DNA of 64,000 nucleotides from Eledone cirrhosa (Eukaryota). A model generated the notes under the pieces. That model ran no database searches and was not told the DNA's origin. It was given only the letters and a program-made list of their open reading frames with translations. Made by a program: the position numbers and the translations under genes. Numbering within the stretch: the first letter of the stretch is position 1; each line of letters opens with the position of its first letter. The stretch is from contig OZ024744.1 in NCBI GenBank assembly GCA_964016885.1, positions 87,110,001 through 87,174,000 of the forward strand, in the 5' to 3' direction. Below are positions 1 through 64,000 of the stretch, in pieces.

Positions 1-361
1 TCATTCTCGTTCTTTCGCTCTCGCCCCCCTCGCTTATTCTTTCTGCTTTGCCATCTGTCTGTCGTTTCGTTAGCAAATAATGAAAGGATCGGACTGGGCA
101 GACCTGTTGACTCCATGTGTATTTAGTTAGGTTGGCTCAAGTACATACATCTCGTCGAGTCATTTCTATTGACTCAGTCAGTGTTAGGTCTGTAAAGTGA
201 TATCTGGTGTGGGGTTAGGTGAGAGTTGCCAGAAATGGCGGAAAAAAAAAAGTGTGAAGGATGGAAAAAGAATGGAATAGAAAATAAAATGAATGTGTAA
301 CTGTGAAAAAAACTATGTAATGCTCTTAGAATTCATTTGCTACAAGCCAAGAGGTAATTAT

Positions 362-710
<349 letters not shown>

Positions 711-711
711 T

Positions 712-898
712 CTATCCCAGGTTCAATCGGGGGTAGCCACAGTAATGTACTCAATATATAGCAGAGCATAAATATTTAATATAGAAATGGCTTCTACAGG
801 ACTAGAACTGTTTCATTCGGAGAAAATCATCAGGGCTTTCAAGTTGAATTGCTCCGAATGAAACAGTTCTAGTCCTGTAGAGGCCATTTCTATATTAA
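712..898 (-). mobile_element. Short fold-back element in (TA)n (family A), PLE-terminus-like
   Basis: About 45-bp inverted arms (778-822 and 852-896). The minus strand reads CTGATGA-N12-GAAAC. A second copy lies at 22675-22870. Confidence 0.6.
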
Positions 899-932
899 TT
901 ATATATATGTGTGTGTGTGAGAGAGAGAGAGT

Positions 933-1015
<83 letters not shown>

Positions 1016-1217
1016 ATTATGTATATATAATCAGGCATACGTATACATGTATGCATATATGAAAAATTGAAGACAAGTAAAAATATATAAATATATATGC
1101 GTGTTTTCTTTTTGTGTACGTATGTATATACGCATCTTCATCATTATCATCATCATCGTCATCACCATCATTATCATAATCATCATCATCATCATAATCA
1201 ATACCATTATTCATATC

Positions 1218-1400
1218 AGCGGTGAATTGGCAGTATCGTTAGAGGGGAGGGTCGGATGCCATGCTTTGACGTATACAGTTACAGCCCTTGCCATTCTGAG
1301 TTCATAACTTTGCCTTTCATCCTTACGGGGTCGATAAAATAAAGTACCAGTAATGCATTGGGTGATTGCTGGCCTTGTGCCAAAAGTAGAAACAATTATT
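1218..1400 (+). mobile_element. tRNA-derived SINE with Nin/Deu-type central domain
   Basis: A-box-like head (tggcagtatcg), core gcctttcatccttacggggtcgataaaataaagtaccag and (TTA) tail. More than 15 copies in the window. Confidence 0.85.
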
Positions 1401-1545
1401 AGGGTGTTAGATTGGCAGTATCTGTAGAGAGTCAGACAACATGCTTCGCGACATATAGTTACAGCCTTTCAGATTCTGAGTTCAAATCCCGCCGGGGTTA
1501 ACTTTGCCTTTTATTCTGACGGGGTCGATAAATTAAAGCACCACA
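1401..1545 (+). mobile_element. Nin/Deu-type SINE, 3'-truncated
   Basis: Same head, B-box gagttcaaatcc and core as the other copies. Confidence 0.8.
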
Positions 1546-1702
1546 CCCTATTGGGGGCTTTTTTTAATGTTTAGTTCTTTTAGTTTTGTTATAACATTTT
1601 TACAAACAAAAACCTCTGCTGGCTTTATTGTTTTCTTAATGTGAGCCCTGTGTGGCTAATAAAGAAATCATTGTTATTATATTTCTATGTCATTATATCT
1701 TA

Positions 1703-1895
1703 GGGCGGTGGATTGGCAGTATCGGTAGAGGGTCGGACGCCATGCTTTGACGCATAGAGTTACGGTCCTTGCCATTCTGAGTTCAAATCCCGCCCAGGTT
1801 AACTTTGCCTGTCATCCTTACGGGGTTCGATAAAATAAAGTACCAGTAATGCACTGGGTAATTGCTGGCCTTGTGCCTAAAGTAGAAACAATTAT
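1703..1895 (+). mobile_element. Nin/Deu-type SINE, full length
   Basis: ggcggtggattggcagtatcggtagag head, gagttcaaatccc B-box, core and tail. Confidence 0.88.
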
Positions 1896-1949
1896 ATCTT
1901 ATTTTTATTATGTCTTATTTTTATTGCGTGTCATCACTGCGTTGCTGAG

Positions 1950-2975
1950 CCAATAACAGTGTGCCTCGGATGTGAACATCATGGATGAATCGAAAGATTT
2001 CGATAATGTGGACTATCACTACCTGTCGGCTGTCGTCGGTGCGATTATTTGCAGTCGTGTTTTTACGAGATGGATCTGCTGGGTCGTTCAGCATCAGGCG
2101 CTCGGTCCATGAGTGATGGTCCTTTTTTGTCTCTTTTATACGTACTGACTCCTAAGCCACTACTTCACAAGTTAGGGGTACGGCAGGACGTCCTGCGTGA
2201 AATAGAATGTGAAAGATCAGTGTTGTCGGTAAATGCCGTTGACATCTTCGAGGTGGGACGTAAAATTGGCCTACGGGAACAGCTCCATGTCATCTGGGGA
2301 ACAGTTCCATGTCATCCAACAGCTTCGTTGGGCGCCGGACAGACGGGCCAATTACGTTACTCGGGATCCTGTTCGCTCCAGATTTCCAGGTGAACAAATG
2401 CTGGAAATAGCTAATGAGCAAGACAACCGCTCTCACCCAGAAATGGGCCGAGAAGCTATCCCTGTAATGCCAAGTGGTGATGGCCTTTTGCGTATTTCAC
2501 CTCCGTCATATATTACCATCTGATCATAATATTTTGCTGCACAGGAGCGCCTACACTTTGTTTGATTCTGTTTTATGTATGCATTACAATGACCAGTCGA
2601 CATCTGCTGCGTTGATGACTATGCTATAGCTGATGATGAGCAAACATGTGCTGAGGATACGACAAGGCCGACATTACCTTTAGGTTGAACTTCTGAGGTC
2701 GCCGAGAGGGAGTGCTTAATAACTGAAATATCTTCAGCCGCTCACAGCCCTCTATGAGTCGGGCACTGCGATCGGGGAGTTAGTGGCGGGGTAAAGCGTC
2801 GACTTTGTTGGGGAGACTCTGAACTAACCATTCTTTTCCGGAGAACTCTCAGCCCAGCACCGATGCATATTTTCCAGAAATCCCTGGCCTGGTAGTACTA
2901 CCGAAGGGCATTGTCAAATCTAGATAAACTCTAGAGGCACATAAGTGCCGTCAGCCGAGTATGTCTAAGATGATT
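1950..2975 (+). pseudogene. Degraded Tx1/L1-clade LINE ORF2 (RT to C-terminal region)
   Basis: Translations MDESKDFDNVDYHYLSAV, LSLLYVLTPKPLLHKL and FQKSLAW*YYRRAL align with LDQSKAFDRVDHRYLAAV, LLYVLTLEPLLHKL and FQKSLAWQCYRGAL of the 56595-60014 ORF2. Confidence 0.85.
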
Positions 2976-4569
2976 TTGTCTCTCATGTTACTTTTATTCA
3001 CACATGATTCGATTGCTCACATTTTGCAACTGTATTAAAACATTTTTGATGATTTTGGACACCCGGCAGGGCAAAAAACAAAACCCGACAAAGGGCGAAA
3101 GAACTCATAAAAGTCAACGGCTATCTAAGAAAAGAAAATCCTGCTAAATCAATCGGTGGGAATAGCTCCAGCTGCACGCATCGAAATACTGGTGTAGTGG
3201 TTCTGAGAACAATGCGGCTTTACAGATGATCAATGCAAATTGACAATGGAAAGGCGCTCCCGCTCGAGTTAGAAGAGAATTATTGACATTCAGGAGAAGC
3301 AGCGAACCATGATTGTATTCAGTAACCGAAACAAATATGAAGTACACCAAATCCAATGCTCCTAGGGGCGGTCCTGGTTCTTCTTATTTGCAAGTGTAAA
3401 CTCGGCCAGATTAGATTAGATTAGATTAAAACAGATCAGTAGTAAAATACACTGTCACATATAAATGCATAGATGTGAAAAGCAGGCGAGTGGTAAGGCT
3501 GAGAAACTCTGGGACATGAGGATGGTTTTAGAAGGAGGATAATTCTCAAGTTTCAGGTGAGATTCGCATGTGATTATGTGGTGATATGGCACTATATTTC
3601 TCCTCTAAAGAGCGAAGTATTTCTCCTAGTATACATTTCAAGGGATAACCGTCTTTGAGTATTTTTGATGTGACGCCCGAATAGATATCTGTTGACTGGT
3701 CACAACCATTCTACGTAACATATATGATGACAGAAGCGTCTTATAATTTAAAATGTTCCGTCAGGAGAGTTGAGCAGAAACAGCAAATAAGCTACTGTTC
3801 CAAACAGAATGGGAAATGACATAAAATGTCTAAATTAATTAAGCTATGAAACGAAAAACATATCTCAGTGACGATGGGCATAAAAAAGCCTGCGAGCCAC
3901 ATAGGCCATGTCAAATTTCATGCTTTTTCTACACATATCAATAAAATCTCCTAGATACTCAGTAACGACAACAAAATTAAAATAACTACAATTGCACAAA
4001 AACACCGACAGCAGTAGCAGCAACAGCAACAATAATTGCTACAGAAGTTACGGCAACTTCACTCTAGAGCAGCAGCAACAATAGAATAATAAAAAACATT
4101 AGTTACAACAACATTAGTTAACACATTAGGAAACCCCAAGGCATCAACAGGAGGACCAATTTCCCAGCTGTCTCAGAGTAGAAAATGTTACTGAAATCCT
4201 CCCACCCCCAGCAATAAACAAATATAGATGCAGTCATACCTCACCCTCTCTTCAATCGGAGAGATCGTTCTGCGACGATTTCAAAGACAGGAAATCCAAC
4301 ACACGTTAACATTGCACGATTAAATAGACAAAATAGAAGAAAATATCTTCCAAGAGCGATAGAGGCATTTGGTTTCTTCTACATTGAGAAATACATGTGT
4401 ACGTGACCAGGGATCAGCTTTGAATCAAGGTCAATCATTCAAGAACATGAGGTTAATAGGCAAAAATGTTTCTACAGGGTGGCCACAGGGTATAGAACAT
4501 CCCTTATTGTTTTTCACACATAATACTGAAAAAGATTTATTATTTATATTTCCAAATAAAATAATAAAT

Positions 4570-4705
4570 CCCACCGAGGTTAGCTTTGCCTTTCATCCTT
4601 ATAGGGTCGATAAAATAAAGTACCAGTAACGTCCTGGGGTCGATTTAATCGACTTTCTCTTCTCCCTAATATTGTTGGCTTTTTGCTTAAATCACAAATC
4701 ATTAT
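4570..4705 (+). mobile_element. Nin/Deu-type SINE, 3' half
   Basis: Core domain plus the ctggggtcgatttaatcgact tail variant. Confidence 0.75.
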
Positions 4706-5197
4706 TGCTTTAATTATTATGCAAAGATGACGTCCCTGAATATTCAAGACATTGAAGCAAAATTTGTTATATAAATTCAAGTACACCCTATTTCAGCCAC
4801 CACCACCCCAAAAAATTGCGACAAAAAATCTCCCCATGTCATCAACAATCGGAACATCCAAAACTGCCCAACTATTGGAAATATACCTCTACCACTAACA
4901 CCATTTCGACAAAAACAAAAGAAAATACAGACTCTAGCACCGAATGCATCTTTCGTGAAAGTGGTCAGGACGACAGACGCGGTCCAAATAAACCAAAGAA
5001 TTTTACCTGTGTCATACAATACTTAAGAAAGTCGGCCGAAACGTTTCCTTACTTGTATCAGAGCACATTCTTCAGGCCAGAGAAAACGCATTGTAAAATA
5101 CAAGTGCTTAAGCAGCAATATAATAAGCTAAAAACATAACGAGGGAGCAAATCCAAGGATATCTCAATCTAATCTGATGCATCAAAATCTCAGGGAA

Positions 5198-5490
5198 AAT
5201 AATTGTTTCTACTTTTGGCAAAAGGCCAGCAATTACCCAGTATATTACTGGTACTTTATTTTATCGACCCCGTAAGGATGAAAGGCAAAGTTAACCTCGG
5301 CGGGTTTTGAACTCAGATTATAAAGGGCCATAACTCTTTGCTGCAAAGCATGGTGCCCGAGGTTAGCTTTGTTTTTCATCCTTACGGGATCGATAAAATA
5401 AAGTACCAGTAATGCATTGGAAATTTATTTAATCGACTTCCCATCCCCCAAAATTGCTGACCTTGTGCCTAAAGTAGAAACAATTATTGC
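5198..5490. mobile_element. Two Nin/Deu-type SINE pieces in opposite orientation (minus 5198-5360, plus 5356-5490)
   Basis: Reverse-complement core followed directly by a forward core. Confidence 0.8.
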
Positions 5491-5889
5491 TACACTGTAC
5501 TACTGTCAACCCCATGCAGAATGAGCACCACGAAAGAAAGTATTTGGCTCAAGAAATCGAACACATTCGTGAGTTCAACAGCCTAACCGCTAAGCCTCAT
5601 ACTTTAAGGATTAAGGTTTTCAAGCTAGAAATAGCAACACATTTTCTCTGAAATCAAGTCTTTCGCAAGCACTAATATCGTACTAAAACACTCTAACGAT
5701 AAACCAAAGTGCAGCATACAATAGAACTGACACCACGAAGACGAAAAAGATATAATGTGAAATCAGTCTTAAATTTGGCAGCTACATAGGTCTATAACAT
5801 CATATATACTACATTTCTGTAACTCAAGCCAATGAGAGAACCAATATGTATTCGCTAAACCTGCGTAATATAGCAGCCAAATCTACTTT

Positions 5890-6160
5890 ATATAACATCT
5901 ATCTATCTTGAGCGGGTAAAATTCCCGAGATCCATGGACGAGTTCTCTCCAGCGGTCTCTGTCCCACATTATCGCTGCCATGTCCTGCGTCTCCAGCAGA
6001 TCAGTTTCTCTCCTTAGGGCATCGACATATGTTAACCTTCTCTTCCAGTGTCCATACAGCAGCTCCCACAGGAAAAGCGAAGGCGCACATAAGTACAATT
6101 CACGAAATGCACATTGGTTACAGCTTGAAGAAGTTTGATCATAGATTATACTCAATCAAA
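5890..6160 (-). pseudogene. RTE-clade LINE 3' end
   Basis: LFLWELLYGH..RRLTYVDALRRETDL..MAAIMWDRDRWRELV resembles the RTE ORF C-terminus (LLW.P..G..TY.D.L.RDT..AM.DR..WR). Confidence 0.7.
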
Positions 6161-6352
6161 ACTGACCTGTGGTTAAACGACAAAACATTGTTGATCACGT
6201 GTTCTGACTCAGCAACTGAATCATATGAAAGTTATTTTTCTTCGGTGCGAAAATCTTTTCATAAGCTTTCTACTATCACTATGTAGCACTCGTCTCTTGT
6301 TGAATAACAAAATTATACAAACGGAATCTATACGTCATGTGACAGGAGAAAA

Positions 6353-6402
<50 letters not shown>

Positions 6403-6439
6403 ATGTGTGTGTGCATATATACATACATATATATATATT

Positions 6440-6471
<32 letters not shown>

Positions 6472-6548
6472 TGTATGTATGTATGTATGTATGTATGTAT
6501 GTATTTATGTATGTATATAAATGTATACATACATACATACATGAATAC

Positions 6549-6579
<31 letters not shown>

Positions 6580-6861
6580 AATATATTTATATAAGTAAGC
6601 TTATCAAGATATCAAGTATCAAATGCAAGAAGATTTTTCTAAGAGATGAGGTTAAATGTGGTCGAAGTACAAAAGCCATATCGGATCCGTTCGTGCATGA
6701 CTGTCAATCAAGTTCTTCAAAAAGAATCTATGATAGAGGAGAAAAAAAATGTATATGAGTGTGGGAGTATGCCTGTGGTTTTATACACACCTTCACATGC
6801 AGGTGTACACAGAGACACACATTTATAATCATATATATACATATGTATATATACACTTAAA

Positions 6862-6896
<35 letters not shown>

Positions 6897-7051
6897 GAAT
6901 TCATATACATATATATATATATATATATACGAAGCTGATGATGATGATGATGATAATGATGATGATGATGATATATATATATATTCATATACATAAATTC
7001 ATATAGCCGTCGAAACGGCTTGAGCTCTGCCGTCGGGGTCATACTTTATCC

Positions 7052-7090
<39 letters not shown>

Positions 7091-7203
7091 TAAATTCATA
7101 TATATATGTATATATGTATGAATTTAAGTATGTTTGTATATATCTATATATCTTACGCACGTGTGCGTACGTGTATAACTATATATTTTTTAAGAAGCGC
7201 TAC

Positions 7204-7284
<81 letters not shown>

Positions 7285-7437
7285 GGGCGTTTAAATAAGT
7301 GTTTATGGGTAGTTTGTGCACGCATGATATAGCATGCCAAACAAAGTGCTTACCATTTCAATGTCTGCCCTGTCAAAAGACATAGATGAAAATACTATTC
7401 GAATGAACACTAACTCACCACACTTAGAGTAACCCTC

Positions 7438-7570
<133 letters not shown>

Positions 7571-7708
7571 CGTGTGTATATATATATATATGAACACACA
7601 CATATACATATATAAATACGTATATATATATATATACATATATACATACATTCATATATACATACATATATACATACATGCAATCATATATGTATATACA
7701 TATATATG

Positions 7709-7792
<84 letters not shown>

Positions 7793-7882
7793 CATATATA
7801 TGTATACATACATACATACATACATACATACACACATACATACATACATACACACACACATACATACGCGGTTTCTGTGTGC

Positions 7883-7924
<42 letters not shown>

Positions 7925-8009
7925 GCATAAATACGTATATATATATACATATATACATACATTCATATATACATATATACATACATACAATCATATATAT
8001 ATATACATA

Positions 8010-8071
<62 letters not shown>

Positions 8072-8442
8072 CATACATATACATACATACATACATACAT
8101 ACATACATACATACATACATACATACATACATACATACATACATACATACGCGGAAACATACAAATACACACCAACATCATTATCAACAACATTTAATAT
8201 AAACGCCGCCAATAACTACACAAACGACATATATATGCTGTACAGATTTCCTACTGAAATTACGCTGAAATGTCTCAAGAAATGTCTCAAGAAAACGATT
8301 CCACTTCAACCAATCAATTCACCGTGAGTGTCTGTTATACTTTCAAACGAGTTTACGGGAGATCGTTTACGCGTTAACTTAAATACTAGAAATAGTAGCC
8401 AAATTTGCCTTAAACATCAAAATTATCTCAAATGAATATGGA

Positions 8443-8965
8443 TAATACGGTATGGGATAAAATGTGCACATGTACGGTTGAATATTCAAAATGTTTGATT
8501 TGCATACATGACATCCCGTGTTCGATCCCAAATACGGTATGGGATAAAATGTACACATGTACGGTTGAATATTCAAAATGTTTGATTTGCATACATGACA
8601 TCCCGTGTTCGATCCCAAATACGGTATGGGATAAAATGTACACATGTACGGTTGAATATTCAAAATGTTTGATTTGCATACATGACATCCCGTGTTCGAT
8701 CCCAAATACGGTATGGGATAAAATGTACACATGTACGGTTGAATATTCAAAATGTTTGATTTGCATACATGACATCCCGTGTTCGATCCCAAATACGGTA
8801 TTGGATAACATGTACACATGTACGGTTGAATATTCAAAATGTTTGATTTGCATACAAGAGATCCCGTGTTCGATCCCAAATACGGTATGGGGTAACATGT
8901 ACACATGTACGGTTGAATATTCAAGATGTTTGATTTGCATACAAGAGATCCCGTGTTCGATCCCA
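8443..8965 (+). repeat. 87-bp tandem repeat, about 6 copies, with tRNA-like 3' half
   Basis: Unit aatacggtatgggataaaatgtacacatgtacggttgaatattcaaaatgtttgatttgcatacatgacatcccgtgttcgatccca repeats every 87 nt and contains GTTCGATCCC. Confidence 0.95.
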
Positions 8966-9379
8966 CTGTATGGTTTCTTGCACAACGGTCTTTACCAAAG
9001 CTTCAATTTCAGTCAAAGTATATGAGTAAAATTAGATAGAGGGGAAAGTAGGTTGAAAAACCATCAGATGTACTGTACCTGACTGGACACGTTGATTCTA
9101 TTTGTCTATTACGTTAAGGGAACAGATAGATGCATGATATAAAAGCTTAGTTGATCGTACGGCTGAATATTTTTCTTCAACTCGGTACTACGGTAACGAA
9201 AGCAACTACCTGACCAATAGTTCCTTTCTCTGGTATATACGACACTATGGAGTTCTGAAATAGTTACAGATACAAACATATTGCAAATTCAGTCAACTGT
9301 ACAGTATATACATGCATACATATATGCCTGCATGCATACATACATATACATACATTCATAGATACGTATGTGTGCATGC

Positions 9380-9431
<52 letters not shown>

Positions 9432-9433
<2 letters not shown>

Positions 9434-9617
9434 CAAAGGAATTGTGGTAAGGAACCAGATGGACCATAACGCACCAGAGTATTCAATACTTAGGGTAGTA
9501 GAGTGGGAAATAGGAAAAAAGTATGACCCCGACGGCAGAGCTCAAGCCGTTGCGACGGCTATTTCCAGAAATAGCCGCCGAAACGGCTTGAGCTCTGCCG
9601 TCGGGGTCATACGTTTT

Positions 9618-9622
<5 letters not shown>
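9432..9622 (-). mobile_element. Fold-back element in (TA)n (family B), PLE 3'-terminus-derived
   Basis: About 55-bp near-perfect hairpin (9510-9622) plus an 80-bp extension. Relatives at 7003-7053, 10761-10895, 22934-23127, 38953-39010 and 49183-49346. Confidence 0.75.
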
Positions 9623-9660
<38 letters not shown>

Positions 9661-10162
9661 CAAATTAAAACATATATACTCTTTTACTCTTTTACCTGTT
9701 CCAGCTATCCGGCTGAGGCCATGCAGGAGCACCGCCCTCGAGAGATATGTATATATATAGAGAGAGAAAGAGCCATACGTGGTTAGAGAAAGAAAATATT
9801 TAGTACATAAATATAAGCATATAATGTTTTGGAAAACAGTACAGACTTTTTAAAGTGCAAAAGTTTTTATTTTCCTTACGGTACCGTTTGATAGACCATA
9901 AACCGAAGCACAGATCTACCTAAGTTAGCGATACTACGGAATATGCGAAACTAATCTTTGGATAGTTTCAATAAAGTACAAAAATACCAATATATCTGTC
10001 AGTTTCCGAGAATTAGTGAAAACTATAGACGGCATAGTGTGAAGAACGTTTTCGCTGTACCGGCAGATACCAATAGAACTGGACATCGAATCCGCTAGAA
10101 AGAGGTGCGAAGTGCTAGTGACATTATAAGCAATTCAACGAATTAATAATTTGGATAAGTTA

Positions 10163-10669
10163 TATACTAAGATAAGGTATCATAACATATATATAATATG
10201 CATGATGATTATGTTTCTCAGTAGAAAAGCTCAGTGGATGTTTTTCCAGAGCATCAATAATTCAAATTATGAGATATATCTATTAATATATATATATATA
10301 TATATGTGAATGAATGAAGTAATTCCATCGGAAAAGTCCAGGAAAAAAGAGTGTTCTATGTAGGCAACAGAGCTTAATTATTATTATTATGTAATAAACA
10401 ACATAAGGCAATTATTCCATTTACCAGTGGTTTCTTAAAAGCAAAAGGTTTTGCTTTCAATCCTCAGAATGAAAAATCCTGGTTTGTTTATTGAATTTGG
10501 ATTTTAAAAACAAAAATGCAATCTATATGAAAGTGAGGCTGGAAAAGGGAGAAGGAAAGGAAGAGAGAGAAACTGAATTATTGATGCTCTTGAACAAACG
10601 TCCATTGAGCTTTTCTATTGAGAAACATAATCATCATATATATTATATATGCTATGATACCTTTACTTA

Positions 10670-10675
<6 letters not shown>
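10163..10675. repeat. Inverted repeat, about 100-bp arms (10163-10265 and 10574-10675)
   Basis: atgatgattatgtttctcagtagaaaagctcagtggatg...agagcatcaataattca is mirrored by its near reverse complement. Confidence 0.85.
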
Positions 10676-10706
<31 letters not shown>

Positions 10707-10893
10707 TTTCTATTTATTTGCCACGAGGGCACAAAAGAGGGGACAAATAGATATAGGATAAGAATCAGGGCCCCAACGACTGAGCTCCGGCCGTCGGGGT
10801 CCCGACTCGTTTCCTACTACCCACTCTACTACCTTAAGTATCGAGTACTCTGGTGGGTTATGGTCCACCTGGTTCCTTACCACACTTCCTTCG

Positions 10894-10954
<61 letters not shown>

Positions 10955-11176
10955 ATATGTGTGTGTGTATATATATATATATGTATATATATATACACAT
11001 ATATATATACATATATATAACAATGCGTATACATGATCTAAGATAATATGATTGAGATTGTTTTGTTTTTGTTTTTGTTTATTTTTTTTAGGAATGATGG
11101 AAATTTGTTTGTCTTTGTTTTGTTTAGGTATTTTTGGTGGAGGAGGTGATGTTTATTGTTTTCTCTATCTCATGTT

Positions 11177-11387
11177 TGACATTTTGTATTTTGAGATATT
11201 ATTTTGTTTCTTTTTGTATTTTGTTTATTTATTTATTCGTTTCTGTAGCTTTCCTTTTCGTATATTATTGATAAGACGCAAAGAAATATAATAGTTGATA
11301 TTTAAAATATATATATATATATATGTGTATGTATATACACATACATACATACCTATAGATATATATATATACATTTATATATATATA

Positions 11388-11447
<60 letters not shown>

Positions 11448-11566
11448 CATATATATATATATATAGATATATATATATATATATATAGATATAAATACAT
11501 ATATACATATATATACATATATATAAATATTATATATATATATACACATATATATATATAGGTATG

Positions 11567-11608
<42 letters not shown>

Positions 11609-11783
11609 TATGTATGTGTGTGTATATACATACACACACATATATATATATATTTTAAATATCAACTATTATATTTCTTTGCGTCTTATCAATAATATAC
11701 GAAAAGGAAAGCTACAGAAACGAATAAATAAATAAACAAATTACAAAAAGAAACAAAATAATATCTCAAAATACAAAATGTCA
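11177..11783. repeat. Inverted repeat, about 180-bp arms around a (TA)n core
   Basis: 11177-11357 is nearly the reverse complement of 11605-11783. Confidence 0.9.
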
Positions 11784-11874
11784 TATATGCATATGAATAT
11801 ATATATATATATATATACTCATATATATATGTCTGTGTGTGTGTGTGTGTGTGTATATACATATATACACATAT

Positions 11875-11932
<58 letters not shown>

Positions 11933-12349
11933 TATATATATATATGTAACCTTCAACGCATATAAAGTGCATCCCCAATGGAAACCGAAATCTGGAGAAA
12001 TCTTGTGTTGTCCGACCCTTGAACCAAGAAAAGAAGAAGTTTATTCCCAATTGTGTTAAAGGCTTCTTGCATCGCCACTACTCCAAAAACGTCAGTTTTT
12101 GACGGTATTCTCTTGAGAAGCAACGATCAAGTTAAGAGGAACTTAATTAACCGATTAAGTTTCACGCAAAATCTTTTGTCTTCTTTACCTATCATAAACT
12201 TATACAACAGACGGTATTATCCTTACTTTCGTTACAATTGCTGTTGTTCTTTTGGTTGGTTGTTCTTGTTTTTTGAATTTGTGTTTTTTTTTTTTTGTTT
12301 GTTTGTTTGTTTGTTTGTCTGTTTGTTGTTTTTTTTTTTTTGTTAATAC

Positions 12350-13200
12350 TGGTGCTATTGGTTGGGTGATGATGATGATGATGATGGTGGTGGTGCTGGT
12401 GGAGGTGGTGGTGGTGCTGGTTTATGCTGGCGGCGGCGGCGGCGGCGATGGTGTTGGTCGTGAAGGTGGTGGTGTTTGGTGGTGGTGGTGGTGGTGGTGG
12501 ATGTGGTGGTGGTGATGGTGATAGTGTTTTGGAATAATAGCAGTGGTGGCGGACTTGGTCGTGGTCGTGGTCGCGGTCGCGGTTGTGGTTGTGGTTGTGG
12601 TTATGCCGGTGGTTTTTGGTGGCGTTGGTGGTGGTGGTTGTACTGGTGGCGGCGGCGGCGGTGGTGTTGGTCGTGAAGGTGGTGGTGTTTGGTGGTGGTG
12701 GTGGTGGTGGTGGTGGTGGTGGTGGTGATGATGATGGCGGTGGTGGTGTTTGTGGTGGTGGTGGTGGTGGTGGTAATGATGTTGGGAATAAAAGTAGTGG
12801 TGATGGTCGTGGTGGTGCCGGTTGTTTTTGTGGCGTTGGTGATGGTGGTGGGGCTCGGGCTGGTGGCGGTGGTGGTGGTAATAATGTTGGGAATAATAGT
12901 AGAGGTGGTTGTCTTGGTCGTGGTTGTGCCGGTTGTTTTGGTGGCGTTGGTGATGGTGGTGGGGCTCGGGCTGGTGGTGGTGGTGGTGGTGTTAGTGGTT
13001 TTGGTGGCGACGGTGGTAATTGTGTTTGGAGTAGTGGTGTTCTTGGTCGTGGTCTTGGTCGTGGTCGTGGTCGTGTGGTGCCGGTTGTTTTGGTGGCGTT
13101 GGTGATGGTGGTGGGGCTCGGGCTGGTGGTGGTGGTGGTGTTAGTGGTGATGGTTAATAGTGTTTGTAGTAATAGTGGTGGTGAAGATGTCTGTTAGATT
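12350..13200. repeat. (GGT)n-based low-complexity tract with internal higher-order duplications
   Basis: gccggttgttttggtggcgttggtgatggtggtggggctcgggctggtgg recurs three times. Confidence 0.85.
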
Positions 13201-13419
13201 TGGCAGCGGTAATAGTGATGACAGCAACCGTGTCGTTTCTGTTAATAATCAACATGGTTCGATTACTGTTATGTTATCATTGCCATCACTAAACTCTCCA
13301 TGCCGTAGTTACTGGACCCGCTTTAAAAAAAGAAGTCACCAAATGTCCTTCATTCTTCACTATCGCAGTCTTAAAATAGGAGAGACATAATGAATAATAA
13401 AGTACTTGTGTGAATGCAA

Positions 13420-14457
13420 TGGATGGATGGTTGGATGGTTGGATGGTTGGATGGTTGGTTGGATGGTTGGATGGTTGGATGTATGGTTGGTTGGATGGTT
13501 GGATGGATGGATGGTTGGATGGATGGTTGGATGGTTGGATGGTTGGATGGATAGTTGGATGGTTGGATGGTTGGATGGTTGGATGGTTGGATGGTTGGAT
13601 GGTTGGATGGATGGTTGGATGGATGGTTGGTTGGATGGTTGGATGGTTGGATGGTTGGATGGATAGTTGGATGGTTGGATGGTTGGATGGATGGTTGGAT
13701 GGTTGGATGGTTGGATGGTTGGATGGATGGTTGGATGGTTGGATGGTTGGATGGTTGGATGGATAGTTGGATGGTTGGATGGTTGGATGGTTGGATGGTT
13801 GGATGGTTGGATGGATGGTTGGATGGATGGTTGGTTGGATGGTTGGATGGTTGGATGGTTGGATGGATAGTTGGATGGTTGGATGGTTGGATGGATGGTT
13901 GGATGGTTGGTTGGTTGGATGGTTGGATGGATGGTTGGATGGTTGGATGGTTGGATGGTTGGATGGACGGATGGATAGTTGGATGGATGGTTGGATGGTT
14001 GGATGGTTGTACGGATGGATGGTTGGATGGACGGATGGATGGTTGGTTTGATGCATGGATGGTTGGATGGTTGGATGGTTGGATGTATGGTTGGTTGGAT
14101 GGTTGGATGGATGGATGGTTGGTTGGATGGTTGGATGGTTGGATGGTTGGATGGATAGTTGGATGGTTGGATGGTTGGATGGATGGTTGGATGGTTGGAT
14201 GGATGGTTGGATGGATGGTTGGTTGGATGGTTGGATGGTTGGATGGTTGGATGGACGGATGGATAGTTGGATGGATGGTTGGATGGTTGGATGGTTGTAC
14301 GGATGGATGGTTGGATGGACGGATGGATGGTTGGTTTGATGCATGGATGGTTGGATGGTTGGATGGATGGATGGATGGATGTGGATGGTTGGATGGACGG
14401 ATGGTTGGGTGGATTGATGGACGGTAGGATGGATGGACGGATGGATGTGTGGATGGT
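13420..14457. repeat. (GGAT/GGTT)n compound satellite
   Basis: Direct reading. A diagnostic block (gtacggatgg...tttgatgcatgg) is duplicated at 288-bp spacing. Confidence 0.97.
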
Positions 14458-14574
14458 CATATTTCGAATGTCTTTCTCAGTTAGGTTCATTAATTAGTAT
14501 AGTTATACACACACATGATATTATACAATAGCACCGATATAGTTAAGAGCAACATCAAATGTCCTCCTTCCACT

Positions 14575-15000
<426 letters not shown>

Positions 15001-15117
15001 AATCAGTTGTTCGTTGCTGAAAACCTGTTGTTTACTGACTCAAATTCCTTTCTAAGAATCCATGAAAGACGAAATTCCTCAATTCTTATACCCATATAAT
15101 ATAATATTTATATCTAT

Positions 15118-15335
15118 TGTGAAGACACGTGGCCGAGTGGTTAGAGTCTTGGATTCACAATCGTGAGGTTGTGAGTTCGATTCCTGGACCGGGCGATGCG
15201 TTATGTCTTTGAGCAAGACACTTTATTTCACGTTGTTCCTTCTACCTGGAGTTGCGACCGATAGATAGTATTAGCAATTGGAAAGACCAACGGGAACATT
15301 GTTTCCTCGGTCCGATTTGTGGAAGGTCGATCGAC
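15118..15335 (+). mobile_element. Second tRNA-derived SINE family (Meta-domain-like)
   Basis: A box tggccgagtgg, B box gagttcgattcc, central tgtctttgagcaagacacttt. Copies on the minus strand at 44150-44365 and 52170-52370. Confidence 0.8.
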
Positions 15336-15739
15336 TGTCGATTTATACGTGCATTTTTTTTTTTTTTTTGGGCCGAAACATTAAAGCATTGAACACAGTT
15401 CTTTTCTCTATATCCTATTTGTAATTTTTCTGATTTATTTGCATTGTTTTCAAATCCTACTGAAACCAAATTTTCCTACCCCCCAAAAACATGTCTGGTC
15501 ATATGCTTATGTTGCAAACCATTAATATTATAATAATTAGTCTTATTTTTCTTGCCTGCTGCCACTGTATTCTGGATTACAAATGTGCGTGTATTGGGTA
15601 TGTGCAGTGTTGTATTTAGTGCTGTTGTTGTTTCTATTGTATTGCTAGTACTCTACCTAATATGTGTACAGTATGTAGTAGTGCTATTTTCTGTATGTTA
15701 TATATATTAATAAATCCTGGGGTTTTCAGGATGTATTCT

Positions 15740-16565
15740 GTCAGTATGTGTGTGTGTTTCTCCTTCCCACAGCCCCTATCACTATAGGGTCTGTTTTTCT
15801 GTTTTCATCATCCACATTTGGCTATTTTCTAGCTCCAGATCATTGAATTTGGATAATCTTTTCGTATTCTCTATATGGCTTGATGGGCTCAGTTTTTATA
15901 TCTCATTAATTGGGGTGGGCTCATTTGTCCAGAAGACATTCTTGTTAACTTTTTCACCACATTATGTAAACACCAAAGTATATACATACGCTGTACCAAC
16001 TTAACACGTTAGCTTATTACATGGCTGACCATTTCTCCCTTTGTTCCACACAATCTACATAATGGTGATTTTATCCTTTTCTCAATATGATGTTAACGTA
16101 GTTAGAGCTTCGGTGCATTCTTTCAGATCACGATTTTTTATGCTATGACGTGTTCTTTTCCCAACCAACGCTTAATGTATTGCCCATACATAAGTTTATC
16201 CCACCATTCATTTTCAAGTTCTTTTCTCACACTTTTCTTATATTCATTAGGTACTACTGCATCAGCAGATTTTAGAGTTTCGTGGTCTCTTGCTTCTGAC
16301 ATGATGTTACCTCTTACATTTCTACGGTACCATGCTAGGGTATTTTCTTCTCTTTCGACACAATTTTCACAGCTTATTAATCCTCTACCTCCTTTCTTTC
16401 TTCCAACAAAAAGTCCTGTGACTACTATTTAGATGGAATTCTTTACGCACTGTCATCATTTTCCTAGATTCCTATCAATACTTTCCAGTTCATCTTCACC
16501 CCATTTGATAACTCCTGCCACATAGGGCTTGTGAGACACAGACCATGTTTTGTTGCCTCGATCTG
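15740..16565 (-). pseudogene. Degraded R4/Dong LINE fragments
   Basis: Minus-strand translations YVAGVIKWGEDELESIDR and KRLSKFNDLELENSQMW..PIVIGAVG match the post-RT and REL C-terminal motifs seen at 62222-63690. Confidence 0.7.
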
Positions 16566-17056
16566 ACTCCTTTCATTCAATTTACCCCTTTCCTCTTTCA
16601 TATGTAACGGCCTCTTGTGCTTTAAAATACATTTTTGTAACCCATTATTAGCTTTTATTTGTTTCTATGTATGAGCCCTTGTGGCTAATAAAAAAAAATG
16701 AAACACTATTATTGCTGTTGCTCAATACAGTTCTGTCAAACTTTTGTTTTCGTTCTCTTGGCTGCTCTGTATATTTCAGATAATTTTAACCTTTTAAAGA
16801 AGCAAATTTTTCTCTTCATTTTTCCATATTTAATTGTACGACATATTACAGGAGAGAACTCAGTCTCTTGATTTTTATATATGTTTTCAGGTTTAATCGT
16901 TTAATCGTTTACCGAAATATTTGTTTCTGTTTTAATTAAGCATCACTAGAACAAAATCCACCGTAAATAGTGTCGCCGTCCCCATTGTTAGTTGCCATTC
17001 CTTCTTTCCTCCTTTGTTCTGTACTGATAGATATATTTATTATTATATATACATAA

Positions 17057-17278
17057 TGGCGGTGGATTGGCGGTATCGGTAGAGCGTCAGACACCATGAC
17101 TTGCAGCATAGAGTTATGGTTCTTTGCGTTCTGAGTTCAAATCCCGCCGAGGTTAACTTTGCTTTTCATCCTTACAAGGTCGATAAATAAAGTACCAGTC
17201 ACGCACTGGGGTCGATTTAATCGACTTTCCCCTCCCTCAAAATTGCTGGCATTGTGCTTATATAAGAAACCATTATTA
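17057..17278 (+). mobile_element. Nin/Deu-type SINE, full length
   Basis: Head, B-box, core and long tail variant. Confidence 0.88.
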
Positions 17279-17397
17279 CTTATATATTAATGAGTTTCTT
17301 TTACTGAATCTAAAACTCCCCCACACTTCCTTGTTGTCTTCCTGTTTTCCAATCTCGTTCTTTCTTCAACGACTTGTAACCCTGTGGCCTATAAAAG

Positions 17398-17855
17398 AAT
17401 TGGCAGTATCGGTAGAGGGTCGGACGCCATGCTTTCCAGCATAGTTACGTCCCTTTACGATCTGAGTTCAAATCCCGCCGAGGTTGACTTTGCCTTTCAT
17501 CCTTACGGGGTCGATAAAATAAAGTACCAGTAATGAACTGGGATTTTGCTGGCCTTGTGCCTAAAGTAGAAACAATTATTATCATTTTATGTTTGTTTTT
17601 ATAAAACCCACACTGTATCGTCTTGTACCGTCTTTAATGTCTCCTTAATGTGAGCCCTGTGTGGCTAATAAAGATTGGTAGTATCGGTAGAGGGTCGAAT
17701 GTCACGCTTAGCAGCATAGAGTTACGCCCCTTTACGGTCTGAGTTTAAATACCGCAGAGGTTAACTTTGCCTTTCATCTTTACGGTGTCGGTAAAATAAA
17801 GTACCAGTAATACACTGGAATAACTGCTGGCCTTGTGCCCAAAGTAGAAACATTT
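17398..17855 (+). mobile_element. Composite SINE / Tx1 3'UTR / SINE
   Basis: Two SINEs joined by about 90 bp resembling the Tx1 3' end (gccctgtgtggctaataaag). Near-identical copy at 24400-24843. Confidence 0.8.
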
Positions 17856-17895
17856 ACTATTATAAGTAGTAGTAGTAGTACTAGTAGTAGTAGTG

Positions 17896-17955
<60 letters not shown>

Positions 17956-17981
17956 ATATTAGTATTATTGTTATCATTAGA

Positions 17982-18195
17982 ACGGTGTGTTGGCAGTATT
18001 GGTAGAGCGTCTTACAAAAGCTTTGCGGCATAGAGTTAAATCCCTTTACATTTCGAGTTCAAATCTCGCTTAGATTAGCTTTGTCCTTCATCCTTATGGG
18101 AATGATATGAGAAAACACCAGTAATGCAGGGAGGGCAATTTAATCGATTTTTCCCTCCCACCAAATTTCTTGGCCTAAATCAGAAACAATTACTG
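17982..18195 (+). mobile_element. Diverged Nin/Deu-type SINE
   Basis: Head, B-box and degenerate core. Confidence 0.7.
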
Positions 18196-18201
18196 TTCTT
18201 T

Positions 18202-18259
<58 letters not shown>

Positions 18260-18991
18260 CGTCGTCGTCGTCGTCGGCGGCGGTGGCGGCGACGTTGTTG
18301 ATGTTATTTTCATCCTTCGAGGTCGGTGAGATGATGTACCAAACAAATATTGCAGTCGATTTATTCGACTTTCCCCTCTCCCAAATTTACTGTCCTTTTA
18401 CCTAAAGTAAAAATTATTATTATGGATGTTGCTGCTGCTGTTGTTGTTGGTGTCGTTGTTGTTATCATTATTAATCTTGTTATTCAACTTTCATTAGGAG
18501 ACAGCTAGGTGTGTCTTACGTGCAGGTTGTACTGCTTAAAGCCAGCATCAGTGTCTGATCTCCCTTAGGAATTTATTTCCATGCTGCAAAGCTTTGCTCT
18601 GGTTGGTTGGTTGGCTGGTGGTTGTGTAATCGTTACTTGTTTACAGGCTTAGACTTATTTCCTAACTTTCTAAATAAGCTCATTAATATTCATGAAGGCA
18701 GCCATTTCTCGAACGTATTTCCTTACCAGTTTTCCCTATTTTTCTTCTTCCTATCTTTAATCATGCCAAGGAGATTAACTCGCTGTCGAGAATTTTTACT
18801 CGTCGCTGACCTCATCATCGATGCAGCTAGCAGCCACCGTCGTCTTCGTTCCTTTCACCATTTTTCTATCTTCTATCGTAATTCTTGCCCCTACTCCTTG
18901 ATATGACTCCGCCCATATATTTCATGCTTTTCTTAACAGACATTTGAGTTCATAGCAATATATATTTATTTGATAGTTGTTCTATATACAT

Positions 18992-19141
<150 letters not shown>

Positions 19142-19244
19142 AACAATATGACCCTCCCCAAGTATAACAATATATATATATATATATGATGATGATTCTT
19201 ATTATTTCATTTCTTCGAATTTAGACCGTTATTATATTCAGAGA

Positions 19245-19490
19245 TAGGCAGTATTGTGGCATATAGTTGTGTCCTTTTATGTTCTTAGTTCAAATTCCGC
19301 CAAGCCAAATCTTTGCATTTCATCCTTTCGAGATAAATTTAAAAAAACCACATACCCGTATTGTACTGGGCTCAATCTTCCTCTACATTTATTTAACACT
19401 TCCTCTCTCTCTCACTTTCTGTCATTCTCTGGAAGAAATCTGCTGTATTCAGACGTGGAGAGCGATGGGTTCTGCTAGGTTTAATATATC
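19245..19490 (+). mobile_element. Nin/Deu-type SINE with alternative 3' tail
   Basis: Core gcatttcatcctttcgagat, then tail ctggaagaaatctgctgtattcagacgtggagagcgatgggtt, shared with 28690-28950 (minus). Confidence 0.6.
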
Positions 19491-20719
19491 CAAGAAATGA
19501 TGCCATCACGTAGTGTCTTCCCTGCTAACTATATGTGATTAGCTTGAATAGAAATTTGCTTACAAATTTAATTGATATGAGTGCTCGGAATTTCTGACTA
19601 AAATTTAGAATTCAATGAGAATAAATTATTCAAATAAACTAAAAACAGTTTTATAGAATAAGGATTCACTTAGAGTGGTCCCTGCTTCTAATTTCTAATT
19701 TTAAATGTATTGCATATACTTTTATTATAAGTAGGGATATCTGGGATATTGCCACTTCTAAAACTACAGCCAATGAAAGCACTACGGGAAATTCCAGAGT
19801 GATGAGTCAACTGTGTCTTATTCCAAATTATATAATCGAAATGACTTTAAAGTAATGGCGAAAATTCCTATGTTAATGTTGCAAATGAATATTGACATCC
19901 ACTATTTGATTTTCATTTTCAGCATTATCTATTTTAAAGATTCTTGCCTTTAGGCTAATTATCGTATAAAGATATGTTCGAAATAGCGGTTATAATACAG
20001 TATTTGTTTTATGTAGTATAAGGTTAGGATTTATCTATGCTTTACCAAAACATGCAATTGTTTCTGATGCATGTTTATTTTTATATATTTTGATCTAATA
20101 AACATCTTAATTATCACGTACACAGTACATCTACTAGGGGAAATATTTAAACGAATATTTAAAATGTTAGTGTCTTGAGAGCAGTAGATAAAAAAAATCA
20201 TGGGGTAAAGATTAGATTTAAAATGCAAATATTTGGAAATTATTTGAAAAATTAAGTTTGTGAAAGTATAAAGCAGAACATTCTGGTTAGCTACGTTTTG
20301 AAGGCATTGTACGTCGTCAAATTCATACACTGTTCAACAAACACGACATTTCTGCGTCGAAAAGAAATCATATCCTGTGTAAAAAATCGACATCTCTTTC
20401 ACAGTGGTCAACCGACACAAATGTTATACATGATTAACATCTTGAATATTACAATCCTAGATACATTATGCCTGTGAAAAATACGAACTGTCTGCAATTG
20501 GAGCTTCATTGAAAAATCAGAATAACCGATTTTATATGAGAAAGACGAAATATAAAACATTATTCCATATGTTCTTGAGTACATGACACGAAACATTTTA
20601 TGCTTCATAGAACACTTAAGTAGACAGAAGTAAGCATCAAAGACAGAATCTGCCTCATTCCAGGTTGGAAATACATGTCACAAATAGTAGTATTTAGGAA
20701 AGCAGGTCCAAACTAAACC

Positions 20720-20905
20720 TGTTATTTTTTTTACATTGGACACAAGGCCAGCAATTTGAAGGGAAGGTGAATATCAACCAAATCAATTCCAGTGCGTTAG
20801 TGGTCCTTTTTTATTGAACCCGTAAAGATAAAAGCTAACCTCGACGGGATTTGAACTCAGATCATAAATAGCCGTAACTCTATCGACACTGCCACCCATC
20901 GCCCT
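20720..20905 (-). mobile_element. Nin/Deu-type SINE, internally deleted
   Basis: Reverse-complement B-box (gggatttgaactc) and core. Confidence 0.7.
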
Positions 20906-21784
20906 TATTATAAAAACTAGTTTATTATAACAAACAATATATGTGTCGAAATCATATAACAAACAATATATGTATCAAAATCACAGATGATTTAAAAATA
21001 AAATTATGTATACATAGATGATTTTACAGAAGAAAAACCATATCAGACTTGATAGATTTATACACATCATTTCGAATGATATAGAATAAGAGGATTTATC
21101 AGGTGAATGTATATCATTTCACATTCTCATTTCAGTAATGTGTTATATCCTGTATTTCCTTTCATCTTGCTAACATAAAATCCATTAGAATCCTGGAAAT
21201 TGTATGATTAACCTAAATGAAAAACAAAAATTGCGAAAGGGTTAAAGATATATGCCTGTGTATTCTGGATTACCTAACTAAGTCTTCCAATTATCTGATG
21301 TCCCGAAAATATTGAACATTGTGATACAACCGATTTTCTAAATAATGCAACAAATGTTTTCACACTAAAATATACAGAATAAATAACAACTAAATTTCAA
21401 ACATTTTCTTTGAATCTTTAATAGCTAAAATGCAACTATCATCGTGTAATTGCCTCAGTTTCCAAAGAACTTAAAAATAGATAAGTACAATTCCGATATA
21501 TATCATTTATTGTGCAGAATATAAATTGCTGTAGAGATATTATAATATATGAATGAGTGAGTCATGGCCGGAGATCACTGAAATAACATCAGTGACTTTC
21601 ATAAGCTGTGTAAAAAAATCAGTTGAAATCGTTATTTATTTTGAATATCATAAAAATGGTTTCTTTACATATCCTTTACATATCCCTGAGAAATAGACAC
21701 CAAATTTAGTTAAAATATTACCAAAAAGGGATAAGTGCTATACTCGTTTGTATGTATAAATGGACATATGTGTGTATATGTATG

Positions 21785-22090
21785 TATATGTTCTTCCGGT
21801 TTTATAATTTCACAAATGTTTGCCAATAGAGAGAGAGTCGCTTTCTAACATAGACACAAGACTCTCTCATTGGAATTTACACAACATCAACTAAACTAGG
21901 TAGATTATGTATGTATGCATGTGTAGATATGGATGTTATTGTATGTGTGGATGTGGATGTTTTGAGTTCTTTGTGTGCATGTGCATATGCTTAGTATCTG
22001 TACATGTGTATATGCAGTTATTAGATGCAACATTTTTGGAATGTTTTACATATTTTTACTGTTTCATTAATGGATTTTACTTGTAAATTC
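21785..22090. repeat. Unclassified interspersed repeat (3 copies)
   Basis: tatgttcttccggttttataatt...gagagagagtcg...cacaagactctctcattggaatttacac recurs at about 27990-28260 and partly at 25225-25440. Confidence 0.7.
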
Positions 22091-22522
22091 CTAACTATAT
22101 ATATATATATATGTATGTACGTATGTATATATGTATGTACATGTGTATGTATTTATATGTAAGTATGTATATACATTTGTATGTGCGTATGACTGTATGT
22201 ATTATATGTATATATGTATGTATATATGTATGCCTGTATGCATATGTCTGTATGTTTGTAAGTATGTATGTATGCATGCATGTATGCTTGCATGTATATG
22301 TACGTATGTTTGTATGTATGTATGCATATATATCATCAGCACAGATTCATGGAGGGATGATGATGATGATGATGATGTTTATTATTATTATTATTATATA
22401 TATATACACATATATATATATATATATGTGTGTGTATATATATATATATATGTATATATATGTGTATATATATATATATGTATATATGTATATATAAATA
22501 TATATATATATATGTATATATG

Positions 22523-22617
<95 letters not shown>

Positions 22618-22638
22618 TATATATATATATATATTTAT

Positions 22639-22673
<35 letters not shown>

Positions 22674-22674
22674 C

Positions 22675-22863
22675 GTTATTCCGGGTTGAATCGGAGGTAA
22701 CCACAGTAACTAAGGTACTCAATACATATCAGAGTATAAAAGTTTTAATATAGAAGAGATTCTACAGGACTTGAACTGTTTCATTCTTTAGAAATCATCA
22801 GGAATCAGATGAGATTACTGATGAGTTCTAAAGTATGAAACAGTTCTAGTCCTGTAGAAACTC

Positions 22864-22870
<7 letters not shown>
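22675..22870. mobile_element. Family A fold-back element with CTGATGA..GAAAC on both strands
   Basis: Plus strand ctgatga-gttctaaagtat-gaaac; minus strand ctgatga-tttctaaagaat-gaaac; flanked by (TA)n. Confidence 0.65.
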
Positions 22871-22933
<63 letters not shown>

Positions 22934-22935
<2 letters not shown>

Positions 22936-23127
22936 CGAAGGAAATGTGGTAAGGAACCAGGTGGACCATAACGCACCAAAGTACTCAATACTTGGGGTAG
23001 TAGAGTGGGTAATAGGAACCAGTAAGACCCCGACGGCTGAGCTCAAGCCGTTTCGACGGCTAATTCAGTCCCAGAATTAGCCGTCGAAACGGCTTGAGCT
23101 CAGCCGTCGGGGTCTTACTGGTTCCTA
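22934..23127 (-). mobile_element. Family B fold-back element
   Basis: Perfect about 53-bp inverted arms, homologous to 9432-9622, flanked by (TA)n on both sides. Confidence 0.75.
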
Positions 23128-23229
23128 TATATATATATATATATATATGCTAATAGCTACAACGACGGTGGTAATAATGAAAAAGATGATGGCAAAGATC
23201 ATAATGAAGATGACGATGATAATTACTAA

Positions 23230-23281
<52 letters not shown>

Positions 23282-23604
23282 GTGGTGGTGATGATGAAGA
23301 TGATTGATGATGACGCGTTTCAAGATTGTCTCTCATCGTTATCATACTTTATCACAACCCACACCGCTGTTATCGATTCTATCAGTTTCAGTACGGTCTT
23401 TAGTAGTGGAATATGGAAAAGTTAATGCCGTATTTAATCCAGAGAAATTGCCAGGAAATATCTTGGATTTACAGCGACGACAGCATTCTTTAAATAGTCA
23501 GTCCATCAGCCGTATATTTCACATTGATAGGGTTTTTACGAGATTTAGATCTTTATATGCAAACATATACTTATGCATATTCATACTTATATATATATAT
23601 ATAA

Positions 23605-23643
<39 letters not shown>

Positions 23644-23803
23644 TGTATGTGTGTGTATGTGTATATATATGTGTGGGTGAGTGTGTGTGTGTGTATATAT
23701 ACATATGTATGTGTATATATATATATATATGCATGTATATGTATTATATATATATATAATCAAATTAATAAATATATGTATATGTAGATACACACACACA
23801 CAC

Positions 23804-23874
<71 letters not shown>

Positions 23875-23875
23875 G

Positions 23876-23983
<108 letters not shown>

Positions 23984-24084
23984 TTATATATATATATATA
24001 TATATATTCCATATGTACATGTGTGTATATATATATATATAAATATATTATGCCCATGTACGAAAATACTTTATATATGTGTAC

Positions 24085-24178
<94 letters not shown>

Positions 24179-24391
24179 ATATGCTTCCTTGGTAAACATA
24201 GATCGGTTCCAAGGTTGGTACTGTACTCAATCTCCGAATGCAAGAGCCGATGACTGATCAGGTGCTGCTGTAACTCTGTAGTTGTTTCGGTACCTTCCAC
24301 CGCGACCCCAAAGCTACTCGAAATAACAGCACAATTTGTGCATGCATAAATACATAAATACATATATACATACATTATTACATACATGCAA

Positions 24392-24843
24392 AGGCGGTGG
24401 ATTGGCAGTATCGGTAGAGTGTCGGACGCCATGCTTTCTAGCATAGTTACGTCCCTTTACGATCTGAGTTTAAATCTCGCCGAGGTTGACTTTGCCTTTT
24501 ATCCTTACGGGGTCGATAAAATAAAATACCAGTAATGAACTGGGTTTTTGCTGGCCTTGTACCTAAAGTAGAAACAATTATTATCATTTTATGTTTGTTT
24601 TTATAAAACCCACACTGTATCGTCTTGTACTGTCTTTAATGTCTCCTTAATGTGAGCCCTGTGTGGCTAATAAAGATTGGTAGTATCGGTAGAGGGTCGA
24701 ATGTCACGCTTAGCAGCATAGAGTTACGCCCCTTTACGGTCTGAGTTTAAATCCCGCAGATGTTAACTTTGCCTTTCATCTTTACGGTGTCGGTAAAATA
24801 AAGTACCAGTAATACACTTGTGCCAAAAGTAGAAACAATTATT
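24392..24843 (+). mobile_element. Composite SINE / Tx1 3'UTR / SINE (second copy)
   Basis: Near-identical to 17398-17855, including the linker. Confidence 0.8.
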
Positions 24844-25633
24844 ACATACATACATACTCATACACATACATTCATACATAACTATCTGCATAGAAGCATA
24901 CATACACTCATGTATACATATATACATGCATACATAAATAAATACATACATGCATACATACATATATGCATATATATGCATGCATACATTTATATATGCA
25001 TACATTCATACATGCATGCACACACTCACTCAAACACACACACACACACACACACAAACACAAATATACACATACAAACATACCCACACACATGTAAACA
25101 CACCTGCGCACACATACATGTGCACATAAACATACACTCGTAAACACGCCTACATAGACACGTAAGCATATAGATCACACATATATTTGTATATATCAGA
25201 CATATATATCTATATATATGTAGTCACAAGAGCTTTTCATTGGAATTTACACATCAATTAGGTAAATACATACGTATGTGTATTTTTGTGTACGATTTGA
25301 GTTATATGTGTTCACGCGCATGTGTTTCTGTATTTAATTATGTGTGTAAGCAGTTATTAAATATAACAACTGAATAATAACTGAATTTTAAATATTTTAC
25401 ATACTTTTACAGTTCCATTTTTGGAGTGTACTTGCCACTTGCTCCATGGCCTTACCTTTTCTGGTTCTGTAGTGCCCCCCCCCCCCTAGCTTCTCAAGAT
25501 TTATATTGAGGCAGTTAGTAAAATTTCAGAGTCTCAATGACTATACCTTTAGATACAATTCTAAAGGTATAGTCGGGTTTGAGTATCTGTAGATTCTTCA
25601 TTAATTCAGCACTTTCAATTTCGCTACTCTTTA

Positions 25634-25850
25634 GCAGTGGATTGGCAGTATCAGGAAGGCGGTGGATCGGCAGTATCGGTAGAGGGTCTGGCGCCATGCG
25701 TTGCAGCATAGAGTTACGTCCCTTTATGATCAGAGTTCAAATCCCGCCGAGGTTAACTTTGCCTTTCATCCTTACGGGGTCGATAAAATAAAGTACCAGT
25801 AATACACTGGTATAATAAGCTGGTCCTTGTGCCAAATGTAGAAAACATTA
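25634..25850 (+). mobile_element. Nin/Deu-type SINE with duplicated head
   Basis: gtggattggcagtatc occurs twice (second with one mismatch) before the body. Confidence 0.8.
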
Positions 25851-25863
25851 TATTTAGATCTGG

Positions 25864-25932
25864 TGGGCAGCTAATTTCCACTTCTGGGCAGCTAATTTCA
25901 ACTTCTGGACAGCTAATTTCCACTACTGGGCA
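25864..25932. repeat. 21-bp tandem repeat, about 3 copies
   Basis: tgggcagctaatttccacttc repeated. Confidence 0.85.
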
Positions 25933-26199
25933 TTCTTTCTTTTGTCTCTGTCCCACATTAATTTATCTGGTATGATATGATTGCATTTTGACTGGAACAT
26001 TTCATCAGTGCCTTGTCATATTATGTATGTATATGTCCTCCACGTCACTATAACATCTTATATTATAATTTTTGTGACTATCCTTTTTATTGTTTGCTTT
26101 ATATAGTGATTTTACCCCTAGATCATACCTCATAGGTAGATATTATCTTGATAACATCAAATTGAGAGCTAATATACCGGTTGTTGATCTAAGATAGTC

Positions 26200-26945
26200 T
26201 ACTTAGCTTATCTATAATACTCTCAATTTAGAGCTTCCTGGCAACATAGCCACGCATGATTTTTGCCGATAATCATTCAGATTTTCATTCGTGAGTACAC
26301 TACGGTATTGCTGAGCAATTACCCTGGCTGTGAAGTTTTTGGTTATCATGCAAGGAGTATCTCTGATAATGTTATCTGTTTCGTGTAGAGAGACGTATTC
26401 TATCGATGGGCTTCTACGCTTGGTAGTTTGTAGAAATCTCAGGGATACGATGCGACACTGAAATGCTCTCTGGAATAATGTTAAGCCTCTGCTTTCCTAT
26501 CTGCATTTCAAGTAGAAGCGGTTAATGTCACTGTTGATGTGAAAATTTGCAGGGTCGGTTATAGCTTTTCGAGTTTTAACATCAATGGTTCGGATCCCAT
26601 ACAACGTCCAATCGGGTAGTCCAAATGTTAGTCTTGGCACAGGTGCATCAAACATATTATGTTCCACTGATTTATTGTGCGTGGTGAATTCAGATGACCA
26701 TATTTATCTTATTCAGGTATTATATTATCTGGATATTTGTTCCCTGTTACAAATACCATTATAAGATATATTTTCATCTATCCCTATGTATTTGTAGCAA
26801 TTCTAGTCAGATATCGGGGAAATAGTCAGGTCATTGATAGAGATGTTGCCAGATTGGCTTGTAGTTTATCCTCGTGTTACAATCATATAGAAACATTTAT
26901 CATGGCCAAATTCCATCCCTATATCTGATGTAAAACCGGCTCCTG
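26200..26945 (-). pseudogene. Degraded R4/Dong LINE RT C-terminal region
   Basis: FTSDIGMEFGHDKC, CYKYIGIDE and IDVKTRK..NFHINSDINRFYL..RGL match FTNDICMQFGISKC, YKYLG and DRKTRK..FHKKSDVDRLYL..GRGL at 63170-63620. Confidence 0.8.
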
Positions 26946-27367
26946 GATGGAAGCCAATGATGTTTACCGATTCTATTTTGGGGGATACCTTTCGCCGTTA
27001 TTCAGAGAGTGGGATTGGACAGTTGCATTTGATCTAAACGTTATTCCCCTGTGTTGCATGAGCATGAATGTTTGCAACCCCAAAATGTAATCTTTTATTT
27101 TTATTTTTTTTATTTTTTCAGCATATGCAGAAATGATTATAAGTCTTCGGCGAGGAAAAAGTCCTGTGTGTACCACTTATGTGTGATGGCAATTCCTAAA
27201 ATTGTATCTATCTCTCTTTATATAAATGTGTGTATGTATGTATGTATGTATGTATGTATGTATGTATGTATGTATGTATGTATGTATGGATGGATGTATG
27301 TATGTATGTATGTATGTATGTATGTATGTATGTATGTATGTATGTATGTATGTATGTATGTATGTAT

Positions 27368-27976
27368 GTCAGGTCACCAGTTGGTGCTACTGGTAACATG
27401 TATCCCAGTACAACCTGTCTCATGGTCGGATCGTTGGCGACTAAACTGGCAACCCTACCGAGGTTTCTTGGTGAGGAGGGTGACTTTGGACATCCTGCAG
27501 GACTAAAAACCAAACCTGTCAAAGGGTAAAGGAGCTCTTAAGAGTAATTGGCCATCCAAAATCACCGGAAGAGATGACCCCTTAGCCTTTGTCAAGGCAG
27601 AATTCTAGGAGAAGGAAAACTCTGATATAACACCTGCAACCCTGATGGTATCCAATGATGTTGACTTGTTATTCTTTTTGGTAAATATCATCTTGGTTAA
27701 GAGAGTGGGACTGGCTTTGTGCAGTGCCTTTGCTCACTATAAAAGCTTCACGGCACAGGCATTGCTTTACATCTGGAGATCTCTCTGCACTTGTCCTCAC
27801 ATGGTACCATGGGCCCAGCACTATGTGTCAATAATTGTCACAAGTGCAGTGTTTGTACCAGAGTTTTCAAGTCGCTGGCTGGACTAAAAAGCCACACTCG
27901 TTCAGCGCATCAGTAGGGGTTCTCCTACATGGATATAAAGTAGTGGCCGTACTCGAAAACGAGTTGGCAGCCACTA
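27368..27976 (+). mobile_element. Putative non-coding retroelement within (TATG)n
   Basis: Island of higher GC bounded by (TATG)n on both sides. Contains ctaggagaaggaaaactctga, which I recall from RTE-type 5' UTRs. Confidence 0.35.
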
Positions 27977-28689
27977 TGTATGTATGTACGTATGTTCTTC
28001 TGGTTTTATAATTTTATAAAATGTTTACCAATAGAGAGAGAGTCGGCTTCTAACATAAACAGAAGACTCTCTCTTTGAAATGTACACAACATCATCTAGG
28101 TAGATATGTATGTATGTCTGCATGTGTAGATATGTGTACAGGTATGGATGTTATTGTATGTGTGGATGTGTATGTTTTGAGTTATATGTGTGGATGTGTA
28201 TATGCTTAGTATCTGTACATGTGTAGATGCAGTTATTAGATGCAGAATTTTTGGAAGGTATGTATGTACGTATGTATGTAGGTATGCATGTATGTATGTG
28301 TATATATGAATGCATTTATACATATCCATGTCCACCTTCTTCAAACCCAGTGACTTTCACTCCTAGCTCAACTTCACCTCATTCCTACCCAATTATCTCA
28401 AATATTCCATCAAATACTCTCAATTCCTCCGCTTATACTACCTGTGCAATCTATCCCATCATTTCGACAAGACATGCGTATTACATGGCTAGACTGATCA
28501 TTCGGAGTGGTTAAATCACACACAGAGCAGAAATAATGAACACCTACGAAATGCATTTTATCTGCAGACACGTGAAATCTAAGCAAATCCTAAATAAAAT
28601 TAAAACACAATCATATATTCAGTACAACATATATATATATATACTTGTATTGTATGGTACCGTAACTACTGTTGGAGTCGTAGGGTCAC

Positions 28690-28950
28690 CGTATTTTAAG
28701 TCTGGCGAAGCCCATCCCTCTCCAGGTCTAAGCACAGGATATTTCTTCCAGTGAAATATCGAAAGTGTGAGAGACAGAAGAAATGATAAAGAGATACAAA
28801 GGAAGAATCGACCCCAGTCCTTTTTTGTCGACCTCGAAAGGATGAAAGGCAAAGTGGACCTCGGCGGGATTTGAACTCAGAGAACAGGGGAACCAGAACG
28901 AATACCATAAAGCAATCATCCGATGTTCTAATGACTCTGCCAATTCGCCG
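28690..28950 (-). mobile_element. Nin/Deu-type SINE with alternative 3' tail
   Basis: Reverse-complement head, B-box and core; tail shared with 19400-19490. Confidence 0.75.
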
Positions 28951-29254
28951 CATATATATATATATATATATGTATACACTACATACAATCCATGTTTGCA
29001 TATTATATGTCTATATATATATATAGAGAGAGAGAGACTCTCCATCTTGACCTGTATTTCTCACAACCTCTCATGCATATATATATTTTTCTTTTAGCAT
29101 TTTATTATGCGCTGTATGGATGGGATTAAGCAAACCCTAATGAATCTGGAAAAAGTCAAAACTAATCATTTTTTTATTTACTCCAAACTATCGAAAATAC
29201 TCTAGAATAACAACAGGAAGAAATTTCAGTTAAATAAATACAACTTTATTAACC

Positions 29255-29523
29255 ATGTCGATATATATGTTGTACGTAAAAGGAGAGTAAGATTTGCTGA
29301 CCACTGCCATCGTGCAACCTGTGAGGCTGTGTCCCCATTAGTACTTTGGAAAACACAAACAGTCATTAATAAGAGGGGGTGCAAGCTTTCCTATCCAGAG
29401 TTATCCATGTTATCCCAGAGATACTGGTATTGAAATCCAGGACTTGGCAACGGCAATAAACGACAGATCCACTTGGAGATCCCAGGTTGAGTCGATTTCG
29501 GCTGAGACGAATATGATGGTGAT
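29255..29523 (+). pseudogene. RTE-clade LINE 3' end
   Basis: VRKRRVRFADHCHRA..RDTGIEIQDLATAINDRSTWR, followed by a short gat-type tail. Confidence 0.75.
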
Positions 29524-30029
29524 ATGTGACCCCAGTGTGTGTGTGTGTGTGTGAATATTTGTGTGCGTATGTGTGCTCATGTGTGTGTGTGTGTGTGTGT
29601 GTCTACGTGTGAGTGCGTCTATGTGTAGTAAGTCAGACAATAGTAAAAATGTGTGGAGTGATTAAAAGAAGATCAGGATGCACTATGTTTTGCCTACATG
29701 GAAAAGAAAATATTATACATGAGGTAATAAATATTTATCTAGACTAGGGGGCTCTAACACGGAGCTTGCAATCAACTTTTCTATGACCACAGTAGAACAA
29801 GTTTTATGATTAATATTTTCCTTAAGCATGGTAATTTGGAAAATTTGGCCTACAGTTTGTATTAATTCACGTATACCACTAACTAACATATACGTATTCA
29901 TTACAATTCTGGCCCTCTGGAAATTATCTCTCGTCGTTTTACGTTCATAACATTGTCATAACTTTCGAGCTGAAAGTACACTGTGTAATATGTATTTTAG
30001 AACATAAGGTGGCGACCCTGACTTTGAGA

Positions 30030-30313
30030 GAGAGATATACCGGCCTCCCACGCATATCTGTCCTTGTACGTAAAAGGAGAGTAAGATTTTCTGGCCACTG
30101 CCATCGTGCCACTTATGAGTCCGCATTAGTGCTTTAGAAACCACAAGCAGTCACTAATAACAGGGCGCGTAAGCTCTCCTGTCCCAATGTCATCTCCAGA
30201 GATTCTGGCATTGAAATCCAGGACTTGGCAACGGCAATGAATGACAGAGCCACGTGGGGATAAATTATTGAGTCCACTTCGACTGAGGCCGCCGGATGAT
30301 GATGATGGTGATG
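30030..30313 (+). pseudogene. RTE-clade LINE 3' end, paralogue of 29255-29523
   Basis: VRKRRVRFSGHCHRA..RDSGIEIQDLATAMNDRATW with a (GAT)n tail. Confidence 0.78.
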
Positions 30314-31190
30314 CATTTTTTAAAGAACTTGCAAGGAAAACTGATTTAGAAATAGTTGATAACCAAGCACAAAAGATGAAAAATTCTGTTAAAATTTTAA
30401 CTTTCACTGCTTACTCTTGTCATATGTTATATATTTATTCATTGATTTCTTGGAGTTAAAAAGAAAATACTACGAGCTTTAATTGAGAGATGAAAAGCAG
30501 GAAGTTGTGAGTTTCATGAGTCGCTCAAAGACATTAGCAGCATAAGTGGAATGAACGAAATGAAATGGAAATGGAATTTGCTTCGTATTTTCAGTTTGCA
30601 GCCAATTTACCTCTTGTTCTACTGTAGTAGCAGTTTACAATGTGATTCAGCTATAATCACCGTATGTTCTATTTCTCTGTAGGGGGTAAAGGTGACGATA
30701 AGATTTGGAAAGAAATTAAACAAAGATTGACCACATAGGAGCATGGGTTGGTGCAACACGAAAACAAGGTGACCCGATTCACACCTCGGTAAAGGTCAGT
30801 GCAAATTATAACTAAATAAAATAGAAAAATAGTGTGACACCATCTGTCTTCAAGAAAGAGTCAGCTCTCCCTTACTTTATTATTAATCTATCTTGTGTAG
30901 GTTAAGTTGGTTATTTTTTTATTTATATTTTACATATGTTGCCTTTTTATTTTTACATGGCTCTTTCTTTTTTTTTTCTTTTTTTTTTTTGCTATCTATT
31001 CTGGCACTTTTCAGACAAGTAAGTGGGTGTGGTAAACTTGACAGTTTATATTCAATTCAAAAACGATCGGTTTGTATATTTTGGTAATGACGTGTCTATT
31101 AGAGAGCCTACCTCTACCACTTCTTACTGAGTATCTCTTTCACTCGCTTACAGATTTAAACACACACATATATACACAAACACATGCGCA

Positions 31191-31228
<38 letters not shown>

Positions 31229-31258
31229 CATACACACACACACACTCATGTATATGTA

Positions 31259-31315
<57 letters not shown>

Positions 31316-31429
31316 GTATATATATGTATATATATATTTAAGTATATATATATTAAATATATATATAAGTATATATATATATATTTATTATTTATGTATA
31401 TATATATATAAAGAAAAAAGATGAAGTCG

Positions 31430-31564
<135 letters not shown>

Positions 31565-31680
31565 AATATATAATACGCATAAACATACCCACACCCACAC
31601 ACAAAAACAAACACCTCACACCACTCTTAATACTATATCTCAGGCATGTCACATGCAGCTTCAATGTGTGTATATATATT

Positions 31681-31722
<42 letters not shown>

Positions 31723-31728
31723 TGTTTA

Positions 31729-31764
<36 letters not shown>

Positions 31765-32240
31765 AGGGAGGGGACGTGAGTGAATATTAATTGTTGTGTG
31801 TTTGTGTGTATGTGCGTGTGTGGATAAGTCTCTGTAACTTGATGTATATATGTGTATATGTGTATATATGTGTATATGTGTGTATTTATGTGCATTCGTT
31901 ATAACACGAGGAGACATCCAGCTATGTAATTGATACGGCAAGCAACACCTTTTTTTTCTTTCTCTTTTGTACGGTCTCTGTATCTTTGAGCCGAAAAACC
32001 AATAATTTGCGCATTGTTTACAATGTAACAACAACAAACCAATGTCAGATTATCAAGAAAAGGCAATTCTTTGAACACAGTAACAACATGACATGAGTAA
32101 AAGCATTGTAATATATTACTTAATTAGGAAGCCAGATGCCTAACATTTCACTCTTTACTATTATTTACATCTTAGTTTTACAGTTTTACATTCTCTTACT
32201 TCCTACCACTTTATTTATTTCTATTTCTCTATTGCTGTGT

Positions 32241-32309
<69 letters not shown>

Positions 32310-32415
32310 TGCGGCTGTGTGCACGTGTATATGTTTGTCTATCTGTATGTATATATATACATAAAAACATACATGCATATATCTATTTTTATATATATTT
32401 ATATATATTTATTAT

Positions 32416-32447
<32 letters not shown>

Positions 32448-32454
32448 GTATATA

Positions 32455-32493
<39 letters not shown>

Positions 32494-32654
32494 AAAAACA
32501 TACATATATCTATTTTTATATATATTTGTATATATATATATGTATGTATATATACTTATATGTATATATATATATGTGTGTGTGTGTGTGCAATATGTAT
32601 GTATATGTAAGTATATATGTATATGTTTATGTGTATATATATATATGTACATAT

Positions 32655-32686
<32 letters not shown>

Positions 32687-32789
32687 GTGCGTCTGTATGT
32701 GTGTGTGTATGTGTATGTATGTGTGTGTGTGTGTATGTGTGTGTGTGTGTGTATGTGTGTGTGTTTACGTGCTTGTGTTAAGCTACCCT

Positions 32790-33350
32790 CAATGTTAGAC
32801 CGTCGGGTGATGGGTACAGACCAACGAACAAACCTGAAGTTTCTGATCCTGCTGCGGAAATCTCCGCCAGAAACACTCTGAATTACTGCAGCAAGTGTAC
32901 GGGCTTTCTAGTGGTACACATAATTCAAAGAGGGGCGCGAGGTCGTAGAATACGACCCCATGAGGAGTTGAAGACCTTTAATAAACATAACTGACGTCAA
33001 TGTTGAGCACGTGAGGCAGGTGGTGCTTGGCGACCACCGGCTGACTTTTGAAATGATTATAAATGAGTTGGACATAAACCACGACAGCGTATGGAAGATT
33101 ATCATCGAATATTTGGATATGCGGAAGATCTTCGCAAATATGGTGCCGAAGCTGCTCAAAGACGACAAGAAGGAGCGGCGCTTGCAGGTGTATCAGGATA
33201 TCAGGGCGTGTCTTGAAACTGAACCAGACTTGGTGAGGAGAGTCATCACCAGTGATGAGTCGTGGATATTTGAGTGAGATCCGTAGACCAATTGCCAGAG
33301 CTGTCAGTGGATGAGTCCGGAGTCGCCGAAGCCGAAGTATGCAAGAAAAT
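32790..33350 (+). pseudogene. Mariner transposase relic (HTH region to first catalytic D)
   Basis: [36 protein letters not shown] (WVP-like) and VITSDESWIFE (TGDE motif), with stops and frameshifts. Confidence 0.9.
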
Positions 33351-33518
33351 CGCATTATTGAAACTCAGATATACATTTCTTGAATTCAGCCATGAAGAGC
33401 AATAAAACTATTTGTTATATATATATATATATATAATGAAAAATTGAACAGGGACAGAACAGAGAGGCAGTACAATAAATGTTTATTAAATTCACGCTCA
33501 GGAGAGTGGGGGTAGGTG

Positions 33519-33555
33519 GGGGACGACGTTTCGGGCATAAGCCCTTCTTCAGGTG
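33519..33555 (-). ncRNA. Minimal hammerhead ribozyme motif (PLE pLTR type)
   Basis: Minus strand reads ac-CTGAAGA-a-GGGC-ttat-GCCC-GAAAC-GTC-gt, with a palindromic ACGT stem III. AATAAA lies about 35 nt downstream, then (TA)n. Confidence 0.7.
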
Positions 33556-34393
33556 AGAAGTGTGTGGGAACAGAGTTCAAAAGGTGTGTAGGGGAGTGTT
33601 GGAGAGACATATAGCGAAAGGAAACGGTGCGAATGAAAAATTAAAAATTAACAAATAAAGACAAAAAATATATAATAAATAAAAATAAAGCATGATCAAA
33701 ATACAAGGAATGAGAAAATTTAAAAATAAAGGCATGATCAAAATAAACTGAAATTAAAAGGGGGGTAAACAGGTGGTGGAAGGGTGTGGGGTGAGTAGGG
33801 GTGGTGGCGGCTGGAGTGGGGAGAGGGAGACGGGGTGTCCGAGCGGGGAGGGCTGAAGGTGGTGTGTGTGGTTAGGTGTGCGTGTGTGTGTGTGTGTGTA
33901 TGTGAAAGTGAGGGTTGGGGGAAGAACGGGGTTGCATGTTCAGGAAGGTGTGTGTGGGGGGTGTTTTTGTGGGTCGGAGTGTCTGTGCGTGTGTGGATAG
34001 GGGGGTGGGGGGGAGAGGAATCAGGAGGCTGAGGGTGTAAATATGTGGTGGGAAGCACGTGTGTGTGGTTTAAGCGTGTTGTGGGTGTGGGTGGCGTGTG
34101 GATAAAAACATTTTTTTGGGGGTGTGTGTGTGGGTGAGTTATATAGGTGATGGTGTAAGAGGATGGTTGAAAAGTTGGTAAGTTCCACGGATGTTTGGAG
34201 ATTTGGTTAGAAGTCAATTTCGCGTGTGGGTAATCCAAGAAGCGGTGGTCGGAAGAGGAGAGATGTGGGGTGCGCGCGCAACAGGAAGTGGTCAGCAGTG
34301 GGAGTGCTGTGGTCAGTTGGTGCTGAGAGGTGGTCGGAAAGACATAGCAGCAGTCGGCGAGGATGGGTAGGTGTGAGAGTTGGAGTGAGGAGG

Positions 34394-34448
<55 letters not shown>

Positions 34449-34784
34449 TACATATACATACATATATATGGATAAACCCCGGTTAAGGCCTCCCACAACA
34501 ATGTATATATATGTATATGTATTATATGTATATATATATATATATTTTATATGTGTATATATGTGTATTTTATATATGTATATATATATATATATATGTT
34601 TTATATATATATATATGTATATGGGATAACAAGTTATCGTTATAAGTAATCCAGTTAGAGATTGTGAGTATTCTGCGTCGTGGATAGTTTAACGTACGGC
34701 TTTGTTTGACTCAACAAGATGCTTCCATAGTTAGGCAGCGATTTCGCAGTAATTTCTATGCAGGTTATACTTGGTGCAATAATA

Positions 34785-35087
34785 GTTAAAGAAAGAAGAG
34801 TAATATGGTTGTCTGTAAAATAAGGGCTTTATTTAAAGTACCGACAATTGTTTCGTTTATCAGATGTGTCCAGAGTTCGCTAATCGCTTGAGGTTGCGTC
34901 AATCGATCCCCAAAACATTGTTTACCACTGGTCAACACATCCGAGTATGTAGATATGAAAATAATTCACTCGAGGCAAGACTTATTTAGAAAAAACAGCC
35001 AGCGAACTGTTCAGCGAAACAATTGTCAGTACTTTAAATAAAGCCCTTATTGTACAGCCAACCATGTTACTCTTCTTTCTTTAGCTA
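34785..35087. repeat. Inverted repeat, about 72-bp arms, each carrying CGAAACAATTGTC
   Basis: 34785-34855 mirrors 35016-35087. Lies within TA-rich sequence. Confidence 0.85.
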
Positions 35088-35096
35088 TATGTATAC

Positions 35097-35163
<67 letters not shown>

Positions 35164-35586
35164 TGTGTATATATATATAGAACGGCGATGAATTAGTTTT
35201 GCGAGGTTTTTGATATGAAATCGTGTGTCGAAACAAATATTGTTATACTTAGGGATAAACTATATATATGTGTTTGTGTCTATATTGTATCTGTATTATT
35301 TTTTACCGTTGGTCAGTCAATGGCAACATTGAGGACCGAATAAATTAGATTACCGATATAAAAGACACAGAAGCGAATTGCGAAAACCAACCAAACTGTG
35401 AGTGTTTTCTGTTATTAATTCTGGCAATATTACACAAATATGACCCTCCCCAAGTATAACGATATATATATATATATATAAGAATTAAAATACTTGAGTG
35501 CGTTGGAGTAAAACACACTCGTCATATTATAGAAATGACACTATCGGATATAGCACAATGTAATAAATATATATATATATATATAT

Positions 35587-36843
35587 AAAAAGTTTGTCCT
35601 TCATCAGTGATCTTCCAGCCATCATAGGCATTTCATCGCTTTAAAGACCATATACCTCCGGTTGGTGCGAGCAACGGCTAAAAAAAGTCGTTGGGACACG
35701 TAAATAAAGGGGACGCGAGGGTAAACAAACAAAAGGGTGAAGCAACAGAAAGTGAGGAAGAAAGAGACAAGTCCCAGATTTCTATGAATTTAAATTCGGT
35801 GAAATCGTGAACGAGAGAATAAAGACCATCAAACCTGGTTGAAATGTGAGCAAGGAAGGAATTTCGCACAGGTCTAACGGGAGGAAGAAGGGGTCTGGTC
35901 TGCGAATTCGGTAAACATAAGTTCTGTGAAATCGTAGACGAGAGAGAGAAAAAAATTCATACCAGCTTGGCCAGCGTGCGAGAGAATAGAATTACACACA
36001 GGTCAAACGGGAAGAAAGGGGAGGAGGCGAGGTAGTGACAGAGAATGAGTGAGTGAAGGGTGAGGAAGAGGCTAACAGAGAGAGAGACTGCTAGAAAGGG
36101 TAATGATACATAGAACGAAAAAGACGCGTAGCAGCAGAGGAAAAAATACGTGTAAATATGATAATAAGGGCGCTGCGGAGTTGCAAATGGGTTACATATG
36201 AAAAAAGTTTGTCCTTCCGCAGCGCCCTTATCATATTTACACATATTTTTTCTCTGCTGCTACGCGTCTTTTTCGTTCTATGTATCTTTACCCTTTCTAG
36301 CAGTCTCTCTCTCTGTTAGCCTCTTCCTCACCCTTCACTCACTCATTTCTGTCACTACCTCTCCTCCTCCTCTTTCTTCCCGTTTGACCTGTGTGTAATT
36401 CTTTTCTCTCACACGCTGGCCAAGCTGGTATGAATTTTCTCTCTCTCTCGTCTACGATTTCACAGAACTTATGTTTACCGAATTCGCAGACTAGATCCCT
36501 TCTTCCTCCCGTTAGACCTGTGCGAAATTCCTTCCTTGCTCACATTTCAACCAGGTTTGATGGTCTTTATCCTCTATCGTTCACGATTTCACCGAATTTA
36601 AATTCATAGAAATCTGGGACTTGTCTCTTTCTTCCTCACTTTCTGTTGCTTCACCATTTTGTTTGTTTACCCTCGCGTCCCCTTTATTTACGTGTCCCAA
36701 CGACTTTTTTTAGCCGTTGCTCGCACCAACCGGAGGTATATGGTCTTTAAAGCGATGAAATGCCTATGATGGTTGGAAGATCACTGATGAAGGACAAACT
36801 TTTTTCATATGTAACCCATTTGCAACTCCGCAGCGCCCTTATT

Positions 36844-36850
<7 letters not shown>
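35587..36850. mobile_element. Large fold-back element in (TA)n (family C), about 615-bp permuted monomer in each arm
   Basis: 35587-36217 is approximately the reverse complement of 36216-36850. Partial copies at 48866-49152 and 51770-51930. Confidence 0.8.
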
Positions 36851-36882
<32 letters not shown>

Positions 36883-36884
<2 letters not shown>

Positions 36885-37698
36885 TACCATTAAAGCCCGG
36901 CGTTGCTCAGGGTCATTAAGTTACCAAAGTTAGGTTGAACCACCCATTTTATGGCAGCACTTTTTTGTCTGCCAGGCACTGGGTGAATGAATTGCAGACC
37001 TGGAAGCATGAGCTGCGCCAGCAGTGACAATTGTAGTTTCGCCTATGGATATTATCTCTATGCAAAAAAGTGTTGAAATTTATTGTTTCACAGTACTTGC
37101 GCAACACGCGCGTAGACGATGCCAGCCGAACAACAGAGCTGCGATGGAGTTGTTCTGCATGGTTGTCTGTGTGTTTTCTAAATTTAAGACAGTAGGGAGG
37201 GTTGTGATATGAGGGAGAGTTAGCTGTAGTTTCTAGCAGGTTTAGTAACCTCATAGAGGATATGTGTTTTCTAAATTTAAGACAGTAGGGAGTGGTGTGG
37301 GGAGGGGTGTGATATGGGGGAGAGTTAGCTGCTGTTTCTAGCAGGTTTAGTAACCTCATAGAGGATATGTGTTTTCTAAATTTAAGACAGTAGGGAGTGG
37401 TGTGAACGGACAGTATCACCATCAAGCTTGGAAAGTGAAAGTAGCAGTGAGTATGAAGTTGTATAGATTTTGAATGGTAGTAGAAAGAGTTCAGCACTTT
37501 AAATCAGAGAGAAAAATCGTAAAATATTGAGTTTTATCTATTTTTTGCGTAATTGTGGGTGAAATTGAAAAAATTATTTGCGTCAAGACGCAATCGAAAG
37601 TATTTCGAATCCTGAATTGTAAATTTCAATTGAAGAAATTCTATATCGTAGATTTCTATAACGAAGGAGCATGACCACACACTGAGCTTTATAGATTA

Positions 37699-37700
<2 letters not shown>
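36883..37700 (+). mobile_element. Putative non-autonomous Helitron/Helentron-type element
   Basis: 5' tactac..aaagcccggcgttgctcaggg (subterminal palindrome-like), 3' acactgagctttatagat, internal tandem duplications (tgtgttttctaaatttaagacagtagggag x3); embedded in TA. Confidence 0.5.
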
Positions 37701-37733
<33 letters not shown>

Positions 37734-37807
37734 TGTGTGTGTATATATATGTGTGTGTATAAACACACACACACATATAATAAATGTAATCTGGGTTTTT
37801 CGAATAT

Positions 37808-37995
37808 TAATAATTGTTTCTACATTTGGCACAAGGTCAGCAATCATCCCAGTGTATTACTGGTACTTTATTTTATCGACCACGTAAGGATGAAAGGCAA
37901 AGTTAACCCCGGCGGGATTTGAACTCAGACCATAAAGGGCCGTAACTCTTTGTTGCAAAGCATGGCGTCTGACCCTCTATCAATAATATTCAATT
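37808..37995 (-). mobile_element. Nin/Deu-type SINE
   Basis: Reverse-complement tail, core and B-box. Confidence 0.85.
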
Positions 37996-39010
37996 CGTTC
38001 GTAATCAGGCAAACACATGTTTACATGCCGACACAAGAGCAAGAATGGCGGAGTCATTCTACTGACATGGCTTTAAAGAGGCTGTTTGCGTGAATACGAA
38101 CGAATAATAACGAATAATAACAAGATAATGACATCACATACCATCTTACTTGGAGCTTACTGTCCAGGGCTAACTCCTACACGGGAGGACGCCGCCCGTG
38201 TAACCTATGCTCGGAGGTAACAATACAAATGTTGTTTACCTAGGACCAACTCCTAAACAAAAAAGACGAACTTGTAACCGCATGTAAACACCGATTGCGT
38301 AGGACTTACCTCGCTTTCAAACCCCCTCATGACCCGGATGGGTAGACAGTGTCTGTAACATCCTTCTTTTCCCCACTTGCCGAACAATATAGGGGAAACC
38401 CCAGCATATATAGTTAGATGTAATTGTTTTCTATTTTCCCTTTTTCCCTTTATCCCTGCCTCTCACTTCCTTCCACTCCCTCTCCTCTTCCTTTTCCTTT
38501 TTCCTCTTTCGCTTACCCTGAGACAGCCCATCGGGCTTTTGTAGGCTCAGTACCCCACCCCCGTGAATTCTATATAACATTGGCAGAAAACGCAACACCA
38601 GCTAAAAATATAGCAGATGTTTTAGACTCTAGATTTTTAATTTTATAATTTACAGATTCCTGTAGAATTCTATTTTCGCTTACTTTCTAGCTAGCCTAGG
38701 TCATCCACACTCCTTAGAAGTTGCTGTATAGAATTCACATTCTACGCTTGACCGGCTTCACCCACTCCCTCATTGTTCTACAGGCAAGCTCAGCCACCTC
38801 CACCCCTACCCACTACCATGAAAGACTTAACTGTGTTTACAAGAAATTTCGACCAATCCTTTTGAAATACCTGATTATCGCATGCCCATATATGGAATTA
38901 CCCCTTGAAAAGCTCGGCTATTTCGTTACCACGCTAAAAATTGAATTTAGTCCAGAAATAGACGTCGAAACGGCTTGAGCTCTGCCGTCGAGGTCCTGCA
39001 CCTTTTCCTA
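37996..39010 (+). mobile_element. 5'-truncated Penelope-like element (GIY-YIG C-terminus plus 3' UTR/pLTR)
   Basis: 38124-38294 encodes DNDITYHLTWSLLSRANSYTGGRRPCNLCSEVTIQMLFT*DQLLNKKDELVTACKHR, the W..CNLC.E..LN...E...CxH tail of PLE endonucleases. Ends in a family B arm and (TA)n. Confidence 0.75.
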
Positions 39011-40135
39011 TATATATATATATATATATATGTGTGGATGGGGGTGTTTGGGTGTTGATATGTATATATGTACATTGTTAATTTATAGAATAGCATTTGT
39101 TGTTAAATTAGCGCTTTAGGGATGAGCGTAGTTGTTTTGAAGAAGCAGACCGTGTCACCAAAATGTATCGATTCAGCTAGATTGCCTCGTCGAGCCGGTA
39201 CATTTACTGAACATAAAGCTCTGCATTGTCTCTCTACGTGTTCTCGAACATATATTGATATTGATAAAAACGAACGAATTTATTTGATAACCTAATACTT
39301 TACGATAATGAGTAGTGTTGCAATAACTGAAAAACAAAGATACTGTCATGTTATATAGTAACGAAACCTACATTATTGATTATAATAATTACAGCAAAAT
39401 CTCTTCGCCCACCACTCAGAGCAGACTAATGTGTATGGTCTGTATTTCAGTGAAGTTTTAGATTAGAAAGATCCACGTTTAACACGGCCCCTCATTGACA
39501 AAATAAAGAAAGCCAACCATTCTTTGCTGCATTTAATGATTTCACAATGAGATTCGCTAGTATTCGTTGTTCAGGACACTTCAAGAGGTAGTTAAATATT
39601 TCCACATAGACAAATTGCTGTTTATATCTCCTCTGCTTTAGACTTGTTTATCTCTGCCGCTTGACATTAAGAACAAGGCGATGTTGACTAATCTTGAAGT
39701 TGGTACTAGTGGCGCACTGGAAAAAAAAGGAAAAAAAAAGGTTCTGACGCCTGTTGATGCTGTTGCTGGATATACCTCCCTCCAGGTGTATACCTGTGTT
39801 TATGTGTGGGTGTATGTGAATGTGTATATATATATATATATATATGTGTGTTTGTGTGTATTAACCTGAGGGTGTCGTAGAGGCACCGTAGTGACATACG
39901 GCGTATCTTGAGTTATCATTTAACCTTGGCGGGGGCCCATCATCTCTAAACACAATCGATATCTTCCTGTGAAAGTGAAAGGGAGTGATAGAGAAGATAG
40001 AGGAATAATCGATCGCAGTACTAGATTGGTACTTTTCTATCGTCCTCAAAACGATGAAAGGCAAAATTGACCCTAACGGGAGTAGGACTCGGAACGCAGA
40101 GAGACAAATATTCTACCCGACGTTCTAACGACTCT

Positions 40136-40138
40136 GTG

Positions 40139-40211
<73 letters not shown>

Positions 40212-40236
40212 CAGCAGCAGCAGCAGCAGGAGTAGC

Positions 40237-40268
<32 letters not shown>

Positions 40269-40272
40269 CAGT

Positions 40273-40345
<73 letters not shown>
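40136..40345. repeat. (GTA)n/(GCA)n compound microsatellite
   Basis: Direct reading. Confidence 0.97.
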
Positions 40346-40914
40346 AGGGGAGAAGCAAGTATTAGAACACAACAGCATCATCATTAAGATAGAAAGAATG
40401 CCGCCGCGGCAAATCCAGTAAAATGTACCCAGGATTCTGAGCTTATGTCTATAAAAAAAAAAACGTCAAACAAGAAATACGTGGCCTGATGTTGATATAT
40501 AAATTTAGATATATAGGCCGAGTTTAATAGATGTCATATTTATACTGGAATACAATATAAAACGGCCTCGACAGACACTAAAGTTCGCCAAGCACGTGTT
40601 GTATATATGTACAATCTCAAAAATAAAAAATAAAAAACCAGAAATGTAACGAAACGTTTCACATATGGGTTAAATAATCTTTATTACACAATGCCGAAAA
40701 GATTTGGAACAAATTGTATTATAAAATCGAACGAAACGAGGAATGTGCAGAACGTCGGGCTTTAGAGCATCGGACGAAATATCTTGTGTTGAAAGTTCAA
40801 ATTCTTTATTGAGTTAAATTTGCCTTTAATCAGTCTAGTGTGGTAAATTAGAGAAGTCGTTAGAATGTATGTTAGGAAGTATTGTGGTATTTTCTCGGTT
40901 TCTTCTTATTATTA

Positions 40915-41093
40915 TAGAGGGTCGGACGGCATGCTTTGCAGCATAGAGTTACGACCCTTTACAATATGAGTTCAAATCCCGCCGAGGTTAACTTTGCCTT
41001 TCATCCTTACGGGTTCGATAAAATAAAGTACCAGTAATGCTCTGGGTAATTTGCTGGCCTTGTGCCAAAATTATAAACAATTATTATTATTAT
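40915..41093 (+). mobile_element. Nin/Deu-type SINE, 5'-truncated
   Basis: B-box, core and (TTA)n tail. Confidence 0.85.
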
Positions 41094-41164
41094 TGTCTAC
41101 ATTTCATTTTCTCTGTCGTTTCAATCTCATTGTGGGCGACTTGTGTGATAAATATGCTTTATAA

Positions 41165-41467
41165 CAAAGGTTCTTAAAGTGAGCGCTACTGCCCCCGGGA
41201 GGCATTGTAAAGGCCCAGGAGGGCGGTTTGGGTGGTAGAGATGATATTAAATGTCAAATGATACATATTATATATAAATATAGTAAAATAAAATATATAT
41301 AGTTATTTATACATATATTATTTATTATATATAAATTAACAACTTTATTTATTATATATCATTTACAATTTGCGTGTAGGCAGGTCGCTCTGGAAATAGG
41401 GTTAGGGCGCTGAGTGTATTACGTAACCATGAGGGAGGGAGTGGCCCAAAAAGTTTGAGAACCTCTG
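41165..41467. mobile_element. hAT (Charlie-like) MITE
   Basis: Imperfect TIRs caaaggttcttaaag and gtttgagaacctctg; 8-bp TSD ctttataa/ctttagaa (1 mismatch). Confidence 0.8.
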
Positions 41468-41779
41468 CTTTAGAACATGAAATTAAATACATTGTGATTG
41501 ATATCTAGTCCATCTCTTTGCTAGTTTTGAAATGAAATTCCGTCCAGGTCAACTTCAACCTTTTGAAGATGATAAATAATGTGCCAATCGAGAAGGATGG
41601 GTTGAAGGAGTCATTAGTACTTCAGATAGTAAGACTTGCATTATTTGGTTTCGTTTTTTTTTTCGTTTATGTTCTATGTTCAAATTCCGCTGTATCGTCC
41701 AAAGGTGACAAAATCAATGGCTGCTCTGATAAAGGTCGCGGGTACTGACTAAAGCTACAATTTAACATGTGAATACCTA

Positions 41780-42990
41780 TATTTCTAAAGTACTTCCGAT
41801 AGTTTAAGACATGATCTCCTCAAAAGCAGCTTATTTGGAAACCTACCATTCTCAAGAAATAGTCAGTGGGCGCTCGTATTTACGAAATTCGACAATTGAG
41901 TACTTCACATCAGCAAAACATTTAACCCTAGCTAGCTCGAAATCTCCCGGAGAAGCTGCTCACCTATGGGATTCATCTGATGGGCAACACTATGATTGAA
42001 AGCTTCCTGTCAAATGACATTAGCGCAGTGTGTGCGGATGGTAACCCCCATGTTTCGGTTACATGGAACAAACTCTTTCGTATGCATTTACGATCTGCTT
42101 CAAGGTATCTCTAAGAATGCTCACTCCTATGCGAATGATACCAATCTACATACGTCCTTCCCTAACCTTCCACACCTAGTCGTCATTTACATACTTGACG
42201 ACTAGACAAATCCTGAGAATTTGCACTACATTTATGAACAGAAATGTCGATAACATTCTCCATTAGGGACGTTTCGTCCGATTCTCTAACTTCGGACGGT
42301 CTGCGAATTCACCGTTTCGTTTGGTACAAAAGACATTAACAATATCTTGTAGCTCTCACCATCTATCCTGAGACACAATATGGAAATCACTGCACATTTT
42401 AAACCTCAGAATCACTGATTACCCTTCCCGGCGTTCTTACATTCGGAACACAACAAGATGTACATTTTAAAACAAACTTTTTTAGAACTAGAATATACCT
42501 CGGAATCGGACAACTTGAGTTTTACTGCAATACTCAAGTGAAATCCACAAATGGATACTGCATCTACCTTTATGACACTATTGCTCTCCATACAGAATTC
42601 ACAATGGGTTCTGTTCCCCAAAGCTAGCAATCTGTTCAATATCTATATCTTCTTGCCGCCACATTCCCCTATCCTCCTCTCGTCATGTATTATGTGCTTT
42701 GCTTTTCAGGCTTCATAATAACTATTCTCCCAATCAGTTTCGAATAATCGAAATATCTCGTTAGACCCAGCAGATAATTCTCCTCTGTACGTCAGAAAAG
42801 ATGTCCAAGAAAAACTTTCGCTCTACTTTCAGATTTCACTTCAAGATACCACTTCGACGAGCCAATCAAGGTATTTTTCTGTGGTTGCTCTATTTGCTAG
42901 AAACAGCAGGTAAATTACTCTGACAACACAATCTAGTCTTTTTAAAAGGGTTGCCACATTGGGAAAGACAGTATAAGATAAAAGAATGTC
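41780..42990 (+). pseudogene. Highly degraded CR1/Jockey-group LINE RT
   Basis: FVCIYDLLQGISKNAHSYANDTNLH resembles FINDL...IHSYADDSTLH. The boundaries are uncertain. Confidence 0.55.
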
Positions 42991-43809
42991 TGAAACAAGA
43001 GATGGATCATGGCTAGAACACATTGCATTTCATAATATGTATGCTCGATCGGAGTTTATCTGAATCTAAAACAATAATAGCATCAACAAGATTAACTTAC
43101 ATAGTTCTCTTCGACCAGGTTTAACATGGCGCGAAACAACAACAACAACAACAAGGGTGTACTTGAATGGTACAAAGATTTAATCAAGGCAGGATGTTTG
43201 AAATTAATCATAACACTCGACTTGAAACTACCCTCAAAAAGGCGACACAAGGCGCCTGCTGTGAAGCCTAAATGGGCTTAGAGCAATCGTTCTACAAACC
43301 CTTTACTACAAGGCCAAATTTTGAAATGTTTGAAGAGGGCCAGTTAATTGATTCAACTACACCATAATACAGGGACTTATTTCATCAACACACACACACA
43401 CAAACACACACACAAGCACACACACAAGCACACACACACACACATACATACATGCATACATTCATATGTATATATATTCATATATATATATATACATACA
43501 TGCATACATACATACAGACATTCATACATAAATACATACATACATGCATACATACATCCACATATACAAACATGCAAACATATATATATATGTATACAGA
43601 GAGAGAGAGAGAGAGAGAGAGAGCGACTAAAAGAGAGAAAAATAGAGAAAGAGGGTGAGTGAGAGCGAATGAGACAGAAAGATAGAAATAAATGCATGTT
43701 GCATATATGTATGCTTATTCACATTCACACGCATATATACACACACTTATATATAAATATATGAATATATATATATATGCATTCGTGTGTGTGAGTGTAT
43801 GTGCATGTG

Positions 43810-43858
<49 letters not shown>

Positions 43859-44064
43859 GCACTCACACACACACGCACACATACATATATGCATACATAC
43901 ACATGTATATATAGATATGTATATACATACACACAGACACACACACATACACATATATAAATAAATAAATATATATATATATAAATATATATATAAATAT
44001 ATATATATATATATTTATTAAAATAACAGATATATATGGATATATATATGTATACAGAGAGAGG

Positions 44065-44106
<42 letters not shown>

Positions 44107-44149
44107 AAAAGACAGAAAAATATAAAATATAAAATAACAGATATAGGAA

Positions 44150-44365
44150 CGATCGACTTTCGTCAAATCGGACCGAGGGAACAATGTTTCCGTTGGTCTT
44201 TCCAATTGCTAATAATATCTATCGGTCGCAACTCCAGGTAGAAGGAGCAACGTGAAATAAAGTGTCTTGCTCAAGGACATAACGCATCGCCTGGTCCAGG
44301 AATCGAACTCACAACCTTACGATTGCGAATCCAATTCTCTAACCACTCAGCCACACGCCTTCACG
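44150..44365 (-). mobile_element. Meta-domain-like tRNA SINE
   Basis: Near reverse complement of 15118-15335. Confidence 0.8.
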
Positions 44366-44425
44366 TATAACAGATATATATGGATATATATGGATATATA
44401 TATATATATATATATATATGTATAC

Positions 44426-44459
<34 letters not shown>

Positions 44460-44560
44460 GTGTGTGTGTGTGTATGTGTGTATGTATATACGTACATACC
44501 TATACATACACACGTATGCGTATATCATATCTATATGTATAATTATATAGGTGTGAGTGA

Positions 44561-44627
<67 letters not shown>

Positions 44628-45088
44628 TGTTTGTGTGAGAGTGTGAGTGCCAGCATACATAAATATAAGTGTGTACACATACGCATACAGACGTGTGCAT
44701 ACATGCACACACACCTATGTAAAATAGAAATTGCCTCTTGTAAACTGGCGACGCTAGTTCCAAACTCTTTTCACGGATCATGTTTACCCGACTTAGCAAC
44801 ACAACAAGAGCTACTCTGATTATTAGTGTAAGTCAGACAAGTAAGCGTCATAACCTACTCACTAGGAGGTTTTCACCTCTACACCCAACAATGAACTGTC
44901 AGATTAACGCAAGCAACTGTAGATAGGTGTGTGTGTGGGTTGGGGTGGGGTTGGTGTGTAGGTAGGAGGTAGGTAGGTGGGTGGGTGGGTGGGTGGGGGT
45001 TGGTTTATGTAGATAGGTGGGTTGGTAGGTAGGTAGGTAGGTAGGTAGGTAGGTAGGTAGGTAGGTAGGTAGATAAATAGATAGATAA

Positions 45089-45685
<597 letters not shown>

Positions 45686-45797
45686 TAGATAGATAGACAG
45701 ATAGATAGATAGATATGTATGTATGCTTATTCACATTCACACGCATATATACACACACTTATATATCAATGTATGAATATATATATATATATATGTA

Positions 45798-45828
<31 letters not shown>

Positions 45829-45873
45829 ATGTGTATATATATATATATTTGTGTGTGCATGTGCATGTGTATG

Positions 45874-45974
<101 letters not shown>

Positions 45975-46312
45975 ATACATATCTACGTTATACATACACA
46001 CGTATGCGTATAATCTATTTGTATAATAGGTAGGGCTTTGCATCTGGGGTGGCTGTGTTGTTTCCGCGGCTATAGATGTGGTGATGGTGGCGTCGGTGGT
46101 GGTGATGGTGGTGGTGGTGGTGGCGTCGGTGGTGGACGTGGTGGACGTGGTGGTGGTTATGGTAGTGGTGTGTTGGTGGTGGTGGTGGTGGTGGTGGTGG
46201 AAGTGGTGGTTGTATTGGTGGTGGTGGTGGTGGGTTGTATTGGTGCGTGTGTGGGTAGCAATGACGGCATTGGTATTGTTTCTGTAGTCTCTGTGGAGCA
46301 ACGTAGCGTTTG

Positions 46313-46352
<40 letters not shown>

Positions 46353-46712
46353 GGGCATCGTCGTCATTGTTGTCATTGGTACTGTTTTTAGTGGTGTTTG
46401 TTGCTGTTGTCGTTGTTGTTGTTGTTGTTGCTATTGGTGGTATGGTAGTTGATCTGTGGGATGTATTCAATATAAGTTCATGCTTAAACTATCTTATGAC
46501 AGCTACACATGTACATACATACATTTGTAGGTAAATAGGTAGGGGGGTTGGTTAGGTGAGTATGTACGTAGTTATTTAGTTAGATAGGTAGGCCACTAGA
46601 TATGTAGGTAGGTATGTAGGTAGGAGTGTAGGTAGGTAGGTAGATACATAGGTAGGTTATTAGGTAGGTGGGTTAGTTGATAGATAGATAGACCAACAGA
46701 CATTTAGACCGA

Positions 46713-46763
<51 letters not shown>

Positions 46764-46807
46764 GAGGGTGGGCAGGTAAATCCATAGATAGGTATAAAAA
46801 TAGATAA

Positions 46808-46918
46808 CTTTCTTTTTATTTGCCACCAGGGCATCAAAAGTATAAAAATAAAATAAAATATAACAAAATAAATTTTATAACAAAATCCTCAATAGGGAGG
46901 AGGCGCCTTGGGGGGTCG

Positions 46919-46957
<39 letters not shown>

Positions 46958-47748
46958 GTGTGCAACCCTTCTCCTCAGGAGCACAGAGAGGGGGTGCTCC
47001 CTTGGTCTTTCATCTTCCTCACCTATAGTCTGAAGTAGAGTGAAGGCCCATTCTCACGGGCCATTCTCGCCACTTTCACCCATCTTTCATAAAAACGGCT
47101 GGGGTGCAGCACCACTCTCTCCATCCTGATCCTTCTTCCGAAATGATATCGGAAGAAACGGACCAGTTGTTGGCCAGAGAGAAAGGTGTCTGACCTCAGT
47201 CCTTTCAGACGCGTCCACCATACAACCTCTTTCGCCATGGCTATTACGCACAGAAACACCGCCTCTCCTTCGTTTTTGAAGAGGGGAGGCGGCTTGATCG
47301 TTACAATAGACTCGGTGGTCAACCGGATCGGTCCCACCCTTGACAGCAGTTGTTCGACATAGCCCCACAGATCGGCAATGCCCGAGCAGTGTACCAAAGC
47401 GTGTGCAACGGTTTCCTCGTCGCACACGCATCTGGGACAGATCTTTTTCGAGGGGTCCCTACCCGGGCGCCCGTGTCTGTAGAGCCTTTCTCGAACGGGC
47501 AGAGCCCCTCGGTAGCACTGCCAGGCCAGGGACCTCTGGAAGTTAACCATGGGTCCCGGGCTGAATGTCCTACCGAACAGGTTGTATAGTTCGTCTTCCT
47601 CCATGCCTAGGGCTTCTCCGAGGGCGTCGTCGCACCTGCTAACCACCAGCCCTCTATAGAATGACGAGGTGGATTCTCCACTGACAGCCGTGTCCGGCAG
47701 CCAGTGAGCCGTGAGTGCCTGGGCACACTCGGTGTGCCAGGCGCCCAG
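46808..47748 (-). pseudogene. 5'-truncated Tx1/L1-clade LINE (C-terminal CCHC region plus 3' UTR)
   Basis: ORF 47023-47787 (from about AWHTEC onward) is clearly homologous to the last about 240 aa of ORF2 at 56595 (FQRSLAWQCYRGALPV, CPRC..DEETVAHALVHC). Confidence 0.92.
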
Positions 47749-47807
47749 TATAGAGATAGATATAAGTAGAGAGATAGCTAGATACATAGATAGATGGGTA
47801 GAGAGAC

Positions 47808-48857
<1,050 letters not shown>

Positions 48858-49344
48858 TTAATTTATTCCTTCATCAGTGATCTTCCAGCCTTCATTGGTA
48901 TTTCATCGCTTTAAAGACCATATACTTCTGGTTGGTGCGAGCAGCGGCTAAAGAAAGTCGTTGGGACACGTAAATAGGGGGAACGAGCGAGACAGTAAAC
49001 AAACAAGGATGGTAATGCAACGAAAAGTGAGGAAGAGGGAGTCAAGTCCCTGAAATCGATGAACATAAGTTCTGTGAAATCGTTGACGAGAGAGAATAAA
49101 GACCATCCGACCTGGTCGAAATGCGAGTGAGGAAGGAATTTCGCACAGGTCATATATATATATATATATATGAAAATGTTCAAGACGGCAGAGCTCAAAC
49201 CGTTTCGACAGAAATAGCCGTCGAAACGGCTTGAGCTCTGCCGTCAGGGTCTTGAATATTTTCCTATTACCCACTCTATTAAACAAAGTAATGAGTACTC
49301 TGGTGTGTTATGGCCCACCTGGTTCGTTACCACACTTCCTTCGT

Positions 49345-49382
<38 letters not shown>

Positions 49383-49855
49383 TATATATATATACGGAAA
49401 AAATGAAACGATATTTCATTTCCTACTCTTAGTACGGCTGTTACTTAAATATAAGTATGTACACGTACATACATATATGTATACCGACGTAGAGTAGTAT
49501 GTATATATATATATACATACATGCACACATATATATATATGCACGTATGGATTCACCGAATATTTATTATAATGCTCGGTGTGTTTGTAAACAAACATCC
49601 CGTATTAAGCCGTAGTGTCTAGCAACCACCGTTGCTCGTTTGTTCAACACTGACAAAGGAACGCTGTACTAGTTTCAAGCTTGTTAGCTATCGTCAGCAA
49701 CGTATACCTTCCTGCCAGATTGTTGAACGTATATACTTACCTTATGCATATCAGTGTACTCAATAGGTAAGGTTATGTAAAATCCCAGAGTAGACACAGA
49801 GTTATTCGCTTCAATACAACACACGTAAATCGGTACCTACAATCTATACCCAATC

Positions 49856-50012
<157 letters not shown>

Positions 50013-50552
50013 TTATATTAGAGTTTACCAACATATATCTGGTACATATTGTGACGATGGAACTAATTAAGAAAGATACAAACAACATATAATGAAAATG
50101 GAGGGAAACATGAAAAATAAGATATAAATGATACACAAGAGTTTGGAAAGAAAGAAAATGGAGGATGAAGATGAGGAGGCAGTGTAGGATAGAGGAGAGT
50201 GTGACGAAAGCCATGAAGAGATAATTTGACATTGTTTTGTTACTGAACCAACCAATGAACAGGCCGAAATATCAGGATGCTAATATGTACTACGGATAAA
50301 GAACAGCTGAGATGTTTGAACACACAAGTCGTATCTGAAGACCCTTCGAATGCAGAGTCGGGTTCGATCTGTAACAGATGTTGCCTTGAGCCGATCGACG
50401 GAGAATCATGTGTAATATGTTAATAAATTGTAATTTGATGCAATACTGATTCCTCGTCCTTTATCATATTATACTCTGCTCTGCACGAGCATCGAGTTCT
50501 CAACAGGCATACCGTCTACGGGCGCCACATTTACTTGCAACCCTACAACAAC

Positions 50553-50584
<32 letters not shown>

Positions 50585-50630
50585 CACACACACATATATA
50601 TATATATACATATATATATATACATAATAA

Positions 50631-50686
<56 letters not shown>

Positions 50687-50751
50687 ATATATATAAATGT
50701 AAGTATGTATGTATACGTACATACATATATGTATACAGACGTACAGTAGCA

Positions 50752-50876
<125 letters not shown>

Positions 50877-51300
50877 GCACACATATATATATGTACGTAT
50901 CAGTTTACCGAACATTTATTATAATGTTCGCTTTGTTCGTTTGTAAACAAAAGGAAAGTATATACTTTCGAACGTTCAACCATCTGGCAGAAAGGTATAC
51001 GGTGCTGACGATAGCTAACAAGCTTGAAACTAGTACATCCTTCCTGTGTCAGTGTTGAATAAAAAGGTGACGTGGTTGCCTGAACACTGTACGGCGTAAA
51101 TCAGGCTGTCCGTTTGTTTACAAACGAACAAAGCGAACATTATAATAAATGTTCGGTAAACTGATACGTACATATATATATGTGTGCCTGTATGTATATA
51201 TGTATGTACTTATATGTATGTACTTATACATACATACTTACATTTAAGTAAGTGCCATACTAAGAGTGAGAAATGAAATTTCGTTTCATTCTATTCCATG

Positions 51301-51767
<467 letters not shown>

Positions 51768-52169
51768 TAAAGTTAGTCCTTCATCAGTGATCTTCCAAGC
51801 ATCATTGGTATTTCATCGCTTTGAAGACCATATACCTCCGGTTGGTGCGAGCAACGGCTAAAAAAAGTCGTTGGGACACGTAAATAAGGGGGACACGAGA
51901 GTGTAAACAAACAAAGATGGTGAAGCAACACACTATATACACTACATATACAGTATGTATATACTATGTATTATATATATACACCATATATGATGTTGAC
52001 CAAGGGAAAGACAATGGCTAATGCAGCTTGGCACCAGTGGCGTCGCAACTAATATATACACTATACATACACTATATAAATACTACATACACACTATGTA
52101 TAGACTGTATATTATATATACACTACATACACACTATGTATAGACTATATATTATATATACACCATATA

Positions 52170-52370
52170 TGATGTTGACCAAGGGAAAGGCAATGGCCAA
52201 TGCAGCTTGGCACCAGTGACGTCGCAACTCATTTATACAGCTGAGTAAACTGGAGCAACGTGAAATAAAGTATCTTGCTCAAGGACACAACGCATCAACC
52301 GGTCCGAGAATCGAACTCACAACCCCTCAATTGCAAGCCCAATGCTCTAACCACTAATCCATGCGCCTTC
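52170..52370 (-). mobile_element. Meta-domain-like tRNA SINE with duplicated 3' end
   Basis: A and B boxes plus tgtgtccttgagcaagatactt on the minus strand; 3' segment repeated at 51985-52050. Confidence 0.78.
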
Positions 52371-52988
52371 TATTATGTGGAGAAATCTCTTTATCTTATC
52401 ATCCACACAAACCATTTTTCTTCCTTTCTTATTGCAATAGTTCCCTACTTGGTTTGTTCGCGATTTTGCAGCAGCAGTATTGGTCCGTGTCATCATAATG
52501 TGCATCCTATCGATATACTGCGGTTGCTCCTCCGCTACTGTCAGTCAATACCTTACTCATTTTCCACTTTACTTCTTGCAGAGAAAATCCTCAAGTGGTT
52601 TTGTTACCACGTAAAGAATAACAGGTCCTTTTGTCCTGCATCATCTTTTAGACCGGCTTCCTGTTCGTTCGTTCAATAGATTAAATGTCTGGGATGACTT
52701 TGTGGTCTTCGGGGTTATTAATACCTGAAGACCAATGCAAATTCTACCTCAACGTGTGTTGTAGCTAGTCATTTTACGCGCTCATTATCTGTACTCGTAT
52801 TTTGACACGAATAAAAGAATGCGCCAGGGGTTCATATCAGCACCTTTGGGTGAGCCCATTTTTATTTCTCCTAACAAAACACGCAAAGCATTTCACCCAG
52901 CTATCTAAAGATTTTGCCAAGTGGATATTGTAAATGTTATAGATGTCATGAAACTGAATATCAAAGACAGGAATTGGTAAAAGAAATC

Positions 52989-53035
<47 letters not shown>

Positions 53036-53319
53036 TCGTTTTGTCATGTTTATGTTTTTTGTTGTTGTTATCGTAGTCATCTTCGTGGTCATCGTTGAAG
53101 TTGTAGAGGGTTTTGTTGTAGATATAGTTATCATCGTTGTTGTTGATGTTGTAATTGTTGTCATTGTTGTGTCGACGATTCTCCAGTCGTGACAATCTTA
53201 TAACAGCCAATACATAGACCAAACTGTTCTTTGTTAAGACGCTGGAGTGAGATTGATGATGATTTGACTTCTATTTCTAACAGATCAAGCTCCTTTCGTC
53301 TAGGAGCTGCAGTTGGCTC

Positions 53320-54200
53320 AAGAAAAACATGAAACAAAAATGAATTTCAAAGAGAGGTAATTACTTTTAGATATACAAAAATTATTAAAGGAAAGAAAAA
53401 GCGAATGAAACAAATCGAATAGAAAGAAGAAATAAATAAAGAAGGAAAGAGCGCTAGAAAGATAGAAAGAAAAATGAAGACAATAGAAAAAGGAAAAAAA
53501 AGAAAGAAAGAAAGAAGGAAAGAAAGGGAATATGACTGAAACAAACAAACAATGAATGAGTGAATGAATGAATATATTGAAAAAAGAAAATAGGAGGAAA
53601 CATGAAAAGAATGGAGAGAAAACAAAGAAAAAAAGGAGGGAGGAAAGAAATGAAGTAAAATGGAAAGAAAGAAAAAGAAAGAAAGCAAAAGGGAATGAAT
53701 GAAAAAAGAAAGAAAGAATGAAAAAAACGAAAGAAAGAAAGAATGAAAAAAAGAAAGAGAGAAAGAATGAAAAAGAAAAAAGATAGAGAAGCAAAGAAAG
53801 AAAGGAAATATGACTGAAACAAGCAAGAAATGAATGAGTGAATGAATAAATGAATGAATATATAAAAGAATGAAAATAGGAGGAAACATGAAAGAATGGA
53901 GAGAAAAAACAAAGAAAGAGAGAAAGACAAAGAAAGAAAAGATGGAGGAAAGAAATAAAGTAAAATGGAAAGAGAAAATGAAAAAAGCGAGAAAGAAAGA
54001 AAAAAAAGAAAGAAAGAATGAATGAAAAAAGAAAGAAAGAAAGAAAAACGAAAGAAAGAATGAAGGAAAGAAAGAAAAGAAAGAAAGAAAGAATGAATGA
54101 ATGAAAGGAAGAAAGAAAGAAAGAAAGAAAAAGAAAGATGGAAAGAAAATTGGAAGAAACTAACAATGAAAGAGAGAATTAAGAAATTGGAACTAAAAAA
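53320..54200. repeat. (GAAA)n purine-rich low-complexity tract
   Basis: Direct reading; internal duplication (aatatgactgaaacaa occurs twice). Confidence 0.9.
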
Positions 54201-54397
54201 AGAAAGATACAAACAACTTATAAAGAAAATGGAAGGAAACATGAGAAATAAGATATAAATTATACACAAGGGTTTGGAAGGAAAGAAAATGGTGGATGAG
54301 GATGAGAAGGCAGTGGAGGATGGAGGAGGGTGTGACGAAAGCCATGAAGAGATACTTTGACAGAGTTTAGTTAAATGTGATATGGTGGCATAACGAG

Positions 54398-56096
54398 TTG
54401 TTTGTTGGTTTGGTTGGTTGGTTGGTTAGTTGGTTGGCTGGCTGGCTGGCTGGTTGGCTGGTTGGCTGGTTGGCTGGTTGGCTGGTTGGTTGGTTGGTTG
54501 GTTGGTTGGCTGGTTGGTTGGTTGACTGGTTGGTTGGCTGGTTGGCTGGTTGGCTGGTTGGTTGGTTGGCTGGTAGTTTGGTTGACTGGTTGGTGGGTAG
54601 ACTGGATGGTTGGTTGGTTGGCTGGCTGGTTGGTTGGTTGACTGGTTGGTTAAATGGTTGGTTGTTTAAATGGTTGGTTGGTTGACTGGTTGGTTGGCTG
54701 GTTGACTGGTTTGTTGGCTCGTTGGTTGGTTGGTTGTTTGGTAGACTGGCTTGTTGGTTGGTTGACTGGCTGGTTGGCTGGTTGGCTGGTTGAGTGGTTG
54801 GCTGGTTGGCTGGTTGACTGGCTGGTTGGTTGGTTGGCTGGTTGACTGGTGGGTTGGTGGGATGACTAGTTGGTTGGTTGGTTGTCTGGTTGACTGGTTG
54901 GTTGGTTGGTTTGCTGCTTAATTAGTTGGTTGGTTGACTGGCTTGTTGGCTGGCTGGTTGTTGCGATGACTAGTTGGTTGGTTGGCTGGTTGACTGGTTA
55001 GTTGGTTGGCTAGTTGATTGGTTGGTTGGTTGACTGGCTGGTTGGCTGATTGATTGGTGGGATGAGTAGTTGGTTGGTTGGATGGTTGGTTGGATGACTG
55101 GTTGCTTGGTTGGCTGGTTGGCTGGCTGGTTGGTGGGATGCCTAGTTGGCTGGTTGGTTGGTTGGCTGGTTGGTTGGTTGGTTGGTTGACTGGTTAGTTA
55201 GCTGGTTGGTTGACTGGTTGATGGTTGGCTGGTTGGCTGGTTGGCTGGTTGGCTGGTTGGCTGGTTGGTTGGTTGACTGGTTGGTTGGTTGGTTGGTTAA
55301 TTGGTTGGTTGACTGGTTGGTTGGTTGGTTGGTCGGTGGGTTGGTTGGCTGGCTGGCTGGTGGGCTGGTGGGTTGGTTGGCTAGTTGGTTGGTTTGTTGG
55401 TTGGTTGGCTGGTTGGTTGGTTAGCTGGTTGGTTGACTGGCTGGTTGGCTGGTTGACTGGTTAGTTGGTTGGCTGGTCGGTTGGTTGGTTGGCTGGTTGG
55501 CTGGCTTGTTGGTTGGTTGGTTGACTGGTTGGTTAGCTGGTCGGCTGTTTGGCTGGTTGGTTGATTGACTGGTTCGTTAAATGGTTGGTTGGTTGGTTGA
55601 CTGGTTTGTTGGCTGGCTAGTTGGTTGACTGGCTTGTTGGTTGGCTGGTTGGTAGGATATAGCTGGTTAGTTGGTTGGTTGACTGGCTGGTTTGCGGGTT
55701 AGTTGGTGGGATGTCTAGTTCGTTGGCTGGTTGGTTGGTTGACTGGTTGGTTGGTTGATTGGTTGGTTGGTTGGTTGGTTGGCTGGTTGGTTGGTTGGCT
55801 GGCTGATAGTTTGGTTGACTTGTTGGTTGGTTGTTTGGATGGTTGTTTGACTGGTTAGTTGGTTGGCTGGTTGGTTGGCTGGTTACTGGACTGGTTGGTT
55901 GGTTGACTGGTTGGTTGGCTGGTTAGTTGGTTGACTGTTTGGTTGCTTGGTTGGCTGGTTGGTTGGCTGGTTGGTAGACCCGTTGGTTGGCTGGTTGGTT
56001 GGATGACTTGTTGTTTTGGTTGGTTGCCTGTTTGGTGGGAGGACTGGTTGGTTGGTTGGCTGATTTGTTGGCTGGTTAGTTGGTTGGTTGGTTGTT
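54398..56096. repeat. (GGTT/GGCT)n degenerate tetranucleotide satellite
   Basis: Direct reading. Confidence 0.97.
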
Positions 56097-56151
56097 TAAG
56101 GATCAATTAGGTGTTAATTCTCGTATAGCGATAACAAAATAATAATAATAA

Positions 56152-56338
56152 TAATAATTGTTTCTACTTTAGGCACGAGGCCAGCAATTGTCCAGTGCAT
56201 TACTGGTACTTTATATTATCGACCTCGTAAGGATGAAAGGCAAAGTCAACCTCGGCAGGATTTGAACTCAGATCGTAAAGGGACGTAACTATGCTGGAAA
56301 GCAAGGCGTCCGCCCCTCTACCGATACTGCCAATCCAA
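56152..56338 (-). mobile_element. Nin/Deu-type SINE immediately downstream of the Tx1 LINE tail
   Basis: Reverse-complement head, B-box, core and (TTA)n tail. Confidence 0.88.
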
Positions 56339-56594
56339 ATAATAATAATAATGTTTTCTTTATTAACCACAAGGGTTTACATAAAGTAGACATTAAGGAC
56401 AGTACAGGACAATACAGGACGGTACAAATGGGCATTTCTGCGTGTAAAAAAACAGAGGTTGAAATAAAATAACAAAGAAAATTCCCCAATAGGGGGGAGA
56501 CTTCCGAGGGACATTTGTGGAGAAAGCCCATTAAAAGACCACAGTGGCCCTGACCACCAGGGCAAGTGCCCTCTCCCAGTTTTCCACCTTTAAT

Positions 56595-59500
56595 TTACAG
56601 ACACATACTCAGAGAAGGCCCATTCATTCGGGCCATACTTGCTTCTCTCACCCATCTTTCAACAAAATGCTGGGAAGAGAGCACTTCCCTCTCAACCCTG
56701 ATTTTCCTTTTCAAATGAAATTTGAAAAAGTTAATCAGGGCATCACCGAAGAGGTAAGTGCTCGTCTTCAGCCCTTTCAAACGTGTCCACCATACTATCT
56801 CTTTCGCCATGGCCACCAGACAGATAAAAACTGCCTGCCCTTCCCGGCTAAAGGAAGGGGGCGGGGCAATCCTCACGATGGACTCAGCTGATAGCCGGAT
56901 CCGTCCTACACGTGACAGCTGGTGTTCGACATGAACCCACAAGTCAGCAATGCTCGGACACTGGACGAGTGCGTGCAGGACGGTTTCGTCGCACTGCGCG
57001 CATCTCGGACATGCCCGGCTGACGGCACCTCCATGCCTGTAGAGTTTATCCCGAACTGGCAAAGCTCCTCGGTAGCACTGCCAGGCCAGGGATTTCTGGA
57101 AGTTGTCCATAGGCCCCGGCCCGAAAGTCCTTCCGAAGAGATTGGCTAGTTGATTTTCGTCGACGCCGAGAGTTTCTCCAAGTACGTCGTCGCTCTTCCC
57201 CTCCACTAATCCCCTATAGAACGCCAAGGTGGAGTTTCCACCGATCACATTGCCCGATTGGTCGAGGGCTGTGAGCGCCTGAAGACATTCCAGTCTCCAA
57301 GCGCTCCCTCTCGGTCTTCGCTTGACCCAGGACTGCAGCTCCGTCAAGGAGACGAGCTGGGGAAAAACGTGTCTAGCAAACGGCGACCACACCTGATCAC
57401 CGTCGAGGAAGAGGTGGAGATGTCGTAGCCTGAGCGCGTGTCTGCGCATCATCAGCCACGGCATGCCCAGCCCTCCACGTAGCGGGTGTTGACAGCAGAT
57501 GGACCGCCTGACCATCGGAGCGCGTCCCTTCCACAAGAAGCGAAAGAGCAAACGCTCCAGCGCAGTCAGGCGGGGCTTAGGACAAGGGACGACGGTCAGG
57601 CGGTAGTAGATGACGGAGGCGATGTACGCGTTAGCCACCTCCGCTCGACCTTTCAGGGATAGCTTCCTCTCGGCCCATTTCTGGGTGAGAGAAGCCACCC
57701 TGCTCGTCACCTCGTCCCAGTTTTTGTCCGTCTGGAGGTCTGGACCGAACCAGACCCCTAGCAATTTAACCGGTCCGTCCGTCCAGCGCCCGACGACGCT
57801 GTTGGACGGCATGGACCTGCCTCTCCAGGTGCCGAGCGGCAGGCCCACTGACTTTTCCTGGTTGATCATTGCTCCTGTCACCGCTTCGTATTCTCTTAGT
57901 GTAATGCCGATCGCCTCGATGTGTTTGGCGTTCGACACCACTACGGTGACATCGTCGGCATATGCTGACACGGATCGTCCGCATCCTAGTTCGCGCGGGA
58001 CCCCCCTCAACGTCTCCAGTTTGTGCAGTAATGGCTCGAGAGTCAATACGTACAATAGGGACGAGAGGGGACATCCTTGGCGGACCGAGCGCATGATGTT
58101 GAACGGTTCCGAAAGGTGACCGTTCACGCTCACTACTGAGCAGATGTCGCTGTGCATGGCAGCGATCCAGCCTCTGAAGACGGGCCCAAAGCCAGCCGCC
58201 CTCAGGACTGCCGCTAGGTAACGATGGTCGACCCTATCGAAGGCTTTCGATTGATCTAAATTGATCAAAGACCCACCCGTGCCAGGTTCCCTAGCTACCC
58301 TCTCTACGATGTATCGCATGAGGTGGAGGTTGTCGTGGATGGATCTGTGGGGAATGGCGCATGTCTGTGCCTCTCCCACCAGACCACCAACGACAAGCGC
58401 CAACCTCTTTGCTAGCACCTTGGCTAAAATCTTGAACTCTGTGTTTAGCAGAGTTATGGACCTAAAATTATCTATGTTATCCCCCTTGTTCGGATCCTTT
58501 CTCAGCAGCGTCACCGCTCCTCGGCTCACAGAGCTGGGAATTCTCCCGTTCTGTTGCCAGTTGCAGTAGACGTCCGCCAAGAGGCCTCCGAACAAGTTTG
58601 GCATCTGTACGTAAAGTTCATAGGGCAGACCATTCAAACCAGGCGATTTACCCCTTGTACAGCCAGTCATTGCCTCCCGTACTTCAGCGGTTGTTATCGG
58701 CTTTTCGCAACACTCCGCCTCAGTGGCCGAAAGCCGCGGCAGTCCGTCGAGGTAGACACTAAAGTCCATCCCTCGATCCGGCCCGCCACTGCCCCCGAAC
58801 AGTTGAGCGAAGTGTCGCTGAAAAGCTTCACACATTTGCCCGGGATCGAGTAGCATGCGCCCGTCGTGGTCCACCAAAGACCGGATCGTGGCTTTGTTGC
58901 CACGACGCGCCTCCGCCACTCGGGCCCATTGAACGGCTTTCGTCCCCTCGTGTCTGAGAGCACGCACCCTAGCTCTGACAACGCAGCCTTCGTGCTTTGC
59001 ATTGAAGAATTGGTCAAGGGCCAATTTCGCCGCAAGCACGTCGGTCGCGATGCCTTTGCTAAGCGCCTCATCTAATTTTCTAACTAGTTCTCCCTCTGCT
59101 CTATTTTTTTCTATTGATAAAGTCTTACTAAACCTAATGGACTCTATTCTAATCGCTCTTTTCAGAGCAAACCACCACTTGTTGTTGACGATGGCCCCCG
59201 TCAACGCTCGCTTAACTAGTTCGCTAATCCGGTCTCTGTAAGCCTTGCGCGCTGGTAAGGACGCGTTTAGCTTCCAGTAGCCGTGTCCTCGCCTATGAAG
59301 CCTATCTAAGTCAAGCACACAGATCACGAATTTGTGGTCCGTGTAGCTGACTATCTTGAATTGTGGACAGCCTATGCTAGACCTATCTATTTCCCTACAA
59401 AATACTCTATCTAGATATGATCTGGATGACCCTATGCGATTTGTCCAAGTCCACATTGGCACATTCGGGAAATCCAATCGGTACCTGTCAGACAGTTCAA

Positions 59501-60014
59501 AACGCCTGAGCAGGTTGGTGAGGCTCTTGCATCCTCCACCCCTATCCGCTAATCCCACACAATCCCAGCGTGCATCTAAGATCCCGTTCCAGTCGCCCAC
59601 TAACACTAAAGAGCGGGACGTTCCAAGAAAAGTCTCCAGACGCCGGAAGAAATCAGGCCGCCCTGCTCCTGTCGGGGCATAGACGGCCACTAACCTGAAA
59701 GCTTGCCCGTCTCCGCTGGTCACGTCCAGCACCACCAACTTACCTTCTGGGTCCAGGAAGATGGCCCGTATGGCAAGATCCAAACCTCACCGAAAAAGCA
59801 CAGCAACTCCTCCCCCCGATCCCGGACGGCTGGGAGATGCGTACACATCGTAGCCGCCGAAGATCGGTGCGAAAGCCTGTGCTTCGGAGATTCTGGTCTC
59901 GCTGATGGCCACTACATTTATGTTTAGTGACCTGAGGTCGTTGAGCAGGTGGCCCTGCTTCGATGACGACCCCAAGCCACGCGCATTTATGCTGCCTATT
60001 CTGAGTGAGGTCAT
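56595..60014 (-). CDS. LINE ORF2 (APE endonuclease, reverse transcriptase, CCHC), with one in-frame TGA at 59787-59789
   Basis: SINARGL, ISET, YAPT, VGDWN, LDRVF and TDH (APE); KSPG, LDQSKAFDRV, VRQGCPLS and AYADDV (RT); CPRC..ETVLHALVQC. Track ORFs 59787-60014 and 56595-59783 are in the same frame (LFR*GLDL). Confidence 0.93.
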
Positions 60015-60048
60015 GTTGAAAAGGAGTGGAAAAGATGGGAAAGACCAC

Positions 60049-62043
60049 TTACCTTACTTCTCGTAGGGGAAGGACGGTTTTTCCATCCTTTTCACTGCTT
60101 GTGGCCTCCTCAGGAAGGATGTCCTTATAAATCCTCCTGGAGAGTGCTTGGCGGAAGTCTCCGATGTCTTTGGGGAATTTTTGTTTTAGTGTCATGTACG
60201 TTTTCTGTGTGATGTGAGTGATTTGTATGTGTGGAGGTGGTGTGAATTTTGGGGTTGTTGTGTAGTCTTTTTCTGTGATGCTGGTGTTGTGTTGGATGTA
60301 GTGTAATAATTGCTTGTTGTTCAAATTTAATGCTGTGTAGTGTGTATCGTTTTGGTTGTTTTGTTTTGTTTGCGTTTGTTGTGGGTTTGTTTCTGTTTCG
60401 CATTTTGGTGACTTTTGTGGTGTAGGTGATGGTGGTGTTGGAGTTAATGATGGTGATGGTGTTGGTGTTTGGGTTGATGGGGTTGGTGATGCTGGTGTGG
60501 ATGGTGGCATATCTGTCCTAACCTTTTTGTTTCTTAGTTTATTTGTTTCCCTCTGTATTTTGTTTTTGGAGGGGGAAGGAAGAGAATTTTTTCTTTTTTG
60601 GTTTCTTTTTTTTTTTTCCGGATATCGTTTCCCACTCCTCGTCGTCACAATCTGTCTCCAGTTGTGATAGGCCGGGGAGTGGAAAATCCTCCACAGCCGT
60701 TAGTTTTGGTTGTGGTGTGGTGGATGGTGTAGGCGCTGGTGCTAGTTCTGAAGCGTTGGGTGGTGGTGGTGTTGGTTTTGCTGGTGGTGGTAGTGGTGTT
60801 GGTTTTGCTACTGTTGCTGGGGTTGTTGCTGTTATAGTTGCTTCTGTTGTTGCTGCTACAGTTGTTGCTGCCGTCTCTGCTACTGGTGGTGTTGATGGTT
60901 GTGTCACTGGGGTGGGTAGGAGAGGTGGCCTCAACCTTTTAGCCTGAGGGCAGAAAGCCCTTAGGTGGGTTCCTTCACCACAAACGACACACCTAGGTCT
61001 TCTGCCCTCGACAATTACCGTGAGGTGGCTGCCGTCAGTGAGGTCTATTACCTCTGGGATCTCCTCAATGCTTTTTTGGTCCGCTTGGATTAGGAGCTCC
61101 ATCCCAGATCCGGACCAGTTTTCCTGCTTTTCTTTTGCTATTGCTATTATTTTCGTGTTGGCTTCGATGCCGGCGAGGACAGCCGCTATTTGCCAGGGAA
61201 TTTCGATGGCCGGTGGAACGTGGGTCACCCTGATCTTTACGAGTCTCTGGCCACAATAGCTTGGGACGAGTGTGAAGTCGTCACTTTTTAATGGGACCAT
61301 GGAGTGTCCTCTAGCCTCCTCTGGTGTTTCAAAGAATACATCCACGGTTCCATACTTTTGCCCACGTCTGATGTGGGTTTTTCTTGCCCACACATGTCCC
61401 AAAGCTTTTTGGATTTGGGACTCGGATGCCCGTTCCACTCGGCGCGATTTTACATTTATTGTTCTATACGACACGGTGCATAGGCGCCGATGCTTCATTT
61501 TATTAGGTGGGGGGGGGGGGTGAGGCTGACCCTGTACCCATCTTTCTTTACCATTTGTTTGGCATTTTCTAAATCCTCCTGAGTTACCGTAAATGCTTCG
61601 AACTGTTTTGCGACTCTGGCGAAACTGAGGGGGTTTTTATAATGTCATTGTTGTTGTTGTTGCTATCGTTAATATTAATTTTAGTTTCAGTTGTGGGGGT
61701 GGTGACGTCAGTCGTCTTTGGTGGGGAAGAGTCCATTTTGCTTGATTTCATTTCGACATCACGAGTTAATTTAATTTTTTTCTTCTTTTGTTTCTGTTGT
61801 CACGGTGGTGGTGGTGGTGGTTGTTGTCGCGGTGGTGGTGGTGGCGGTGGAGGCTTTAACACCTGCAGTCATTGGTAATGGCGGGAAATGAATCTCTGCC
61901 TGAGACAAATTTAAAATATTGCTAGTGCTTATATTTTTTTTTGTGTTGGCAAACGTAGTAACATTTACAATGGTGGTGTCGGTGTGAGGTGTTAATTTGG
62001 GAGGAAGGCTTTCAGCTGCTTCGTGCAGAGGTGAATTAGCCAT
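60049..62043 (-). pseudogene. LINE ORF1 (gag-like, zinc knuckle), frameshifted
   Basis: CVVCGEGTHLRAFC knuckle, an RRM-like segment (KYGTVDVFF), and Pro/Thr-rich and basic regions. The frame changes near homopolymers at about 61775, 61510 and 60610. Confidence 0.8.
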
Positions 62044-62213
62044 TTTTTTCAAAGAAATTTTTTTGATAATAATAAAAGCTTAAATTTTGGGCCCAGGGCC
62101 CCAATCTTTTTGGGTGTCCTTTTCGGAAAACAATGTATGTGCGCTTATAAACAGTTAACAATAACATTTTCCATAAATGACAATTTTTAACAAACGGAAA
62201 TAACAAACCTTTG

Positions 62214-62945
62214 CGGAGGGAATGCTAATGGCTGCGCAGGAACAGGCCCTCAAAACGAAGTGGTTGAAGCACCATATTTACAAGGAGGAGGCTAGGCCAC
62301 TGTGCAGGATCTGTGGAGAGAGAGAGGAGACTGTGGCTCACATTGTGTCCGAGTGTAAACACCTAGCCCAGACCCACTATAAGGGCTGGAGACACGATGT
62401 GATGGGCAGGGTGATCCACTGGCACCTGTGCAAAGTAAACATTTTACCACATTCTGAGCAATGGTATGAGCATAGGCCAGAGGCGGTGATGGAGAACAAT
62501 CAGGTGAAGGTGCTGTGGGACTTTAGGATACAGACGGACAAAAAACTGGAACACAATAGACCTGACCTGGTGGTTGTGGACAAAGAAAACAGATCGTGTC
62601 TGATTGTGGATGTGGCCTGCCCGTTCGATGCGAGAGTGCAAGAGAAGGAGAGGGAGAAAATTAACCGATACCAGGACCTAAAGTGGGAGGTGAAAAGGAT
62701 TTGGAACTGCCATGAAGTCAAAGTGATCCCGATTGTCATAGGCGCACTGGGGACTATCTCCAAAAGTTTCCAGGGATGGTTAAAGAAAATCGGCCCCTTC
62801 ACGCTTTTTGGAACGCTTCAAAAGGCATGCTTGCTTGGAACAGCAAGAACCCTCCGATACGTCCTGAATATCTGAGGCTGCAGGTAGTGGCTTGATATTC
62901 AATCCAACGGACTTTCCAGTTAACCAACATCAATGACTGAGATTC
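62214..62945 (+). mobile_element. 5'-truncated R4/Dong-clade LINE (CCHC plus REL endonuclease, 3' UTR)
   Basis: ORF 62222-62875 has CRICGEREETVAHIVSEC, RHD, RPDLVVVD..IVDVACP, EKINRY and PIVIGALG. A (TAA)n tail follows at 62950-62982. Confidence 0.93.
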
Positions 62946-62983
62946 AAGGAATAACAACAATAATAATAATAATAATAATAATA

Positions 62984-64000
62984 GTCTGTCCCCTCTGTTG
63001 TTTGTCCTTGCCCTGATGCCCCTGACCAGTGTACTGCGAAAAGTGAGAGCAGGATACAGGTTGGGAAAGGGAGGGCTTACCATCAATCACCTCCTCTTCA
63101 TGGACGATCTTAAGCTCTTCGGGAAGAGTGAGAAGGATTTGGATGTGCTTGTTGACACTGTCCGTATTTTCACCAATGATATATGTATGCAATTTGGTAT
63201 TAGTAAGTGTGGAGTCATTGTGATGAGGAGGGGTAAGTTGAACAGAAGTAACGGAATCCAGATACCAACAGGTGAGATGATAAAAGAAATTGACTCTGAA
63301 GAAGGATACAAGTATTTGGGCGTTCTGGAGGCTGATGACATCAAGAACAAAAAAATGAAGGAATTGATAAGAACTGAATACCTTCGGAGAGTAAGGAGCG
63401 TATTAAAGTCACATCTGAACAGTAGGAATGCCATAAGTGCAGTAAATTCCCAAGCTGTGTCTATTATTAGGTGCAGTGCGGGAATTCTGAGATGGAATGT
63501 TGCTGAACAAAAAGAAATGGATAGGAAGACTAGGAAGCTATTGACTATCTACAACATGTTCCACAAGAAGAGTGATGTCGATAGACTCTACTTAAGGAGA
63601 TCTGAAGGTGGAAGAGGTCTTATCAGCATAGAGGACTGTGTTCAGATGGAGAAAAACAACCTACACAAATACGTGACTGATAGTAAGTAGCCAATGCTCA
63701 GAGCTGTACTGAAGGAGGGGACAATAGGCCAGGGGATGTTCAAGGAGGAAATAACATCAAGGAGAAAGAGCAGCCTTCAGGAAAAATCCCTTCATAGTAC
63801 CTTCTTTGAGAAAACTGAATTTAGAGATCCACAGACATGGAACTGGTTGAAAAGAGGATACCTTAAAAAGGCTACAGAAGGAATGTTAATGGCTGCGCAG
63901 GAGCAAGCCCTCAAAACGAAGTGGTTGAAACACCACATTTACAAGGAGGAGGCTAGCCCACTGTGCAGGATCTGTGGAGAGAGAGGGGAGACTGTGGCTC
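62984..64000 (+). mobile_element. Second R4/Dong LINE copy (RT C-half onward), running off the window
   Basis: LSPLLFVLAL, HLLFMDDLKL, FGISKC, YKYLG and GGRGL; one TAG at 63688, then in-frame EGMLMAAQEQAL matching the first copy. Confidence 0.92.

Follow-up and report, generated by a model that had tools for sequence, protein, structure and literature searches.

The element described here is a palindrome at positions 35587..36850 of a 64,000-nucleotide stretch of Eledone cirrhosa DNA, the whole of which is called the window below. Its arms form an inverted repeat with 95.1% identity across 1235 alignment columns, and each is slightly longer than one unit of a 615-nt monomer, numbered here 1-615 from window positions 35588-36202. 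A preliminary description of this DNA had reported a palindrome with arm periods of 615 and 611, (TA)n on both sides, partial copies near 48866 and 51770, a CTGATGA and no open reading frame, and each of these observations holds: the first 15 nt of the left arm recur at 36203 and the start of the right arm at 36827, CTGATGA lies at 36784 (+) and 35607 (-), and the single stop-to-stop frame of at least 100 amino acids in the element (35957-36259, 100 aa) has no Pfam match. The arms had also been said to start at different points of one circle. Two different starting sites are indeed used, but the outer ends are not arbitrary; they fall on fixed sites at monomer positions 612 (site B) and 572 (site A). 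The features at the locus, with the two partial copies, are the following.

35568..35587, no strand: (TA)n target, left
35588..36217, minus strand: inverted arm of 1.02 monomers (630 nt), without tail, starting at site B; its RNA sense is the minus strand
36159..36198, minus strand: internal 40-nt copy of the tail within the left arm, reading through site A and the monomer junction
36216..36217, no strand: head-to-head junction with 2-nt microhomology
36216..36847, plus strand: direct arm of 1.03 monomers (632 nt), with tail, ending at site A
36808..36847, plus strand: tail of 40 nt, bounded by start sites B (36807) and A (36847)
36848..36883, no strand: (TA)n target, right
48848..49151, minus strand: older partial copy from site B, 83.9%, its ribozyme fold decayed to 28 of 33 pairs
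51758..51930, minus strand: partial copy from site B, 92.5%, with the ribozyme fold at 31 of 33 pairs

The arms differ by 11 substitutions at 569 compared sites, and the monomer carries a degenerate internal duplication (about 127 nt, 69%). Contigs from four sequencing runs, belonging to two studies, cover the element, and none spans it whole.

The family to which both arms belong, family C, is represented by 882 exact matches in the genome for a single one of its 34-mers. In a monomer search of the 3.0-Gb genome the best 40 of 3587 first-look candidates were scored, and the copies analysed below come from 90 loci (three queries) and five wider regions, placed on a concatemer ruler. This sample reduces to 81 distinct insertions, or 80 once one near-duplicate is removed; it consists of the best hits of queries that needed a full unit, the junction or positions 1-73, and long copies are over-represented in it. 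Family C is young, since the median divergence of 102 of its units from the family majority is 1.6%.

Mapping of copy ends, which the preliminary description had proposed, revealed in these 80 insertions two fixed outer sites, a variable other end and head-to-tail multimers of up to 4.0 units per copy. All 59 single-armed insertions begin at site A (45 copies) or site B (14 copies), which lie 40 nt apart and both read UCA/UAU in the sense RNA (the slash marks the site), and their opposite ends are spread over the monomer; (TA)n adjoins the fixed end in 56 of the 59. The remaining 21 insertions are two-armed, and their arms always meet head to head, sharing microhomology of 0-5 nt (one has a 2-nt insert). 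Both outer ends are fixed in 18 of these, and all 18 pair one A with one B; in the remaining three, one end is odd or gapped. A fourth query, made from the tail, gave 30 loci, ten with an arm of at least one unit and six two-armed, two of the latter being new and both A+B. The pairing therefore stands at 20 of 20 two-armed copies whose outer ends are both fixed, a result with a chance of about 1.5e-9 at the single-arm ratio. Only the inner junction varies between copies of family C, and neither a terminal inverted repeat nor a fixed second end was found in the family. Two copies deserve separate mention. One (L231:2974-3813) shares both breakpoints with the window's left arm, is 96.9% alike, and lies in a different flank followed by a 200-N gap; it is either a chance match or an unresolved sister palindrome. 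In the other (L006:1109-1421), one arm begins at monomer position 40 inside a Neptune-type 3' UTR, at a short shared stretch and not at (TA)n.

The element had been named as the best candidate here for an undescribed system. For the layout of the palindrome that view is not supported, since fixed 3' ends, a tail at one end, an inverted truncated arm and (TA)n targets are all published for Penelope-like elements (PLEs) in the available text of PMC8557442, PMC11167929 and PMC3846280. The first of these papers (Craig et al. 2021), in the parts available, lists 5' truncation, partial tandems, an inverted 5'-truncated copy and a (TA)n bias among PLE features, gives the tail as 30-40 bp and often present at one end only, and notes non-autonomous multicopy head-to-tail forms in Chlamydomonas. 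A PLE protein studied in vitro cuts and extends both strands, and its reverse transcriptase (RT) starts at two tail-bounding sites without homology to the target (Frangieh et al., PMC11167929, available text). Family C has the fixed 3' end, the one-end tail, the inverted arm with tandems and the microsatellite target. In truncation, tandems, inverted arm, tail, (TA)n and two RT starts it agrees with PLEs including Naiad, Neptune and the non-autonomous MRC1, as far as those three papers could be consulted. Unlike the PLEs described there, it has no open reading frame and consists entirely of a 615-nt unit present in multimers; both of its start sites appear to be primed by TA, and the strict A+B pairing of arms is counted here. 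The palindrome layout is thus ordinary PLE architecture, and the rewired hammerhead described below is the unusual part.

The genome is rich in elements with a GIY-YIG endonuclease (10,597 candidates, of which the best 150 were scored and 45 loci fetched). Locus L121 has a 938-aa frame with RT and GIY-YIG domains by Pfam, and L123 (L123:351-4065 and downstream) a stretch of 1096 aa from stop to stop with an RT domain; on the cysteine linker described in the available text of PMC8557442, their sequences are called Neptune-type, and L121, L123 and L134 are called young autonomous elements of that type. The L123 element combines an inverted arm without tail and a tail of 38 nt, and in L134 one of the two arms is tailed and the other is not, so that autonomous RT plus GIY-YIG PLEs of this genome show the layout of family C. 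A minimal type I hammerhead is present in the L134 family, and descriptors found none in the L121 and L123 families. That family C is a non-autonomous element mobilised by PLEs is highly probable.

Which enzyme would move it now? Cephalopod Naiads are described as long-inactive remnants in the available parts of PMC8557442, and an exact Naiad-type motif has no match in this genome; for these two reasons a Neptune-type enzyme may be the current driver. None of the 45 GIY-YIG loci, which were top hits of chosen queries, is an element with an N-terminal endonuclease, all readable endonuclease motifs being C-terminal, and none shares end sequence with the monomer.

The preliminary description had suspected a non-canonical processing motif, had failed to complete a hammerhead around the CTGATGA, and had proposed folding the consensus and searching it for ribozyme classes. 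Descriptors for hammerhead types I, II and III give no match in family C, and they do find a control in a Neptune-type 3' UTR and five motifs elsewhere in the window. Each monomer nevertheless holds all the hammerhead core bases, in a non-circular S-G-C order recognised by comparing the sister subfamilies D, C', E and F: a stem III strand, H17 and a stem I strand come first, followed after a short linker by GAAA with stem III, and then by stem I and CUGAUGA. The first attempt failed because the blocks stand in this order. With it come a predicted four-way junction, a pseudoknot and a kink-turn-like motif, and the suspicion of a non-canonical motif is supported by core bases, helices and covariation. 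The predicted fold is laid out as follows.

36694..36795, plus strand: predicted S-G-C hammerhead, right copy, 32 of 33 pairs (block model)
36694-97 with 36792-95, plus strand: P2, predicted
36698-36719, plus strand: hairpin, predicted
36721-24 with 36752-55, plus strand: P4, predicted
36726-31 with 36771-76, plus strand: pseudoknot, predicted
36735-39 with 36760-64, plus strand: stem III, predicted
36740, plus strand: H17, with the predicted cut after it
36741-46 with 36778-83, plus strand: stem I, predicted
36757-59, plus strand: GAA
36784-90, plus strand: CUGAUGA
36732..36770 (36732-34 with 36765-70), plus strand: kink-turn-like motif between stem III and the pseudoknot helix (3-nt bulge, G.A, A.G)
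35596..35697, minus strand: predicted S-G-C hammerhead, left copy, 31 of 33 pairs, with a private pseudoknot mismatch; predicted cut after 35651

The fold is predicted in each arm of the palindrome, and a 4-mer locus (L136) carries four cores. Stem II is a single R-U pair that opens into the four-way junction, and both of its strands pair with the upstream strand (P2 and P4); in an equally good reading of the model, P4 would reach G12 and two extra helices would follow A9. The 3-nt bulge with G.A and A.G matches the kink-turn consensus. Subfamily G has an A.U here, and one copy of subfamily F a G.G. A type II reading of the same region (GAAA, UA and a local UGAU/AUCA stem) was rejected, as it leaves stems II and III with 1 bp each and is lost in older copies.

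A generic S-G-C descriptor run over 834,881 bases gave 266 hits, 249 of them family-C-like and the rest variants, a few weak matches and one distant match that led to subfamily G. A 33-pair block model that did not require the core gave 322 hits with at least 27 pairs (168 distinct, 131 with GAAA in place), and the hits without GAAA in place are mostly simple repeats. Modal sequences hold 32 of 33 pairs in family C and all 33 in D, C', E, F and G. Covariation was scored in 10 natural copies, chosen from six related subfamilies, against the block model drawn from family C: 97.9% of 330 cells are paired, compared with 28-50% in slid controls. Two-sided changes occur in 16 of the 33 pairs and in six of seven helices, a score that 1 of 500 shuffles also reached, in a test that ignores relatedness; 10 of the 16 rest on subfamily G alone and six arise without it. 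They include three of six pairs in stem I, two of five in stem III and five of six in the stem I-II helix. CUGA-GA, GAAA and U16.1 do not vary among the 10 rows; N7 takes U, A or C, and H17 is A or C and never G. Identity between subfamilies C, C', D and E is 76-89% in the ribozyme versus 71-84% in the rest, so that the motif is modestly better kept. Nested folding is unremarkable (z -1.0 to -1.7) and yields only P2, the hairpin, the pseudoknot helix and stem III. Rfam returned only hairpin artefacts for the element (25 weak hits) and nothing for a natural multimer, and it missed a control hammerhead too. Judged by this comparative model, the fold is very probably real and selected, and it probably cleaves itself.

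Type SGC hammerheads (HRIMA-1 and variants) were described by Eckert et al. 2023 (PMC10085705) from metatranscriptomes, with none from a known genome. The available text of that paper reports non-circularly permuted hammerheads only from environmental sequence and one bacterium, and states that the SGC ribozymes tested needed stem II for cleavage. Type SGC and the family C fold share the S-G-C order, the full core, a stem I/II linker of about 3 nt and an extra helix tying the far ends of stems I and II. In family C, CUGAnGA, GAAA and NUH stand in S-G-C order, and stems I and III and the stem I-II helix show covariation. The differences, with type SGC judged from the text available, are that in family C an upstream strand completes stem II through the four-way junction (P2, hairpin, P4), that only one R-U pair is found where type SGC has a continuous stem II between blocks C and G, that a kink-turn-like motif joins stem III to the pseudoknot helix, and that cleavage is a prediction in family C alone. 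As modelled, the family C fold is a variant of type SGC. A degenerate scan of metagenome contigs for the motif gave 0 hits.

The predicted rewired fold is common to the sister subfamilies at loci L141-L210, L184 and L211-L230: C', E and D, whose monomers measure about 510-535 nt, F, and the older G. Each of the five has its own fixed end sites adjoining (TA)n; beyond the fold, no similarity of G to the family C monomer was detected, and its loci have no Naiad-type RT motif. The same order of helices and core, with different pairs, can be seen by eye at the 3' ends of Naiad_Obim and Naiad_Ovul in the part of the PMC8557442 supplement inspected. By eye, these two Octopus records also have a K-turn-like bulge and a hairpin whose 8-nt loop is that of subfamily C', and position 10.1-11.1 is U.C in them. 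The Naiad_Esco 3' end from the same supplement fits the fold by eye as well. All three are autonomous elements, unlike the non-coding family C. In the other twelve of the 15 Naiad 3' ends inspected (54 records in total) the fold was not seen by eye, and six ends from bivalves, hemichordate and squid have no S-G-C core by eye. Those of bivalves and hemichordate have a different conserved 3' motif without CUGAnGA, which is possibly another structured RNA, and the nematode and spider 'half-core' ends inspected resemble, by eye, type I with a long stem II. In the available text of PMC8557442, Ovul and Esco are listed as 'HHR_half_core' and Naiads are stated to lack canonical hammerheads. If the model is right, the S-G-C fold would explain why Naiads were thought hammerhead-free. 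Our search of the literature, which lay mostly outside subscription papers, found no account of an S-G-C fold in work on Naiads and permuted hammerheads and, since 2023, no permuted hammerhead with a kink-turn in retrotransposons.

Metazoan non-LTR retrozymes, as described in the available text of Cervera and de la Pena 2020 (PMC7229834) and bioRxiv 10.64898/2026.07.22.740005, are non-coding tandem monomers with one ribozyme per unit, in families of 51-972 bp, and are proposed to be moved by PLEs from circular RNA (circRNA); such circles are documented in other animals (PMC7229834). Family C likewise consists of tandem non-coding monomers with one ribozyme motif each. Retrozymes are defined in those sources by type I hammerheads, whereas the descriptor search of family C found no type I hammerhead in its units, and a circRNA is documented for retrozymes whereas the family C circle is proposed from sequence. 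The monomer is rich in pyrimidines, and a circular fold pairs only 46% of it. The earlier suggestion of a retrozyme-like parasite is supported, the element being non-coding, retrozyme-like and multimeric to 4.0 units; a circle is plausible, and an uncleaved tandem transcript would fit as well.

What served as template? Arms or tandem units of one insertion diverge by 2.0%, and insertions diverge from each other by 3.3%. At common polymorphic sites the 21 pairs of arms show a discordance of 0.36/kb and the 48 pairs of tandem units one of 0.41/kb, compared with 6.79/kb for 9076 pairs of insertions. Lineage variants outside CpG agree within insertions in 37 of 54 cases for arms and 79 of 106 for tandem units, versus 9% between insertions, and among insertion-private variants 17 of 178 (tandem) and 5 of 96 (arms) are common to both units. 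The discordant quarter of lineage variants may reflect recurrent mutation or template heterogeneity. One haplotype per insertion fits a circle, a homogeneous tandem multimer or master, or later gene conversion. A cleaved linear monomer is ruled out as the usual template, with uncleaved multimers remaining, because 882 exact 34-mers read through the predicted cut site genome-wide and (TA)n stands there at only 9 exact places; in the 30 tail-query loci no copy end piles up at that site.

Our preferred reading, to which we give a probability of roughly 0.6, is that family C is a non-coding 615-nt repeat with fixed ends, probably pasted into (TA)n by a borrowed PLE enzyme, with a predicted self-cutting hammerhead and, likely, a circle as template; on the circular template taken by itself we lean slightly in favour. 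Against this reading stand a stem II reduced to one R-U pair and the finding that eight of nine Xenopus retrozyme dimers showed no cleavage. A tandem copy would be transcribed in the sense given by the window's plus strand in the right arm. In each unit of the transcript the S-G-C hammerhead would make one cut, after H17, and ligation would close the released monomer into a circle of 615 nt. Both strands of a (TA)n tract would then be cut by the GIY-YIG endonuclease/RT of a PLE, and one DNA end would prime at site A and the other at site B, each UCA/UAU pairing with a (TA)n end. Each cDNA would run a variable distance, often beyond one unit. Joining of the two cDNAs head to head by 0-5 nt of microhomology would give a palindrome, and joining of one cDNA directly to the target would give a single arm. 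In its fullest form the proposal is that an active hammerhead with new wiring (S-G-C, an upstream four-way junction and a kink-turn-braced pseudoknot), inherited from Naiads and present in thousands of copies in an animal genome, makes a 615-nt circRNA that two PLE RTs copy from both ends of one (TA)n break; this we put forward tentatively, at a little under even odds.

Perhaps the same PLE-driven element is copied from a linear read-through RNA of a homogeneous tandem master, the fold being slow, protein-dependent or a mere binding site for the PLE protein, with no circle. PLEs form partial tandems without a known circle, and 25-31% of lineage variants are discordant within insertions. The missing pile-up of ends at the predicted cut site points the same way, and for one PLE studied in vitro (PMC11167929, available text) mutating the hammerhead left insertion unchanged and the substrate was mainly unprocessed RNA. 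It is difficult, however, to see from such a master why the catalytic core bases and the H-not-G rule at H17 are kept across six subfamilies; a circle accounts most simply for shared private variants and for two arms each longer than one unit, no array of more than 4.0 units was seen, and circles are on record for other animal retrozymes (PMC7229834, available text). We regard a linear master as unlikely, yet as a serious competitor of the circular template.

It seems very improbable that the fold is a functionless passenger, a dead remnant of the 3' end of a Naiad. Stem II is reduced, identity inside the motif is just slightly above that of the rest, and the described long inactivity of cephalopod Naiads (PMC8557442, available text) would suit a relic, but the two-sided changes in six of seven helices, six such pairs arising without subfamily G, and the 32-33 of 33 pairs in the modal sequences of young subfamilies argue against it.

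Rolling-circle DNA elements also give head-to-tail tandems and insert into AT-rich DNA, and at the window locus the start of the left arm lies about 20 nt beyond the point where the right arm has its 5' end, a pattern expected of twin priming. A DNA-based origin (Helitron-like or MITE-like), L1-type twin priming and an assembly fold-back are nonetheless largely refuted by end mapping and arm divergence, and together have only a very slight chance, since no terminal inverted repeat or fixed second end exists and the predicted ribozyme fold is conserved strand-specifically, the inverted arm's outer end stays at A or B wherever the junction lies in other two-armed copies, a behaviour not expected from twin priming, and the window's arms differ in sequence and end points, with 21 of 80 distinct insertions having their own two-armed form.

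Strict A+B pairing of arms that carry a single haplotype provides evidence from the genome for priming of both DNA ends on one template, and because of it both the integration mechanism of PLEs and the identity of the mover of animal retrozymes become testable. A high-copy animal S-G-C example with extra domains, in an RNA of 102 nt, would extend the known fold. The published view of Naiads as elements without hammerheads would have to change, for those of cephalopods at least, and retrozyme counts made with standard descriptors would be too low.

Several further families in the window, non-coding and flanked by (TA)n, have type I hammerhead motifs: 47810-51413 (+51005, -49697, -48221), 51388-51764 (-51582), 22748-22871 (-22801), -10467 and -833. 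The full type I descriptor matches at -10467 and four other places, and many of these families are palindromic; the type I-bearing (TA)n families are ordinary retrozyme-like PLE passengers. The window also holds a LINE on the minus strand at 56595-59786, with a 1063-aa frame carrying endonuclease, RT and zf-RVT domains. Outside the window, L024:268-1198 has four type I hammerheads at a 310-nt period and is another retrozyme array.
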